Below the pieces are notes generated by a model that saw nothing but the letters and a program-made list of their open reading frames with translations, had not been told where the DNA came from and made no database searches. Below are positions 1 to 64,000 of a DNA stretch of 64,000 bases, in pieces. Each line of letters starts with the position of its first letter. The first letter of the stretch is position 1. Source of the DNA: a virus; IMG/VR virus record IMGVR_UViG_3300032298_001038, positions 134,313 through 198,312 of that record; one strand, given 5' to 3'. Made by a program: the position numbers and the translations under genes.

Positions 1-169
1 AACCGATCAATGGCCGCGGCAATATGCACTCCTGCACACCAACCGATATTGGCCTGTTCACCGGCAGTCCAAAACAGTTTTTCTTGTACTGTTTCTTCCA
101 TTATTTCGTCGTAGTGCATTAACGACAATTTAACGGTAAACAGTTTGTCGCATTCAATGTTGTCTGCCA

Positions 170-388
170 TTATTCACCCGTCGGCCCTGTGTAGAGTTCG
201 AGCAATTCGCGGATATCGTCATGCGTATAGGACCAGTCCATTTTTCGCTCGACCCGTTCTGCGGCTTCCGCCCATACATCGTCGTCGGCGCGTTGAAACT
301 GATCGGCAAACCACCACGCGGCAATGATATTTTTGACGCCGCTTTTCTTGGCGGCTTTTAGTTCTTTGATGGCCTCGTCAACTGTCAT
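170..388 (-). CDS. Small hypothetical phage protein (72 aa)
   Basis: ORF tightly packed with co-oriented neighbours; its ATG overlaps the stop of 385..735. Confidence 0.65.
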   Translation of the reverse strand: MTVDEAIKELKAAKKSGVKNIIAAWWFADQFQRADDDVWAEAAERVERKMDWSYTHDDIRELLELYTGPTGE

Positions 389-735
389 GCTGTGCCAGCC
401 TTTTCGACGAGGTGCTTATGCAGCGCTTCCTGATAAATGCGGGCCTGAAACCCGCGGCCAAACTTGACGTCGTGCGGCAGTTCAAAATCTCGCACCATGC
501 TTTCCAGCGCGTCGAGGCCGTAGATGCCTCGCATCTGGTTGACAGGTGTACCGTCCGGCCCGCTGATGGTGTGCTTCGGGTCGCTGAAGTCGCTTTCGTA
601 AATGTTGGTGCAGCGGTCGACTAATTCCTGCGGCACGCCCACTTCAATAAACGCTTCTGGCTTGAAAATCGTATGCCCGTCGCAAATGTCAGCGGCGGCG
701 AGCACGATCTTGGGATCAATTTCAGTCCACTTCAA
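385..735 (-). CDS. Hypothetical phage protein (116 aa)
   Basis: ATG ORF with globular composition, overlapping neighbours at both ends. Confidence 0.7.
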   Translation of the reverse strand: MKWTEIDPKIVLAAADICDGHTIFKPEAFIEVGVPQELVDRCTNIYESDFSDPKHTISGPDGTPVNQMRGIYGLDALESMVRDFELPHDVKFGRGFQARIYQEALHKHLVEKAGTA

Positions 736-955
736 GGTCTTGTTCCTCCCGGAATTCTTCTACGTCATCGTGCGTCGCGTAGCACGAAGACAAAGCGTTA
801 CAGTCTTCAAAACCTCGGGCGTAGATATCTACCGCGACGCCTTCGTCAGTTTTCTTGATATAGACCGAAAAGTCTCGACCGACACCGACCCACGTGGACT
901 CGGCTGCGGAAGACATTTCGGCGTCAGTTTCTTCATTCAGCCGGACTCTCTTCAT
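722..955 (-). CDS. Small hypothetical phage protein (77 aa)
   Basis: Packed minus-strand ORF; GGAG upstream of the ATG. Confidence 0.65.
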   Translation of the reverse strand: MKRVRLNEETDAEMSSAAESTWVGVGRDFSVYIKKTDEGVAVDIYARGFEDCNALSSCYATHDDVEEFREEQDLEVD

Positions 956-1166
956 TTTCGTCTGTTACTTCGAGAAGGAATTCTGGAATGTCTTCACGTT
1001 TTGCGGCGGGGTCGTACTCGACGGTGATGTGCGCGGGTACTTCGTCGTACTTGACGGCGTTCATGACGTCTTCAAAGACGCACTGTTTTGCCTCGTCAAC
1101 CATTTCTTGATTGTCGAGATCAACTACGTAGTTGACTTTGAATGAAACACGGCCAAGTCTAGACAT
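933..1166 (-). CDS. Small acidic hypothetical protein (77 aa)
   Basis: Packed minus-strand ORF overlapping both neighbours. Confidence 0.6.
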   Translation of the reverse strand: MSRLGRVSFKVNYVVDLDNQEMVDEAKQCVFEDVMNAVKYDEVPAHITVEYDPAAKREDIPEFLLEVTDENEESPAE

Positions 1167-1410
1167 AGACTGCCCTATCTATTTCTTTGGTGTCGTTGAT
1201 AATCTGCCCGCTACGGTCTTCTTGCCAGCAACGCCACTCTTCGTGACCGCGTTCGCGTCCTTCGTGACTGTAAATTTTGCGCAAACGTTTAAATGCGCGT
1301 TTGGCTGCGGCAAGAGAAAAATGCTTTGATATTTTGCGTTTTCGGTTTGTGCCAAAGTTTGTGTACGTGGCGTATTCCCACGCCCACATTGATCGTCCGC
1401 GTACGCTCAT
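1159..1410 (-). CDS. Small basic hypothetical protein (83 aa)
   Basis: Starts 2 nt after the stop of 1413..1916. Confidence 0.55.
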   Translation of the reverse strand: MSVRGRSMWAWEYATYTNFGTNRKRKISKHFSLAAAKRAFKRLRKIYSHEGRERGHEEWRCWQEDRSGQIINDTKEIDRAVYV

Positions 1411-1412
1411 CG

Positions 1413-1916
1413 TTAGTACGTAAAGTTTTCGGTTCTGACTTCGGTGTATCGTTCGTTGTGCTCGATTGTGATCTTTTCGTCGGCGATAGTAACGGCAATG
1501 TCGCCGTAACTGCCCGAATCGATTTCCCAGCCGCCGGGAAGCAGCGCAAAAAGGTCGTCAACAAAGTTGTCGCACGCCTCGCGGGTAATGAGGCTGTTTG
1601 GTTCTTTGGTGACCTTCTCTACCCAGCGATTCCAGTCGTTTCTGATTTCTTGCGACGTAACGGCGGGATTATTTGAGTGTTGTACGTTGGCTTCAATTTG
1701 CGCCGGCGTCATGTACGACACGACGCTGATTGTCTCAAGATCGCCGGAATCGCCGCAGCCGTCGTAGTACGCTTCGACGCGAATAACATTATGCGCGGAA
1801 AGAAGTTTGCAGAATTGTTTGATGCTTTCAACCATGTCGTTGCGTGTTTTTTTCGGGTTGCGGAGCCAGTCAAATATTTGGTCGACGCTTTGCCGCGGGG
1901 CTGGTTCTTCTGCCAT
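1413..1916 (-). CDS. DUF6878-like protein
   Basis: Motifs YDGCGDSG and GWEIDSGSYG match my recollection of the DUF6878 pattern (YDGxGDSG...GWExxxGxxG). Confidence 0.6.
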   Translation of the reverse strand: MAEEPAPRQSVDQIFDWLRNPKKTRNDMVESIKQFCKLLSAHNVIRVEAYYDGCGDSGDLETISVVSYMTPAQIEANVQHSNNPAVTSQEIRNDWNRWVEKVTKEPNSLITREACDNFVDDLFALLPGGWEIDSGSYGDIAVTIADEKITIEHNERYTEVRTENFTY

Positions 1917-1919
1917 TAA

Positions 1920-2423
1920 TTAGTAAGATGCGTAAACGGTGCACGGTTTTCCTGTCTCCTGCTCCTTCTGTTCCGCCAGCGCGACAAAGTCTCGAAACGA
2001 CTGTACGACTTTTTGGGCGTACTCCGGGCCGTCGTCAGGGTACAAATTTGAACAACGCGCGTAACAGGCTTCCTCGACGGTCATAGGCGTCGTCAGCCCG
2101 CTCATGACCGGCCCGTCAATAACCACGCCCGATTGCTTCATGAGTTCAGATAACAAAACCGCGACGTTGTGACCGCCATCCTTGCCTGTCGCCGGCTCTG
2201 TAACGGATGTCAGGCGTTCGCGCAAAATAGCGGCTGGAATTTCAGCCTCGCAGTTGTCGGCTTCGAACGCTTCGCGGACGAGGATTTTGGTGGCGTACGG
2301 CCCGCCGTGATAAGACTCGCGGAGATAGCCGACACTGCCAGACGTCGTATCGAAGCCGGTGTACTGGCGTTTCTGGTCTTCTTCCGTCATCCCATCCCAC
2401 TTGAGGTAGATGTCGATTCCCAT
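1920..2423 (-). CDS. Conserved-looking phage hypothetical protein (167 aa)
   Basis: MGIDIYL start and GYLRESYHG motif; packed between neighbours. Confidence 0.75.
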   Translation of the reverse strand: MGIDIYLKWDGMTEEDQKRQYTGFDTTSGSVGYLRESYHGGPYATKILVREAFEADNCEAEIPAAILRERLTSVTEPATGKDGGHNVAVLLSELMKQSGVVIDGPVMSGLTTPMTVEEACYARCSNLYPDDGPEYAQKVVQSFRDFVALAEQKEQETGKPCTVYASY

Positions 2424-2424
2424 G

Positions 2425-2652
2425 TTACTTGGCCTTTAAGTGCTTAAGTGCGTCGGTCCAATTAGCCTTTTCGCCGTCGTAAACGCTCATGGCGCTATCG
2501 CTGTTTGTGCGCAGGTGAATAATTTTCTTGTTGTCAAACTTCTCGGCGGCGATGGCGGCAGCAAGAACTTCTTCAACGCTGTCGCGATCCGGTGCGCAGA
2601 TGACAAATTCTTTGTTGACACTTTCGGTAATGTGCACATTGAAGTAGGGCAT
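2425..2652 (-). CDS. Small hypothetical protein (75 aa)
   Basis: GAGG Shine-Dalgarno upstream of ATG; stop 1 nt before the next start. Confidence 0.65.
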   Translation of the reverse strand: MPYFNVHITESVNKEFVICAPDRDSVEEVLAAAIAAEKFDNKKIIHLRTNSDSAMSVYDGEKANWTDALKHLKAK

Positions 2653-2666
2653 TTTTTCCTCTGTAT

Positions 2667-2704
2667 AAAAAAGGAGGGCGCCGAGTACATACCCGACGCC
2701 CTCC
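2667..2704 (-). terminator. Intrinsic terminator downstream of 2729..3070
   Basis: Minus strand GGAGGGCGTCGGG-TATGTA-CTCGGCGCCCTCC (13 bp stem including G-U pairs) followed by TTTTTT. Confidence 0.75.
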
Positions 2705-2728
2705 GTGGCGGTGATTAATTACGACAAA

Positions 2729-3070
2729 TCAGCGGCAGTTGCAGCAGCCGCGGCGAGCGCGGACAACCCGCACCGGCGCCTTGACCACCTGCACCGGCAC
2801 CTCGACGACAGCGCGAGTCACCTCACGCGTCCGCTCGATCGTGCGGCCGAACAGGCCCTGACGGCACGACGAGCGGCAAGACCGCTCCGTGGTGCAGGTT
2901 CCGTTCTCGCACGTTGTTACCGTCGCCGGGGCGGACACGATGTCTGCCTGCGAGGTAGCCGCCGCAGTGGGCTGGCCGTGGTTGAGAACGCTAGGGGCGT
3001 TGTTGGCGGCATCCTCTCCGCGGACAACACTGCAAGCACACAGAACAAACGCGATAAATGCGTAACGCAT
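2729..3070 (-). CDS. Small exported Cys-rich protein with signal peptide or possible lipobox
   Basis: N-terminus MRYAFIAFVLCACSVVRG is hydrophobic; TCENGTC and SCRSSC motifs; C-terminus RRGCCNCR. Confidence 0.75.
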   Translation of the reverse strand: MRYAFIAFVLCACSVVRGEDAANNAPSVLNHGQPTAAATSQADIVSAPATVTTCENGTCTTERSCRSSCRQGLFGRTIERTREVTRAVVEVPVQVVKAPVRVVRARRGCCNCR

Positions 3071-3109
3071 TTAATCCTCTTCCTTGTTAGGTAGGCAAAA
3101 GCCTACGGG

Positions 3110-3472
3110 TCAATCGTCCCAATCATCCTCGTCCGGCTCGACGCACATTTGGTCGAGACCGCACGACTCAATCTGCCGGCGGAGTCGGTTGTCTTTGCTG
3201 AGCATCGACAAGAACCAATCCTCCAGCAGTTTGATTTCGTTTTCGGTTGGAGGCCGCTGCGGCAAGTCTTCCAACTTTATAGTTTTGCATTCGGCACCGG
3301 TCACGATAGCGTGCGCGTCGTGGCTCGGATAACCGTCTCCGTTGTAGTCATAACGGCAACCCGGGTCACCGGGATCGTAGTCGAATTCGACATTGAACTC
3401 AAACGTGCCCGGTTTTCCTAGGGGGTTTTCGCCGTCATCGTCGTCGATATCCCACGGAATCCAGTTGGTCAT
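3110..3472 (-). CDS. Acidic hypothetical protein (start re-picked at MTNWIP)
   Basis: ATG at 3472 overlaps the TGA of 3469..3732 (ATGA coupling). Confidence 0.65.
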   Translation of the reverse strand: MTNWIPWDIDDDDGENPLGKPGTFEFNVEFDYDPGDPGCRYDYNGDGYPSHDAHAIVTGAECKTIKLEDLPQRPPTENEIKLLEDWFLSMLSKDNRLRRQIESCGLDQMCVEPDEDDWDD

Positions 3473-3732
3473 TCGACCACCTGCACATGTTCGTTGCGCA
3501 TCTTTTGGTTGAGCCACGCTTCCTCGGCCGCAAGGGCGTCGGCGCGCGATGCAAACCCGTCTACGCGCGGGCCGCCGACTGGCGCAAGGTCGATATACCA
3601 TGTGCCGGGTTTGTGCTGGTCTGGTTCGACGTGGCTGGCGCGCTTGATGTCGAGTGCTCCAAGTTCTGCCAGCGCGATGCTTTCACCGTATAGGCACTGC
3701 GCTGAACCGTCGGGGCGGAAGTATAGGTTCAT
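3469..3732 (-). CDS. Small protein of the type that accompanies planctomycete AAA/DUF1257/DUF2997 clusters
   Basis: Motifs RASHVEP, DLAPVGGP and RADALAAEEAWL resemble a family I recall from such clusters. Confidence 0.7.
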   Translation of the reverse strand: MNLYFRPDGSAQCLYGESIALAELGALDIKRASHVEPDQHKPGTWYIDLAPVGGPRVDGFASRADALAAEEAWLNQKMRNEHVQVVE

Positions 3733-4745
3733 GACGTGGCCTCTTGCAAGCGCATAAGTCGCCGCGGTCCGGCGGGTTCTGCGGAAATTCGTCGGGCTGG
3801 GAAGTTGGCAACTTGGCCATTTGGCATAATCTGGGCAGCACCAAGTCGGCCGCCGTATTGTGCCAGCAGGTTTAAATAGTTTTGCAAACTTGCCCGCGTG
3901 CGAAATTCTTGATGCTGAAACACGCTGCGCTGGTTTAGCGTAACAATATTGTCAGCCATGGTGTGGTAATCGCCGTACTCAACAGAAAAGATAGAGTGAA
4001 TCAGCACGACGTGATCTCGCAGCACAATCGGGTACGAAATAGACGACTGATCGGCGACTACGGCAAAGTCTCGCAAATTAACGGCCGCGGTCTGGTGGTG
4101 ATTGTTGATCTGGCTACGGATTAGTTGGGCTTGATTTTCAACCAGCGCGCGGCCGCGAATGATGCCGTGGATGACAGAGCAATCGCCTTTAATCTCGATC
4201 ATGCCGACGGACCCGCCGTCTAGCGTGCTGCGCACAACCAGCGCATTGCCGCCGATACGGACGTCGCCCGTCATCGTCGTTGAAAATACTTGCGCGCTTT
4301 CGTTTACGTACGCCGTGTGATAAAGCCGGCTTGTACCAGACACGTGCGCTTGACCAAAAATGCGCGCGTTGCCCTCAACGATTGTCGTGTCGCGTACAAC
4401 TGCTTTGCCGTATATCTGGCCGCTGTTGCGCAGCGTAACGCCGCCCGATACGACGGCGCTGCCAGAAATACGGGACGTGCCTTCGAGGCGCACAGGCCCC
4501 TTGACTGTCGCGCGGTTAAATATCTCGCATCGCCGGCCGATATAAACACAGTCGTCGACTGCCGCGGTGTCTGCAACCCAGCCGCCGCCGTTGTCGTGCT
4601 TGTGCGCGGGCACGCGGCCAGAACCGTCTTTGAAATCGTGTTTTGGCTGCCTTGGTTTTCGTTTCTTGATAACCTTTATTTCCTCCAACTGCTCAATTGG
4701 AGGTGTGATTACAGGAGGTGCTTCTACGATTTCTGTCATTTTCAA
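3729..4745 (-). CDS. Left-handed beta-helix (hexapeptide-repeat) protein
   Basis: HKHDNGGGWVADTA start followed by many V/I-x-G-x-A-x hexapeptide-like repeats. Confidence 0.7.
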   Translation of the reverse strand: MKMTEIVEAPPVITPPIEQLEEIKVIKKRKPRQPKHDFKDGSGRVPAHKHDNGGGWVADTAAVDDCVYIGRRCEIFNRATVKGPVRLEGTSRISGSAVVSGGVTLRNSGQIYGKAVVRDTTIVEGNARIFGQAHVSGTSRLYHTAYVNESAQVFSTTMTGDVRIGGNALVVRSTLDGGSVGMIEIKGDCSVIHGIIRGRALVENQAQLIRSQINNHHQTAAVNLRDFAVVADQSSISYPIVLRDHVVLIHSIFSVEYGDYHTMADNIVTLNQRSVFQHQEFRTRASLQNYLNLLAQYGGRLGAAQIMPNGQVANFPARRISAEPAGPRRLMRLQEATS

Positions 4746-5692
4746 CTCATGGGCAGCACGCGCCGCCTCGGGGCATTCGTGATCAAACTGTCCAGCGCCG
4801 TCTTGACCGTCGTCATCTGCTGCGTCAGGTTCTGCCGCAGGTCATTGTTTTTGCGCAAGTCCTTGGCGTCGATGCCAGCGACAAGGTCATTTGCCTGCTG
4901 AATCAACCCTTCCAACTGCGCGTTGGATCGCACGTTCATGCGGCGGAAGTTTTCATAGAACTCCTTGAAGTTCTCAATCGCCGACGCCTTGAACGTCTTT
5001 TTAGTACCATCAGGCTCGTCGGTCAGCCGCTCGACCAGATGCGCGATCATTTCCTGCAACTGCTCAGCAAACGCGTTTTCGGCCATGATAACCGCAGTCT
5101 CGAACCGCTGCTGAACCCGTGACTGCTCCTGCGTGTACAACTCGGGGTTGAACGTCATCAGGTAGTTCGGCGGCTCGACAGGCGGATACTCCCATTTGAT
5201 ATCAAAGACGCCTTCAAGGGTAGGCGGGTAGTCGTTGGGATTAAACAGGTCACCCAGTTTTTCCCGTGCCGCTTCCTTGATGGACTCGTACTCCAACTGG
5301 AGGTTGGCAGCCGCTGCGGCAAGTTGCTCCTTGAACTCCCGCATCTTCGCTTCAAATGCTGCGATCTCGTCTTGCTTGATCAACCGAATACCTTCCTGCG
5401 GATAGGGCAGGGTCATGCTGCGCCAATAACTCGACGCCTGACTCTTGATTGCGGTCAGGACGCGGTAGGTGTTGTTCTTGGTGTCGATCAGCCGCTTGGA
5501 CGCGGTAACCAGATCAGTGGCCGCGTGAAAAGTATCGGCCGCCTGCTTGGTCTGCGTGTCGGACAACTTGCGCTGCGTGCCCAGCCACGAGAACGACAAC
5601 TTGACGGCGCCCATCGTCTGGCGCAGTTCATTCGCCGTTTCGACGACACCTTCGTTCGCTACTTCAATCGTGTTTTCTGTTTCTGTTGACAT
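4742..5692 (-). CDS. Helical protein, DUF3150-like (start re-picked at MSTETEN)
   Basis: Motifs VKLSFSWLG, YWRSMTLPYP and GIRLI plus coiled-coil segments resemble the DUF3150-type partner of AAA/DUF1257 clusters. Confidence 0.6.
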   Translation of the reverse strand: MSTETENTIEVANEGVVETANELRQTMGAVKLSFSWLGTQRKLSDTQTKQAADTFHAATDLVTASKRLIDTKNNTYRVLTAIKSQASSYWRSMTLPYPQEGIRLIKQDEIAAFEAKMREFKEQLAAAAANLQLEYESIKEAAREKLGDLFNPNDYPPTLEGVFDIKWEYPPVEPPNYLMTFNPELYTQEQSRVQQRFETAVIMAENAFAEQLQEMIAHLVERLTDEPDGTKKTFKASAIENFKEFYENFRRMNVRSNAQLEGLIQQANDLVAGIDAKDLRKNNDLRQNLTQQMTTVKTALDSLITNAPRRRVLPMS

Positions 5693-5694
5693 GT

Positions 5695-5910
5695 TTAGTT
5701 GAGTTTCGTCCTTTGTCGTGGCGTTAAATTTTCGTGCGGAGGTTTGTGCGACGGTTGCGGGGCCACTATGCGCCCACACGCCAACTCCAAATAACAGTCT
5801 TTGCACTTTGGCTGTCCGTCAATTTTCCATGCCGGATCAGGCCGGCACTGGTCGTCGCTTTCGTCAATAATCTCGCCGCACGATGTGCAGATTGTTTTTG
5901 GAAGTGCCAT
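5695..5910 (-). CDS. Small zinc-finger-like protein (71 aa)
   Basis: CTSCG...CKDC pairs; stop 2 nt before the next start. Confidence 0.6.
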   Translation of the reverse strand: MALPKTICTSCGEIIDESDDQCRPDPAWKIDGQPKCKDCYLELACGRIVAPQPSHKPPHENLTPRQRTKLN

Positions 5911-5936
5911 GTTCGCGTTACTGCGGGATGAGTGTG

Positions 5937-6248
5937 TTAATCTTTCACGTGTTGTGAGGGTCGTTCAGACGCGTTTGGTAAACCAAACGATTTCATCTTC
6001 TCGTCCCAGTTTTCATATTCGCCCTCGCGGCGCATCTTGCGGCCAATGCGCGCTACGCCCTCGTTGACGCTTTCTGGCGCAACAGGGCGGCGAATGTCTA
6101 GGACTTGCTCATCTGGCAGGTCGTCGATCACCGCTTGAACGGCTGTCCAGTCTTCGCCGTCAATGAACGCCATCGTGGCGGTGCCTAAGCGGTTTGGGTA
6201 GAGGATAACCGCGTATCCGTCTTCAAGCATCTTGTCAATGTCAGACAT
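5937..6248 (-). CDS. Hypothetical protein (103 aa)
   Basis: GGAG Shine-Dalgarno 6 nt upstream of ATG; globular composition. Confidence 0.7.
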   Translation of the reverse strand: MSDIDKMLEDGYAVILYPNRLGTATMAFIDGEDWTAVQAVIDDLPDEQVLDIRRPVAPESVNEGVARIGRKMRREGEYENWDEKMKSFGLPNASERPSQHVKD

Positions 6249-6265
6249 AGTCGTCTCCGGAATTT

Positions 6266-6532
6266 TGACTGCCGTTACGCGGCAGTCAGTACGGGCGCCG
6301 GCGCTGTGTCATGTTTTTTTGCAACAAAACTCGACATTGGGCCGACCAGATTGACTGCCGTCACGTGGCAGTCAAAATTGACTGCCGTCACGTGGCAGTC
6401 AAAAATCGACTCCCGGGTTTGGGGGAGTCTGACTCCCGGTTTTGCCGGAGTCAAAATTGACTGCCGGGTTTGGGGGAGTCTGACTCCCGGTTTTGCCGGA
6501 GTCAAAATTGACTGCCGTCACGTGGCAGTCAA
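6266..6532. repeat. Array of eight short inverted-repeat units (GACTGCC and GACTCC types)
   Basis: TTGACTGCC-GTCACGT-GGCAGTCAA at 6351, 6378 and 6508; variant at 6266; GACTCC-type units at 6408, 6430, 6459 and 6481; 6408-6458 is repeated at 6459-6509 with one mismatch. Confidence 0.95.
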
Positions 6533-6601
6533 AGTTTGCTTTTCGGTCGCTTTTCACTCGCTTTTCACTTCGTAGTGAAATCGCAAGGATTAGCGAAAAA
6601 C

Positions 6602-8095
6602 TCAGTTTTCGCTCGGGGAAGCGGAAATCTTACGGCGACCGCTTGCGACGGGCGCCGGACGGGCTTTTCCCACGCGCGAGTACAACCCCGGGTTATCCGC
6701 CGACAGGCACCGACCCTCGGCCCACTTGCGCAGGCTTTCGATCTGCTCGGCGCTGGTCACAGCCACCGGCACGACGTTCTGGGCCGCCTCGATGAGCGGG
6801 ATGTCCAGAAGCGCCGCCAGACGGCAGCACGACTTGATCTCGGCACCAGTCCAGTTGGTATCGTCCGGACGCTGCTGCGCTTTGTCGATGCCGAAGTGAT
6901 TTAGATAGATATCCCAGATACGCTGCCGCTGGTCGTCGCCGGGCAGGTCGACGAAGAACACGCCGTCGAAACGCTCGGCTCGGGCGAACGGCGCCGGCAA
7001 CTGGCTGGCGTCGTTACAGGTGCCGATGAAGAACACGTCCGACGTGTGGTCGTTGAGCCACGTCAGGAGCGTACCGAACAGCCGGGCAGAGACGCCGCTG
7101 TCGGTCTGGCCGGACGAACCGACGCCAGCAAGACCCTTCTCGATCTCGTCGACGAACAGCACGCACGGCGCCATGGCGTCGACCTGCTTGAGGGCGCGCC
7201 GCATGTTGCCCTCGGACTCGCCCACGAACTTGCCCATCAGGCTGCCGAAGTCGAGCATCACGGTCGGGCGGCCGACCTCGTTGCCCAGCGCTTTGGCGAA
7301 CTGGGACTTGCCGCAGCCCGGAGGCGACAGCAGCAGCACGCCCTTGGGTCGCTTATCGACGTTCTTTTCACCCTGCCGCTTCATGGCGCGGATGCAAAAC
7401 TGCTTGAGGTTTTCGAGGCCGCCAAGGTTCTCGAAGTTGGCGTCGCCGCGATACAGAGTCATGGTGCCGCTCTTTTCGAGCGTCTGCGCCTTGATACCCC
7501 AGATCGTGTCCGGCTCCAACTTGTTGTTGCGCACCAGCGAAAGCGCGTAGGCGTTCTCGGCCTCCTGCCGGGTCAAGCCGCGGGAGGCGTCAACAACGCT
7601 GCCCACCTGTTCGTCGGTCGGCTTCTCAAACGCCGAACCCTCGCCGAACAGATCGTTGCAGATGTCCTTCAACTGCGTCTCGTCCGGCAGTTCGTGATGA
7701 ACGACCGTAAACAACTTCTCGATCTCGGGCTGAAGCGCAACCGTCGGCGCAACGATCACAACGTAACGGCCCTCACCCTTGCCGCGGACAACGCGGTTGG
7801 CCAGCGCCTGCAAAACCTCGGGGTTGGGCAGGTACCGGTGGAAGTTCTTGAGCACGAGAATCTGCGTCTCGTTTGTCTTGGGCAGGTCCATCGACCGGAT
7901 CGCCTGAAGCGGGCCGGGTGCGGCGACCATACCGCTTTCCAACTGCTGGTCGATATCCCAGACGTCGAAGCCCCACTTGCGCTCTTCGGCCAGCGCACGA
8001 ATAGTCTTAACAGCGTCGTCGCACTCCAGCGACTCGACCCAAACGCCGGAAAAGCCGGCGCACACAAGTTCTTTAATTTCTTTTTCGAGAGACAC
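6602..8095 (-). CDS. AAA+ ATPase, Ycf46-like
   Basis: Walker A SPPGCGKS, Walker B VLFVDEIEK, second region of homology RAERFD; degenerate N-terminal AAA-like domain (ILVLKNFH). Confidence 0.9.
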   Translation of the reverse strand: MSLEKEIKELVCAGFSGVWVESLECDDAVKTIRALAEERKWGFDVWDIDQQLESGMVAAPGPLQAIRSMDLPKTNETQILVLKNFHRYLPNPEVLQALANRVVRGKGEGRYVVIVAPTVALQPEIEKLFTVVHHELPDETQLKDICNDLFGEGSAFEKPTDEQVGSVVDASRGLTRQEAENAYALSLVRNNKLEPDTIWGIKAQTLEKSGTMTLYRGDANFENLGGLENLKQFCIRAMKRQGEKNVDKRPKGVLLLSPPGCGKSQFAKALGNEVGRPTVMLDFGSLMGKFVGESEGNMRRALKQVDAMAPCVLFVDEIEKGLAGVGSSGQTDSGVSARLFGTLLTWLNDHTSDVFFIGTCNDASQLPAPFARAERFDGVFFVDLPGDDQRQRIWDIYLNHFGIDKAQQRPDDTNWTGAEIKSCCRLAALLDIPLIEAAQNVVPVAVTSAEQIESLRKWAEGRCLSADNPGLYSRVGKARPAPVASGRRKISASPSEN

Positions 8096-8543
8096 GCTTT
8101 GCCTTCTTTGTTATGTTCTTTTTGGGTGCAACACGCGCCTGTTTCTTGACAGGCGCATTAATACGATCAACCCGCGCCGCGACGAACTCTTCGCCCTCGT
8201 CTGTCGCGCCGGTCATATCAAGTTTTCCAAGTTTCTCGCGCAATGCACGAAGAACTTCGGTGGCTATTCCTTGTCGACGATGCTGCTCGTCAACGTGGAC
8301 CCACTCGACGTACAGGCTGTACGGGTTGGGCCATAAAACCACTTCGCATACTGGGCGGGGCGGCGAGTCGTAGTTGCGACCCCACACCGTAAATAACTCG
8401 CGCGGATACCCTGCATTAGGGTTGCGCACGACGCAGTGGTGAAAGATATCAAAACGTTTAGTTTGGATGAACGGACTGTACCCGCCAGTGAACGGCGAGA
8501 AATCCGGTTTCATCTCAGTTTTGGGTTTCAATCTGCTGCTCAT
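8073..8543 (-). CDS. GNAT-like acetyltransferase with a basic C-terminal tail
   Basis: VEWVHVDEQHRRQGIATEVL matches the acetyl-CoA binding motif A (R/Q-x-x-G-x-A). Confidence 0.6.
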   Translation of the reverse strand: MSSRLKPKTEMKPDFSPFTGGYSPFIQTKRFDIFHHCVVRNPNAGYPRELFTVWGRNYDSPPRPVCEVVLWPNPYSLYVEWVHVDEQHRRQGIATEVLRALREKLGKLDMTGATDEGEEFVAARVDRINAPVKKQARVAPKKNITKKAKRVSRKRN

Positions 8544-8706
8544 TGGACGCCGCGTAGTAATCGCCGGTCAGGGTCTCGTCCGTCTTGGCGCCCAGAGCCT
8601 GCTCCAGCGCCCGCGACGCCTCCTGACACGAACTGCCGGTGAAGCCGAACGTCTCAATCTTGGTCTCGCCCGTGGGCGACACAACAACCTGAATGGTCTT
8701 ACTCAT
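8515..8706 (-). CDS. DUF2997-like protein
   Basis: IQVVVSPTGETKIETFGFTGSSC...LEQALG pattern; adjacent to the DUF1257-like gene. Confidence 0.8.
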   Translation of the reverse strand: MSKTIQVVVSPTGETKIETFGFTGSSCQEASRALEQALGAKTDETLTGDYYAASNEQQIETQN

Positions 8707-8709
8707 GTA

Positions 8710-9075
8710 TCAAGCCTCTACCGTGATGTTAAGTTTGATCGAACCGTCGGGCAGCGTCTCTTCGTAAACCGAGTAACCACCCTTCTGTGCCTCGTAAATC
8801 GCCTTTTCGACCGCGTACGCTTGAAGAAACTTATCGAGTTCTTCCTGCTTACCCCAGTTGCCGTTGTAATTGTCGTAAGCCGCGGCTCCGGTTTCCGTAT
8901 TGAACACGGCGGGGTACGACCAGCCGGGCAACCTGACCGCGAGACCATCGGCGGATTGACCAGCAAATAATACATGATGACCGGCGACGGGCTGCTCAAG
9001 GCCAAGGCGCTTGCAGGCCGACATTACGGCCGTCGCGTCACGAACTTCAGTTTTGATTTGTACGATGTGTGACAT
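8710..9075 (-). CDS. DUF1257 (Ycf35-like) protein
   Basis: MSHIVQIKTEVRD start and YDNYNGNWG, LQAYAVEK, DGSIKL motifs. Confidence 0.85.
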   Translation of the reverse strand: MSHIVQIKTEVRDATAVMSACKRLGLEQPVAGHHVLFAGQSADGLAVRLPGWSYPAVFNTETGAAAYDNYNGNWGKQEELDKFLQAYAVEKAIYEAQKGGYSVYEETLPDGSIKLNITVEA

Positions 9076-9087
9076 GTGTTATGTGTG

Positions 9088-9321
9088 TTAGCAGGTGACA
9101 ATGACTTCGGCTTTTGTTTCGACCCACACGTGAGCGCCGCAACTCAGTGGCTTTTCCGGCGAATAAATAGCATTAGCCGGTCCTTTGATTTCCAGTTTTT
9201 CGACAGGGTATGACTTGTTGCGCCACTGCACTGTGATAACGTTGTTTCGTTCGCCTTTGGTTTTGTTTCGGCGAATCATGTGCTGATTTACGTGAATTCG
9301 TTTTATCGTGCCGCGGGGCAT
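9088..9321 (-). CDS. Conserved small phage protein (start re-picked at MPRGTIK)
   Basis: IHVNQHMI...YSPEKPLSCGAHVWVET resembles a widespread phage family. Confidence 0.7.
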   Translation of the reverse strand: MPRGTIKRIHVNQHMIRRNKTKGERNNVITVQWRNKSYPVEKLEIKGPANAIYSPEKPLSCGAHVWVETKAEVIVTC

Positions 9322-9440
9322 AATGATCGTGCGCCCGGGCGTAAGTTTTTCGCGCCGCACAAAGCGGCAAATAGTAGCAGGCACGTTATGGCCTCCGGAT
9401 TTGGCGCGACCAGAGTGGTCTCGCACGGGCGCAAGCGCGC

Positions 9441-9504
9441 CTAGATGCCTACCCGCCCGGAGCCGGCCGCAGCGCAGCGACCGACCCCGTGGGCGGGAGG
9501 CTAG
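9441..9504 (-). other. Long intergenic RNA hairpin
   Basis: Minus strand CCTCCCGCCC/GGGCGGGTAGG encloses GGGGTCGGTCGC/GCGGCCGGCTCC (12 bp, three G-U pairs). Confidence 0.55.
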
Positions 9505-9509
9505 ACAAA

Positions 9510-10418
9510 TCAGTTACCGAACGTCTGAGACAACTGCTCAGCCGCGGTCAGGATGCGGCCAGCAGCCTGAAAAGAACCGCCGCAGGCTTCAACAAAAGCC
9601 TCGGCAGCCTGCAACTGCGACATCGGCACCTTGAAGCCGTTCGCGGTTGTGGGCCGGGCTTTGTTGGCCTCGCGGCGCGGTGCTGCGGTCGGCGCAGCCG
9701 CCGTGGTGACATCACGCTTCTTGGCCTTCAGGGCCGACCGGCTCTTCTCGGGCGTCGACGCAGTCGCCGTGGTCGCCGCAGGACGGCCACGAGTCTTGCC
9801 GCCCAGTCCGGCTTTCTTCAGCAACTGGCTGACCTGCGCCGGGCTGACCGTGATCTTTTTCTTAGCCAGCGTATCGACGATGTCCTTGCCACGAAGCGAC
9901 TCACCGACCTTGTGCCGGCGAGCAATCTCAGCCCGAACGTGATCCGACAAACTCATCTTTTCTGCCATGACAACATCATCCTCAGTGGTATCGGAGACTT
10001 CCTCGTCTCCGGCTTCTTCTTCGTCGTCAGCCACAGCGGTGACGACCTCTGCATCGTCTTCGACAACGTTCTGACTTTCGTCATCGACGTCGCCATCCTC
10101 GTAATCCGGTTCTTCATCGTCGGCTTCGTCTTCTTCGGCTTCTTCGTCGCCGTCGTCATCGTCGCCTTCGAGTTCGCCGGTTACTTCGGACGCGTCTTCT
10201 GCTTCGACAGCCGCGAGTTCGTCATCATCGACGTCTGCGCTGGCCAACTCGGCATCGACATCTATTTCTTCGTCGTCCATGACATCGTCTGAATTGGTCA
10301 TCTTCCCTGTAACCTTTTCCGTGGCTGGCTTGGAAGTTGGCTGCTTCGTAGTTGGAAGCGGCTTGCCCCACAAGTTGGTCGGACTGATGAGTCCACCAGT
10401 CGACAATTTCTTTGCCAT
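9510..10418 (-). CDS. Protein with a long acidic N-terminal tract and a basic nucleoid-associated-like C-terminal domain
   Basis: D/E-rich residues ~45-150, then SLSDHVRAEI...GKDIVDTLAKKKITVSPAQVSQLLKK and a K/A/T-rich linker; AGAGGA Shine-Dalgarno. Confidence 0.75.
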   Translation of the reverse strand: MAKKLSTGGLISPTNLWGKPLPTTKQPTSKPATEKVTGKMTNSDDVMDDEEIDVDAELASADVDDDELAAVEAEDASEVTGELEGDDDDGDEEAEEDEADDEEPDYEDGDVDDESQNVVEDDAEVVTAVADDEEEAGDEEVSDTTEDDVVMAEKMSLSDHVRAEIARRHKVGESLRGKDIVDTLAKKKITVSPAQVSQLLKKAGLGGKTRGRPAATTATASTPEKSRSALKAKKRDVTTAAAPTAAPRREANKARPTTANGFKVPMSQLQAAEAFVEACGGSFQAAGRILTAAEQLSQTFGN

Positions 10419-10564
10419 AAATCCTCTCTCCAGTAACGCGCCGACGCCGACCGTTTCGGGTCTTTAAACGCGTCTTGAATGCACGATATACGGGGGGAAA
10501 GAAAAATCAATCCCCCTGTCAATTTTTTTCTGCGGCGCAATGAAAACCGGCTGAAAAGCGAGCG

Positions 10565-11041
10565 TTAGCCGCTTTTGCCGAGAATCGTTTTCCGCAACTT
10601 CTCGATTTCGTCAGCCGTGCTGACGGCGAAGATTCCGGGGGCGACTTCCTCTCCCGCAATATCGATCGCTGCGGGTGGTGTCGTGGGCGCCGAAGCCCCC
10701 GGCGGAATAGTGCAGTTTGCTCCGCGGAGCCACTGCTGATTTAACTCGGGCCACTGTTCCATAGAGTGGATGGCGCCGAGAAGATTCCAAGCGGCGTGCG
10801 CGAGATGATCTTCGCTTCTATCGCCGCCGAGAAACTTGTAGACATGCGCAATTGCGTGATTGAGCAGGTCGGTGACGGGCATGCCGTTTTCCCAGTTAAA
10901 CTGGCCAAACTTCGCAGCACCCTCAGCGTATGTTTCTGCTAACCGTCGCAACCCGATCGGCGTGATCAGGTCGTAACGTGTTTGCTCGCAGTCGGCGCTG
11001 CGAACTGCGCCTGTGTCATACTCACGGCGTTCTTGCGTCAT
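10565..11041 (-). CDS. dATP/dGTP diphosphohydrolase-like protein (DUF5664 type; start re-picked at MTQERR)
   Basis: TGAVR, RYDLI, GAAKFG..NWENG, EDHLAHAAWNL motifs. Confidence 0.8.
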   Translation of the reverse strand: MTQERREYDTGAVRSADCEQTRYDLITPIGLRRLAETYAEGAAKFGQFNWENGMPVTDLLNHAIAHVYKFLGGDRSEDHLAHAAWNLLGAIHSMEQWPELNQQWLRGANCTIPPGASAPTTPPAAIDIAGEEVAPGIFAVSTADEIEKLRKTILGKSG

Positions 11042-11333
11042 TGGTTTCTTCCTGAAACGCAAAATAAAGTCGCGGCGTGTCGATGAAGGCCACGGTGCCG
11101 CGGGTGCCGTCGGCCTTTTTAATTACATGCACATACGGCGGATCGAAGTGCGAAACTTCGAAAACTTCCATGAGTTCGTCGTTAGACCAGACAGGGTTAT
11201 TTGTCCGCGCCAGCGCGGCCTTTGCCTCGTCTGAACTCATGTGCGCGTATTGCGCCGCCAAAATGCGCGCTACGCCCTGCTGGGACGCGACGATTTCAAT
11301 ATCTGTATTTGGCGCAATCTTCGTCTTATCCAT
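11022..11333 (-). CDS. Hypothetical protein (start re-picked at MDKTK)
   Basis: Coupled to upstream stop at 11326; KADGTRGT..F..TPRLYF motif. Confidence 0.7.
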   Translation of the reverse strand: MDKTKIAPNTDIEIVASQQGVARILAAQYAHMSSDEAKAALARTNNPVWSNDELMEVFEVSHFDPPYVHVIKKADGTRGTVAFIDTPRLYFAFQEETNDARTP

Positions 11334-11724
11334 TTGTTGTTGGATTGTCTTGCTTTGGCAAATTGTTGATGGTCTCTGTGCGTTCTTTGATTGTTTCGGC
11401 CAGTTGCGCCGCGTACGTGTCAAACATCTTGATCTGATTAATCAGGTCTCGGTTGACTTCTACGTTGAACGCCGCGAGGCGTGTCAGCAGGCGCAGCAGG
11501 CTCGCCATGTACGGCGGCGTCGCATCGCGAAGCCGCAGCAAACCAGACGGAGCGTTTTCGGGCTGGTTGACCCAGAGCGGGATGAGTGCAATTCCGTGCA
11601 GTTCCGGCACCTTGGTCAGCGCTTCAACTGTGAACGCTTCTACGAGTTTGAAAAACTCGGCGTCAAACGGTAAACGAGTTTGAACGGCTGCGTTTTCAGT
11701 GGCTGGGGCCGGTTGGGCTTCCAT
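11326..11724 (-). CDS. Hypothetical protein (start re-picked at MEAQP)
   Basis: GGAG Shine-Dalgarno; C-terminal coiled coil. Confidence 0.7.
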   Translation of the reverse strand: MEAQPAPATENAAVQTRLPFDAEFFKLVEAFTVEALTKVPELHGIALIPLWVNQPENAPSGLLRLRDATPPYMASLLRLLTRLAAFNVEVNRDLINQIKMFDTYAAQLAETIKERTETINNLPKQDNPTTNG

Positions 11725-11737
11725 GCTTTTCTCCAAA

Positions 11738-12088
11738 TTAAAGGATGGGGGGATCGTATCGCATTCGGCTCGGCACAAGGCCGTCGATTAAGTTTCCGAT
11801 TCGTGTTGCGGCCAAACCGTACACCACGACGCGAACGAGTGCGGCTATCGTACCGCCGAACGTGTCGCCTGCCAAGAGGAGCAGGAACAAGTAGATTGGG
11901 ATATGATAACTCTTGCAAAACGGGCACATAATGAGTTCCCACAGGCGACCCTTTGCCGACTCCGGCGCTGAGACGTCCTGCCACGCCTGCACGTACGCGC
12001 GGGCGGTTTCAAATATGGAACCCTTGTGCCAGACCTCGATGATTGCGCCGGAAGCAAACACGACTGCAACGAAGTCGAGCGCGTTCAT
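11738..12088 (-). CDS. Membrane protein, possibly DUF1360-like
   Basis: Three hydrophobic segments with a central CPFC motif. Confidence 0.6.
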   Translation of the reverse strand: MNALDFVAVVFASGAIIEVWHKGSIFETARAYVQAWQDVSAPESAKGRLWELIMCPFCKSYHIPIYLFLLLLAGDTFGGTIAALVRVVVYGLAATRIGNLIDGLVPSRMRYDPPIL

Positions 12089-12280
12089 TTATGAACCCTT
12101 TCGCTTGCGGGAATTTTCTCCGCGTTTAATAGCATTGGTAGCGACCAGCATAAAATAGCAAGCGACAAGCGCCGCCAGCATGCTGTAGCCGCCAACAGTG
12201 TATGAACTAATCAGACCGCCGGCTAGAACAAACGCGGCGATCTGAACAAAAGTCTTGTTGACGTCTGGGCTGTCACTCAT
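12089..12280 (-). CDS. Small two-TM membrane protein
   Basis: Two hydrophobic helices and a basic C-terminus; abuts the next gene. Confidence 0.6.
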   Translation of the reverse strand: MSDSPDVNKTFVQIAAFVLAGGLISSYTVGGYSMLAALVACYFMLVATNAIKRGENSRKRKGS

Positions 12281-12579
12281 TGATCACATTCTGTGCAAAC
12301 CCCGCTAGGCCATGGTTGCGTCTTTCCTCCGTCGACGTACTTTCGTGCGTACAGGAATTTGGGCAGGGGCAATGGTGCCTCTAATTTTAGATGATTTACA
12401 GGGTTATCGGGCAGGTACGCTTGAGGAGCCGGGCCGCGCAACGTATTCTGGTACGCAGGCAGTCGGCGCTCCATGTAGAGTTTTGCGCTTTTTCCGAATT
12501 GTGGCATAGTGTACTCCAATACAGCGGCAAGATACTGTTTAGTATACTCGCCGCTGCACGTCGGAACTACGCCCGCCAT
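12277..12579 (-). CDS. Hypothetical protein (100 aa)
   Basis: Overlaps both neighbours in operon fashion. Confidence 0.6.
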   Translation of the reverse strand: MAGVVPTCSGEYTKQYLAAVLEYTMPQFGKSAKLYMERRLPAYQNTLRGPAPQAYLPDNPVNHLKLEAPLPLPKFLYARKYVDGGKTQPWPSGVCTECDQ

Positions 12580-12773
12580 TCGCGGTACGCTTGAAATAAA
12601 CGAACGCCGGTAAGTATGAGCAAAACAAAAGTTTTGGAAACTACTTCAAAGACTAACCCGCACAAGTAGTTGACGCCATCTTCCAACCACTGCAATTCAG
12701 GCTCGTCATCTGGTAAGTTTCTGTTACCGGGCTGTTCGTAAGGCACAATTATCCGACCGTCATAATCGCGCAT
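12567..12773 (-). CDS. Small membrane-anchored protein (start re-picked at MRDYDG)
   Basis: ATG at 12773 abuts the terminase ATG in CATATG; hydrophobic C-terminal helix. Confidence 0.5.
   Translation of the reverse strand: MRDYDGRIIVPYEQPGNRNLPDDEPELQWLEDGVNYLCGLVFEVVSKTFVLLILTGVRLFQAYREWRA
12761..12766 (+). promoter_or_regulatory. Candidate -10 element for a leaderless terminase mRNA
   Basis: CATAAT (5/6 to TATAAT), 7 nt before ATG 12774. Confidence 0.4.
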
Positions 12774-14699
12774 ATGGCACCTAATAGTACGCAGGACTTG
12801 CCTGCAAATAACACAGCAGCGATCGAAGTCGCGAATCTTGGCGTTCGGTCGCTGCTGGAAGAACTGGCGTCGATTAACGCCACGGATCAGAAAGCCGCGC
12901 AAGCACGCTGTCGCGTGTTAGGTGCTCTTGCGCAGCAACGTGTATTTTCGTCTTTAGAGCCGCTACTGCCGTTGGTGTTGAACCTAAACGGTAAGCCGTA
13001 CACTCTAGATAATCACTACCCGTTTTCCCCACTTTTTCGTTGCCTGACACCGAAGAATCAGGTGTGGTGCACGGGCCGTCAGGTGTCGAAGTCTACGAGT
13101 CTGGCCGCGCACGGCGTTGTGGTGGCGAACTCCATTCCGTTTTTCAAAACGTTGTTCATCACGCCGTTGTACGAGCAGATTCGTCGGTTTTCAAATAACT
13201 ATGTCCGACCTTTCATCGATCAATCACCAGTAAAGGTGTTATGGTCAGGCACGACGACCGAAAACTCAGTTCTGCAACGTTCGTTCAAAAACAACTCAAT
13301 GATGTTGTTCTCATTTGCGTTGCTTGACGCTGACCGCGTCCGTGGTGTGTCTGCTGACCGTGTGTGCATCGACGAAGTGCAGGACATGGACCCCGATCAC
13401 GTTCCTATCATTCAAGAAACCATGTCGTACTCCAAATGGGGGACCATGTATTTCACAGGAACGCCGAAGACCTTCGACAATTTAATTTACGGTTTGTATA
13501 AACGTTCGTCGCAAGCGGAATGGTTTATACCGTGTCACTCGTGCCGGCACTGGAACATCCCGGCGCTCGAACACGATCTTGACGCGATGATTGGCCCGTG
13601 GTCGCCGCACATTAGCGAGAAGTATCCCGGCACCGTGTGCGCAAAGTGTCAAAAACCCATCAGCCCGCGGCACGGTCGGTGGGTGCATCGCTATCCTGAG
13701 CGGCGTTGGCAGTTTGCCGGCTACCACGTTCCGCAGATTATCTTGCCGCTGCACTTCTCCGATCCCGACAAGTGGACGACGCTGCTGTTGAAGCGCGAAG
13801 GCTTTGGCAACATGACGCAGGCCCAGTTCTACAACGAAGTCATGGGCGAGAGTATTGACACTGGTCAAAAACTCGTCAGTGAGACTGATTTAAAGGGCGC
13901 GTGCTTGTTGAAGTGGGAGAACAAGAAAGAACCAGACCCACAATGCTATCAAAACCTGATGAAGTACCGGCACCGCGTCTTGGCAATCGACTGGGGCGGT
14001 GGCGGCGAAGAAGGCGTTAGTTTCACCGCGATTGCCGTGATGGGTTTTTTACCAGACGGCAGAATCGATGTGTTGTGGGGCAAACGCCTGCTCATCGGCG
14101 GTGATCATTTGCAGGAAGCCATCGAGTGCATGAAGTGGTGCAACAAGTTTAAGTGCGATCTTGTAGCCCACGACTATACCGGCGCCGGCACCGTGCGCGA
14201 GACGGTGATGGTGCAGGCCGGTTTCAATCTTGACCGCGTCATGGCAATGCGTCTCGTCCGCTCAGCAGCGCAAGACATCATTGTCTACAAAGAGCCGACA
14301 CCGATTAATCATCGGCAGCATTACAGCCTCGACAAGACGCGCAGTCTGCTGTACACATGCCAAGCGATCAAAATGAAACAACTGCGATTTTTTCAATACG
14401 ACTGGTCATCGCAAGATGCGCCCGGAATTGTTGCTGACTTTCTGGCGTTGGTCGAAAACAAGACAGAGTCGCGACTTGGCGGCGACATCTATACTATTAC
14501 GCGCAACACGCTGCTGACTGACGACTTTGCGCAGGCTGTCAATCTTGGTGCGTGCGCGTTGTGGCACGTGTGCCAAGCGTGGCCTAATTTTGCGCAACTG
14601 GCCGGCGTCGGGCGGATTACCGCAAAACAGGTGGCACAAGAACGCGACATTGACTGGGCCGACGACTCTATCGGCAACAGTTACTTTGGCGGTTATTAA
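12774..14699 (+). CDS. terL: Terminase large subunit
   Basis: Walker A GRQVSKST, Walker B RVCIDEVQD, coupling motif GTPKT, CxxC pairs, nuclease AIDWGGG and DDFAQA. Confidence 0.9.
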   Translation: MAPNSTQDLPANNTAAIEVANLGVRSLLEELASINATDQKAAQARCRVLGALAQQRVFSSLEPLLPLVLNLNGKPYTLDNHYPFSPLFRCLTPKNQVWCTGRQVSKSTSLAAHGVVVANSIPFFKTLFITPLYEQIRRFSNNYVRPFIDQSPVKVLWSGTTTENSVLQRSFKNNSMMLFSFALLDADRVRGVSADRVCIDEVQDMDPDHVPIIQETMSYSKWGTMYFTGTPKTFDNLIYGLYKRSSQAEWFIPCHSCRHWNIPALEHDLDAMIGPWSPHISEKYPGTVCAKCQKPISPRHGRWVHRYPERRWQFAGYHVPQIILPLHFSDPDKWTTLLLKREGFGNMTQAQFYNEVMGESIDTGQKLVSETDLKGACLLKWENKKEPDPQCYQNLMKYRHRVLAIDWGGGGEEGVSFTAIAVMGFLPDGRIDVLWGKRLLIGGDHLQEAIECMKWCNKFKCDLVAHDYTGAGTVRETVMVQAGFNLDRVMAMRLVRSAAQDIIVYKEPTPINHRQHYSLDKTRSLLYTCQAIKMKQLRFFQYDWSSQDAPGIVADFLALVENKTESRLGGDIYTITRNTLLTDDFAQAVNLGACALWHVCQAWPNFAQLAGVGRITAKQVAQERDIDWADDSIGNSYFGGY

Positions 14700-15043
14700 T
14701 ACAACCGCCAGCAGTAGTCTTTTAATTTTGCACGAAGACGGGCGATGTCGCGAATTGGGCAACTCTCGATTGCTCGAACGACTGCCAACGCCTGATCGTG
14801 CAACGCGTTCGCAGCCTCCGAACAGTCCATGCTGCTCGCGTACAGTTGCCAATTTTCTCCGTCGCGCGGAATGGCCGGTGCACTACCTTTTACCGCGTCG
14901 TCTACAATTTTCTGAAAAACGCCGTCTGGCTCAGTGTCGTAGGCGCCGAACTCCCTGTACTTTTTTTGGACGGCTTCAAACTTTTTGATTTCTTCGGCTA
15001 CGGCTTCAACTATTGTTTTCTCTTGCGTGTCTGATTTCGTCAA
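14696..15043 (-). CDS. Hypothetical protein (115 aa)
   Basis: ORF convergent with terminase (4 nt overlap); start codon uncertain. Confidence 0.6.
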   Translation of the reverse strand: MTKSDTQEKTIVEAVAEEIKKFEAVQKKYREFGAYDTEPDGVFQKIVDDAVKGSAPAIPRDGENWQLYASSMDCSEAANALHDQALAVVRAIESCPIRDIARLRAKLKDYCWRLY

Positions 15044-15449
15044 CTTTCTGCTTCCCCTCGTCGGTAACGGAGAATGTAAAATCGTTATTGTCTACGTCAT
15101 ACTGGCAGTCTAGCAGGTTTTGTTTTACGCCTTCTTGCAAGACGTTCGACATAATGCGATCCATGAGCGCGGCGAGCAGTTCATTTATCTTTTTCTTGGC
15201 TTCTTCTTTCGTGTCACCGCCAACGGCGTAACCGTCATCGCTCACAAAACTGTGCTCTCGGACAATATTCTCGGCCTCCTGTAACGACAAATACTGATGC
15301 TTTGTCTTTGCTTCGTCGTCGTTTGCGGGTGTTTCGTTTAGCCGAGAGATAAATCGCCCGTACATAATCAGCGCGGCGTCGCGCACTGCTGGAATAGTGC
15401 TGAGTTCAAACCGCGCGTCGGTGTCGCTGTAGTCGCTGTCGTCAAACAA
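15006..15449 (-). CDS. Hypothetical protein (147 aa)
   Basis: TTG start coupled to upstream stop; globular composition. Confidence 0.65.
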   Translation of the reverse strand: MFDDSDYSDTDARFELSTIPAVRDAALIMYGRFISRLNETPANDDEAKTKHQYLSLQEAENIVREHSFVSDDGYAVGGDTKEEAKKKINELLAALMDRIMSNVLQEGVKQNLLDCQYDVDNNDFTFSVTDEGKQKVDEIRHARENNS

Positions 15450-15759
15450 CGTTCGCCGCCTCTAACCGCGCAGCGGCAATGGCCGCGTCATACGCGCCCT
15501 TGGCGAGAATGCGCGCCCGCACGGCGTCGCGCTGCCGCTCAAGATACGTCTGATACTCGCTGTCTGTGTTTACGACCGCCTCGGCAGACGAAAACGAGTG
15601 CGGCTTGCCGGTAAACGAATTGTCACCGGCTTTCATGATGCGCTCAATTGCCGTCAACTTGACGTTTGCCCGCGCGTCTTCAAGCGCCTGTTCGTGCGCG
15701 ACAGCGTCGGCAAGATTTCTAGCGGCGGCATTGATTGCGGCAACAAAGTTATTTGTCAT
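15442..15759 (-). CDS. Ala-rich helical hypothetical protein
   Basis: Packed ORF with coiled-coil character. Confidence 0.7.
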   Translation of the reverse strand: MTNNFVAAINAAARNLADAVAHEQALEDARANVKLTAIERIMKAGDNSFTGKPHSFSSAEAVVNTDSEYQTYLERQRDAVRARILAKGAYDAAIAAARLEAANVV

Positions 15760-15970
15760 AGTTTTTTAGGTCTTTCTTTGCCTGAAGTTCTTTTGCTGTT
15801 GGAATACGTTTCGGAAATTTTTCTGGGTGGCACAACTGGCACGACGCCTTGTTGCATCCGTTATGTGTTTTTCGAAACCTACCGGGCTTGTCGTATTCGT
15901 ATCCGTTGATCTGCCGCGATTCTTCGCGGCGCCGGTCGATAATGTGTTTTTCTTCGTGGTATCGTTTCAT
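15749..15970 (-). CDS. Small basic protein with C-x4-C-x-x-C-H motif
   Basis: GRFRKTHNGCNKASCQLCHPEK; directly downstream of tRNA-Thr. Confidence 0.65.
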   Translation of the reverse strand: MKRYHEEKHIIDRRREESRQINGYEYDKPGRFRKTHNGCNKASCQLCHPEKFPKRIPTAKELQAKKDLKNYDK

Positions 15971-15991
15971 GTTGCGGTTCCATTAGGGCAA

Positions 15992-16064
15992 AGCCGGTGG
16001 TCGGAGTCGAACCGACGACAGGCAGTTTACAAAACTGCTACTCTACCAACTGAGTTACACCGGC
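15992..16064 (-). tRNA. trnT: tRNA-Thr(UGU)
   Basis: Cloverleaf: acceptor GCCGGTG/CACCGGC, anticodon arm GCAGT-TTTGTAA-ACTGC, T arm GTCGG-TTCGACT-CCGAC; CCA not encoded. Confidence 0.95.
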
Positions 16065-16072
16065 TAATGTGT

Positions 16073-16312
16073 TTACGGTTTGATTTTTTGTTGCTTCAAC
16101 GCGCTGATGTATTTTACTACGTCGTCAAAACAGTCTTCGCACAACTCCATTCTGCACGTATCGCCGTCTTTTCGACTTGTGTAGCCCCATGTAGCGCAGA
16201 GCGTAGCGCATTCGTAATCGTCGAGTATTGTTTTGCAACTTTTTTCGCACACGTCGCAAAATATGTCGACGAGCGCGAGATGCGTTTGCTGCTGTTTTTC
16301 ATATTTTTTCAT
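16073..16312 (-). CDS. Small zinc-finger protein (start re-picked at MKKYEK)
   Basis: CDVC...LCEDC pairs; ATGA coupling with the upstream gene. Confidence 0.7.
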   Translation of the reverse strand: MKKYEKQQQTHLALVDIFCDVCEKSCKTILDDYECATLCATWGYTSRKDGDTCRMELCEDCFDDVVKYISALKQQKIKP

Positions 16313-16776
16313 GTGGCTTCTTGTGTTATTTGCACGGGCCAAAAGTACGGGAGATAGATCGGGTCATCCCAGCCGAACTGGGAATAATGCCTCAAATCCT
16401 TGCGCAATAGACTGCTGCGATGAGACGCGTGCAGTTCCGGCGAGCCGAACCATGCGGGGTAGCGGTTGACGTCGATTGTGGGCCGGAGCCGAGAGTATGC
16501 CGTTACGAACTCGTTCTCTAGCCGATCCTTAAATCCCCGCGACGTCCATTCGCGGCAAACTACGATTGCGTATACCAGAAGCGCAATCTCGTGTCCAGCC
16601 CACATCAAAACAGCGGGGTGGTGCTGCCAGCCTTTTTTGCCGGGCCTATGCTCGCCGATGGGTACGCCGCAGCAAAGCAAAATCTGCTTACACTCGACGC
16701 GTTGTTTTCCAAGGCGTTTGTTATCGAGGCATTTTGCCGATCTCCTAAAACTCGGGAGAGGCAAAAATGTTTGCAT
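16309..16776 (-). CDS. Pyrimidine-dimer DNA glycosylase/DenV-like protein (MSMEG_6728 family)
   Basis: MQTFLP...LDNKRLGKQRVECKQIL, HPAVLMWAG and HASHRSSLLRKD motifs. Confidence 0.85.
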   Translation of the reverse strand: MQTFLPLPSFRRSAKCLDNKRLGKQRVECKQILLCCGVPIGEHRPGKKGWQHHPAVLMWAGHEIALLVYAIVVCREWTSRGFKDRLENEFVTAYSRLRPTIDVNRYPAWFGSPELHASHRSSLLRKDLRHYSQFGWDDPIYLPYFWPVQITQEAT

Positions 16777-16778
16777 TA

Positions 16779-17123
16779 TTAGTTTTTGTCGTAGTCTTTG
16801 TCGTCAAAATCTTCTTCATAACTAGGGTCGTCATCTTCTTCGTCCCAATCTTCTTCGTCATCGTCGTCGTCGCCTGACCAATCTTCGTCCTCTTCTACTT
16901 CTTCGTCGTCGTCTTCCCACTCTTCATCGTCGTCCTCGTCGTCGTCGATATAAAAGTTGGGCGTTGGAATGTTTAAATCTGAATCGTCATCGTCGTCGTC
17001 GTCCTCGTCGGCGTTGTCATCGCTTACGAATTCCCACTCTTTTTCAATGAAATCTTCGTCGTAATTGTCGTCGCGACGGTTACGTACGTTCGAGCCAGAA
17101 AATAACAATCCGACGTAAGTCAT
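16779..17123 (-). CDS. Extremely acidic low-complexity protein (114 aa)
   Basis: Roughly half D/E with interspersed W/F/Y; starts 1 nt after the primase-like stop. Confidence 0.65.
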   Translation of the reverse strand: MTYVGLLFSGSNVRNRRDDNYDEDFIEKEWEFVSDDNADEDDDDDDDSDLNIPTPNFYIDDDEDDDEEWEDDDEEVEEDEDWSGDDDDDEEDWDEEDDDPSYEEDFDDKDYDKN

Positions 17124-17124
17124 A

Positions 17125-19773
17125 TTAACCAGTCTCTTTTTCCAGCGACTCTCCTGACGGAATAAGAAATTGATCGCACCAGTCTTTGTTAACTAGTACG
17201 CCTTGCATATTGTGTACGACTTCTTCGCCCGCGTAAACGCCGTCCTGTTGCAGCAAATCTATTATCGCCAACCAGTTAGGGCCGACGCTACGCTCTGTAT
17301 AAAAATAACGATCAATGGCCCGTCGATTCAACCACCAATGGTCTTTTTTGCGTAAAATATAGTCATTGGTTTGCCGGCTATTTCTGGGTACCGGTAAAAC
17401 CGTTAGTTTTTCGGCCGAAATGGCTCTGTTTAGTTCGCGCGCGAGTTCGGTGTGGGCAGAAGAGGCGTAGGCCATGAGGCTTTGGGCGTGCGCTAAATTG
17501 AACGCTACGCCGTATGTTTCGCTCATCCACGCGTGTAAGTCGTTGAGCACAGTTGCGTGGATGTTGTCTACGCGGCTGAATATGTTCAGCCGGTTTTTTA
17601 ACGCGCGCTGAATGTACGCTGGCAAGACGTACCGCAGCGGGTCGAGGTCGTATTGCAGATTTGTTGGCGCGGCTTTTATCGCCTGCCAGCCGTAACTGAG
17701 GCCGCTGGTGGCCGGCGGTTGTTGCAGCCGTAAAAATAGCGGCCGATTAAAGTACTTCGGGACGTGCGGGTTAAACACGTCGTCGTTGAACGCGCTGTAG
17801 CCTAGAACCGGCCACGTCGCGGTTGCGGTAATGCTATTTAAAAAGTGATGCGAGTTTTTGCGCTGGAGCACTGTCGTTTGTTCGCCGGCACAACCCAAGG
17901 CCTCGCCGACGCGCTGGGCAACGTCGAAGTTTTGGCACGAAATTGCTGTGGCGATATAGTCTTTGCGCATAATCGGCGCGACGAGGTTGCCTAGCGCCGC
18001 GGCGGTGAACGCCCACACGAACGAGTTTTCATGGGCGGGCGTCAACAGGTCGCGAAGCGGCAGCGGTGCAATTGGCGCTGGTTCTGGAAACACCTTGGCC
18101 GTCTTGCGCGACGTCCAGCCTTGTGCCGGCTGTATTTCGCCGGCGTGGGTTAGTTCGTATTTGGCAAAGCGAAACGTGTGCGTATTTTCGTCCCACCCAG
18201 ACTTGGTCGCCACGTTTACGAGTTTGGGCGGGCGCAACTGCATCGCGATCATATGGCTGCTTCTGTTCCACGAGCGGTCAAAAATGACCAACTTGCCGTG
18301 TGGCGCCATGACTGTCGCAGCATATGCCAACAAACCCATACGTTCAATTCGCTTGGCAGAGTCTGTAAACGTGTACTCTTGATTGTCCATGTACACGCTG
18401 CCGGAGTACATCTTGTCGCCGGTATCGGCTTGCAACACTTTGGCGATAGTTACCCGCGCATTTGATATTTGCTGCCCCATTTGATTCCACCACCCCGTGT
18501 CTCGCTCAATTACGATTCGCCGTCGACCTGTTCTGGTCGGAGCAGCGAGCGACATTTTGACCGCGGCGAGTACGCGGTCTTTAAAGTCTTTTGAAAACTG
18601 TGCTGCGTGCCGCTCAAGAAACAGGCTAAGTTTGTCGTGCGGCACAGTGAGTCGCTGCATGAACGCTTGCGCGTTAAGTTCGCTGACACCGATGGTCGCG
18701 TCAATTAACGCTTTTTGCCACGTTTTGGCGTTGACGCGCATAGCGCTGAGCCGCCCCATGATTGCGTGGTCGACGGCTTTACCGTACGGTTTTGTGACCC
18801 GGTTGGACGGCGGCACCGCAGCGGCGTAGCCCTTGGCGTTGCAGGCGCGGCTGATGAGTTCTGGTGTGGCTACGGCGCCGTGGAATATTCTGCCGCCGTT
18901 TGGTAATGCCGCCCATGTTGCGCCGTAACTTTCGGCCTCTGGACCGCTATAACTGGCCGCCAGCGGTAAGGTCTGCATGTGGCGCGCGAGATAATCGCAC
19001 TGTGTTTGCAGCACCCAGAGCGGGTCGTCGGACACAAACTGGGTGCCTTTGAGCATTTCCGGCGCAGAGCCAATGACTTCTTTGAGCAGAAAATACCCGG
19101 CTTCGGGTTTTTGCCGGCGGTAGCCGGACAGCCCAATAAACACCTGCTTAGATTCGTTGATGTCGTTGTATTGCAACAACAAGAACCCGGTTAATCTTCC
19201 GGGCAGGTCATAAAAAGGAAATACAAGAGCGGCCCCACCGTCGCGTAATCGAGGCGGTTTCGCTCTTCCCATTTCCGCACAAACTTTTGCAATTTGGTCA
19301 TAGTGCGCGACCCCTACAAGGCCGTAACATCCGTCAATTTCACTCCTGACACCAAACTCTCTAAGCCGGCAGGCGATAACGTCATCGCCATGATTCCAGA
19401 CCTGAGATTCCGCGTCGAACCAGAAGTTCTCAGCGGCTTTTTGTTTAGCCAAAGCCCGGTCATAATCGCCAATTACCCTGTTCGCGTCGTTTTCCGTAAT
19501 AATGCCGGAATCGCTGAATTTTGTGAGGGTATTTGGTAAACTTAGATTCCAGATATTGGCCCCAAACGTTATGATATCCCCGTGGGCTGAGCAGGCCGTA
19601 CAGTTCAACCACAGGCCGTCTGTTAAAATATCATCGAAAACGTGAAGCGTGTTTTGCTGACAATGCGGGCATTGTAAAATTGCTGGGAAGACCGGCTTTT
19701 CCAACGACAGCCCCAAAACGGCTAAAGCGCGCAAATGGTTGTGTCGGCGAATTAAACAAGCAGGAAAACCCAT
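17125..19773 (-). CDS. Large primase-like replication protein (882 aa)
   Basis: N-terminal CPHC...CTACSAHGDII resembles a CHC2-type zinc finger; FPFYDLPGRLTGF resembles the DnaG FPIxDxxGxVIGF motif; no clear TOPRIM or Walker motifs seen. Confidence 0.5.
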   Translation of the reverse strand: MGFPACLIRRHNHLRALAVLGLSLEKPVFPAILQCPHCQQNTLHVFDDILTDGLWLNCTACSAHGDIITFGANIWNLSLPNTLTKFSDSGIITENDANRVIGDYDRALAKQKAAENFWFDAESQVWNHGDDVIACRLREFGVRSEIDGCYGLVGVAHYDQIAKVCAEMGRAKPPRLRDGGAALVFPFYDLPGRLTGFLLLQYNDINESKQVFIGLSGYRRQKPEAGYFLLKEVIGSAPEMLKGTQFVSDDPLWVLQTQCDYLARHMQTLPLAASYSGPEAESYGATWAALPNGGRIFHGAVATPELISRACNAKGYAAAVPPSNRVTKPYGKAVDHAIMGRLSAMRVNAKTWQKALIDATIGVSELNAQAFMQRLTVPHDKLSLFLERHAAQFSKDFKDRVLAAVKMSLAAPTRTGRRRIVIERDTGWWNQMGQQISNARVTIAKVLQADTGDKMYSGSVYMDNQEYTFTDSAKRIERMGLLAYAATVMAPHGKLVIFDRSWNRSSHMIAMQLRPPKLVNVATKSGWDENTHTFRFAKYELTHAGEIQPAQGWTSRKTAKVFPEPAPIAPLPLRDLLTPAHENSFVWAFTAAALGNLVAPIMRKDYIATAISCQNFDVAQRVGEALGCAGEQTTVLQRKNSHHFLNSITATATWPVLGYSAFNDDVFNPHVPKYFNRPLFLRLQQPPATSGLSYGWQAIKAAPTNLQYDLDPLRYVLPAYIQRALKNRLNIFSRVDNIHATVLNDLHAWMSETYGVAFNLAHAQSLMAYASSAHTELARELNRAISAEKLTVLPVPRNSRQTNDYILRKKDHWWLNRRAIDRYFYTERSVGPNWLAIIDLLQQDGVYAGEEVVHNMQGVLVNKDWCDQFLIPSGESLEKETG

Positions 19774-20944
19774 GACAACTCCGCTCGATCAAACACAGGA
19801 CGTGGCCGGACGCGAAACGCACCGGCTGACTACGCTTTTTGCTTGCCCTGATTTTGTTAAGTCTGCTTCGGCTGAGCGGACACACGGCGACAGCACACTG
19901 CCGCGCCACATGTACGCCGATCAATACAATAAACTTTATCCGTGTCATTCCGCGGCTGCAACATGGCTGTCCGCCCTTCACTTTGCCGACAAGCGTGCGT
20001 CGTTTAACGAAAAGCGCGCCGACGAGATTCATTCCCGCATCGTTGCGGCGGCTAAGTTTTTCGGAATCCTTGGCGCGGTAAATGAACTCGAAGAGAAGGT
20101 TGCGGCTGTCAACGTTGACGACCTCAACAATCTTTCTGACGACAATTTCGCTATCGTGTGGGCGGCTGACGCAGGCGCGAAAGAACGGCACTGGCCGCTG
20201 CGTAACGCGACTGAGGTCAAGTTCGCCGCTGAACATTTTAACACGTATCGCGATGAGTTCGTATTCGAAGACCGCCAGAAGGTGGCTGAAAAGATTCTCG
20301 TCAAGGCTGCCGAGTATGGCGCCGACATTGGCGATCACGAGCATGTGCTGTCGTTATCGGCTGGCTTCGGCGCTTGCGCCGCGAGTGTTGCCGGCGACAT
20401 GCTGCGCAAGCGGGCGGCGCTTGTACAGCGCAGCAACAGCCCCGCGGCAGTTGAGATGTTGAAGTTGGCCGCTGTCGTCGAGAGCAACCCTGAAAACGCG
20501 CGCGAGCAAGAGATGCGTTTGAAGTTAGCCGCCGCCGTCGACGAGTTCGACCGCGTCAATCACCTCGACCGGCTGTATGACGCCGGCGGGTTGCCGCGTC
20601 CTGAAGAAGTGTTGTTCGCCGTGACCGAGAAGGTTGCGAACGATTTCATGCGCGCCAACGTCGAGACGACTACGGGCAATGTGTATGCGCTGGACGATCT
20701 GGAGAAACTGGCGCTGGAGCAGGTGCGTGAGTGGCTTGGCGACGATTTCGCCGACGCCGTGACTGCTGGCGGCGTCTACCTCGACCGCGACAAGTTGGCC
20801 GCGATTGTGCCGACGTTGGATCGCGGTATGGCGTCGATGCTGGACCGGCTGATGCAAGAGAACAAGATCGCGGCTGTCGTGCAGACAAAAGCCGCCGAGT
20901 GCTTACTGCCGCTCGAAAAATTGTTCGAACTTGCAGCCGAGTGA
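19772..20944 (+). CDS. Hypothetical helical protein (~390 aa; start re-picked at MTTPLD)
   Basis: AGGA Shine-Dalgarno; long Ala/Glu-rich ORF with high GC3. Confidence 0.85.
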   Translation: MTTPLDQTQDVAGRETHRLTTLFACPDFVKSASAERTHGDSTLPRHMYADQYNKLYPCHSAAATWLSALHFADKRASFNEKRADEIHSRIVAAAKFFGILGAVNELEEKVAAVNVDDLNNLSDDNFAIVWAADAGAKERHWPLRNATEVKFAAEHFNTYRDEFVFEDRQKVAEKILVKAAEYGADIGDHEHVLSLSAGFGACAASVAGDMLRKRAALVQRSNSPAAVEMLKLAAVVESNPENAREQEMRLKLAAAVDEFDRVNHLDRLYDAGGLPRPEEVLFAVTEKVANDFMRANVETTTGNVYALDDLEKLALEQVREWLGDDFADAVTAGGVYLDRDKLAAIVPTLDRGMASMLDRLMQENKIAAVVQTKAAECLLPLEKLFELAAE

Positions 20945-20996
20945 CGTTTCGGCTATATTCCCGCGCGGTCTGGGTTCATCAACCAAGGGGAATATT

Positions 20997-21365
20997 ATGC
21001 AGAGCCTCAACAAGTGGCTTGTGTCTATTTGTTTCAGCGTAGTCGTTATTTTGGCGCAGGTGATCGTCACGCAGTACATGGTGATCTCCGGTTTGCGCAC
21101 GCAATTGGATTACACCAAGACTGCGCAGCGCATCGCGGGCGATCAAATTGCCGACATGATGTACGAGTTGTCGCGGGTGCGGAGCGAACGAGACTCGAAC
21201 GACACGCAAAAGTTTGTTGAGGGCGTAGTCGCTGCGATTGAGCGGCGCGATGAGTTCAGCGCTATCTGGCACGACGGTTACAGCCGCGGGACGGAGGTGC
21301 AACAATACGTCGCCGAACTAGACGACAAACGGACCACCACGTATACTAAAGACCAGAAGAAATAA
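20997..21365 (+). CDS. Membrane-anchored coiled-coil protein (start re-picked at MQSLNK)
   Basis: AAGGGG Shine-Dalgarno, one N-terminal TM helix, WHDGYSRG motif. Confidence 0.75.
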   Translation: MQSLNKWLVSICFSVVVILAQVIVTQYMVISGLRTQLDYTKTAQRIAGDQIADMMYELSRVRSERDSNDTQKFVEGVVAAIERRDEFSAIWHDGYSRGTEVQQYVAELDDKRTTTYTKDQKK

Positions 21366-21369
21366 CTGA

Positions 21370-21447
21370 CGTGGAGTGGAGAAGCCCGGTCATCTCGTTG
21401 GCCTCATAAGCCAAAGAACGCTGGTTCAAATCCAGCCTCCACCACCA
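21370..21447 (+). tRNA. trnM: tRNA-Met(CAU), initiator-like
   Basis: Anticodon arm TTGGC-CTCATAA-GCCAA; unpaired C1:C72; A11-U24; T loop TTCAAAT; encoded CCA. Confidence 0.9.
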
Positions 21448-21476
21448 GATTGGTGTCCCGGCAGGGTCACCCTTTG

Positions 21477-21503
21477 AGCCTCGCCTTCGGGCGGGGCTTT
21501 TTT
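21477..21503 (+). terminator. Intrinsic terminator after tRNA-Met
   Basis: AGCCTCGCC-TTCG-GGCGGGGCT followed by a T run; cUUCGg loop. Confidence 0.85.
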
Positions 21504-21729
21504 ATTTGCCCGGGACACAATCAAGCAGCGCCGATCGCGCCGCCAGCAATGCCGAAAATGTTGCGTTTAACATATTGTACGACACGCGATCCATTTCTGG
21601 TTTGCAAATAAGTTCGCCGAGTTCTTCGTGGGCGGAGTGTATAAGTTCAAAAAGGGAAATTCGTTGTTTCTTCTGAAACTCTTTCTCCCGTTTTTCGTAT
21701 GCTTTCTCTAGGTGACTTTTCTTGGCCAA
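21502..21729 (-). CDS. Small hypothetical protein (75 aa)
   Basis: AGGTG upstream of ATG; helical composition. Confidence 0.55.
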   Translation of the reverse strand: MAKKSHLEKAYEKREKEFQKKQRISLFELIHSAHEELGELICKPEMDRVSYNMLNATFSALLAARSALLDCVPGK

Positions 21730-21961
21730 AGATTATCGCCCGCAGCCGCGACAAAAGACTTCGTCGCGAGGGCGTCTCCTGTGCAGGTTTGCGATCCGCC
21801 AACATGGCTGGATCAAGATTTTGAGACGTTAAACGTGCGTCTTCTTCTGCTAAGCGCATCTCGACGTATTCGAGCCATGCGTGATATTCTTCCTCGCCAT
21901 TACGGTAGTACTCGTCTGGCGGTAGATAAGGATCATTCGGCAGCCGGTCGTTCCAGCCCAC
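21647..21961 (-). CDS. Hypothetical protein (104 aa, GTG start)
   Basis: GAGG Shine-Dalgarno; MGWNDRLP start; C-terminus overlaps the next ORF. Confidence 0.5.
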   Translation of the reverse strand: MGWNDRLPNDPYLPPDEYYRNGEEEYHAWLEYVEMRLAEEDARLTSQNLDPAMLADRKPAQETPSRRSLLSRLRAIIFGQEKSPRESIRKTGERVSEETTNFPF

Positions 21962-22136
21962 GAAAAGCCTCCTCTTGGGTTAAAAGTTCGTGGCGGCTAA
22001 TAATGATATCGGGGTCGGCGGTGAAACCGAGTCTGACCTTGTCGCCCACGATCTGTACGACCTTGACGACTATCGTCCGACCCTCTGGTGTTTTGATAAC
22101 AATATCCTCATCATGCTTTCGAGATAGCACTAACAC
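21933..22136 (-). CDS. csrA: Carbon storage regulator (CsrA/RsmA family RNA-binding protein)
   Basis: MLVLSRK start, KVRLGF and ISRHEL motifs, 67 aa. Confidence 0.9.
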   Translation of the reverse strand: MLVLSRKHDEDIVIKTPEGRTIVVKVVQIVGDKVRLGFTADPDIIISRHELLTQEEAFRGLERPAAE

Positions 22137-22147
22137 GGTATGGCCTT

Positions 22148-22819
22148 TCAGCCCGCGGCTTGCTCCAACATCTTCACGACGGAATCAGCGGCGCCATTGG
22201 TGAGCGACAGCGCTCGCAGTTGCGCGGCGAGAAGTTTTGTCTTGAGCCGAATGGATTGGTTGATGTCCTGCTTCTTGCCTTCCTCAAAATCATATACAGC
22301 GTTGAACATCGCGGGGTCGTCAGAGAAATCCCCGATGCTCGGCGATACCCGGGCCGATCGCAGGGCGATGCGCAGGATGTCCGGAGGATTGATCAAACCC
22401 TCGCTGTCCAGCACTGTGCCGATATAGGCCCGTATTTCGTCGGTAAACGGCTCTGCTTGGCTTTCTTCAGGCGGGTAGATCAGCAGGGCCTCTGTGATGC
22501 CCCACGCCGCCTCTTCGGCGTCTGCGGGGTCCCAAGAGGCGGGGTCGTAGGTGTCGCCGCCCAGAACGTTGCAGAACGCGATAAAATCGGGCAGGGACCG
22601 GTAGAAGCGGTCGGTGGTCAGAATCTGGATCGCCACCATCAACTTGTCGAGCGACAGTTGGGGCAGATCGACGTCGAACTCTTCTTCGACCTCAAGCGCG
22701 ATCGTGGTCGGGTCCCACGTCAGCGCCTCCGTCCCGAACCGATCCAAAAACATTGTCAGCAGAACCGAGGCAAATGTTTCCCTGCTCGTCCACGCTTCCT
22801 GCATTATGCTTTTCGACAT
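22148..22819 (-). CDS. Hypothetical acidic protein (223 aa)
   Basis: Long ORF with high GC3 and globular composition. Confidence 0.8.
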   Translation of the reverse strand: MSKSIMQEAWTSRETFASVLLTMFLDRFGTEALTWDPTTIALEVEEEFDVDLPQLSLDKLMVAIQILTTDRFYRSLPDFIAFCNVLGGDTYDPASWDPADAEEAAWGITEALLIYPPEESQAEPFTDEIRAYIGTVLDSEGLINPPDILRIALRSARVSPSIGDFSDDPAMFNAVYDFEEGKKQDINQSIRLKTKLLAAQLRALSLTNGAADSVVKMLEQAAG

Positions 22820-23273
22820 TTAACCCGCTCCTGTTCTCAATTAATAGCCGACCGCGACGGTACAGTTCACTTAGATTGTACCCGATCGACTCCATGGGCG
22901 GATGCGGTAGTTGCTGCTCGTCGTCACCCGTATCGAGGTCTAAAAACCCTGTACGGCCGGTCCACGTGCAGTACTGGCTGTCGGCAAACATTAACTGGTT
23001 TAACTGATTGAACAGTTCTGGTTCGGAGTACAGCCCCGACCATAATTCGGTCAGGATGGCTGTCTTTTGCTCGGGCCGTAAAAACGCCAATTTTTCAAAC
23101 AGGTCTGCGGTCAATAAGAACAGCAGTACATGGTTTTCCACGTCGGCGTCGTCGGCTAACGGTTGCGCCCGTAAAACCGTGGTGAACAGATTGCGGATTT
23201 GCAACTTGCTGAGTTTTAGGACCCGTGTTATCATGCCCAGCGTCAGTTTCTTTTCACCGCTGGAGGTTTCCAT
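22692..23273 (-). CDS. Hypothetical protein (start re-picked at METSSG; alternative 23282)
   Basis: Globular composition; 3' end overlaps 22148..22819 by 128 nt. Confidence 0.55.
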   Translation of the reverse strand: METSSGEKKLTLGMITRVLKLSKLQIRNLFTTVLRAQPLADDADVENHVLLFLLTADLFEKLAFLRPEQKTAILTELWSGLYSEPELFNQLNQLMFADSQYCTWTGRTGFLDLDTGDDEQQLPHPPMESIGYNLSELYRRGRLLIENRSGLNVEKHNAGSVDEQGNICLGSADNVFGSVRDGGADVGPDHDRA

Positions 23274-23547
23274 GGTTTCCATTCTTGATGATCTTTCCAA
23301 GGTTACGCAAGGCCGCGCCGACTTTGTTGTCGAGGGTAATACTATCGAAGAATTACTGGACGCGTCTACCGCGCACCTTGTTGTAAAGAAGGCGGCTGAA
23401 CTTGGGTTTAACCGCCCGGGCGTGTCGAACTCCGGCGGGCCGTACCCTGTCGACGCTGAAGGTAAGTCTGACGACGATTTGCTGATGGGCAAGCGCACGA
23501 TCGCGGCTTACCGTCGCGACTTTACCGTGCTCGCGGCTCTTCTTTAA
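23272..23547 (+). CDS. Small hypothetical protein (91 aa; start re-picked at MVSILD)
   Basis: GGAGG Shine-Dalgarno 5 nt before ATG. Confidence 0.75.
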   Translation: MVSILDDLSKVTQGRADFVVEGNTIEELLDASTAHLVVKKAAELGFNRPGVSNSGGPYPVDAEGKSDDDLLMGKRTIAAYRRDFTVLAALL

Positions 23548-24026
23548 TCTTCGCCTTCCGGGCCGAACGTCATCAGATGCGCGATTCTGGCGGCATAGAA
23601 ATCTGCCACCATTGAAGATATCTTCTTGAACCGCGCGAGCATTTCCGGGACTATCGTGTCCCTGAACTCCTTGTTGACGACGGCCCGGAGGGCGTCTCGC
23701 GCCTCTTGCGAGTATTTAGCGTCGGCGCACTTCTGCGCGGCGCTGCGCACAGCCGTGCTGTTGTCCAGCATGACCTGCACGAACTTCGGGTTTACGAATT
23801 CGACGTTAAAACCATATTGGTCGACGAGTGCTTGCGCTTCGGCAACCTCGAAAACAGAGCGCCCCGGCCAGACATCCGTCTTTGTCGAATCTTTGCTTGG
23901 ATACCGCAGCCGGTCCATCGACCAGCCGAACGCGGCAATGTCGTCATTTGGCTGCGCCATTTCGAAGGGCGGCTTTTTGGTCGGCTCTTTCTTGTCGATT
24001 TTTCTGCTGAGTTTTGACTTGGCCAT
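23544..24026 (-). CDS. Hypothetical protein (160 aa)
   Basis: ATG ORF, convergent 4 nt overlap with 23272..23547. Confidence 0.75.
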   Translation of the reverse strand: MAKSKLSRKIDKKEPTKKPPFEMAQPNDDIAAFGWSMDRLRYPSKDSTKTDVWPGRSVFEVAEAQALVDQYGFNVEFVNPKFVQVMLDNSTAVRSAAQKCADAKYSQEARDALRAVVNKEFRDTIVPEMLARFKKISSMVADFYAARIAHLMTFGPEGED

Positions 24027-24139
24027 TTTCTGATATCTAAGGGAAAGTGCGAATAGCGAAAACCCCGGCGGCTACGTAGCACGAAACATACCTTGTGGGT
24101 GATGTTTCGGCTACGTAGCCGCCATGATGTCGCTCCGGA

Positions 24140-24520
24140 TTACCGGAGCGAAGCCGTGCAGGCGATATAAGCGTCGCGCTGGGCGACCGCTTCGGCGTAC
24201 TCGTTGTACGGCCGTCCGTTGAAACCGTACGGATCGTCGGTTTCGATATCGAGCACGTCATTCCGCATCAAGGCGGCAATGTACTCGTGGTAGTAGCCGG
24301 CAATGACGCCGCGCAGTTTGGGAAGAGTCACTTCCATGATCTCTTCCTTCCAGAACTGAATACGCCCCCACTCGTCATCGGGGAACAGGCGCACGGCTTC
24401 AGCCTCGCGCTGCTCGATGACACGATCAAACAACTTGATCGCGTGCTCGGGGACAATCACGAATTCGGGACGCTTGAAGACCCGGCCCAGAATCGCTTGC
24501 TTCGTCGCTGCGACAGACAT
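24140..24520 (-). CDS. Hypothetical protein (126 aa)
   Basis: GGAG Shine-Dalgarno; high GC3. Confidence 0.75.
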   Translation of the reverse strand: MSVAATKQAILGRVFKRPEFVIVPEHAIKLFDRVIEQREAEAVRLFPDDEWGRIQFWKEEIMEVTLPKLRGVIAGYYHEYIAALMRNDVLDIETDDPYGFNGRPYNEYAEAVAQRDAYIACTASLR

Positions 24521-24615
24521 GCGGCAAACTCCACGGGGTTGTAGTTGCGCACTCCCATAACAATAGGGGGTGCAACTAATATGCCCGGTTTTTGCCGAGA
24601 ATTTAGCAACTGCAA

Positions 24616-24682
24616 CTACCGCCCGCCCTAGCCGCTAAACGCAGCGGACACCGCCTGAAGCGAACGTTCGGGCGAGCGGTAG
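24616..24682 (-). other. Intergenic branched RNA structure
   Basis: Minus strand CTACCGCTCGCCC/GGGCGGGCGGTAG (13 bp, one U-G) enclosing CCGCT/AGCGG. Confidence 0.5.
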
Positions 24683-24712
24683 AAGATCGCAACCTACGCG
24701 TGGCAGGTGCGG

Positions 24713-25015
24713 CTAGAACGTCATTTGCACGGTCTGGCCGGCGTTGTTGACGTAGACAATTCGCAACTGCTCCGCGCCGAAGTGCTTCTTTAACTCAGCC
24801 TTTTTTTCGGGGCTAAGCGCGGCCAAGCACATCTTGATCTTGGCGAGTTCTTCTCGCTGTTTTACTTGGCGTTTGCGAGCGCACGAACCGCAGCCGCCAT
24901 TTTTAGCCGTGAAGATATTTTTTTTATTGGTGAAGCACGGAATCGAGTCGGCCAACGTTTTGTTAGCCAGCATCGATAGAATTGTGCTGTCTTCGATTAC
25001 GACAATGCTGGGCAT
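24713..25015 (-). CDS. Small protein with GGCGSC motif
   Basis: AAGGAGG Shine-Dalgarno; CxxC followed by a basic helix. Confidence 0.8.
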   Translation of the reverse strand: MPSIVVIEDSTILSMLANKTLADSIPCFTNKKNIFTAKNGGCGSCARKRQVKQREELAKIKMCLAALSPEKKAELKKHFGAEQLRIVYVNNAGQTVQMTF

Positions 25016-25030
25016 AAGCGCCTCCTTGCG

Positions 25031-25855
25031 CTATTCGGTTTCTACGTGCGCGCCAATCCAGACGTCTCCGCCGGGTTGCAATTCGTCGGCGATATCAAGT
25101 GTGTTTTTCAGGATTTGAATGTCTTCAAGCACGGCGTTCACGAATGCGCGGACTTCCTCGCGAGAACGGAGAAACACGTCAACGTAATTCGTGCGGAGCC
25201 ATGCGGGGCGGCTGTTCGGCGTGGCTTCGTCTTCTGGGTACTCTTCGAGATCAACGGACGAGCACACGTGGTCAAACGTGGCGACTTGTTCGTCTGCACC
25301 CGGAGCGACAGGCAGCATCTGATACGCGAAAATCTTAGTCGGCATCAGCGTGGCTTCAGGGGCTTCGATGCGCACCCGGATGCCGTCAATGTCGTTTATG
25401 AAGTACCGACTGGTCGACCATTGAATGTGAATGTTGCGCTCGGACACGATAGCCATCGTCGGCTTGGGGTCAATGTCGCGGTCATAGAAATTGAGCGTGA
25501 GCGTGTCTTCAAGCCATACGGCGCCGGCGGAAGATTGTGCAAGTTCCGCGAGCGCTTCTGGTGTGGTCATGTTGACGTTGAGTGGCGAGTTGAGAATTCG
25601 CACGCGCAACGTAACCGGGCCAGTCGTTGTCGATTTGATATAGCCGACTGACAAGCCTTCGTTGTTTGTCAGGCTAGGTTGTACAATCTCGACGCCCTCG
25701 CGGTCAGCGACAATCTCTGCCTGCATGCCTTCCATCGGCAAGTTTTCGGTGTCCTTGACGCGAACCTTGACTGAAGCCCCATCGAGGCCGTTAGCCAAAA
25801 TAAGCGGCCGGTTACCGTAAAATATGCGCGAAAGCGTGGGGCTAATTTGTCTCAT
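25031..25855 (-). CDS. Protein with N-terminal Ig-like (Big-1/invasin-type) domain, probably virion-associated
   Basis: ILANGLD.ASVKVRVKD..NLPMEG...TNNEG......STTTG.VTL resembles Big-1 repeats. Confidence 0.6.
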   Translation of the reverse strand: MRQISPTLSRIFYGNRPLILANGLDGASVKVRVKDTENLPMEGMQAEIVADREGVEIVQPSLTNNEGLSVGYIKSTTTGPVTLRVRILNSPLNVNMTTPEALAELAQSSAGAVWLEDTLTLNFYDRDIDPKPTMAIVSERNIHIQWSTSRYFINDIDGIRVRIEAPEATLMPTKIFAYQMLPVAPGADEQVATFDHVCSSVDLEEYPEDEATPNSRPAWLRTNYVDVFLRSREEVRAFVNAVLEDIQILKNTLDIADELQPGGDVWIGAHVETE

Positions 25856-26238
25856 TGCGCTACCGTTTCTGTCGATTCTTTGTCTATGAGTATTGTGTAC
25901 GTTTTGTCGCCGTAGATGATGTTTACGCCTAATCCGTCGACGTCGATGTCATCTTGTTTGCGGCTTATAAACCGGATGAAGTTTCGTACCATGTCGTGAT
26001 TGGTTTTGTTTGCCGTTTCCAGCGTCGACAAAAGTAGCGTCAAACACGGCGCGGCCCATGAGTGGTCTACGCGGCACGAGCAACCCTTTTTTTTGACCTC
26101 TTCTTGATATGCGTCGCGGCATTGCTGAATATCGCCGCGCATAAATTCGAACGCGTGGTTCTTGGCTAGAAACTCGTCCGTGAAAACCGCGCGCGCAAGA
26201 GTGTCATGAGAAAGAGAGAATCGACCTGTAATACCCAT
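25852..26238 (-). CDS. Hypothetical protein (128 aa)
   Basis: Packed between the collagen gene and the Ig-like gene; GCSC motif. Confidence 0.7.
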   Translation of the reverse strand: MGITGRFSLSHDTLARAVFTDEFLAKNHAFEFMRGDIQQCRDAYQEEVKKKGCSCRVDHSWAAPCLTLLLSTLETANKTNHDMVRNFIRFISRKQDDIDVDGLGVNIIYGDKTYTILIDKESTETVAQ

Positions 26239-26242
26239 TTTT

Positions 26243-27193
26243 TTATCCTGTTAGAACGTCGAGTATTGCCGCTCTAAGATTAACATTTGTCTGGATTTCT
26301 GCAATTAAAGCACTCGTAAACGCCGGCGTCATAGCCGACGGTCCGGCCGGCCCCGGCACGCCTGTTGCGCCGGCCGGGCCGGTAGAGCCTGTCGCGCCAA
26401 CTGGGCCTGCAACGCCCGTAGCGCCAAATTCGCCCGGCGGGCCGCAAATGCCTGTTGCGCCAGTGGGGCCTGTCGTGCCTCGTGGGCCAGTAGGGCCTGT
26501 GGCCCCGGTCGGGCCAGTTGGTCCAGCCGGGCCGGCCGGGCCAGTGGGTCCTGTTGCGCCCGTGGGGCCGGTTACTCCCGTCGGACCTCGCGGGCCAGTG
26601 GGACCACGAGGACCTGTAACACCTGTCGCGCCTGTCGGGCCTTTTGGACCGCTCGGGCCTGTCGGCCCTGTTGCCCCCGTTGCGCCTGTTGGCCCTGTCG
26701 CGCCAGTTGCTCCGGTCGGCCCTGTCGCGCCGGTTGCACCTGTCGGACCTGTTGCGCCAGTAGCGCCGCGAGGACCTGTCGGACCTTTTGGACCTGTTGG
26801 GCCTGTAATGCCTGTTGGGCCTGTCACGCCTGTGGGTCCAGTCATGCCTGTGGGTCCAGTCATGCCTGTTGGGCCTTTTGGCCCGGTAGCCCCGCTGGCA
26901 CCAGTCATGCCACGAAGGCCCGTTTGACCTCGCTGCCCCGCTGGGCCAGCCGGGCCGCGTGGCCCTGTTTGACCTCGTTGGCCTTGCGCGCCTTGAGGAC
27001 CCGGAGGCCCGGCGCTTGGCGTATTACCGGCACAGCCGCCGCCTAGGCGCATCAAGACGGAACGCTCTACGCGCACAAACGGCGCGGCATCATCAGCCGG
27101 GACTTGCTGGTTTAAAATAACTATTTCTTCGCCCGGCTGCGGTTTATAGTCCGGCGACAACGGGTCGTTTTGTGGGTTGTTTTCTTCAGCCAT
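26243..27193 (-). CDS. Collagen-like fibre protein
   Basis: 75 uninterrupted Gly-X-Y triplets (mostly GPT/GAT) between short globular ends. Confidence 0.9.
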
Positions 27194-27215
27194 TTTTCAC
27201 CACACTTTTGTCCGC

Positions 27216-27224
27216 ATTATATCA
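27216..27224 (-). promoter_or_regulatory. Extended -10 promoter upstream of the collagen gene
   Basis: Minus strand TGATATAAT (TGn-TATAAT) 22 nt before ATG 27193. Confidence 0.55.
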
Positions 27225-27239
27225 CACTCAAAACGCCGT

Positions 27240-30200
27240 TTAATCCACAATTACCCTAACAGTGTCGTAGGTGACGTACAGTTGATTGTTTATTAACTGC
27301 ACGTCAGTTACGACGGTCATAATCGCTGTTGTCGGTTTTGGTCCTGTGGCGCCTTGTACTCCCGTGGCGCCGCTAGCGCCGGTCATGCCGACGGGACCAG
27401 AAAAGCCTTGTAAGCCTGTTGCACCAGTGGGGCCGACTAAGCCTGTTGCGCCTGTTGGGCCTGACGGCCCGGTCGGGCCTTCTGGTCCCGTTGGTCCCGC
27501 TGGCCCTGTTGGTCCTGTTGGCCCGGAGGCGCCCGTCGGGCCTGTAATACCGGTCGGGCCGGTAATGCCGGTTGGTCCCGTCGCGCCCGTCGCGCCCGTT
27601 ACGCCAGTAGGGCCTGTAGCCCCTTCGGGTCCAGTTGCCCCTGTCACCCCAGTTGTACCGGTCGGACCGTCAACGCCGGTTGGGCCAGTTACACCGGTCG
27701 CGCCGTTGCACCCGCCGCCGCCACCACCGCCGCTCCCGCCGCTACCGCCGCTGCCACCGCTTGCGCCGCTACCGGCGCTGTCGCACGTCGCGGTCTTGAG
27801 ATCGATATCGATGCGATACGTATACCCCTCGCTATCGGAACCCTCACATTTTAGTTTACCTGTACCGAGGTCGCCGTTGTTGACGTAAACATCGCCGCCG
27901 CAAATCGGCCGCAGCACGCCGAAGTTGTAGTAGTACCAAATTTTAAATAGGCAACAATCGTCCGGGTCCTGTTCGATATTGAATTCGAGTTTAGACTCGT
28001 TTTGTATTTGTACAATGCTTCTTGCGTAAAACGGGACAAACGTGCAACGCGAGTAATCAACTTCAAAGCGGATTTTATCGCACGGTTTGTAAACTTTTGT
28101 CTTATTGTATGTCCATATTTTGAATTCGCACGGCTTGTCTGGGATCGCTTCGATGTATATTTCGAAGTAATCGTCGGGAGCCGCCTCATACTCACGGGCG
28201 CACGTGTAGATGTACGGATTTACGACCGAGTCCGCGGTTGAGTACGTAAATTTGTAGTCGCACGGTTTGGGAATGCGGAGTTCGGGAATGATCTCCCAGC
28301 GGCACGGCATACACGGCCCGAGCGGCGGCTTTGGCTCAATTTTGAGTTTGAGCCATGTGTCCGGCGGTGCGGGGCTAACAACGCCGTTTCGATCAACCCA
28401 TTCCAGCGGGAAATTCATTTCGCGTGGCCAGATGTCGACATACTCGCACGGCCAGCGGCTCATGTTGTACTTAATTTCGAGTTCTGGCTTGAACAGCGCT
28501 TGCGCCCCGCGGTCGCAGCAGTTGGCCCACGCGTCAGGTTGAGGCTTGAAATCGAGGCGCAAAGTATCCGGTTGAATACCCAGTTTCGTGTCGCACCAGA
28601 GGAGATCGAACTTTATTTTTTGTGGCTCAAACTTGACCTCTTGAACCAACTTGGGAATTGGGATCGCGATTTTGAGGTCGAACAAGAAGCCGCACACTTC
28701 TTGTGCGTCACCTTGCCCGCAGCAGCCGCCGATCGTGACCGTCTCGACTGTGAACGACGACAAGCCGCCGACGGCGCCGCCACCGCCGCCACCGCCGGCT
28801 GCGCACGCAGGCAAAGGAAAACCCGGGACGCACCCACCACCAAAAAAGAACGGCCGCACATCAAGATTTGTGCCGAATACCGGGCACGCAGGGCGCGGAA
28901 TCGGGACGTTGATTTCTAAATCAATGTCAAAGTTGCACTCGTCTTCGCTGCGTTTTGTGATCGTGAACTTGTTTTCGGTGCTGACGAGGCAATCTGCATA
29001 TTTAGAGTTGACGACAAACGTTGTAATTTCGAAATTAGGACAGGGCGGGACTGGGACGCACAGGTTCAAGTCAATATCGAACGCGCAGCCGTTTGTCTCG
29101 CCGCAATCGCCGGGTGTCTCGCGCGTAGTGATCGTGAACCTATTGCAATTAAATAACTGGTCAACATTTTCTGGCGTGATGTTTTCAATGTAGTTGACGT
29201 TGAACGAATTGACGTTGAGTTCCGGGCAAGGCGGAGGCGGCGGCAGAGGAACCTCGATCGTCAACTCAAAATCAAACGTGCAATTTTCCGGAGTTGTAGA
29301 GTTGCAGTCTTTCGGCCGCGGCGGCCGGCGAGTAACCGTAAACGTACTGCCGCCGCTCGACGGACACTTCTTTGTGTCATACGTCGTTTTGACCTCGAAC
29401 TTCGTGACGTTGATTTCCGGACATGGCGGCCGAGGGATCGGCACAATAATTTCGAGATTGATATCAAAATCGCACTGGTCTGATTCCGTGCAGTCTTCGC
29501 CTTTGGTCACGCGCGGAATGATTTCAAACGTGCTGTTCGACGTGACGCAGTCAGCGTATTGTGTTTTGACTTCGAATTTGCCGACGTTGATGCTGGGGCA
29601 CGGCGGGCGCGGTATTGGGACGTTGATTTCGATTTCAAAATCAAATTCGCAGCGATCGGGCGTACGGCAATCTGTTGACGGTATTTTTCGCTTCGTGATC
29701 TCAAACCGATTGCCGGTATTTGCACACTTATCTTCTTTGTCTTCGTAGTAAGTTTTTACGTCAAAAACCTTGACATTTAACTCCGGACAAGGCGGCTGCG
29801 GGATCGGGATGAAGATTTCTAACTCAATGTCGAAGTCGCACTTATCGCGCTTCTTTGGGTCATCACAGGGCTGCTGTGTGTATTTCCTCGTGACAACAAA
29901 ACGATTTTGTCTGTTGCAGGATGTAGCGAAAAAAGCATTTTCGTAGGCACTATTGACTTCAAATTTAACAATGTTGATTTCAGGGCATGGCGGGCGAGGA
30001 ATCGGAATATAAATTTCAAGGTCGATGTCAAAGTTGCACTCGCCCGTATCTTCGCATTCGCTTGGCGGCCGGTGGTTTTTTCGAATCTCGAAGCGGCTCG
30101 GTGGCGGAGGGCATTCGTCGTTGTAGTTTGCATTGACAGAGAACGTATTGATTTCGATCCTAGGGCACGGCGGCCGCGGAATCGGCACGACGAGTTCTAA

Positions 30201-30695
30201 ATCGAATGTGAACTCGCATGTCCCCGGGTCGTTACAATCAATACCGGCGCGTTTTGACGACGTAATTTGAAATCGATTTTGCCCGTCAGCGATACAGGGT
30301 TGGTCGGAAAACCCTGTTGTGAGTTTCAGTTCTCCAACGCGCATCTCCGGGCAGGGCGGCGGCGGCACAAGCACGTTGATATCTATTTCAGCGTCGAACC
30401 GGCACGTATTGTCTGTCGAGCACTTGTCTACCGTGCGTAGAATTTTGAAGTCAACCCGAGACGGCGGTTTGATTGGGCAACTTTTGCTTTCGTTGTTATA
30501 CGCAACTGCTATTTTGGACGACGTGACAAATTCTGGGCACGGAACTTCTGGCTCACGCGGAATGATAGGTAATTGGCAATCGAATATCGGCGGCGGGGTG
30601 GGCCGGATTTCACAGGACTCGACAAAATCAAAGTCGACCTTCTCGACTTGATCGCCAATGCCACACTTGTTGTTCGAAAAAAAGAAGTCGGTCAT
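27240..30695 (-). CDS. Large Cys/Pro-rich repeat protein with a C-terminal collagen segment (putative fibre or spike)
   Basis: About nine ~60-65 aa repeats (C-x-F-D-x-x-L-E-I-x-I-P-I-P-x-P-P-C-P), Gly-rich linkers and 42 Gly-X-Y triplets. Confidence 0.85.
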
Positions 30696-30707
30696 GTGCG
30701 GCTCGCG

Positions 30708-31628
30708 TTAGCAGTTTCCAGCAATATTTACGTTGGATAAAGATATCTTTAACGTGTTCGGGGTATCGGGGTCGATAGTTATGTCGACACCTGTACCGCC
30801 GGCGATAGTAATGTCAGGTCCTTGTACGCCGTTTATAGACGACACCAGTTCGTCGCACGCAGGGCCGCCGCTAAAGAACTGGCTGCCTTCTGGCGGTTGT
30901 TCGTCTTCGTAAAACGGCACCTCGCTCCCCGCGGCGCACAATTTGCCGTCGGGACGCTCGCCAAAATTTTGCCCAGCACTAATGTTTATTTCGTTTAGCG
31001 CGTCGCGTTGTTGAATGATCGCGTTATAGCCTTCTTTGAAACGAATGTTGCCAGTAACGCAGCGCGAATTAATGATGACGGGACGGGTGACGGTGTTTGC
31101 AGGGTCGCACGCTGACCGCGCTTCCGGTCGCGCCATGTTGCCGACGGTGATGGCGCGCAAATAACTTTTTACGAGACTTTGGATGCGCCCCGGCTCTAGC
31201 ACAAAATTTTGCGTAAGCGGTGCGGTAGCCGGCGCTGGCATTGCAGCAAGTAAGTCTGTAAGCGGGCCGGTCACGAGAAACCCCGACCATGCCGGCTCGA
31301 TTGCGCAACTGTTAACGTCTTTAACGTACGGCTCTGATTCGACGTGCTCAGATTGCCACTCTTCCGCGTCGACGTCTCGGGTAAAAACGAGCGGGTATTC
31401 AGCCGCGCCCGGCGCGTCTGTTTGCAGTTCAAACTCAAACGTGTCACCTACGCGACGGACTTCTGTGAGCCACACGCTGTGGGTCGACGCGTCGAACTCG
31501 CTATCGAGGCCCATGATAATCCCGCAATCAACAACAGCGGAATTAGGCAGTAAATCGGCCTGCCCCACTTTAAAAATAAATGGGTATGCGCGATACTCGT
31601 TATCGTTGTAAAAACCCGGACGAGGCAT
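30708..31628 (-). CDS. Tail/baseplate-region protein, paralog 5 of the YPF/ING family
   Basis: FYNDNEYRAYPF and SINGVQGPD motifs. Confidence 0.8.
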   Translation of the reverse strand: MPRPGFYNDNEYRAYPFIFKVGQADLLPNSAVVDCGIIMGLDSEFDASTHSVWLTEVRRVGDTFEFELQTDAPGAAEYPLVFTRDVDAEEWQSEHVESEPYVKDVNSCAIEPAWSGFLVTGPLTDLLAAMPAPATAPLTQNFVLEPGRIQSLVKSYLRAITVGNMARPEARSACDPANTVTRPVIINSRCVTGNIRFKEGYNAIIQQRDALNEINISAGQNFGERPDGKLCAAGSEVPFYEDEQPPEGSQFFSGGPACDELVSSINGVQGPDITIAGGTGVDITIDPDTPNTLKISLSNVNIAGNC

Positions 31629-31629
31629 G

Positions 31630-32418
31630 TCATACCACCTTTCGGCCCAACGCGTCGATAAAAATTATGCCGTCTTTGTTTGATACACGCAACACAGTGT
31701 CTTCTACTTCAAAGCCTGTCGCGGTCAGCGTAAAATTGCCGTACTCGTCGGGCGGGCAGTTATTAATTGTTTTGACAAAATTTTTCGGTGTAAACCTTTC
31801 AAACGGAATGCACACGAAACGATTGAAGAGCGGCACACCGACAATATCGACGCGAATGATTTGATAACCGTTTTGTTCGCCGACGTGCGTGATGACCACG
31901 CCCGCGTCGCCGATAAGCCACAGATCGCCGGTGGTCAAATTTTCTTCCGCAGTTAGAACGCCTCTCACGCCCGGTTCTTGTGCAGGAATACACACCGACG
32001 AAACAAATTCTGTCGCGGCTGGCTGAAACGTGTATTCGCCCAGACTCCAGCCGGCGAAGAGCACAAGTTTGTCGGCGTTTGCTACAAGCGCCCCCGCAGG
32101 CCGGCCGCGACTATCGGTCAATGTCAGCACGCCGTTTTCCGGCGCCTGAATGGGGTTAGGCACGAACGACGTCGTTGCGCGATTTACAGCGCCCTCGTCG
32201 CCTATCTGTAATGTTATTTTTTGTGGGGCGATCGTGACTTTAGATACGTAAGCCCTGCGACCAGCCCCGATGGCGTATAGCGACGCGTCAAGAAACGTGT
32301 CGCGGGCGATCGCTGTCGTGCCGTCGTCTGCCAGTAGTGTCGCGCTATCGGCAAACGGGTAGCGCGAATCGCTCTGCTCGTCACGAAAATCCGGAAATAG
32401 TATTCTTGCGCCGCTCAT
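31630..32418 (-). CDS. Tail/baseplate-region protein, paralog 4 of the YPF/ING family
   Basis: FRDEQSDSRYPF and TINNCPPDEYGNF motifs. Confidence 0.8.
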   Translation of the reverse strand: MSGARILFPDFRDEQSDSRYPFADSATLLADDGTTAIARDTFLDASLYAIGAGRRAYVSKVTIAPQKITLQIGDEGAVNRATTSFVPNPIQAPENGVLTLTDSRGRPAGALVANADKLVLFAGWSLGEYTFQPAATEFVSSVCIPAQEPGVRGVLTAEENLTTGDLWLIGDAGVVITHVGEQNGYQIIRVDIVGVPLFNRFVCIPFERFTPKNFVKTINNCPPDEYGNFTLTATGFEVEDTVLRVSNKDGIIFIDALGRKVV

Positions 32419-34031
32419 GACACTTGAAACTTGTTAAAGTAGGCTATGCTGTTACTCGTAAATAGTCCGGCGCGACCGTCGACCGCTTCGTAGTCCGCCA
32501 CATTTGTCACTAACGTCGCCACTTGCTGCTCGTCTGTGATGTCGTATAGCGACGCAGTTATTGCCGTCGTCGTGCCGAGTCCCGCGGCAGTTACAGATAT
32601 CCTGTACCAGTGCGTTTGATCGACGGTCACATCTAATTGGCTTTCTTTAATTAACGATGTACCGTTATACCTGTAGATTTGCAAGGCATTGCTGGCTACG
32701 TCGATTATGGCCGCAATGTATTTGGTCTTGCAGCGCCCGTTTTCAGTAACGCGCATATAGTTCACGACGACACCGCCGTTTTGCCGATATCCGCCGCCTG
32801 CGGGATGAACCTCAACTGATATTGTGTGGTTATACGCCCAGTCACTCGCGCAACCGCGATAAAGCGCGATATTCAAAGTTCCGCGGCTCGTCGCTAAATA
32901 AGTGTCGTGCACTGTAAAGCCGGTCGCGGGTGGGCAACAAACGGGCGGCGCAGAATAAGACGCCACGTTAAAAGACCCAGACACAACTTCAAACAACGGC
33001 TCATGACACGGGCTGAATGACACGCAAATCGGCAACGCCGGGCACGGTTCGCTGTTTTCTTCGCAAACTACGTCGCGCGGGTCGAACGGCGGCCAGCAAT
33101 AATAGTCCGTCTTTGTGTAATTCGGGTCGCACGGGCACTTATCGGTCGGCCTGTCTGTCTTTGGCGGGCGAGCACATGACTCTTCTAGACTGCGCGGAGT
33201 TGTGATATCCGCACCGCCGCATTCAGCAAACGTCCTGACTGATAACCCGGAGCCAACGGTGATATTTATGTTGCCGTTTACACAGTCGGGCTGCACGCCG
33301 TTGATGCGCTCAATCGGCGTTTTGGGGCACGTGCCGCTTTCGGGCCGCTGCCCGCATGGTCCAAGAAAATACGTCAGAGGATTGAAGACAATGCTTGGCG
33401 CCTCTGTCGCGAACAAAATAGCCCGGATAGGCTCGTAATTTGTTGTCTGCGTTTGCGGGTCATACTTTGGCAGCCGCTGGTCACTCGGCAGCAGCGTTTC
33501 GTCGATATACGTGGCGGTGACGGGCGGGGCCGCTGTCATGCGCACTAAACCAGATAACGAGGTTCGCAAATCAATTTTGCCAATCGTCGGGACAGGTAGC
33601 GGCCGGTATGGTCTCGCGTTGCGCAAACCAATGTATGTTTGTTCCGGCGTTGAGTAGCGGCCGGAAAAGTCAGTGCTGACACCCGCGCCGAAAACAACCC
33701 AACCGCTGACACCTTCGTGCAGCGCTTCAATCGCGTAGTTGACGTTTGTTGCGACGGGCTTTGATATCGACACCGCCGCGATTGTCGTGTTGTTGTTTGT
33801 GTCGGTCAGCGAGTCCGCGGCACCGAAAACAACGGTCACCAAATTGGGCGAGACTGTAATACCTTGCACGTACAGATACTGCCCAAGCGTTTCTGGAAAC
33901 CGGATGTGGCAATCCACAATGATATCTTCACGAATAAAAGCGCCAGCGTCGTCAACGCCGGTGCTTTTATCGTCAAGCGGATATCGCCGCGACGCTTGCA
34001 GGTTGTACCAATTTTGATTGCGAACCGGCAT
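32415..34031 (-). CDS. Tail/baseplate-region protein, paralog 3, with a C-terminal beta-sandwich (lectin-like) domain
   Basis: WYNLQASRRYPL and RINGVQPD motifs; C-terminal HWYRISV...GRAGLF...AYFNKFQV resembles concanavalin-type folds. Confidence 0.75.
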   Translation of the reverse strand: MPVRNQNWYNLQASRRYPLDDKSTGVDDAGAFIREDIIVDCHIRFPETLGQYLYVQGITVSPNLVTVVFGAADSLTDTNNNTTIAAVSISKPVATNVNYAIEALHEGVSGWVVFGAGVSTDFSGRYSTPEQTYIGLRNARPYRPLPVPTIGKIDLRTSLSGLVRMTAAPPVTATYIDETLLPSDQRLPKYDPQTQTTNYEPIRAILFATEAPSIVFNPLTYFLGPCGQRPESGTCPKTPIERINGVQPDCVNGNINITVGSGLSVRTFAECGGADITTPRSLEESCARPPKTDRPTDKCPCDPNYTKTDYYCWPPFDPRDVVCEENSEPCPALPICVSFSPCHEPLFEVVSGSFNVASYSAPPVCCPPATGFTVHDTYLATSRGTLNIALYRGCASDWAYNHTISVEVHPAGGGYRQNGGVVVNYMRVTENGRCKTKYIAAIIDVASNALQIYRYNGTSLIKESQLDVTVDQTHWYRISVTAAGLGTTTAITASLYDITDEQQVATLVTNVADYEAVDGRAGLFTSNSIAYFNKFQVS

Positions 34032-34044
34032 ACTTTAATCCTCG

Positions 34045-35652
34045 TCAAATAGTTACCGGTATTTCGCAGTCGAGTATTTGGCTGGCTTCAATAACGGCTG
34101 GCGGGTCGGTGGCCTTGCAACCAGCGTTGATTGGGCCATACCTGTCTACACCCGTTAATACGCCGCGAATGGCGTACGGATATTGCGGACAAAAGCAAAG
34201 TCTAAATTGCGCATACACAGATGCGCCGGCGCCGACAGTAGGAAATCGTACCGAGAAAACGGGCCAGCCGCCGCTGACGTCCGCGCCGCCGCTGCGGTTG
34301 TCGGCCACCATCTTTGTATATTTTGTGTCGAGCCGGACGCCTCCGACCGCAGGCGTTGAAGTAAAATTTACAGTAAGTACGACATTTTCTGCGCAGTCGT
34401 CGCAGTGGTTGCAGTAGAACAACACGACGTCCATGCAGGGGCACGGCTGCGGCACAAGCAACAACTCAAACGGGCGACGATTGCGGCAGTCGCGACTTTG
34501 TTCCCAGCGGTCGATGTTGGATTCGTGAAGCGTCTTAATCTCGGTGACGCGGTCGCCGATGTCGCGATAATAAAAACCTAGTTGCGACATGTACTTTGCC
34601 GTGTCGAGATAGTCGGCGCACGCGCAGCACGGGGCGCAATCGGCGCCGACAGCCATGACAGATCGCACAGGTGCGCCGTTCACGTTTTCGTAATTGTGCG
34701 GCGTACTTCCTGTGTATGCCGCAGGCTTTCGTACCCAAAGACAGTCGTTCGCTGTGAGGAAGATGTTGCCAGCGTTGTCCGGTTTGATGCCGTTAATCGT
34801 TTTAATTTCTTCGCCCGTAATTTCTGGGCATATAGGAATTACTTGATCTTCGCCGGGCGGACATACGTTCGTCGGATCGTCTTCTTCGCAAATACCGGTA
34901 GCGCACAAACCGTATTGCCCCGCGCCGCTGCCCGGACTTACGACAAAAGACACGTCAGTGTTTTTTCTTAAATTGACTGTGGCCGTGTCAGCCATAGTGA
35001 TTTCGGTGTTGTGGCCGTTTACAAAACTGACTTTTTCTTTAAACCACGGCGTTATGCAATCTCCGTTTTGTACGCGCATAGCAAGTATGCGTTTTGGAAT
35101 CTTCTCTATCGTCCGCTCGTCGAGCGTTGCGTGCCGCGGGCAATACTGTACTGGGCGCGGCGGCAGTTCGATGTTGTTGTGTACTTTGTCGTACTTGACG
35201 GCGCGGCACACTGCTTCGTTTGGCTTTGTCGTTTTGCGCCACTCGTAAATTGTGTAATAGGCGCCCCACGGTGTTGCCGTGAAGTAGTCGGCAGTTGTAG
35301 AGTCGAAGATGACGCGATCTTCGCTGTCGACAACGAGTAGGTCGGCGGCGTGCGTCGGTGTCGGGATCGCGACGGCTTCTGTCGGTGCAGCACCGTCAGA
35401 CCACGCGTCGCCGGTGCCGAAGCCGTACAGCCAGTGAATGCGCAACGGGTTTTGCGCCACAGGCTGCGAACGGTAATAGCCGACGTCATCGTATGACAGG
35501 TAGAAATCTGCAAATAGATTTTCGACGTCGGCGATAGCGAGTGTTTGTATGCCTGCACCCGGCGATACAAATGGGTAATCTAAACCGCTTTGCGGCTGGA
35601 CTACGCCGATGCCGAGTCCGCCGGCGTCTGGATCAGTAGATTGCCCGCTCAT
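34045..35652 (-). CDS. Tail/baseplate-region Cys-rich protein, paralog 2
   Basis: PQSGLDYPF, TINGIKPDNAGNI and DCAPCCACADY motifs. Confidence 0.8.
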   Translation of the reverse strand: MSGQSTDPDAGGLGIGVVQPQSGLDYPFVSPGAGIQTLAIADVENLFADFYLSYDDVGYYRSQPVAQNPLRIHWLYGFGTGDAWSDGAAPTEAVAIPTPTHAADLLVVDSEDRVIFDSTTADYFTATPWGAYYTIYEWRKTTKPNEAVCRAVKYDKVHNNIELPPRPVQYCPRHATLDERTIEKIPKRILAMRVQNGDCITPWFKEKVSFVNGHNTEITMADTATVNLRKNTDVSFVVSPGSGAGQYGLCATGICEEDDPTNVCPPGEDQVIPICPEITGEEIKTINGIKPDNAGNIFLTANDCLWVRKPAAYTGSTPHNYENVNGAPVRSVMAVGADCAPCCACADYLDTAKYMSQLGFYYRDIGDRVTEIKTLHESNIDRWEQSRDCRNRRPFELLLVPQPCPCMDVVLFYCNHCDDCAENVVLTVNFTSTPAVGGVRLDTKYTKMVADNRSGGADVSGGWPVFSVRFPTVGAGASVYAQFRLCFCPQYPYAIRGVLTGVDRYGPINAGCKATDPPAVIEASQILDCEIPVTI

Positions 35653-35660
35653 GGCGCACC

Positions 35661-36605
35661 TCAGCCTAACCCGCAGCCGCTATCGTTTAACTTACTGCCA
35701 AGTACAACCATAGACATTTGTGAAACTTCAGCGCCAAGACGGCTGACAAAGTTTTGTAATGTCGTAACGCCGCTTGTGAACAATTCGAGTTGCAGGTTTA
35801 ACTCGTCAAGTTCTGAGCAGCCGCAGCATGGTTGCGCGCACGTATCTGATAGCGTAAGGCTGTTGGTGCCCGGGGTGACGTCAACACACGTGTTCGTGAT
35901 AATAGTGAACGTACCGTTATCGCTGCACACGCCGTTGATGCAGCGAATGCACAGGCCGTCTTCGGGCACTGGGCATACGCAATCGGCGTTTAAGTTGGCT
36001 CCGTCAATCGCGTCGAAAATGATCTTGGTGTCTTCTTCGGTGTAGGCTACGCTGAGGCGAATATTGCTGCCGGCGACAAGCGTTACGTCGCCGTAGATGA
36101 AGTCTGTGATTTGCGCGTTGTTCTGTACGCGCAATCTAGATACGCCGCGAATAGCCGGCCGAATGACGTCAGGCTCTAGCGCGCCGCCATCTCGTGTAAA
36201 TGTGTAAAAGCCCGGCGGCAGAATGTTGATCTCGTCAAGATTGCCGATAACAACATGCCCGATAGTGTCGTCAAATGCGTCAATACCGCCGAGCGCATAC
36301 GACCTGTTTGGCGCAAATGACGCACGCGCGATATTTGCGCCGGCTACATCGACCGCGTCGCCCGTCGGCGGGGCGTACCCAACAATGATATTAAAACCTG
36401 TCGGGCTTATGAGCAGGTTTTTTAAAAAGAACCGACCAGCGTCAATTTCGTTGGTTGCGCTGATAGGCAGATACATCGCAACGATAAAGCCGTCGGGCAG
36501 CCGAATGACGCCGCGTGTGTCTGTTTTGGTAGCCCAATCGGTCAGCGGATAAGAGCGCTGCGAGTTGTGGTTGAGCCATTGTAAATTCCAATTTCCAATC
36601 GGCAT
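35661..36605 (-). CDS. Tail/baseplate-region Cys-rich protein, paralog 1
   Basis: WLNHNSQRSYPL, CINGVCSDNG and CAQPCCGCSEL motifs. Confidence 0.8.
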   Translation of the reverse strand: MPIGNWNLQWLNHNSQRSYPLTDWATKTDTRGVIRLPDGFIVAMYLPISATNEIDAGRFFLKNLLISPTGFNIIVGYAPPTGDAVDVAGANIARASFAPNRSYALGGIDAFDDTIGHVVIGNLDEINILPPGFYTFTRDGGALEPDVIRPAIRGVSRLRVQNNAQITDFIYGDVTLVAGSNIRLSVAYTEEDTKIIFDAIDGANLNADCVCPVPEDGLCIRCINGVCSDNGTFTIITNTCVDVTPGTNSLTLSDTCAQPCCGCSELDELNLQLELFTSGVTTLQNFVSRLGAEVSQMSMVVLGSKLNDSGCGLG

Positions 36606-36615
36606 GGCTCACCTA

Positions 36616-38586
36616 TCATGTTGGGGCGCTACGCACTATTCCGGCGATGCGGAGTACTCCTACGTCATTATCGTACTGGTCAGAAATATCTGACCGGCGT
36701 TCGATAGTGACCAACACAGTGTCGCCCGCCTCGACGTCGAACTCGTCGCTGTTGCACTCGACAACGGTGTCAATAAGCAGGGAGCGCGAAGAGTCAGAAA
36801 AGTCTACGTCGGTATCTACGGTCGGCAGCGCTAACGCAGTCGGCACATATTGGCCTGTAACAGTGTTTAATACTCGCGGGCGCGGTAGCCGGCGATACGA
36901 CATAAAAAGTTCAGGGAGTAATGCAGCGGATGATGGTGTTCCGCTGCGGCCGAAGAGTCGCACGCGAATCTTCATTTTCAGGCTTTGGTCTAGGTTGGCT
37001 TCAGGTACGTTTAACCTGACGCGCAGCAATGACGACTGTCCGGCTGGGAAGCCCAGATACGGGATGTCCATGTAAAGTCGCTCAACCGTATCGCTCAACC
37101 GAATGATTTGCGGAGAAATTTCGCGCTCAACGAGGTTGTCTGTGTAGTCGACGCGGACAACGCCCTGATGCACAGGCACGTTAGCCGCCGTAGTGATGCC
37201 GAGCGCAGTTTTTTCACCTGCTGTCAAGTTGCGCATGCTTGCTGGCGGGCGTGTGCCGGTAATGACGATAAAGTCCGGCGTTGTTGTTACAAGACCTTCG
37301 GCGATCCAGCCGCGGGTCAGTTGGTGGCGGTTAACTACGTTTTTGATTACCTGTCCGCCCACGGCTTCTTGCGGCCGAATCTGTAAATCAAGATTCAACT
37401 TGAGATCGCCCGTGCTGGCCGGCAGATCGTCGCAGTTTGTAATCGCCACAGGGCTGGTAATCAATTCGTCGCCAACCTCGTCGGTATCGGGCATGAGGCT
37501 CGTAACTACAGAGCGATCGTTGCCGAGGAGCATGCGCAGGTATATGACGACGACACGCATGACTTCGCCGCGTGGGCATTCGTCACCCTCGTTGTTCGGG
37601 AAACTGGTGTCGGGGTCGTAATCAGCGGGCCACGGGACGTCGCCGTAGCAATCGCTCATCCACCAGATGCCGTTGACGTCACAAATCGCAAGGCCGGCTT
37701 TACCAAGCGGAATCTCAGTCGCGCCGACAAGTTCTTGACCTTTGTCCCAAATCATGGACACCGACTGAATTGGGATCGGCGGCCACACGCGATTTAACGC
37801 GTTGTGCTTTTTGATGTTGTAACCAAAAATTGCGCCGGCGGGCGCATACGACGTGCTCGCGTCGTCGGGGTCGCGACGGAAAGTCGGGTGATTTGCCGGG
37901 AGCCAGCCTTGCATTTCCGCGTCGGCGTCTTCGATGACGTGCCGCTGCTGCTCGTCGTCGTCGGTCACGACGGTGTTGGTGCCGGCGGGTCGCGGCACAA
38001 GATCAAACCGGTAGTGCGTGTGCTCTTCGACGTAGTCTCGCGACTGCGGCATGACGATAACGCGCAACTTGTCAGAGCAGTTATCGCGCGGACCTTGCAC
38101 GTGGCAGACGACGACGGTGACCGGCGGTTTTTGCTTCGACAACTTGCCGGGTTCGACGGCAGACAAGTAATACTTGCCCGGCGCCACATTTGGCCCGACA
38201 GAGTTGTCGAGGTTGGCGAACGTCACGAGGCCGCGAAGCACGATGTCAGCGCGGTCGCTGGCTTTCTTCTTGTAGCAGATGCCAACGCAGTCGCTGGACG
38301 GCTGGACTGTAAATACCTGCGTCTCTTGGTCAACCTCGACGGCGACGAGCGCTTTTTCGTAGCGCTGCGTGGTCCAGTTCCAATATACCGCGTGACCCTC
38401 TTCGACGTCCGGAGAGATGGTAGCGTCAACCTCGAATAACGCGCGGCCGAGTTCGGCTGCGTCGAGGCGGTCTTTTAGATATTCAGTCCGTTCTTCCAGC
38501 GTCCGGTCTGGACGGCTAACGACACCCGCCTGAACGGGTTCCTGCGGCTGAACGTGCTTGATGTTGTGCTGCCAGTTTCCGGACAT
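36616..38586 (-). CDS. Putative tail fibre or baseplate-attached protein (656 aa)
   Basis: N-terminal VVSRPDRTLEERTEYLK resembles the fibre-anchor motif (NxPxxxLxxRTxYLK), followed by a GxAVY...VG...G.V...GK-YYLS..PG.L domain. Confidence 0.6.
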   Translation of the reverse strand: MSGNWQHNIKHVQPQEPVQAGVVSRPDRTLEERTEYLKDRLDAAELGRALFEVDATISPDVEEGHAVYWNWTTQRYEKALVAVEVDQETQVFTVQPSSDCVGICYKKKASDRADIVLRGLVTFANLDNSVGPNVAPGKYYLSAVEPGKLSKQKPPVTVVVCHVQGPRDNCSDKLRVIVMPQSRDYVEEHTHYRFDLVPRPAGTNTVVTDDDEQQRHVIEDADAEMQGWLPANHPTFRRDPDDASTSYAPAGAIFGYNIKKHNALNRVWPPIPIQSVSMIWDKGQELVGATEIPLGKAGLAICDVNGIWWMSDCYGDVPWPADYDPDTSFPNNEGDECPRGEVMRVVVIYLRMLLGNDRSVVTSLMPDTDEVGDELITSPVAITNCDDLPASTGDLKLNLDLQIRPQEAVGGQVIKNVVNRHQLTRGWIAEGLVTTTPDFIVITGTRPPASMRNLTAGEKTALGITTAANVPVHQGVVRVDYTDNLVEREISPQIIRLSDTVERLYMDIPYLGFPAGQSSLLRVRLNVPEANLDQSLKMKIRVRLFGRSGTPSSAALLPELFMSYRRLPRPRVLNTVTGQYVPTALALPTVDTDVDFSDSSRSLLIDTVVECNSDEFDVEAGDTVLVTIERRSDISDQYDNDVGVLRIAGIVRSAPT

Positions 38587-38608
38587 CCTTGTCCTCCGGC
38601 GGTAAATG

Positions 38609-39244
38609 TTATTCGAACGCGATTTCCCACGTTAAGCCGATTTGCGACGAAGCCTCTTTCGTGACTTGATTCTGCGGCAAGAAAGTCGTGCGCGCAAAAA
38701 TGACGTCTTTCGTTCGGTCATTAAAGTTGGGGGCCGCAACCAGAGCCGCGGCGAATACCTTGCTTGTGCCGTTGGGGGCACTGTGGCTGAACATCTTGCC
38801 GTGAACGCCGGTCGTGCCGACGCTCTGCACAAAGAATGTTAACTTGTTGAGTTGTTGGTCGACTGGCAGATTAGCCTCGTACCCGGTCGATACGCCGCCG
38901 GCTGGTTCCAGAATCAGCGGGATACGGAGAAAGTCGCGGGTCGGGTTGTCGACCAGCGCGTTGTAGTAACTAATGCCAGTATCGCGGGCGTTCGTACCCG
39001 GAGAAATATCTTGCTCCGGGTCCATCTGGTTTTCGAACTCTAGATACACGGCTGAGATGTGGTAGTTCGGGCGGTCAGGGTTCGGGCGGTAGCCGATCTG
39101 CTTCGCGGCGATAAAGCCCCACGAGTACTGGATTTGATTAGACTGCGCCCCGATCGGGAGTTTTAACCCGGTGGCTTCGTCGACTTGCCACAACGTAATG
39201 TGGCCTTTGACGCCGTCTTTTGCGCAGACCTTATCGTCGCTCAT
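38609..39244 (-). CDS. Baseplate/tail-fibre-associated protein (211 aa)
   Basis: N-terminal VKGHITL and C-terminal IFARTTF...TK.....IGLTWEIAF pattern common in myovirus baseplate genes. Confidence 0.55.
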   Translation of the reverse strand: MSDDKVCAKDGVKGHITLWQVDEATGLKLPIGAQSNQIQYSWGFIAAKQIGYRPNPDRPNYHISAVYLEFENQMDPEQDISPGTNARDTGISYYNALVDNPTRDFLRIPLILEPAGGVSTGYEANLPVDQQLNKLTFFVQSVGTTGVHGKMFSHSAPNGTSKVFAAALVAAPNFNDRTKDVIFARTTFLPQNQVTKEASSQIGLTWEIAFE

Positions 39245-39251
39245 GGTTTCC

Positions 39252-41120
39252 TCACTGACACGTACCGGAGAGTTTCGTTAAAAGCGCGCCTTTGTCTTTT
39301 ACGTAGTTTTCGTCGACGGTATCCGCCAGCGGCTCGATTCCCTTAAAAGAATCGACCTCAAACGCAACCATCTTTTCAGCGTTAATTCGTTCGGCTTTGG
39401 CCGCCAGTTCAAATATTACAATCATGGCGGTCTGCGGCGGAATCACCTGCCGTAGATGTCTGATATTGTACAATCCCAGCCGATTTTGTCCCAACGCCGG
39501 TACGTCTATTCTGATAACAAAAACGTTGTTTCGCAGCACGTTTTCGATCAAGAATCGCAGGGGGTTTATCGTAGCCGGTAAATTACTCGCGGTCGGCTCG
39601 CCACTGGGCTGTTTGCGCTTATCTAACATGTGCGCCAGCGTGCCCAGTTTCCGGTTTGGCGGTACGCGCACGATTTGCTCGTAATAGCCCGGAGGGTCTT
39701 CAAGCGACGGAACCCACCGATACAGCCAGCCGGTGTCTACGGCCCTGTACACGCGCCCAGACAACCCACGTTCGGGGAATACGGCGAGGGAGGCGTACGA
39801 GATGGGGTTGTAGAAGCAGTCTTCCTTGACGGTCTCAGCGGCCTCTACGCCGCGCATATGCAGTTCGTTAAAAAACCGCTCGACGTCCGCGGGAAAACCG
39901 CCCAGCGGAAATTTTACAAACGTGTAGCCGCTGCGGTGGTTTGGGTCGACTTGTAGCGGTACCGCCTTGTTTTCAAATACAAGGTCGCCGTAAAAGCACG
40001 TAGACAGAAACCCGTTATCGAGCGCCAGCGCGGCCAGTGCTTTTCTGGGCTGGCAAATCTTGTCAGAGTCGAGCAGGATTTCGTCGTCGTTCTCGGCGGC
40101 GATGGTGTTGTAGGCGTCGTCGGACAGGAGCGTGACGATGTCTGGGCGGTCAACAAGTCCTTCGTCCGGCGGCAGGTTTGAGTTGCCGAAGAAGAACTCA
40201 CTGATTTCGAAGCCGCGAATCAGTTGTGCGCCGGCAGTAAGTTTTTGCCCGACCGCCACCACGGGGATTGCGGCTTCTTTAAACTTATACACGTTTTTGT
40301 CCGTGACAATCAGCAAGCCGGCGGAATCATATTCGACGACGGCTACCGTCTCGACCGGCTCGACGACGATGGGCATGCCGGTGATAGCCGCCATGGCGAG
40401 GTCGAGATTTTTACCGGACATACCTCCCGCGACGAGGCTGCTGAACACCGCGTTGACGAGGTCTTTGTAGTTTTGGCTTGTGCTCAGGCGAATGCCGAGC
40501 GCGTACGCAAATTGGTTAAATACGTATTCGTAATCGTACTTGCCGGCAAAACCCCACAGCACAATCTCTTCGTCTGGTAAGCCATTAACTTGCGTTGAGC
40601 GCTTAATGATGCTGGGGTTGGCAAACGGGTCTGAGATAAACACAAGCGCATTACGCAATACGTCGATTGTGTAGTCGACGTTCTCTGCCATTGCAACGGT
40701 TGGGAATGTGATCTTGTTAAAGATTTGCGATACGCCGCGTAATTTTGCCGGCAACGGAAACGAGTAGAGTTCGTTCGCCGCGGCTTGGTCAAACGCGAGG
40801 CTAACCACGTTGTCGTTGAATTTACCGAAGTCAACGTCGAAGCGTTCAGTGTTCGTGATCGCGCTATTTAGTTCGCTTTTGCGCAAGACGATTGGGATCA
40901 GCAGTTCTTCGTGAAATAGCGGGACCTCGTAGCGGCTCATGGCGGCTACAGTCTCCAGCAAGTTTCGGTGCGTCTGCGCTACGGCATACGCGGTGGCGTC
41001 GGCATACGAATGTATTTGATCGATGCCGGTATACGTACGCGCCCAAAAACTCCCCAGCAAAGATATCAGTATCTTGCTGCGGTCCAGATCGGAACCGGGG
41101 TATGTGTATTCTGTTTTCAT
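39252..41120 (-). CDS. Baseplate wedge protein (gpI/gp7-like position)
   Basis: Directly follows baseplate J-like gene; C-terminal YNIRHLRQVIPPQT pattern. Confidence 0.55.
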   Translation of the reverse strand: MKTEYTYPGSDLDRSKILISLLGSFWARTYTGIDQIHSYADATAYAVAQTHRNLLETVAAMSRYEVPLFHEELLIPIVLRKSELNSAITNTERFDVDFGKFNDNVVSLAFDQAAANELYSFPLPAKLRGVSQIFNKITFPTVAMAENVDYTIDVLRNALVFISDPFANPSIIKRSTQVNGLPDEEIVLWGFAGKYDYEYVFNQFAYALGIRLSTSQNYKDLVNAVFSSLVAGGMSGKNLDLAMAAITGMPIVVEPVETVAVVEYDSAGLLIVTDKNVYKFKEAAIPVVAVGQKLTAGAQLIRGFEISEFFFGNSNLPPDEGLVDRPDIVTLLSDDAYNTIAAENDDEILLDSDKICQPRKALAALALDNGFLSTCFYGDLVFENKAVPLQVDPNHRSGYTFVKFPLGGFPADVERFFNELHMRGVEAAETVKEDCFYNPISYASLAVFPERGLSGRVYRAVDTGWLYRWVPSLEDPPGYYEQIVRVPPNRKLGTLAHMLDKRKQPSGEPTASNLPATINPLRFLIENVLRNNVFVIRIDVPALGQNRLGLYNIRHLRQVIPPQTAMIVIFELAAKAERINAEKMVAFEVDSFKGIEPLADTVDENYVKDKGALLTKLSGTCQ

Positions 41121-41126
41121 CGCTTA

Positions 41127-42776
41127 TCAGACCGCGAATCCAGCAGCGGTGTAGGAGATTGAAACGTCGTCTACACCAGTGACGAATACCGTGGTTCGGC
41201 CGGTGACCAGCCGTTGCGGGTCGTCCGGTATGACGAGCAATGTGCGGTCGCGCAAATATACGTTTTCGCCGTCTGGGCGCCTGATACGGCCGAACATATC
41301 AATTTCGCCGATGGCTTGCCGGCCCGTTAAAAACTTGTGTGCCGCCGTCGCAATGACAGAAGAGTGTAATTGGCCGCCAAATCCGACGCCGGCAATCGCG
41401 TCTACAACGGCCTGCTTCATCGCTAAAATTGTGGCGTCAGACACGACGTCGTTGTTCTCCGTCCGAATCTCGAATGAAATTTTGGTAAAGCATGGCACCG
41501 CGCTTTTCACAAGGATGTCGGTGGCTCGGGGGCGATTATCTCGCGACGTCATCGTGTCGTGGATGTCGGCGACGAGCGGCATGCCGCGGGTAGTAATTGT
41601 GTACAACGCCTTGCTTTGATTTAGCGTCAAACCAGACGAGAGCGTATCGCTGTCTTCGAAACGAATGATTGCGGTCTGATACCGCGTGTAAACACCTTCA
41701 ACAGCGTAAATAATGTCGGGAACGTATGTGATCTGCGCCAAGTCAACGCCACGGGCGTCGGATAGTACCGCGTAGCCGTTACTGGTTTTGTCCAGTGGCT
41801 TGGCGACACGCACAACTTCGTAAAAACCGGGGTGCAGGTCGCGCGGAAGCGGTACTTGCCAGATTGTTCCATTCTCTCCGATGCCGACGTACGTTGCTTG
41901 CAGCGTGTGCTCTATCGCCTGCGCGTACGGCATCGTTTGTACATAGACGTCAACCTTTCCGCCGCCGGAGATCGGAAACAGGCTGTGCTGGTCGCGCTGT
42001 TGTTCAGGATCGCCGTACCCCAGTATCGAGCAGTGGAGTATGTTTTTGAACGCCGGTTGCGCGCGAATAAATTTTTCGTAACTCTTGCGGCTGCCGATAG
42101 TCGCGGCCGTCAGGCCGAGATCGAGTGTCTGCAAGTATTCTTCGTTTGTAGCCGAATTTTTACCGGACACGAAATCAGACCCCGAAAATACTTCAGAAAT
42201 GTTTCCCGGAATAGAGTTCGAATAAAACTTTGTGCCGCGCCTGATATTGCCGTTTGTACCGGGATCGCGCGCAATAAACGGCACGGTTGCGGCGTACGTT
42301 CCGTCGCCGACATCGACCATGACGCGCTCGTTCGCCGCGGTCGCGATTGAACCGGCTGGAAGTACGATGTATGTGTCGGTAGGCACGAATACAACTTCGT
42401 CAGCGACATATTCGACATCGCCCGGTAACACGGTGCGGTCGTTCAGCAAAAATACAAACGTCGCGGCGCCGGTCGCTTGTGCGCCCGGATTGCGGGTCAC
42501 GTTAAAGTTCGACAGTACGTGGTCTACGAGTTCGTCTTCAGCCAGCGCTGGATTTTGCGTGATCTGAAGCAGACTGCGGCTCTGCAAAATACGGTCGATG
42601 TTTTCGCGGACGGCGGTATTCAATACGCTGTTAAAATACAGCACAAGATCGTGAAATACGCCGCGCGTAAGTTCTACGTCCGGATGCCGTTCTTGCATCA
42701 ATTGCGCCAATGTCAGCAACGTGTCGGCAACTTTTTCAGGCGCAAGTTCCCGAAGGCTGGATATTCCAAGTGGCAT
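41127..42776 (-). CDS. Baseplate J-like wedge protein
   Basis: GVFHDLVL...DHVLSNFNVTRNPGAQATGAATF, ARDPGTNGNI and SGKNSATNEEY patterns typical of gpJ/gp6 proteins. Confidence 0.8.
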   Translation of the reverse strand: MPLGISSLRELAPEKVADTLLTLAQLMQERHPDVELTRGVFHDLVLYFNSVLNTAVRENIDRILQSRSLLQITQNPALAEDELVDHVLSNFNVTRNPGAQATGAATFVFLLNDRTVLPGDVEYVADEVVFVPTDTYIVLPAGSIATAANERVMVDVGDGTYAATVPFIARDPGTNGNIRRGTKFYSNSIPGNISEVFSGSDFVSGKNSATNEEYLQTLDLGLTAATIGSRKSYEKFIRAQPAFKNILHCSILGYGDPEQQRDQHSLFPISGGGKVDVYVQTMPYAQAIEHTLQATYVGIGENGTIWQVPLPRDLHPGFYEVVRVAKPLDKTSNGYAVLSDARGVDLAQITYVPDIIYAVEGVYTRYQTAIIRFEDSDTLSSGLTLNQSKALYTITTRGMPLVADIHDTMTSRDNRPRATDILVKSAVPCFTKISFEIRTENNDVVSDATILAMKQAVVDAIAGVGFGGQLHSSVIATAAHKFLTGRQAIGEIDMFGRIRRPDGENVYLRDRTLLVIPDDPQRLVTGRTTVFVTGVDDVSISYTAAGFAV

Positions 42777-42777
42777 A

Positions 42778-43287
42778 TTAGTCTCGCGGCACTATTTCTA
42801 TTGGCAAAACGACTTCGCGCGAATCTCCCGCTAGACTGGTAATTTTAACACCTAACGTCAAAAATACCGCAGTCGTTCCGCTCTTTTGTGACACATCAAA
42901 ACCGGGCAAAATAGCCACATTTGTAATCTCGGCGGATTTGAACCGCTCGTCATCTGGCATCTCGTCGGTTTCTTCGGCGCGAAGGTTGTTTTTGATAGTT
43001 AAATCAGCCAGCGCGAATTCTGTGCGAACATTGATCGGCGTTCGGAAGCCGCCGGTACGCGCGACGCGCATAAAGTTGCAGCCGCGCGCCGGCAAGCCGG
43101 GCATTGACCCGCTCTCGGTCATGAATTCAAGAAGCCAACGTTGTGCCAGTTTTTGCGCCGCGGTTGTAATCTGCCCGGACGTATCCTTATTAAACAACTC
43201 AAGACCAAGCCGCCTCTCGCCGGGGCCGGTCGTGTTCTGTAGGCCAAGATAATCGTATTTGCGGTTGACGTAATCTGATAGCGCCAT
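42778..43287 (-). CDS. Baseplate gp25/gpW-like protein
   Basis: QKLAQRWLLEFMTESGS..G.PARG pattern; immediately upstream of the J-like gene. Confidence 0.6.
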   Translation of the reverse strand: MALSDYVNRKYDYLGLQNTTGPGERRLGLELFNKDTSGQITTAAQKLAQRWLLEFMTESGSMPGLPARGCNFMRVARTGGFRTPINVRTEFALADLTIKNNLRAEETDEMPDDERFKSAEITNVAILPGFDVSQKSGTTAVFLTLGVKITSLAGDSREVVLPIEIVPRD

Positions 43288-43290
43288 ACG

Positions 43291-43755
43291 TCACTCCTTG
43301 ATGCTGCCGAAGTCGATAGCCGTTTGCACGCCGTCCCTAAAAAACGTAAACAAACTTTTACCCTGCTGGCCGTGACCGTCTAGTCGACCATGCATTTGCG
43401 ACGCGCAGCGGATCATGCTGGCGTGCCTAGTGCGGAACGCGCGCTCTTCTACAGCCATGTAATCAGCCTGCCATTTCATCGCGTGGGCGTCGCCGTGCGA
43501 CCCCGCATCGTCGCCCCATTTTCCTACGATCTCTTCCGAATACAATTTGTTGATAGGGTTGCGCTCCCACGCCGGAACGTGCAGCGACGGCACGTCGAGC
43601 GGGTCATTAAACTCTGGCGGCACGTGCCATTCGCGGTAGGTGTTGTGGTTCCTGAAGTGGTCGGCGAAGTTGCGCGCTTTCTTTTCTAACTGCTTGATGC
43701 GCTCTTCAAACTTACCGTCAACAACGGCTTTACCCGGACTATCTGGATGACCCAT
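43291..43755 (-). CDS. Hypothetical protein (154 aa)
   Basis: Packed ORF between the sigma factor and baseplate genes. Confidence 0.7.
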   Translation of the reverse strand: MGHPDSPGKAVVDGKFEERIKQLEKKARNFADHFRNHNTYREWHVPPEFNDPLDVPSLHVPAWERNPINKLYSEEIVGKWGDDAGSHGDAHAMKWQADYMAVEERAFRTRHASMIRCASQMHGRLDGHGQQGKSLFTFFRDGVQTAIDFGSIKE

Positions 43756-43764
43756 TGAAGCACC

Positions 43765-44571
43765 TTAAAAGTTGTGTAAATACCGTTGGTCAATCATCTG
43801 TTGAATTTTTGCCGCACGTTGGCTGACGGCGCCCGGGGTAATGTTCAACCGGCGGGCAATGTCTTGTGTCGAAGCGCGGCGCCGACCGTTGCGCCCTAGC
43901 GTCATGTCCATGATGAGTTTATCAGTCGGAGTCAGGTCGCCGTATACGAAATCTAACCACGCGTCAGTTTGTTTCGTGTAGTTCGGCAACGTACTGGCGA
44001 CGTCTGTGTTTGTGGCATCTTCGCTGTCGCCAGATTGCATTGCAGTCATACCCTCAGCGACCGGCTGATTAAACGCACGTATTTTTTTGATACGGCGTGT
44101 TGACAGCCCTGTCATGTCTGCCAGTTCGTCATCAGTCGGGTCTCGGCTCAGGCTGTCGCGAAGTTCGTTCTCTGCTGACGAGAGCCGCTGAAAATCTAAA
44201 CCGACTTGCTCTGGAATGTTGATGATGTTTTGTTCTTGCGCGGCTGCTCGGCGCAGGCTCTGAAGTTGCGACAGCAAATGCGTTTTGACGTTGCCCTTTT
44301 GCGGGTCATATGTGTTTAAAGCCTTTAACGCCATCAGCCGGGCTTTGTTTTTTAACGTTGGGCTTGCGTTCTGCCCTGCGTAACTGCTGACAGCCGTGTC
44401 GATGATTGGTTGCACGGTACCTAGCAGTTGTGTGTTGATTTCAGGCGACGGGGATTTGCGCCACGTGTCAAAGATATCGTCAAACTCGCGCGACGCTCCG
44501 TAACGCGACTGTGTTGAGAACGGCGGTTCGACGTCGCCGAGAATTGACGGTGTGCTTTTCTGCTTTGCCAT
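43765..44571 (-). CDS. RNA polymerase sigma-70 family factor (FliA/WhiG-like architecture, probable late sigma)
   Basis: Region 2 YDPQKGNVKTHL...IINIP, region 3 DPTDDELADMTGLS, region 4 STQDIARRLNITPGAVSQR. Confidence 0.85.
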   Translation of the reverse strand: MAKQKSTPSILGDVEPPFSTQSRYGASREFDDIFDTWRKSPSPEINTQLLGTVQPIIDTAVSSYAGQNASPTLKNKARLMALKALNTYDPQKGNVKTHLLSQLQSLRRAAAQEQNIINIPEQVGLDFQRLSSAENELRDSLSRDPTDDELADMTGLSTRRIKKIRAFNQPVAEGMTAMQSGDSEDATNTDVASTLPNYTKQTDAWLDFVYGDLTPTDKLIMDMTLGRNGRRRASTQDIARRLNITPGAVSQRAAKIQQMIDQRYLHNF

Positions 44572-44583
44572 AAGTCACCTACG

Positions 44584-46530
44584 CTATCCGGTTACGTTGC
44601 CGGGGTTAAAAGCCGGCGCGCCGTAGTCTATGGGCGCGTTGGCAGCCGAATTGCCGTCTGGTTCTTGCCCGGCGATCAAAGGGCCTCCGGGCCACGGACT
44701 CCCCGGCGGCATTTCTTTATAGATCGGCGCGCGGGTGCCGACGTAATGCACGCGGCTATCATAGTTATTAATATCGTTTTCTCGCTCAGTCCTCACGTGA
44801 CTGAGCGTGAGCGACGTGCCAGCCTGATGCTGTTCCGCGTTGATTGCGAACGACACGTTGACCACGGCGCCGTACATCGGCGTGTTTTCTTTGCCGATCG
44901 CGGTGATAGGCGGCATGATTTTGACAATGCTGCCGGGGGCGATATCGAACCGCAGTTTGCCAGACACTTCGCCGTGACGCTGCCCCAGAATTGCAGACTT
45001 GTACCAATGCGACGCAAATCGGTCGTAAATATTTAATGTCTTTTGGTCAACATCGTCTTTTGATTTGTTGAGATAGGTGTCCTCACACTCGCGATGCGGG
45101 TCTTTCGCTTCGGGGTTTGGCTGGCTGCCTTTTTGCGGCGCGGCAGTAGATCGCCCTTGGTAATTGAAATGATTTTCCCGCACGTAACCCATGGTATAGA
45201 CAGGGTTGGCTAACCACGCTGGCGGGTCGCGCACAAGGATGTTGCCCCAGTGATGATCGTGATCTTTTGGGTCAACAGGGTACATGCCGGCGGGCCGGCA
45301 ATAGCCGTGGATTGGCGCGAGTTTGCCGCCCATCTGAGATTGTGAGCCGTCGGCCTGCGGTGCCCAGTAAATAATGATACTGCTGATCATGTGCGCGCAA
45401 TTTACATTGAAATTGGCGTAGTTGTATTCTTCGCCCGTGATCGTGACGTACGGCGTGTGCAGCCCCGGGAAAAAAGGGATCGCTTGTGCAAACTCGACAG
45501 ACGGCGAGATAGCAAACAAGAATGACGGCCCAAGGTCGCCGACAAGTTTGCTCCAGAACGAGTTGTAGCCCATGCCGTCCATGATCATGCGGCTGAGGCC
45601 GTCGTGTGCCGACAGGCTCATGTACGCGTACGGCTCTCCCCCGTCGAAGCCTTTCAAGTTCAACGGCAAAATGGCTTTGTATTTTTCTGGCGCCTTGCCC
45701 GGCATCCGTCGTAGCGCGTTGATTGCGGCTTCGTTGTTGTCTTTTGGCACCCAACTGGCTAACGCGTCTGGTGCGTCTGACGGCGGCGGGTCTGGCTCAG
45801 ATTTGTCTGGTTTTTTGCACTGAAGGCGTGGATGCTTCATTGCGCAAATTGCTTCAAAGATGCGTTTAATAACTTTCTCCCACAGGTCTGTTTCCATATT
45901 CGTTTTTGTAACGATAATGGACTCGTCGCCCGGTGCAGGGTATTTGTTATCAATAAGCGGAATGCCGCGAACGCCCGTACCTCCGCGACGAAGAAAACCT
46001 TCGCCGGCTTGCGCGCCACCACCGCCAGTAAGATCGGCTACGACGATTTGCGAGGCGGCTTGCGTCAGATCGTGCGGCGTGCCCTGCGACCAGTCGCCAT
46101 TGAGCATGGACGAGCAGTTCAAGTCGTCAAGCCAGTGGATTAAATGAATCGTGTATGTGCAATGGTTGCTCGACCGCTGGTAACCGATACCGGCATAGTA
46201 GCCGTCAAAAATAATGTATTTACCGTCTTTTAAGCCGTCGGTAATCGGCGCCTTCAAATAGCCGTCTGTAGACTTGACTTCAAGATAGACGAGACAACGG
46301 TCTCGCGGCTCTAGTTTTTCGATGACGTCGTGAATCGTGGCGCGCTTTTCGGTGCGCACTTCCAGCCCCGTCGCCACCTCAAGAGATGCGCTCGGAATTG
46401 TATTGAGCGGAAATGAAGCCGCGACACTTACAATATCTTCGAATTTAGTCTCCCCGCCTCGGCGATGTTTGAAAATCGCTTCTAACTTAAATTCAGTGCG
46501 GATGTACGGAGGCTCTAATTGCGACGTCAT
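44584..46530 (-). CDS. Baseplate hub protein (gp27-like) candidate
   Basis: IIFDGYYAG near the N-terminus and GEVSGKLRFDIAPGSIVKI near the C-terminus; hub position in the tail operon. Confidence 0.55.
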   Translation of the reverse strand: MTSQLEPPYIRTEFKLEAIFKHRRGGETKFEDIVSVAASFPLNTIPSASLEVATGLEVRTEKRATIHDVIEKLEPRDRCLVYLEVKSTDGYLKAPITDGLKDGKYIIFDGYYAGIGYQRSSNHCTYTIHLIHWLDDLNCSSMLNGDWSQGTPHDLTQAASQIVVADLTGGGGAQAGEGFLRRGGTGVRGIPLIDNKYPAPGDESIIVTKTNMETDLWEKVIKRIFEAICAMKHPRLQCKKPDKSEPDPPPSDAPDALASWVPKDNNEAAINALRRMPGKAPEKYKAILPLNLKGFDGGEPYAYMSLSAHDGLSRMIMDGMGYNSFWSKLVGDLGPSFLFAISPSVEFAQAIPFFPGLHTPYVTITGEEYNYANFNVNCAHMISSIIIYWAPQADGSQSQMGGKLAPIHGYCRPAGMYPVDPKDHDHHWGNILVRDPPAWLANPVYTMGYVRENHFNYQGRSTAAPQKGSQPNPEAKDPHRECEDTYLNKSKDDVDQKTLNIYDRFASHWYKSAILGQRHGEVSGKLRFDIAPGSIVKIMPPITAIGKENTPMYGAVVNVSFAINAEQHQAGTSLTLSHVRTERENDINNYDSRVHYVGTRAPIYKEMPPGSPWPGGPLIAGQEPDGNSAANAPIDYGAPAFNPGNVTG

Positions 46531-47528
46531 TGTCGGCGTAACTCCTCTGTGCGGTAAATCAACGCTAATACGATACCGCCAAGTCTGTAAACCGGCAACG
46601 GATGGTCGAGCCAGAGATTCTTGAACGTCAGATATGGCTCTTCGTTTTTAAAACCAAACAACTCTAAGTTGGCAGGCTCGCCAATCATTTCAAGTCCGGG
46701 GATTGCTACCGGCAGAATTGGTTCTGGAGTGGCTTTCGTCTCCACAAACCAACGGGCGATAAGTCCTGTCTCCGTTTCGGGCGCTGGTCCAGACGCAGAA
46801 TAAACTTCGATCAACGTCAGCGCGTCGTTCTCGCTTGTGATGCGACGCAAGCCGTACGGTTCTGCGGCAAGATACAGATTAAGCCCGGCAGCATATGTTT
46901 CCGCCTGCAAATTCCTGTCGCGTTCGGTCGTAATGAGCGATTCGCCAAGTATCGGCGCACGAAGCGACAACAGCAATTTGATATCTGTTTGCGGCAACGT
47001 CAAAACTGGCGGCGAGTCGAAACTTTGCACCGTCTCAACAACAGCCGGCTGCCGATCGCCGACGCGTTGCAATTTTAATTGCATGATTAGGTTGCTGTTG
47101 GCGTCGAGTGTTTTGTACAGATCGATTGTGTATTGCCGGTGCGCGTGACCCAACGAGTTCAGGGACTTCAGGCTTCCCGTAACAGTGAATCGATAAGGTG
47201 TGCCGTACGTCCGGTTGATAACGACGCGTTTGCTCGTCGGCTCGAAAAACGGTTTGTTTATCTCTGGCCAGTACGTTACGCGCGGATCAAATCGGTAAAC
47301 GTACTCAGCCAATTCTGTCGTGTGCAAATACGACAAGAGTTCACGGCAGCGGTAATTCAAAAAATAGTTGTCAGGCGCCGATCCGAATAGCAATTTGCGC
47401 ACAATACCAAGCGTCGGCGTTAGTTCTACCGGCGTGAATTCGGGCGGTACGTACTCGTACCCAATGTCGCTGTAATGCGTTTTGCGACGGGCTTGATTGA
47501 GCAGTAATGTTCGCGCGTGGTTGATCAT
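46527..47528 (-). CDS. Tail-region hypothetical protein (333 aa)
   Basis: Long ORF coupled to both neighbours. Confidence 0.75.
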   Translation of the reverse strand: MINHARTLLLNQARRKTHYSDIGYEYVPPEFTPVELTPTLGIVRKLLFGSAPDNYFLNYRCRELLSYLHTTELAEYVYRFDPRVTYWPEINKPFFEPTSKRVVINRTYGTPYRFTVTGSLKSLNSLGHAHRQYTIDLYKTLDANSNLIMQLKLQRVGDRQPAVVETVQSFDSPPVLTLPQTDIKLLLSLRAPILGESLITTERDRNLQAETYAAGLNLYLAAEPYGLRRITSENDALTLIEVYSASGPAPETETGLIARWFVETKATPEPILPVAIPGLEMIGEPANLELFGFKNEEPYLTFKNLWLDHPLPVYRLGGIVLALIYRTEELRRQ

Positions 47529-47530
47529 GC

Positions 47531-48016
47531 TTATTCTTTTTGCGGCAAGACTTCAAACCGGAGTGTCCAGTACCCGACCGGTCCGGTGTCGCTTTGGTTT
47601 ACGTCGAGTTTCATGCCGGTCAAAAACCCGTGTAGTTTGATTGGATCGCCGCTCGGGGCGGTGAGCACAATTTTGAGCGCTTTGCCGCTGCGCGCTACGG
47701 CTTTGTTTTCGTTGTAGTACTTGTATACCTGAAAGATTTTCGAACCTTCTTTTGCGCCGGCGCACGTTTTGAGAAAACCAATGCCGGTGACGGTCAACAT
47801 GCCGACGCGATCGCCGAACGAGTAGAAGTACACAAAGTCATTGACGGTGTGCAAAAACTGATAGTTGCCTGACATCTCCAGCGTAATGCCTTGCAGCACA
47901 AATTCATTTGTAAAACTTTTGCCGTCGATTTTGATAGTTAAAAAGTCTTCGTCTTTGCAGCCTTGTCTGGTGACTTCGACGGCGCCGGTGCACGGCGTAA
48001 AAACCATGTTTGCCAT
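47531..48016 (-). CDS. Tube-fold baseplate protein (tail tube initiator-like)
   Basis: NYQFLHTVND.VYFYSFGDRVG.LTVTG; directly downstream of the tape measure. Confidence 0.55.
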   Translation of the reverse strand: MANMVFTPCTGAVEVTRQGCKDEDFLTIKIDGKSFTNEFVLQGITLEMSGNYQFLHTVNDFVYFYSFGDRVGMLTVTGIGFLKTCAGAKEGSKIFQVYKYYNENKAVARSGKALKIVLTAPSGDPIKLHGFLTGMKLDVNQSDTGPVGYWTLRFEVLPQKE

Positions 48017-48026
48017 AGGTCACCTA

Positions 48027-51000
48027 CTACGTCGATGTTGTGCCGCTGGACGGAAAATTGGCTGCGGGGTCTGGAACTATTGGCGAGCCATTATTCGGCG
48101 GGTTTATCGGACGCTGTCCGATAAGTTCTAGTACGCCTTCGCGCAGATTATTAAAGTTTACAGTACCGGTGACGGTAACCGTACCTGAGTCGCCACCGCC
48201 ACCACCCCCGCCTCCTCCGCCGGCGGTCGTAGTTCCAACTTGTTGTTGCGGCGCGGCCGTTGCGGCTGGGTTGACGTTCGCCGACGTTGTGCCCGACTTG
48301 CTTGCCGCTGCCGCCGCGTCTGGTATGGCGCTCGCGGCAGACTGTTCAGCGTTGACAGTGGCCGCGGCCTCAGCCCCGCGGCGGGCCGCCTCTGTCTGCG
48401 ATACGTCGCTGCCGGGCGGCATTTGACCGTCTGCGCCCGGCGGTGTTTTAGTTGCCTCTTCCGGCGGTTTGGCTGGCGGATCGGCTGGTTTGTCTGGTTT
48501 TGTCTCTGACGCGTCTTTCGGCCGCGTCTTCTCGTCCATTTCTTTTTGCGCGAGTTCTTCCTTCTTTTTCATTAACTCAGCGCGACGCTCTTTGTCAGGC
48601 GCGTCGTAATCCAGCCAATTGTCCGCGTTGCGTTCTTCAATTGCCGCCAGTTCAGCGTCGACGCCAGCCATGTCGCTCGGCATTGCGGCGCCGGGCGCTT
48701 GTACGGCAGCGGCACCAGCAGCGCCGCCGACGCCTTCAACCTTGTCGGCTTTGATGACCACTGTCGTCGCGTCGATCTCGGCTTTTTCGACTTTCTGCGC
48801 GGCGTCCTTGGCCATCTTGTCCATGTCATACTTGTGCGCCGCGTCTAGACCCATCGCGATTTCGGCGGCCTTCTGTTTTTCGCTCTTGTCTTTTGATTGC
48901 AGACCTTTTTGATAGTCCTCTTCCGACAGCCCCATCTTTTTCAGAATGGCTTCTTTGCTGTCGCCTTCGGTCATGATCGCGTCTTCTAACTCTTTGCGAT
49001 CTTTCGCGCTCATGCCTTTAAACGCGTCATCGATACCCTTCATATTGAACATCGCTGAGACACCGGCACGCAGCGCATCTTTATCTTGTCCTTTTTCAAA
49101 CGCCCGCTGCACGGCTTCTACGTTCGCGAGGTCACCTTCCATGCCTTCGAGGGCTTTACCGAGGCTGCCCATTGCACGCGAACGCAATTCTTCTTGCGTA
49201 AGATACTTGCCGTCTTTTTGACTGCGTTTTGTATCTTTGTACTCTTTGTCAAACTGTGTTTTGTATTTGTCGCTCTTGCGTAAGGCTTCGCGCTTTTGTT
49301 CTTCTGTAAGATGCGCGCCACTCCTTAGACCCGTCGCGGTCGTGTAGGCTTTCTCTAAATCGTCACCCTTCAGATCACCAATTTTCTTTTCGCGTGCGTC
49401 GCCAATTTCTTTGTCGGTGATGATTTGCGTGTCGTCGCTGACATTGCCAAGTTTGCGCAATTCTGCAATGGCTGCGGCATCTCCGCCGGCGGCTTTTTCA
49501 GCCAACGCGTCGACTTGCTTTTTAGTTACCTGATACTTGTCGCGCTCTGTCGCGGCGGTATGCATGCCAGCGCCCATCTCGCCGGCGTACTGCCGTAAGA
49601 CCTCATCGTCGCCAATCGTCGGCGCCATGGTCTTCATGAACTGGTCAAGATTAAATTTTTCACCCTTCTTTCCGATATCAATAAAATAGTCAGACGCCCG
49701 CTGGCCGATGGTCGACTCATAACCGATGGCGCGTTTTTCGGCTTCTGCGCGGGCGGCGGCGTTTCCTGTTTCCAGCATGCCGTACACGTCGCGGTTATGG
49801 CCATACTGCTGCGACATGGCGGCAAGGTTTTGTCCGTATAGATCGAACGCCACCGTGCCCGTATTGGCCACCATTCTGTTTAAGGCAAGTCTGTCGCCCG
49901 TCATTTTTTGCGACATTTCTTCGGCCATTTTTTGCGCAGTAGAGTCGTCTTTTCCTTGGGCTTTAAAGTGCGCGAGCAACTTATCTTTCATGTTGTTTTT
50001 CATGTAGTCCATTTGCGCTTCTGGACCCATGTCGGCTGAGTCGAGCATCATGCCAGTAATAACTTCACTGGCGCCCATGATTTCTCGATCGTCCATGCCT
50101 TTTATCGTATCTGTCCCTTCCATCATGTGCCGCACAGCGCCTTCGGTCGCAAATGCGCTTAAATTTTGAATTCGTTCGTGCTTTTGCGTCATGTACCCGG
50201 CGCCGGCACGGGCAAACTGTTGCGTTAAAGGATCGTGCAGCGAGGCGTGGAAATCTGCTTCTGTACCGCCCGACGAAATAAGCAAATCTTGGGCAGCAAA
50301 TTGCCGACCTTCGCCGATCATTTCGTACAGATTCTTCTTTTCACCGTTGTAGGTGTATGTGCCGTCGGAGTTGGGGTCGTTGTAAGCAGCCATCGCTGCT
50401 TCCATTTCCGTTCCTTTAAACTTGTCCGGGTCCATCGCATAAACGCGAGCCAACGCGGCCATCGACTTGGCGTTGCCCGATGCGTCGCCTTCTTGCAGCA
50501 TCTGCATCGTTTGATTTTGGAACTGTTCCTTGCTCATCGTTCCAAACGTATTGCCGCTAAACGCACCGCTATCCATTGCGGCTTTCGTCATGCCCATCGT
50601 GGCGGCCACATTTTGCATCGTGATGCTTGGCGCTAACCCCAGTTGCTGGCCGAGATTGCCAGCAACGGCAGACATCTGCGCCAATTGCTGCATGCCGGTG
50701 CCAGTTTCACGCGCTAACGTCCGCATTTGCCGCAACGTGCTCGCTGCCGCCGCGGGATTCATCTGCCCCATCCCACCCTGCGTTAACTGATCGAGCGCCG
50801 CCATGAGCGCGGGCATCGGGGCGTTGGGATTGCCGTTGTCTCCGAAGATGTTGCGAACTGCGGCGAGAGCGTCTGTGTAGCCTTTTATTTTTGACGATGT
50901 GCGGCTTGCGTCGACATTACCGGCAAGGGCTTCGCCGCCGGGACCTTGTAAAATTTCTTCGGCAGATTTTGCGCTTTCACCTCGCGCGTATTTGTCTGCT

Positions 51001-52190
51001 TCTGCCTTGGTTGCTTCGAGATTGGCGCGGTAACCGCCCGACACACGATCAAGTTCTTTTTCGCGCTCAGTGGCGTCCATCTCTCGGTACTTGCGCCCGG
51101 CATCGTCGTCGCGACTTTCGAGGTCTCGGCGCGCCATTGTTTTAGCGAGGCGGTCAAGCGTGGCGTCGTCGAGTTTCGTTTCGGCGATAGCGCCAACGCG
51201 GTCTTTACCAGAAAGCGCGCCAATGCTTGGCGGCAGAATGCCGCGTTGCGCCAAGTTTTCAGCGACTTGACTAACTTGTCCGGCCATGAAGCCGTGCATC
51301 TCGTCGACAGGCATGCGGTCGGCGCGAGTCTGCATCATACCAATCGACGTCTCGTTGCCCGCGAGCACGCCTGATTCTTTAATCGCGCGGTCAAACTTCA
51401 TCAACTCTTTGGCCTGCGTTGCGGCGTCAGTCGCCGTGCCGCCTTGCACATATTTCTCGTACAAACGCCCAACTTCTGTGTCGCCTTTGTTGCGTAGCCG
51501 CGATTCAAGGTCGGAGTCGCCGACGACGGCGCGATCTTCCATGCGAGAAGCCTCGCGCAGGCGTTGCATTGATTTTTCATCGCCAGCGCGCGCTTTGTCG
51601 GCGAGTTTGTTTAAATCGCCTTGCGGCTCGTACAAATGCGAAAACACGCCTGTCGTTAAATCTTCTAACGACTCCGCGTCCATTCGCCCGCCGCCGCCCG
51701 GGTCGCGGCGGAAATAGCCGATGCGATTGATTGTGTTGCCGAGGTTCTGCACGTCGCCTTTGGAGCCGTGCAGCAGCGCCTCGACGTTTTCAGGCCCCAA
51801 CGCCATCCCCATGAAACTTTTAACCATGGGGTTATTCAACATGCCGGCGATGTTCGACGCTTGCGACCGATTTAAATCGCTCGGGGCGTTGTTGGTCACC
51901 ATTGACCGCAGGCCAAGCAGCCCGGCCGACAGCGAATCATTCTGGGCGCCGGCGAGGTTGTAGGTGGCCGCCTGCGTTTGCTGCTGATAGTTCCGCATCG
52001 CGAACTGGTCATACAGCGCTTGTCCCGGCATCATGTGCGGCATGAAGTTGCCGGGACCTGCCATCTGCCCCATCAGGGGCATGGCAAACATAGATATCAA
52101 TTGCGACATTTCGGCATTGTTGCCGAATGCAAATTGCCCGGGGTTATACATCCCGGGGTACAGAAACGGCTGTTGTTGTCCGCCCATCAT
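48027..52190 (-). CDS. Tape measure protein (1387 aa)
   Basis: Long Ala/Gly/Met-rich helical ORF downstream of tail chaperones and tube. Confidence 0.8.
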   Translation of the reverse strand: MMGGQQQPFLYPGMYNPGQFAFGNNAEMSQLISMFAMPLMGQMAGPGNFMPHMMPGQALYDQFAMRNYQQQTQAATYNLAGAQNDSLSAGLLGLRSMVTNNAPSDLNRSQASNIAGMLNNPMVKSFMGMALGPENVEALLHGSKGDVQNLGNTINRIGYFRRDPGGGGRMDAESLEDLTTGVFSHLYEPQGDLNKLADKARAGDEKSMQRLREASRMEDRAVVGDSDLESRLRNKGDTEVGRLYEKYVQGGTATDAATQAKELMKFDRAIKESGVLAGNETSIGMMQTRADRMPVDEMHGFMAGQVSQVAENLAQRGILPPSIGALSGKDRVGAIAETKLDDATLDRLAKTMARRDLESRDDDAGRKYREMDATEREKELDRVSGGYRANLEATKAEADKYARGESAKSAEEILQGPGGEALAGNVDASRTSSKIKGYTDALAAVRNIFGDNGNPNAPMPALMAALDQLTQGGMGQMNPAAAASTLRQMRTLARETGTGMQQLAQMSAVAGNLGQQLGLAPSITMQNVAATMGMTKAAMDSGAFSGNTFGTMSKEQFQNQTMQMLQEGDASGNAKSMAALARVYAMDPDKFKGTEMEAAMAAYNDPNSDGTYTYNGEKKNLYEMIGEGRQFAAQDLLISSGGTEADFHASLHDPLTQQFARAGAGYMTQKHERIQNLSAFATEGAVRHMMEGTDTIKGMDDREIMGASEVITGMMLDSADMGPEAQMDYMKNNMKDKLLAHFKAQGKDDSTAQKMAEEMSQKMTGDRLALNRMVANTGTVAFDLYGQNLAAMSQQYGHNRDVYGMLETGNAAARAEAEKRAIGYESTIGQRASDYFIDIGKKGEKFNLDQFMKTMAPTIGDDEVLRQYAGEMGAGMHTAATERDKYQVTKKQVDALAEKAAGGDAAAIAELRKLGNVSDDTQIITDKEIGDAREKKIGDLKGDDLEKAYTTATGLRSGAHLTEEQKREALRKSDKYKTQFDKEYKDTKRSQKDGKYLTQEELRSRAMGSLGKALEGMEGDLANVEAVQRAFEKGQDKDALRAGVSAMFNMKGIDDAFKGMSAKDRKELEDAIMTEGDSKEAILKKMGLSEEDYQKGLQSKDKSEKQKAAEIAMGLDAAHKYDMDKMAKDAAQKVEKAEIDATTVVIKADKVEGVGGAAGAAAVQAPGAAMPSDMAGVDAELAAIEERNADNWLDYDAPDKERRAELMKKKEELAQKEMDEKTRPKDASETKPDKPADPPAKPPEEATKTPPGADGQMPPGSDVSQTEAARRGAEAAATVNAEQSAASAIPDAAAAASKSGTTSANVNPAATAAPQQQVGTTTAGGGGGGGGGGDSGTVTVTGTVNFNNLREGVLELIGQRPINPPNNGSPIVPDPAANFPSSGTTST

Positions 52191-52621
52191 TGTTGTGGTT
52201 TCCCGCCGTCCTGCGCACTACCCTGCCGCCAAATTTTAAACTTTTCAATCATCTTCTTGGTTTCAGGGTCTATTTTACTGTTTTGGTTGTCTGTTTCGTT
52301 GCTTTCGCCCTCTGGTTTCTCTTCTTCGGCTGGTTTGGCTTTCCACGGGAAAATGTTGTCTTGCAGGTCTATTAACGTTTCTCCGGCGTTCTTTTTGACG
52401 TTTGCAAAACTATCTTCCGTCAGCCCGCCGTGGGCCAAATAGGCGCACCAGTGCCGGTGCGTGTGCTCCAGTACGTGCTGGTTCTCACGCCGCTGCATTT
52501 CCAGCAGCACGAGCCGGTGCTTGATTCGCCAGCGAGTATCCGTGGGATCGGCTCGGGAGTAGTCAACCGCTCCCGATACGGCAGCCCGCACCATGTAGGC
52601 CGCTATTCGATCCCGTTCCAA
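52187..52621 (-). CDS. Tail assembly chaperone, downstream (T-like) part
   Basis: In the -1 frame overlapping the end of 52603..53607; TTG start (internal ATG at 52594 possible); precedes tape measure. Confidence 0.6.
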   Translation of the reverse strand: MERDRIAAYMVRAAVSGAVDYSRADPTDTRWRIKHRLVLLEMQRRENQHVLEHTHRHWCAYLAHGGLTEDSFANVKKNAGETLIDLQDNIFPWKAKPAEEEKPEGESNETDNQNSKIDPETKKMIEKFKIWRQGSAQDGGKPQQ

Positions 52622-53607
52622 AAACTTGGTTCAAGTGCCATGGCTTCAAGGCCTTCAAGGAGCCTTTGAAATTGTCGGAGGTGCGTGCCGACAAGGCGCC
52701 GAGTTGCTTCTTGAGCCAAGTGTTTATTAACTAAGTCTAACTGTTTGGGCAGGGGCGTGGCGAGCGGTTCGTCGCTATTGCCCTCCCACGTCATCTCTTC
52801 CATCAACGGGATCGAGGCGATGACCTTGCCTTTGCGGTCGGCGATCGTTTCAAGCGAGCATGCCAGCCGGTAATCCATCATCTGCACAAACCATTCGGCT
52901 TCAGTGGCTACCTTGTTCTTCTGCTGGTCGAGCACGAGTTGGCGATAGATCAACTTGTTCTCTTCAGCCAGCAGGCTGCGGAACGTAATGACGATCTTTC
53001 CGCCAAACAGTTCGTACTTCTTTTTGAATCGTGCGCCGCCCAACAGCGTCGCAATGAAGTCTTCCTTGTCGCGGTCTGTTGGCATAACTTCAAACTTCTG
53101 CCGCATGTCCCAGCCGCAGCGCGGGCAATACGCGACAACCGACGGTTTGAACTCTGCCGACTCCGGCGCAGTCGCCTCTTTGTTCTCTTCAGTTTTTGGC
53201 TTTTCTTCTGCGGGCTTTGATTCTTCTGTTTTTTCTTCAGCCGCTACCTGCTCGCGGTCATCGATAATTTGCGGACCTTCTTCCGTTGCGTTAACGATTT
53301 GCTTGTAAACTTCGCTTACGCTTTCGGCCATGTTCTTGGTTTGCTCGTTCAGTTCTTCGTCCTTCTTCTTTTTGCGGCCCAGTTCCTTGGCCTCTCGAAG
53401 CAGGCTTTCAATCTGATTAATCTGCTCTTCAGACATGACACCGCGGTCGATAAGCACATCGTCACGCTTCGACGGCGGCATCATCTCCTTCATTTTGATC
53501 ATCAGAGTGCCAAGATCGGCTGGAATCGCTTCGCCGGTTTTCCAGCCAAACTGTTCAAGCGTTTTCTTGGTGAAGTCTGAAACGTACACATTATCAACCA
53601 GTTCCAT
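52603..53607 (-). CDS. Tail assembly chaperone (G-like) with CPRC motif
   Basis: DKEDFIATLL...FKKKYELFGGKI.ITFRSL...E pattern; position between spike and tape measure. Confidence 0.6.
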   Translation of the reverse strand: MELVDNVYVSDFTKKTLEQFGWKTGEAIPADLGTLMIKMKEMMPPSKRDDVLIDRGVMSEEQINQIESLLREAKELGRKKKKDEELNEQTKNMAESVSEVYKQIVNATEEGPQIIDDREQVAAEEKTEESKPAEEKPKTEENKEATAPESAEFKPSVVAYCPRCGWDMRQKFEVMPTDRDKEDFIATLLGGARFKKKYELFGGKIVITFRSLLAEENKLIYRQLVLDQQKNKVATEAEWFVQMMDYRLACSLETIADRKGKVIASIPLMEEMTWEGNSDEPLATPLPKQLDLVNKHLAQEATRRLVGTHLRQFQRLLEGLEAMALEPSFWNGIE

Positions 53608-53619
53608 GGCGCATCCTTT

Positions 53620-56600
53620 TTACTTACGCGGAATAATCGGGTAGTAGCCGTTGATGATCTTGTCGTTCGGCGCTTTGAACTCCGGATTTTTGTATTCGCC
53701 CGCCAAGCCGGGTGCCGGGTTACGCTCTTTGTCGATGTACCCGCCCTGCACTTGAACAATTTTGAAGTCTTGTTCTTTGTACGCCGGCTGATCTTGCAAC
53801 CACTTCTTGCCCGGAAATGGATACGTCTTATCGCAAACTTTGACCGGCACCGGGCGCTCGTCCCACTGCTCCACCAGTTCGCCGCCGAGGCGTGCCATCT
53901 GCTGCCAGCGGTCTTCGTACAGCAAGAAGTCGGGAATTTTGTAGTCCTCGTCTTTTCGGAACGAGAATTCCATGATGGTCATTACGCGGTCATTACCCGC
54001 GCGTTTGTCGGTGTACCATAGTTCTTTTAACTTAGTCTCATTGATTTCGTCGCCAATATCGGGCACCTCGTCGACTATCAAATTTGTAAAAAACTCTACG
54101 GCTTCGTTTACTTTCTGCGTGCATTCGCCGGCGCAGGGCACCACAATTGGCGTTTGCTCTGCTTTCCTAGTGAAGATATGTCCATTCGCGGCAAAAAAAC
54201 CACCGCTACCGTTACATAGCACGTCGCCGTTTACAAACACGCTGCCCTCGGTTCCAACTGGCCCGCAAAGCAACGTCACGTTTTCTCTGAACAAATTGGA
54301 GCGTGACGTAAACCCGCCCTGATTCGCGCCAAAAAAATGATACACCCCGCCGGAGACGTCTACATAGTGATAAATGTTTTTTGACTTCGTAACGATCTCT
54401 TTTTCGCCTTTCGCAGCGTCGAGCACAATGTCGCCTTTCTCGACCTCGCCGCCGCCGGTCCGCAAATAGATATCTTTAGCCAGCGTCACGACGTTCGATT
54501 TAGGTGCGCGCATTACGATGCCGCCGAATCGAATATCGTCGCCGCACTTTTCAAAGTCATACTCTATTGTTTTGCTACGGCTCTCAAGCAGAATGCCGCC
54601 CTCTCGATCCGACGTCTCGTTACCGGCAAGCACCAGCACATTACGTTCGGCTTTAATGCGCACGTTCTTTTCTGTGGCGGAGATATCAACAGTCTTGTTG
54701 GCGCGAGCAATGACGTCGTTCCCGGCCCACGCCTGCACGTCACGCCCGCCCTTGAGCCACACGTCGCCCGGCGCAGAGATAAATACGCAGCCGCCAGTCA
54801 TGCGGATTTCACTGCCGTAACCGTCGCCGATTACGATGCCGCCGTCGTCAAGCAGCGAAACAAAAGACTCGGTTTCGTAAAAGTTTTGCGGATTTTTCTT
54901 CGCGTAACGGTGGTCGATGTAGAAGGCTTTAGGCTCTTCTTCCTTCAGGTACATTTGCGCGCCCTGAAGCAATTTGAACTTAGGTATCTTCTGGTTGAAA
55001 TCTGCGTACGGAAGTTCTTGCTGCTCCCACGTCTTGTAGTCTTTGGCGTGCCAGTAAAACGCGTGCAACCCAGAGTAGTTGTATAGATAACCGTGCAAGT
55101 CGAGCAGGGCCGCGGCTCGCTGAAAATTAGGATACTTCTCGTCGGTCGTCTTGATGGTGCCGGTGATGTCGTGATCCGGCCCGGCGCCGAACATGCTAGC
55201 GGCTTTGTAGTTCTTCTCTGCCTCGTCGCCGTTCTTGTAGTCTTCGGGGCGTTTAATACGCTGCGGAAACGGCAACAAGATGCGCTTCGAGATATGCACG
55301 CCCTTGGCCGATGCGAGGAACAATCGCCCGTCTAGCGATTTGTTCTCCTCACTCAAGCCGTATACTGGCTGCTCTTCGTGGTCTTTAAGTTTGTCAGGAC
55401 CACCTTCGCAGTTGTATTTAAGTTCGCCTCCGTTGCGCCGCGGTTCAATTTTCGAATCGTACGGCGTTTCGCCCTTTGGGCCGGGGACACCCTTATACGT
55501 CCAGCGATCTTGTCCGTACGGCGGCGCATGTACCAGTTGCCGCATGCCTTGGCCGAGATAGCCAAAGAATACTTGAGAGCGATGATACGGCTGCGCGAAC
55601 TCGTGCTTGTTTTCCCAGCGCGAATAATACGGCTTTTGTTCAAAGCAGTGATAGCAGCCGGGTTCGTATTGTTCGATAACAGGCGGCCCGGGTCGTAAAA
55701 CACCCATGCCCTCCCACGGGTACGGCGTGTAACCTTGCGAGTCGTTGCACTCCGCCTGATCCATGTAGGCGTCGCGCTCGCTGCCGGCCGTCCAAACCTG
55801 CATGTTGTAACCAGCAACGCGCAGCATGTTGTCGTGGTAGAAACCGTAAATGCCGCAGAAGTCATTTACAGCCGCCTGCATCATGAAGTCATCGGCGGTA
55901 ATGCGAATACCGGTCGATGTCATGACGCCCCACTCGCCACCCAAGGTTTCGTCGTATGGGCGCCAGTTCGAATAGTCGGCCATATTCGAACTTTTTTCCT
56001 GCTTCAAATGCTTCTTCTGGCAGTCGTCTACGCGATTACGCGAGCACTGTGAGATGTAGTCTTGAAAGCCGCGCTTACCACAATCAAGCGTGTGCGGCAC
56101 CGCCCCGAGAATAAACCCGCGGTAGTCCTTGTCTTGCACCATGACAATGACGCGGGTGCCCGGGATATAAGTATTTATTTCAGTCGAGCCGAATGCCGCC
56201 GAACTGGTGTGCGACATGGCCGCGGCAATGATCGGATTATGTCCGTGGTCGGGATGGACGATGTAGCAATTGGCTATCGACGTGCCGTCGTGAATGATCC
56301 CGGTCAGCAACCGGCCGGTATCTTGAAAGCCTGTCTTGTAGCCGACCATGCTCAAGAACGGGTCGGCTACGGCTGCGGCTTGCGCCCCATAATCACCCAA
56401 AACGCCGCGCCCAACAATTTGCTGCAATACAGATCGGGCGGCTTGGCCGGGGTCGTGAAAATACTGCGTCTGCGCAGTCGGTCGCTGGCCGACAGCAGAA
56501 CCCTTTTGCGTGTGGCCGACAGCGCCGCCGGTCGCCTTGCCGGCGGCAGCGGACGCGGCGTTCATGACAATGCCGCCGACTGCGTTAGTAGTCTTGCCGC

Positions 56601-56712
56601 CGCCAATTAAAGAGTTGGCGACATTCGCCGCGGCGTTAATGGCGGACGGAATGTCGACGCCAAAAGAAGTTTTACCGCCGCCTCCGGCGGCATTTTCATT
56701 GTTCTCTGCCAT
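53620..56712 (-). CDS. Baseplate central spike / gp5-VgrG-like protein (1030 aa)
   Basis: GSTEINTYIPGTRVIV resembles a gp5 OB-fold; later beta-repeat segments (SFVSLLDDGGIVIGDGYGSEIRMTGGCVFISAPGDVWL). Confidence 0.6.
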   Translation of the reverse strand: MAENNENAAGGGGKTSFGVDIPSAINAAANVANSLIGGGKTTNAVGGIVMNAASAAAGKATGGAVGHTQKGSAVGQRPTAQTQYFHDPGQAARSVLQQIVGRGVLGDYGAQAAAVADPFLSMVGYKTGFQDTGRLLTGIIHDGTSIANCYIVHPDHGHNPIIAAAMSHTSSAAFGSTEINTYIPGTRVIVMVQDKDYRGFILGAVPHTLDCGKRGFQDYISQCSRNRVDDCQKKHLKQEKSSNMADYSNWRPYDETLGGEWGVMTSTGIRITADDFMMQAAVNDFCGIYGFYHDNMLRVAGYNMQVWTAGSERDAYMDQAECNDSQGYTPYPWEGMGVLRPGPPVIEQYEPGCYHCFEQKPYYSRWENKHEFAQPYHRSQVFFGYLGQGMRQLVHAPPYGQDRWTYKGVPGPKGETPYDSKIEPRRNGGELKYNCEGGPDKLKDHEEQPVYGLSEENKSLDGRLFLASAKGVHISKRILLPFPQRIKRPEDYKNGDEAEKNYKAASMFGAGPDHDITGTIKTTDEKYPNFQRAAALLDLHGYLYNYSGLHAFYWHAKDYKTWEQQELPYADFNQKIPKFKLLQGAQMYLKEEEPKAFYIDHRYAKKNPQNFYETESFVSLLDDGGIVIGDGYGSEIRMTGGCVFISAPGDVWLKGGRDVQAWAGNDVIARANKTVDISATEKNVRIKAERNVLVLAGNETSDREGGILLESRSKTIEYDFEKCGDDIRFGGIVMRAPKSNVVTLAKDIYLRTGGGEVEKGDIVLDAAKGEKEIVTKSKNIYHYVDVSGGVYHFFGANQGGFTSRSNLFRENVTLLCGPVGTEGSVFVNGDVLCNGSGGFFAANGHIFTRKAEQTPIVVPCAGECTQKVNEAVEFFTNLIVDEVPDIGDEINETKLKELWYTDKRAGNDRVMTIMEFSFRKDEDYKIPDFLLYEDRWQQMARLGGELVEQWDERPVPVKVCDKTYPFPGKKWLQDQPAYKEQDFKIVQVQGGYIDKERNPAPGLAGEYKNPEFKAPNDKIINGYYPIIPRK

Positions 56713-56739
56713 TTAATCCACCAATTAAGGTGTGGTTAC

Positions 56740-56766
56740 GGGTCCGAAGACCCCGGGCCGAAGCCC
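56740..56766 (-). other. Two tandem cUUCGg tetraloop hairpins
   Basis: Minus strand GGGC-TTCG-GCCC and GGGTC-TTCG-GACCC. Confidence 0.7.
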
Positions 56767-56775
56767 ATATACCTT

Positions 56776-56810
56776 AAACGGCGGCTGCGGAAACCGCAAC
56801 CGCCGTTTTT
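56776..56810 (-). terminator. Terminator after the tail tube gene, possibly bidirectional
   Basis: Minus strand AAACGGCGGTTGCGG-TTT-CCGCAGCCGCCGTTT; T runs on both strands. Confidence 0.7.
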
Positions 56811-56835
56811 CGGTATAAGCCAGTACTAAACTAAA

Positions 56836-57297
56836 TCAGGTGTATTCAAGATCGACGAACATGAATCCCATGGATTCCGTTACGACGATGTCTTGAGCCG
56901 TGACCGACGCGCCCAGCGAGTTCAACGTCGCCGAGAGCATCTTGTAATTCATCGTACCCTTCGTGCCGCCGCAAGACGACGCGCCAACTTCCATGTTGAT
57001 GTGGTTGTCGGGCGCTTTGCAGATATCGCCGAACTGAGCAATCATCGCCTTGAAGGTCGCCGAACCGCCGACGATGCGGCTGAACTGCGCGGTACCACGG
57101 CGGCGGTCGCCGACGTAGTAAACCTTCGAAGAGCCAATCTCATAAATCATGTTGACAGTGCGCTCGCAGGTAAGTTGCGCCTGCTGGACGAGCGCGCCGT
57201 CGGCACCGCCAGCGGCACCCGGGAACGTGAGTTTGACGTCCTCAGCCCGGATGACGCCGTTGAGCGCCTGTGTTGTACCCTGATAGACCGATGGCAT
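56836..57297 (-). CDS. Tail tube protein
   Basis: 153 aa directly after the sheath; AAAGGAG Shine-Dalgarno; NMIYEIGSSKVYYVG.R..GT.QFSRIVG. Confidence 0.8.
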   Translation of the reverse strand: MPSVYQGTTQALNGVIRAEDVKLTFPGAAGGADGALVQQAQLTCERTVNMIYEIGSSKVYYVGDRRRGTAQFSRIVGGSATFKAMIAQFGDICKAPDNHINMEVGASSCGGTKGTMNYKMLSATLNSLGASVTAQDIVVTESMGFMFVDLEYT

Positions 57298-57330
57298 AGT
57301 TGTTTAACTCCTTTGGACTTTAATTTTTTG

Positions 57331-60300
57331 TCAGACAACCAAGTGCAGTTCAATGTTGTTGAGCGGCGCCGGAACGACGAGGTCCAGCACAATCTCAATC
57401 CGGTCCTTCAGCAACGGATGGACTTGCAGTTTCCGGATTTCGCCGGAGATCAACTGCGAGCCGAGTTCTTCCGTGTTGCCATTGTTGGACAGGAAGTTGA
57501 TGATCGTCTCAACCTCGAACTTCAGACGACGCAACATGCCGGGCTGCACGTTGGTGCGGCCGATGAACGGACGCAGCCGACGCAAGAACAGGTACGACAT
57601 CGAGTCCACATTCCGGCGGATCATCTCTTCCCGACGATTCAGGTCGAGATTGTCCGTCGTCAGAGCGTGCCGTGTGTGCGGGGTGCCGTCGCGGTCTTCC
57701 GTGACGATCCACACGCCGGCTTCCGCCATGCGGTTCAGTTGCGTTTCGTTGAAATACTTGTAGGACCGCGTGAAGTCGTCGAAACCGGCGACCTCAACGT
57801 TTGTCAGCGGCTGGTGGGGCACCACGCCGGAGACGAGACCAGCAAGCGCAGCAGCGAGGTAGTAGCCGGGCTGGGTCGTGCCAGCCTCGCCTACCTGATC
57901 GGGCCACACGGCGCACACGCGACGGTTCGACAGCGAACCGGCTTGCTGCGCAATGTCTTCCGCGATCTCGTTGCGGTTCCGGTTGTGCCAGATTTCAACG
58001 CGCTGAGCCTGCGTGACGGGCGCGTCAGCGCCGGTGTACAACCGCAGCGAGTTTTCCGACAGAACCTGATCAACAACGTACTCTTCGTACTGCTCTTCGC
58101 CGTACTGGTCGACAGAGAAGTTGTAACGGACGATGTCGCCGGGCTGGACTTGGTTGGTAATGAAGTAGCCCTTGGTATCGTTCGTGCCCGGCGGGACTTG
58201 CAGCAGCGTGTACTGCGAGCCTGTCGCGTTCGGGTCGTCCGCCAGCGTGGCAAGTACTTCTTCCATCTCGTTGTCCAGCACGCCGCCGATCAGCGCGCCG
58301 TTGCCAACCAGAAGTTGCTTCGGTTGCGCTTTGAGCGCGAAGAAGCCGGCCTTCCAGTTGTTGGCAATCTCGTTCGACTCGCCGCCGATGTGGGCAGCCC
58401 AGAGGTTCTGGACCATGCGGTCGAAGGTCATCGGGACGAGGTTATACATGTCGTCGCGACCCTTGATCCGCTCAAGAACCTGCACCCAACTGTCGAGGTC
58501 GGGGCCAGTGATCTTGCCGGTCTCGTCGAACTCTTCCGGATGCGCCACCGCGGTGTACTTCACAACCGTGCCGTTGCTATTGGAGAGCGCCTTGTAAACG
58601 CCCCACTTCAGCGGGTTGTCAGGGTGGAGTTGGCCAGCAAGATCGTCGAGGTCGGCCACGTCGCTGATCGAGTTAACCTCGTCAGCCAGTTCGGCCAGCC
58701 ACTCGCGATATTCGGCGTACACGCGACCCTTCTCAACCGGCAGCGGCTGCTCAACACCGGTGGCTGTCCACTCGGGGTGATAAGCCGTGATACCTTCTTG
58801 AATGCAAATCTGGGTGTCTTCGAACCAGAAGTTCGTAAGGCCAGCGGTTTCCGGACGGACGCGCGAAATCTGGATGTCGTCACGGATGAACAACTTCAGA
58901 TCAAGCGGCACGTTGCGCTCGGTGTTGGCTTCGTCGTCGCGCACGAAGTAGATCGGCGAATCGCCGACAACAACCGTGCCCGAGTTCGTCACTACCCAGC
59001 CAGAGCCGCCGTACGTGGTACCGCCAACGACCGGCACGTAAACATTCTTTACGATTTCCGACGTTTGGTTGAAGTCCGCAGAACGAACCCACGAGGGTGT
59101 TTCGCCGTCAGCCACAACGTACACGCCGTTTTCGGTCGGGTCCGTCTGGCCCACAACAAGCACGCGGTCGCCGTCTTCGAGAACTACGTCGTCGATCGTC
59201 TGCGCGCCGGAGAGAACAACGTTCTCGTCAGCCACAGCCGCAACCGACGTTTTAACAGTCGAAGCACGGACGTACGTGTCGCGCATCTCGCTCGGGAGGT
59301 CATCGCGGAGGATGAGTTTCCGCACCGGACCAGCCTTGCTCGACACGACGGCCACGTAGAACTTGTCGCCCTTGCGCAGGCCGACGTTCAGGTAAGCCTG
59401 AGCCGAAGCGCCTGTGCCGCCGCCACTTGTAAACGTTACCGACGGCGGATTGTAATAGCCGCTACCGGGGTTGGTGATGGTGATACCGTTAACAACGCCA
59501 CCTCCGCTGATCGTGCACGTGGCTGTGGCCTGCGTGCCGGTCGGATCGTCGGGAGCGCTGAGCGTCACGGTCGGGGCTACGCTATAGGTGCTGCCGCCGG
59601 TTTGCAGTTCGATCGACTTCACCGGACCAGAGACCTGAAGAACAATCTTCACGCCATTGGTGCCGATGCCGATCTCGCCGCCGTTCTCAACAACCTCGGT
59701 CGGGCCAGAGGCGTCGAGACCCTTGACGGTGCGCGCCGTTACTTCGGGGAATCCAAGCGTATCGGCCGCCACGGCGTCGAACTCGCCGCCCTTGGTGACT
59801 TCAACGATGTAAACGTCGTTCTTCGCGCCGTTGTACGCGCCGGCAATGTCGCCGTCGGCTTGCACGGTGTAAACGCCGTCCGCGGCCGAATCAGCGTCGG
59901 CAGCGTAGAATTCCTGAGCAACAGCCACGACCCACTTCTGGCCAACGACAAAAGTATCATAAGCCACGTCGTTCGAAGCCGCGGCGGCAATGCACGCCTC
60001 GGTGTCGAGCACGTTGAACTTGACCTTCAGGCCGCGTGTACCGATCTCGGTCCACTCGTCCATGTCGTTCGGCACAACTTCTTCTTGATCGTCACGGCCG
60101 CTGGCGCTGCGCACGCGCAGGCGGGCGGCGTTGCAACCCGAAATGGTGCTCTTGATGACCTGAATCGTGTACTCTTCTTCGACGTCGCCGGACGCGAGGC
60201 CGTTATACAACGAGCCGTCGAGTTCAACGAGTTTGACGCAGTTTTCCTTACCCGCGACTTGCAGGTAGTTGTTGTCAGCGTCGGGTTGACCGTCGTCCTC

Positions 60301-60897
60301 GACACCCGGGTTGGGGATACCGCAATAAGCAGCCGTTGTGGGCTGGTTGTCCTCATCGACCTGCGCCGGCTTGATGAGCGAGTCAACAAGGTCGCTGGCG
60401 AAACCGACAACTTCAGTCCACAGTTCAACTTCCGTGCACTCGCCTTCTTGATCGACAACCGTGCGGAGGTAGGCCACGTCGCCGGCCTTCACGTCGCGAT
60501 CATAGAAGTCGCTGCTGCGGGGGTAAGCCGAAGTGTTGGACTTGAAAGAGAGGTCGTCAGACTGAATCCAGTTGAACTTACCAGTCACGTGAGTGATGGT
60601 TGTATAAGTGCTCTGAAGGTTGTGCTCGAAATACTTGAGCAGCGCCTTGTCCATGTAAACCTTGGCGTAGGGCAGGTCAACAATCGAACCGGGCCGACGT
60701 TGCGGCCAACCGTAGCACACGTCATTAAGACGGTCGTACTCGCCAAGAAGAATCGTCTTCTTCTCGTCGAGATCACTGTAACGGTGAAGAATGGCGTGCG
60801 GGCCAGCGATGTGGGCGCGCAGCGGTTCCGTGATTTCCGTCGGGACGATCCGGAACTCTTGGAAGACTAATACTTGTGGCTTGATGTAACTCGACAT
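57331..60897 (-). CDS. Contractile tail sheath protein with inserted domains (1188 aa)
   Basis: C-terminal sheath-like GYYLAAALAGL...PHQPLTN, EEMIRRNVDS...FIGRTN...PAPLNNIELHLVV; CGGAGG Shine-Dalgarno; followed by the tube gene. Confidence 0.85.
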   Translation of the reverse strand: MSSYIKPQVLVFQEFRIVPTEITEPLRAHIAGPHAILHRYSDLDEKKTILLGEYDRLNDVCYGWPQRRPGSIVDLPYAKVYMDKALLKYFEHNLQSTYTTITHVTGKFNWIQSDDLSFKSNTSAYPRSSDFYDRDVKAGDVAYLRTVVDQEGECTEVELWTEVVGFASDLVDSLIKPAQVDEDNQPTTAAYCGIPNPGVEDDGQPDADNNYLQVAGKENCVKLVELDGSLYNGLASGDVEEEYTIQVIKSTISGCNAARLRVRSASGRDDQEEVVPNDMDEWTEIGTRGLKVKFNVLDTEACIAAAASNDVAYDTFVVGQKWVVAVAQEFYAADADSAADGVYTVQADGDIAGAYNGAKNDVYIVEVTKGGEFDAVAADTLGFPEVTARTVKGLDASGPTEVVENGGEIGIGTNGVKIVLQVSGPVKSIELQTGGSTYSVAPTVTLSAPDDPTGTQATATCTISGGGVVNGITITNPGSGYYNPPSVTFTSGGGTGASAQAYLNVGLRKGDKFYVAVVSSKAGPVRKLILRDDLPSEMRDTYVRASTVKTSVAAVADENVVLSGAQTIDDVVLEDGDRVLVVGQTDPTENGVYVVADGETPSWVRSADFNQTSEIVKNVYVPVVGGTTYGGSGWVVTNSGTVVVGDSPIYFVRDDEANTERNVPLDLKLFIRDDIQISRVRPETAGLTNFWFEDTQICIQEGITAYHPEWTATGVEQPLPVEKGRVYAEYREWLAELADEVNSISDVADLDDLAGQLHPDNPLKWGVYKALSNSNGTVVKYTAVAHPEEFDETGKITGPDLDSWVQVLERIKGRDDMYNLVPMTFDRMVQNLWAAHIGGESNEIANNWKAGFFALKAQPKQLLVGNGALIGGVLDNEMEEVLATLADDPNATGSQYTLLQVPPGTNDTKGYFITNQVQPGDIVRYNFSVDQYGEEQYEEYVVDQVLSENSLRLYTGADAPVTQAQRVEIWHNRNRNEIAEDIAQQAGSLSNRRVCAVWPDQVGEAGTTQPGYYLAAALAGLVSGVVPHQPLTNVEVAGFDDFTRSYKYFNETQLNRMAEAGVWIVTEDRDGTPHTRHALTTDNLDLNRREEMIRRNVDSMSYLFLRRLRPFIGRTNVQPGMLRRLKFEVETIINFLSNNGNTEELGSQLISGEIRKLQVHPLLKDRIEIVLDLVVPAPLNNIELHLVV

Positions 60898-60951
60898 GCG
60901 AAGGCCTCCGTGCCTCAGTTATTTGTATGTGCGGTCAAGTGCTCAGCGAGT

Positions 60952-60979
60952 AGTATACACAACCACTCATGACTGAAAA
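60952..60979 (-). promoter_or_regulatory. Candidate sigma-70-type promoter for the sheath-tube operon
   Basis: Minus strand TTTTCA-16 nt-TATACT in the intergenic gap. Confidence 0.4.
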
Positions 60980-60998
60980 AAACACCTCGCAGTAAATT

Positions 60999-61715
60999 TT
61001 AACCTGACAACAAATCTGATGCCTTGAAGACAATCCGCTTGAGACGCGGGACGTACGGCTGGAGCGACCACGCTTCCTCGGCCATGTACGACACAGTGAT
61101 CGGGACGGCATACCCCTGCATCACCTCTTGAACTTCTCCAACACCGCCGACCTGAGTTGGCATGAACTTAAACAAGTCCATCTGCTCTCTGATCATCGGC
61201 GAGAAAAGTATTAAAAACTTGAACACCTCCGTAGAGAGAAATTCGGCCTCGGCGCCATTTTGGGCAAGACAGAACAGAGTGTGACTGCCTTCCCAAAAGC
61301 CGGTGTAACCTGTCTCTCCAGTATAAAGATTTTCAATCGACCTGTCACCAATAACGCGCGAAATCCACTGCCAGTTGTTCCTTTTAATTAGAACAGCCGG
61401 CCGCTTGTCCGCCATATTGGGCACCCATCTGGTAATACTTTCTATCAAAATGCCGCCGGAGTTCAAACCGTTTTGCGACGGTTGCCATGTTCCAATCTCT
61501 TGGATATGGCGGCGAATCCTTGGCTCTTCTATATTTTCGGGGTCTGAGAAGTGGCCAATCAGTAATTGACGCAAAAACCCAGTCATTACATGGGGGCGCA
61601 TGCCGTAAGAGCAAAGCGCGCTTACCTTTTCGATCTTATTTTCCGGCCCAGTACCGGGCGGGAACTGATCGTCAAACTCGCTGTTGTCTTGCTCAGGATT
61701 CGGGCAGTCCGTCAT
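60999..61715 (-). CDS. Tail terminator / neck protein candidate
   Basis: RPAVLIKRNNW and YAVPITVSY..EEAW patterns; position upstream of the sheath. Confidence 0.55.
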   Translation of the reverse strand: MTDCPNPEQDNSEFDDQFPPGTGPENKIEKVSALCSYGMRPHVMTGFLRQLLIGHFSDPENIEEPRIRRHIQEIGTWQPSQNGLNSGGILIESITRWVPNMADKRPAVLIKRNNWQWISRVIGDRSIENLYTGETGYTGFWEGSHTLFCLAQNGAEAEFLSTEVFKFLILFSPMIREQMDLFKFMPTQVGGVGEVQEVMQGYAVPITVSYMAEEAWSLQPYVPRLKRIVFKASDLLSG

Positions 61716-61875
61716 CTTCGGATTCCTTTTTTGGCCAAAACGCCGTAACTGAGTTCATTTTCTCTTTTTTACTGCCCGGGCTAAAAGGCAATTGAATCTT
61801 GGGCAGCATCTTTAACGGCTTACCGCGCAATTTAATTTTGTCGAGTTCGGGTTTTGGGTCGCTCATATGTCCCAA
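61693..61875 (-). CDS. Small basic hypothetical protein
   Basis: Fills the gap between the two neck genes, overlapping both. Confidence 0.4.
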   Translation of the reverse strand: MGHMSDPKPELDKIKLRGKPLKMLPKIQLPFSPGSKKEKMNSVTAFWPKKESEDDGLPES

Positions 61876-63167
61876 AATCCTTTTTCGTCAGGCGTCGGAG
61901 GTGACGGGCGGCCGGGAATGCGAGTTTTAATCTTGCGCGTCATCGGAAACTGATGCGCTTGCGCCGGCGGTTCTTCTGGCGCTTCTTTAACGCCCATGAC
62001 CGGCGGGTAGGTCATTTGCATCGCGGCTTCTGGCGGTTCAACTTCTAATTCGTATGTGTCAGGGCCGTACTCGCCGGGCTTCTCGTACAAAATAACATAA
62101 TCACCCACGTCGAGTCGCAGCGATTGAAGCCACCGACCGTTTACGCGCGTCTTTGTCTTTCCGACCGCCAGAGTTCGAGCGATCGTTGTGCCGTGCTCGT
62201 CAAACTCGGCTTGTGTAAACACGTAAACGTCTGCGCCTTCTACCGCGCACCCTGCCGCCGTGGTATAAATCAGCGCGTCAGTGCCCGTGTAATCGTGGTC
62301 GACCACAATTTGTCCGCAACCCACGATTGGTAATGTCGGGCCACGGCGAGCCGCAGGCTCTCCGCCGACTTCAAGCGCGTAAACGGCGTGATTGAACGGC
62401 AACAGCCCCATGCGCACTTGATACACCAGCGGCACGCCCCGAAGCGCGGCAGTTACTTGAATTGTATCTACGGTCCAACGCTCATCTGACGAGCCGTTGA
62501 CCCAGATGTCATATTTATTCAGTGCCGGAAAGCCGATGACGCGCGCGTTGACGTACGGGTTCTCGCGCGTAGTTCCCTTTACATTACTGTCGACCTGCTC
62601 TTGGATTACCTGCGGCGACAAGTCCCAGCATTGCATAGCCACGGGCGGGTGATAACCGGTTTCAAACCCCGTGCCGCTACAAATCGGGCAGTCGGCGTCG
62701 GTGAGTTCTTCTGTTAACTGGTCACGGCAGCGTTTGCACGGCGTACCGTAGCGCAGAGGCTTAATTAAATACCCCGGCACAGCCGCCAACCGATTCCGCA
62801 ACTGTTCTTTGCGGATAATCTCTCGGGCCAGTAACCAATCGCGCTCAGTTAACTCGCCGTAGCAACTGGCGGCCTGCGAAACGTAAGTGCCAGTCGGAGT
62901 GGTCAGGACGACGCGGTAGTGCGACGTTATGTCGTACCCAGTTTCGCGCCACTCCGGGTCGAGCGCAAAATAAGAGTCTACAACTGGCGCGCCGATGTTG
63001 GTCCAGTCGCTGGCATCCCGCAGGCCGGTTCTACCAAACTGGAGTTGGAAGACGTACGGGCCTTCATCTCTAAATAGACGCTCTAACTGCCACCACACGC
63101 GGGAAACGCCGCGAGTCATGTGGTCTACAGATACACGGCGAAATGGGAAAATGCGTGGTTGGCTCAT
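61863..63167 (-). CDS. Head-tail neck protein with zinc finger and C-terminal Ig-like domain
   Basis: PCKRC...CPICSGTGFETGY zinc finger; C-terminal GCAVEGADVYV...TRVNGRW...LDVGDYVILYEKPGEYG beta-sandwich. Confidence 0.6.
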   Translation of the reverse strand: MSQPRIFPFRRVSVDHMTRGVSRVWWQLERLFRDEGPYVFQLQFGRTGLRDASDWTNIGAPVVDSYFALDPEWRETGYDITSHYRVVLTTPTGTYVSQAASCYGELTERDWLLAREIIRKEQLRNRLAAVPGYLIKPLRYGTPCKRCRDQLTEELTDADCPICSGTGFETGYHPPVAMQCWDLSPQVIQEQVDSNVKGTTRENPYVNARVIGFPALNKYDIWVNGSSDERWTVDTIQVTAALRGVPLVYQVRMGLLPFNHAVYALEVGGEPAARRGPTLPIVGCGQIVVDHDYTGTDALIYTTAAGCAVEGADVYVFTQAEFDEHGTTIARTLAVGKTKTRVNGRWLQSLRLDVGDYVILYEKPGEYGPDTYELEVEPPEAAMQMTYPPVMGVKEAPEEPPAQAHQFPMTRKIKTRIPGRPSPPTPDEKGFWDI

Positions 63168-63173
63168 AATTTG

Positions 63174-63179
63174 ATTATA
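63174..63179 (-). promoter_or_regulatory. Perfect -10 element, probable leaderless start of the neck gene
   Basis: TATAAT, 6 nt, then ATG 63167; no Shine-Dalgarno space. Confidence 0.55.
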
Positions 63180-63196
63180 CCCGCGCTTTGATATCT

Positions 63197-64000
63197 AAAA
63201 AAAAGAGGTGCGATGTGCGCCGGGTGGGAGAGGCTAGCCATCTCTCCCACCCGGCGTCCCCTGTTAACAACCTGCTTTCGCAGGCTCGCGATTAACAGGC
63301 TCGTTGTTCGCCGGCCATGACGGCAACGCCTCGGCGCGCTTAACATAGTATGCGCGTCCAAGGGGTACAACGAGAAAACACGCCTGCGGCGACTAGGGCC
63401 TTCAGGCTTGGCGTAAAGCGTCGCGTACGACGCCCGGATTCTACATTAAACGCGCCTGCCTATCCATTTTGCGCGCATAACTACAAATCCGGAGTACTGT
63501 GTATTACGGAGAACACTTACCGGCGTTTCGCTTTCGCGACGTCCCGGCTTTGCGCTCCGATATCCCTGTGGATGCAGCACCAGCCACCCCGAAAAGTACC
63601 GCAACCGACGAGGCTGCGGCTTGTGTCCACGGGCGACTTTTCGATCGCCTGCGCTCGTTAGTTTCCGTCGCTGAATCTATCTTCCCGCCAACGAACCTGA
63701 ATGCGAGAAGATAGATCGGCCCGCGCAAATTACCTTTTTAGTAACTCCGCGGGCTGTATTTACGTAAAGTTCATAAGACACCTCCTTTCGGCGTCGTACG
63801 TTGGGCAGATTACTTCACAGCCAAGCCGAAACCGTGAAGCATGGATTCCGTCGTGGTGCAACCAGACACCATCGACAACTTTTTCATCAACCCGGCAGAC
63901 CAGTCCGGATTGAGGAAAGAACTGGATTCCTCCAGCGCCGCATTACGCCGACCCAACGAGGGCCGGTAATTATGCAGCCAGACGACTCGGAGCACCGTCT
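63197..64000 (-). ncRNA. Large structured non-coding RNA candidate, probably extending beyond the window
   Basis: More than 12 helices, GAAA tetraloops and G-U pairs valid only on the minus strand; ends in a perfect 15 bp hairpin (63218-63256) and a T8 run. Confidence 0.6.

Follow-up and report, generated by a model that had tools for sequence, protein, structure and literature searches.

Background

Only about a dozen non-coding RNA classes longer than 500 nt are known to us from bacteria and phages. The large RNAs whose structures have been solved (RNase P, group II introns, HEARO/omega RNA, GOLLD, ROOL and the OLE assemblies) each gave new biology. GOLLD and ROOL are usually located beside tRNA genes, as separate genes, and to our knowledge their biological function is unknown. 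STAB-SD is a ribosome-dependent 5' stabiliser of Bacillus mRNAs, in which a Shine-Dalgarno (SD) sequence edges an RNA whose stability matters. The bar minigenes of phage lambda comprise two codons, with no large RNA joined to them; proline as the last sense codon is a context of slow termination and peptidyl-tRNA problems. Among the described MoxR AAA+/vWA modules, we know of none that carries a large RNA. GOLLD and ROOL are described as forming cages in one report (PMC12286853). [quoted passage not shown]

The locus analysed here holds a conserved structured RNA which is real and almost certainly represents a new family. A conserved, folded RNA of about 600 nt outside the known families is thereby a new class among the large structured RNAs of unknown function.

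Methodology

The window is the whole analysed stretch of phage DNA, 64,000 nt long. The RNA and its features are located on the minus strand and are given in window positions. The RNA homologues were aligned by sequence in three segments (3' domain, 5' domain and centre). Rfam was searched with the window at the gathering score, with 62900-64000 at E <= 10 and with eight relatives at E <= 0.1.

Results and Discussion

The maximal extent of the RNA is 613 nt (63197-63809), bounded by the upstream ORF's stop codon on one side and by the last base of a U-run on the other, within an intergenic gap of 642 nt (63168-63809) flanked by two complete ORFs. The upstream ORF encodes a 473-aa protein with a DxSxS motif. 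This ORF runs from contig C1:1354 through the 123-bp terminal repeat to its stop codon at 63812-63810; the record is circular, and the gene continues at the record start. The last 190 nt of the window (63810-64000) are the conserved C-terminal coding part of this ORF and lie outside the RNA as its upstream boundary, the tail ...KLSMV.GC....ML.GF..A being conserved in the protein alignments (A3/A4). The first-pass annotation had described at least 800 nt lacking a credible gene, with hairpins up to the window edge. This extent has to be reduced to about 600 nt, as 63810-63998 codes for the C-terminus of the 473-aa protein and the hairpins near the edge lie in its coding sequence.

The downstream gene is a 434-aa ORF with a CxxC...CxxC insert (61863-63167). 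It matched no Pfam or PHROG family and no PDB sequence in a profile search, and its AlphaFold model was poor (pLDDT 38). The head genes (with the major head protein at contig 5641-6582) lie on one side of the RNA and the tail sheath (57331-60897) on the other; this position alone is uninformative on its role, including the virion or assembly role that the first-pass annotation had raised. In the fetched relatives, gene callers had put spurious ORFs or wrong start codons inside the RNA region. In an uncultured phage whose genome is densely coded, a "gap" can conceal a large RNA gene missed by gene callers and Rfam alike.

The folding energy of the RNA was compared with that of dinucleotide shuffles. 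The exact 613-nt RNA gave a minimum free energy (MFE) of -279.9 kcal/mol against -226.9 +/- 7.4 for the shuffles (z -7.2, 0/20), so the real fold is far more stable than these controls. The RNA of relative L004 gave z -6.3, and the adjacent coding stretch of equal length gave z +1.55. Over 804 nt the minus-strand fold reached -375.7 against -316.5 for the plus strand. The alignments contained 135 G.U cells against 29 A.C cells, which fixes the RNA strand. The proposal of a selected, strand-specific large structured non-coding RNA is upheld by the shuffles, by the covariation reported below and by the excess of G.U over A.C. All the helices that the first-pass annotation had named (P12, the P6 tip, P8, P3, P1, P0, P7, the 15-bp hairpin and T8) were found on the minus strand where it had placed them.

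At least 12 helices make up the fold of the RNA, which includes a three-way junction, GNRA-capped arms, an invariant internal loop and a candidate pseudoknot. Hairpin P0 (63719-63754) is present only in the subclade of the window phage and L033, and it is followed by hairpin P1 (63673-63717), in which 11 of the 12 pairs show double changes. The P1 loop (63688-63697) may pair with 63653-63661 as a pseudoknot or alternative pairing. These pairs covary between relatives; the duplex energies against shuffled partners gave a mean z of -1.2, not significant alone, and the case for the pseudoknot therefore rests on covariation judged by eye. Hairpin P3 (63632-63650) is paired in 90% of the cells, with double changes in 6/9 pairs. 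The conserved joiner GGACA(N)AAG leads into hairpin P4 (63599-63628 together), where 95% of the cells are paired and 8/9 pairs show double changes. Hairpin P5 (63568-63590) corresponds to helix 4 of the 5' domain alignment.

The P6 element (63520-63547) combines a covarying outer stem, an internal loop of the 4x4 type (GGGACGUC/GAAACGCC) and a GNRA tip, with 96% of the cells pairing. The GAAA-capped tip is located at 63528-63539, and the internal loop is invariant in 15/15 relatives. In the P7 domain (63434-63492), the outer helix CCGGAUU/AAUCCGG encloses a hairpin and shows double changes in 6/7 outer pairs; the motifs CGUAG and GUAAA are conserved. Hairpin P8 (63418-63433) is again limited to the window/L033 subclade and is compensated in L033, and all five pairs of hairpin P9 (63382-63407) carry double changes. 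The three-way junction (63300-63374; 3' domain helices 2-5) is the best-conserved core of the RNA. It is built of P10 (CUCGUUGU/ACAACGAG), the variable hairpin P10a and the hairpin P11, in which CCG/CGG is conserved and the loop has 7 nt. The P10 helix is replaced in relatives by CCCACC/GGUGGG, CUCGCC/GGCGAG, CCGCUUGU/ACAAGCGG or CUUGGUGG/CCACCGAG. Hairpin P12 (63260-63299) has a GNRA tip, is followed by a conserved GGGGA and shows double changes in 6/7 pairs.

The homologues of the RNA were analysed for conservation and covariation. Sixteen distinct homologues of 484-701 nt were found at the equivalent position of related phage contigs, and the carriers form a clade of uncultured tailed phages of ~170-210 kb, some of them from freshwater-lake samples. 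The RNA is conserved across relatives whose flanking protein is just 36-40% identical; the upstream protein itself is carried by ~93 contigs. By blastn no similarity was seen within the gap although the flanks are 71-74% identical; the model R1 of the three-way junction core scored 47-85 bits in 14 relatives. In the 3' domain alignment (42 pairs), 86.3% of the cells are paired against 37-48% with slid partners, and in the 5' domain alignment (36 pairs) 85.2% against 36-53%. The centre gave 84.8% against 27-45%; as all three alignments are sequence-based, these figures understate the pairing in the divergent members L037, L164, L167 and L168. Double changes occurred in 29/42 pairs of the 3' domain and in 29/36 pairs of the 5' domain, and in each case 0/500 shuffles were as good as the real alignment. 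Over all three segments compensatory changes were present in 69/96 counted pairs. The helices are kept by compensatory substitutions, and the check for covariation among homologues that the first-pass annotation had proposed thus came out in favour of the RNA.

The same data bear on the reading that no functional RNA exists and that the long intergenic spacer holds either the remains of a gene or terminator hairpins gathered by chance. ORFs of 70-130 codons do occur in several frames, and the region lies between two transcription units. This reading is already contradicted by the covariation, and also by the conservation beside a protein just 36-40% identical and by the excess of G.U over A.C; its probability is close to negligible. 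The closest RNA pairs differ mostly by indels of 1-2 nt, and the tblastn similarity of the RNA region is equal in several frames and on both strands. A coding gene is excluded by these small frameshifting indels together with the frame-independent similarity, which also count against this reading. The RNA region is non-coding.

The distribution of the RNA outside the clade was also searched. Against 50,697 phage records, neither blastn of the gap nor tblastn of the 473-aa protein gave a match. The nearest isolates share only the capsid protein, at 29% identity, and the module was not found near the capsid gene of Salmonella phage Arash. The pattern GGGACGUC-N6-36-GAAACGCC returned more than 118 stretches in viral contigs besides the known relative L011, and those screened (L041-L157) were rejected by R1 as chance. 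A tighter 18-base pattern returned 59 stretches in 185,579 species genomes, all of which were rejected by R1, and yielded no prophage copy or host clue there.

The 5' edge of the RNA is marked by an extended SD sequence, GAAAGGAGG (63781-63789), which is fully complementary to the 3' end of 16S rRNA. An SD-type sequence occurs at the aligned position in 16/17 relatives, as GAAAGGAGG or a close variant and as the degenerate AAAGGAAU in L159. Behind it lies a mini-ORF, in the window phage ATG AAC TTT ACG TAA (MNFT*; 63760-63774). An ORF of 3-5 codons follows the SD in 16/17 relatives and is absent from L160; its stop codon is a few to ~25 nt upstream of the first helix. Nine relatives encode MPFP*, with third-position changes that are synonymous (CCG/CCC/CCA, TTT/TTC, CCC/CCT). 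The last sense codon is Pro in 12/16 and Thr in the window phage, and the peptide itself differs from subclade to subclade.

In the 3' end signal (63197-63256; 3' domain helix 7), a GC-rich 15-bp hairpin (63218-63256) is separated by a spacer of 13 nt from U8 (63197-63204). The RNA had been said to end in a perfect 15-bp stem and T8. Both elements are present; they do not abut, being 13 nt apart, and a consensus terminator scan made no call at them. A run of U7-9 closes the RNA in all 16 relatives, and the hairpin abuts it in all inspected relatives except the window phage and L033, both with the 13-nt spacer, which makes the termination efficiency in the window uncertain. Directly behind the U-run lies a promoter-like box, AGATATCA-N9-TATAAT (63168-63196; TATAAT at 63174-63179), which forms the downstream boundary. 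The ATG of the next gene is 6 nt past TATAAT, so its message may be leaderless. In all 16 relatives the U-run is succeeded by an AG[N]TAT[CT] box, and many have a TAnAAT box and a nearby ATG behind it. A T-run with the TAGATATCA motif after hairpins was observed at ~10 further intergenic sites in the genome.

The gene order is AAA_5 ATPase, a protein of 460-507 aa and a gap of 500-700 nt in every locus examined. The ATPase (PF07728, E 1.9e-12) belongs to the same family in all fetched relatives. In L039 and L159 the downstream gene is different and the RNA is still beside the upstream gene. Promoter-like boxes were seen at contig 2338 and directly behind the RNA, and none between the stop codon of the 473-aa ORF and the RNA. 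The RNA has no promoter-like box of its own in front, from which we infer that it is the last part of the operon transcript; it is probably made in this way.

A transcript of this kind, with its terminator-like end, would also suit a purely cis-acting 3' untranslated region that stabilises or tunes the AAA+/DxSxS message, or tunes read-through into the tail-side genes, and has no function in trans. The MFE structure of the window RNA has a 12-pair closing helix, in which an 11-bp run (two G.U) joins the SD region to the 3' tail; it resembles the 5'/3' interactions described for the hbs mRNA (PMC5737220). This helix is absent in the closest relative, L033, and for that reason it is not claimed; its loss also counts against the cis reading. 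About 600 nt with at least 12 covarying helices, invariant loops and GNRA tips far exceed what known 3' stabilisers need, and the next gene has a promoter-like box of its own. A role in cis only is therefore considered unlikely.

The 473-aa protein was examined as a possible partner of the RNA. The alignments and the predicted model showed an invariant D-x-S-P-S past a beta strand and an alternating beta/alpha region; the AlphaFold model itself was poor (pLDDT 57). Atlas leads pointed to DUF2201, VWA, DUF58 and VWA_CoxE clusters. Foldseek gave nothing at E <= 0.001, and its non-significant rows were rich in vWA/MIDAS domains. Pfam up to E 5 returned nothing relevant, the profile search against PDB gave low-complexity matches only, and the matches of the VIA wide search came mainly from a helical hairpin. 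The protein possibly has a vWA-like fold. The co-location of the RNA with the AAA+ and DxSxS genes may reflect just the rigid synteny of this phage clade.

Known RNA families were compared with the locus through Rfam. The covariance models of GOLLD (RF01998) and ROOL (RF03087) matched neither the window, nor 62900-64000, nor the eight relatives, and the suggested membership in one of these classes is not retained. The earlier failure to recognise RNase P RNA, tmRNA or a group I/II intron was confirmed, as none of them had an Rfam match in the window and eight relatives; intron-like exon junctions are absent, and ARAGORN found no tmRNA or tRNA in 62500-64000. HEARO/IscB omega RNA (RF02033) had no Rfam match in 62900-64000 and the eight relatives, and the 434-aa neighbour belongs to no Pfam or PHROG family. 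For a Ro60-Y RNA particle, no TROVE match was obtained up to E 5 and no Y RNA or YrlA model matched. The Rfam check gave no match in the window or eight relatives, and the RNA appears to be new. A literature search gave no description of it; it may have an unnamed candidate entry in the IMG/VR structured-RNA catalogue (PMC10690425).

A ribozyme or another element of RNA processing, such as a new self-cleaving or self-processing RNA that frees itself from the operon message, would be in keeping with the strictly invariant 4x4-type internal loop, the candidate pseudoknot and the complex junction. The models of hammerhead, twister, twister-sister, pistol, hatchet, HDV-like and hairpin ribozymes had no match in 62900-64000 and the eight relatives, where just chance-level miRNA/snoRNA rows appeared. 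No group I/II or RNase P model matched even at permissive E-values, intron-like junctions are lacking, and there is no reverse transcriptase or maturase among the neighbour genes. Such an activity is very unlikely.

In its size and phage origin, and also in its GNRA loops and numerous peripheral helices, the RNA recalls the GOLLD and ROOL cages as described in PMC12286853. These traits would fit a self-sufficient, homo-oligomeric particle made of RNA only, which would be a third, unrelated family independent of its neighbours; the protein partners considered here are putative. The lack of similarity to the GOLLD and ROOL models, and a context of operon end with SD and mini-ORF instead of a tRNA-gene neighbourhood, make this quite unlikely.

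The best explanation of the whole, favoured by a modest degree, is a new RNA family at an operon end, yielding a ribosome-capped, stable RNA that acts in trans. Transcription would start from the box at contig 2338 and run through the genes for the AAA_5 (MoxR-type) ATPase and the 473-aa protein, with the RNA last. To judge from the layout, a ribosome would load at the near-perfect SD, translate the mini-ORF and dwell on its stop codon. The dwelling ribosome would insulate the fold from the upstream message and shield the new 5' end, like the STAB-SD/hbs stabilisers; this cap at the 5' end is proposed tentatively and falls somewhat short of probable. The GC-rich hairpin and U-run would set and protect the 3' end. 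The product would be a discrete, long-lived RNA of ~0.6 kb that acts in trans as part of a structure or of a ribonucleoprotein, and its likeliest partners would be the AAA+ ATPase and the DxSxS protein from the same transcript. That it actually serves as trans-acting partner of these two proteins is rather unlikely on present evidence.

In its most far-reaching form, the RNA would be a subunit of a phage MoxR-type AAA+/vWA ribonucleoprotein remodeller for virion assembly or counter-defence, delimited and stabilised by a terminating ribosome parked on the 4-codon mini-ORF; or it would form a third family of ornate RNA that assembles by itself, unrelated to GOLLD and ROOL. This pair of possibilities is speculative and somewhat unlikely to be correct. 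If true, either one would mean a new type of large functional RNA. The covariation, the invariant loop, the mini-ORF and the place in the operon are concrete handles for experiments.

Comparison with known systems

The phi29 pRNA is likewise a phage-encoded structured RNA and has a role in virion assembly. It differs in its length of ~174 nt, its phage group and its own Rfam family, which had no match here, and the RNA of this study has no link to a portal or terminase. Ro60 (Rsr, TROVE + vWA) with its Y RNAs is comparable in that a non-coding RNA adjoins the gene of a (possible) vWA/MIDAS protein, which suggests a ribonucleoprotein; in contrast, the present locus has no TROVE domain, its RNA is 5-6 times the size of a Y RNA, and the putative partner is paired with an AAA_5 ATPase. 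The succession of an AAA_5 gene and a DxSxS-protein gene is that of the MoxR AAA+/vWA modules (RavA-ViaA, NorQ-NorD, CbbQ-CbbO, and gp24-gp25 of phage N4).

At the 5' edge, the mini-ORF is similar to the lambda bar minigenes and to TnaC-type Pro-stop pauses in being a very short ORF with a strong SD and with Pro last in most relatives. The mini-ORF differs in its 3-5 codons and its attachment to a large RNA; stalling or drop-off on it is hypothetical, and the peptide of the window phage ends in Thr. The STAB-SD and hbs-type 5' stabilisers of Bacillus share a sequence complementary to the 16S 3' end at the 5' edge of the RNA. The RNA here differs in having a real start codon and an ORF of 3-5 codons behind the SD, and in lying inside an operon transcript instead of at a primary 5' end; any stabilisation here is putative.

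The RNA is also comparable to ROOL (~580 nt) and GOLLD (~800 nt), which are likewise large, intricately folded, phage- or prophage-borne RNAs with many covariation-supported helices. Unlike them, the present RNA ends a protein-coding operon, begins with an SD and mini-ORF and sits in uncultured phages of ~200 kb. A mini-ORF, predicted to be translated, at the 5' edge together with a fixed place behind an AAA+ operon is an unusual pairing of features.

Limits and fold stability of the RNA

The analysis established a real, conserved, strand-specific structured RNA of about 0.6 kb, representing a new family, at 63197-63809 on the minus strand of the window. The first-pass annotation had regarded the whole of 63197-64000 (804 nt) as gene-free RNA; the part 63810-64000 is coding sequence, since 63810-63998 translates to the final 62 residues of the upstream 473-aa protein, a C-terminal tail conserved in relatives. 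The virus record is 198,312 bp long with the window as its final 64 kb, and its ends share a 123-bp repeat (window 63878-64000, positions 1-123 of the whole contig, C1), which makes the window edge continuous with the beginning of the contig. The 473-aa ORF (minus strand) begins at contig 1354, crosses the repeat and reaches its stop codon at window 63812-63810. As this "direct terminal repeat" sits within the gene, a circular or permuted assembly with no physical genome end there is indicated. The gene-free gap covers 63168-63809 (642 nt), below which lies the 434-aa ORF (61863-63167).

Every helix named in the first-pass annotation was found in its place on the minus strand. The folding energy of the 613-nt RNA was -279.9 kcal/mol, whereas its dinucleotide shuffles gave -226.9 +/- 7.4 (z -7.2) and none of them (0/20) was as stable. 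A stretch of equal length (613 nt) from the gene next to it showed a z of +1.55. Over the 804 nt, the minus-strand fold (-375.7, z -10.6) was more stable than that of the plus strand (-316.5, z -6.6). The alignments of relatives held 135 G.U cells against 29 A.C cells, which indicates that the RNA is read from the gene-sense strand, minus in the window.

Relatives and covariation

The nucleotide search of isolated phages gave no match to the RNA, and related contigs in IMG/VR, JGI, ENA and Logan assemblies were reached by way of a conserved 16-mer and of proteins homologous to those on either side of the gap. They supplied sixteen distinct gap sequences, 484-701 nt in length. The gene order was constant in every locus examined: an AAA_5 ATPase (about 274 aa), a 459-507-aa protein and a gap of 500-700 nt. 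The homologue of the 434-aa ORF comes next in all loci except contigs L039 and L159, where a different small gene follows (4517-4950 and 1676-2000, respectively) and the gap sequence remains with the upstream gene. This gene, inserted between the RNA and the 434-aa homologue, is equipped with a strong Shine-Dalgarno (SD) sequence and a CTAAATA-type promoter box of its own. Automatic gene calling on public assemblies has set an incorrect start codon, or annotated short spurious ORFs, within the RNA (L161 4414, L165 3983-4159, L168 4198-4392).

The flanks of the window and of relative L004 are 71-74% identical and their gaps gave no blastn alignment; the MAFFT alignment of the gap revealed short invariant blocks between variable stems. 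RNAalifold on five sequences yielded 115 pairs, and compensatory double changes were seen in 56. Segment alignments of 15-16 sequences were compared with partners slid by 1-3 columns and with 500 shuffles. In the 3' domain (42 pairs, 29 with double changes) 86.3% of cells were paired against 37-48% when slid, and in the 5' domain (36 pairs, 29 with double changes) 85.2% against 36-53%, with 0/500 shuffles as good for either. The centre (18 pairs, 11 with double changes) showed 84.8% against 27-45%; 0/500 shuffles were as good for paired cells and covariation score, and 6/500 for pairs with double changes.

The long-range helix P10 of the three-way junction, CUCGUUGU/ACAACGAG in the window, is replaced in relatives by CCCGUUGU/ACAACGGG, CCGCUUGU/ACAAGCGG, CUUGGUGG/CCACCGAG, CUUAAUGG/CCAUUAAG, CCCACC/GGUGGG and CUCGCC/GGCGAG. 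The P1 hairpin loop is complementary to the strand directly 5' of P3 and both sides co-vary between relatives (UUGUUCCGU/ACGGAACAA, UUUUUCCGU/ACGGAAAAA, GCUCCGA/UCGGAGY, GUUCGUUGG/CUAACGAGC, GGUUCUGU/ACAGAAUC, GCUUCGU/ACGAAGC); as the duplex energies alone showed no significance, this pairing is ranked as a candidate pseudoknot or alternative pairing. The P6 internal loop, GGGACGUC opposite GAAACGCC, is unchanged in 15/15 sequences, and GNRA tetraloops cap P6 and P12 in many members. The most divergent relatives, L037 (about 5016-5031) and L164 (about 4460-4475), have one more small hairpin (GAC-GAAA-GUC or GACC-GCGG-GGUC), located between P11 (a hairpin of the three-way junction) and the 3' strand of P10, and their terminator region is longer.

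A protein gene in the gap was ruled out. The gap ORFs of 70-130 codons change frame and strand between relatives, and the closest pairs differ chiefly by 1-2-nt indels (13 of the 14 between the window and L033). Translated similarity is equal across several frames and both strands, and is therefore a mere mirror of nucleotide conservation.

Transcription and expression context

The upstream stop codon is followed, 8-78 nt on, by an SD-type sequence (GAAAGGAGG or a near match to it), with a start codon 4-7 nt later opening an ORF of 3-5 codons, in 16/17 relatives; L160 is without the arrangement and the SD of L159 is degenerate. MPFP is the peptide of nine relatives, whose codons for it differ synonymously (CCG/CCC/CCA, TTT/TTC, CCC/CCT), the other peptides being MNFT (window), MFT, MTWP, MNGP, MHDP, MNEH, MGTQ and MHWPR. 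Proline is the last residue in 12/16; a final proline codon is a context of slow termination.

In 16/16 relatives the RNA closes with a U7-9 run that stands behind one or two GC-rich hairpins. The terminal 15-bp stem and T8 of the first-pass annotation are both present, but 13 nt separate hairpin from U8 in the window and L033, making termination there less certain. An AG[N]TAT[CT] box stands immediately 3' of the U-run in 16/16 relatives, followed in many by a TAnAAT box, often with the ATG of the next gene 6-7 nt beyond. The hairpin, T-run and TAGATATCA motif (or close variant) recur at about 12 intergenic sites of the genome, with about 10 counted besides the one behind the RNA, almost all on the minus strand: window 63189-63204 and the 47943 and 24039 regions, and contig C1 2338 (immediately before the AAA gene), 53184, 59009, 59884, 60505, 61717, 62363, 62840 and 93442. 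No copy was found in the stretch from the upstream stop codon to the RNA. The cassette has two flavours, TAnAAT near ATG, or CTAAATA then GCATAT, and looks like a terminator-promoter unit of the phage's own transcription programme. At C1 59009-62840, six copies are spaced at 500-1200 nt, every one behind a GC-rich hairpin; they form a cluster of short transcription units in which small genes or more RNAs might lie. The 434-aa gene has no SD and its ATG lies 6 nt past a TATAAT box (window 63167-63196), a layout common to at least eight relatives; a promoter-like box so near the ATG suggests a leaderless message.

Judging from this layout, the AAA_5/473-aa operon transcript would end with the RNA, whose 5' edge would be held by a ribosome and whose 3' end would be fixed by the hairpin and U-run.

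Neighbouring genes and comparison with known systems

Head genes (PHROG major head protein) lie upstream of the RNA and a 1188-aa tail-sheath-like protein downstream. No family was assigned to the 434-aa protein from Pfam, PHROG or PDB-sequence searches, and the 473-aa protein gave no match in Pfam, PHROG or PDB sequences. In the latter, an alternating beta/alpha region contains an invariant D-x-S-P-S that follows a predicted beta strand; atlas leads were VWA-type clusters, and Foldseek rows were rich in vWA/MIDAS domains though non-significant. The ATPase matches PF07728 AAA_5 (E 1.9e-12), and the 473-aa protein is plausibly, if unproven, a vWA-like partner of this MoxR-type ATPase. A long Gln/Pro/Gly-rich low-complexity linker (residues about 105-170, C1 about 700-1050), of varying length among relatives, joins its Cys-containing N-terminal part to the conserved C-terminal half.

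The earlier failure to match RNase P, tmRNA or introns holds: Rfam 15 at gathering scores gave no family in the flagged region, with two tRNAs elsewhere in the window; at E <= 10 the region gave chance-level miRNA/snoRNA rows only, eight relatives gave no match at E <= 0.1, and ARAGORN found no tmRNA. No description of the RNA was found in the literature searched; a large catalogue of unnamed RNA candidates from IMG/VR exists (PMC10690425) and might list it. The covariance model of the P10-P11 core (R1) scored 47-85 bits in 14 relatives. Motif matches in the viral contigs screened (L041-L157) and all those from one genome per prokaryote species were rejected by R1. Within the range of these scans, the RNA is limited to this phage clade. 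Our best guess is that it acts in trans, in a structural or ribonucleoprotein role. A phage MoxR ATPase is reported to be required to overcome a predicted defence system (preprint 10.1101/2025.11.20.689424), and counter-defence is therefore as possible a role as assembly.
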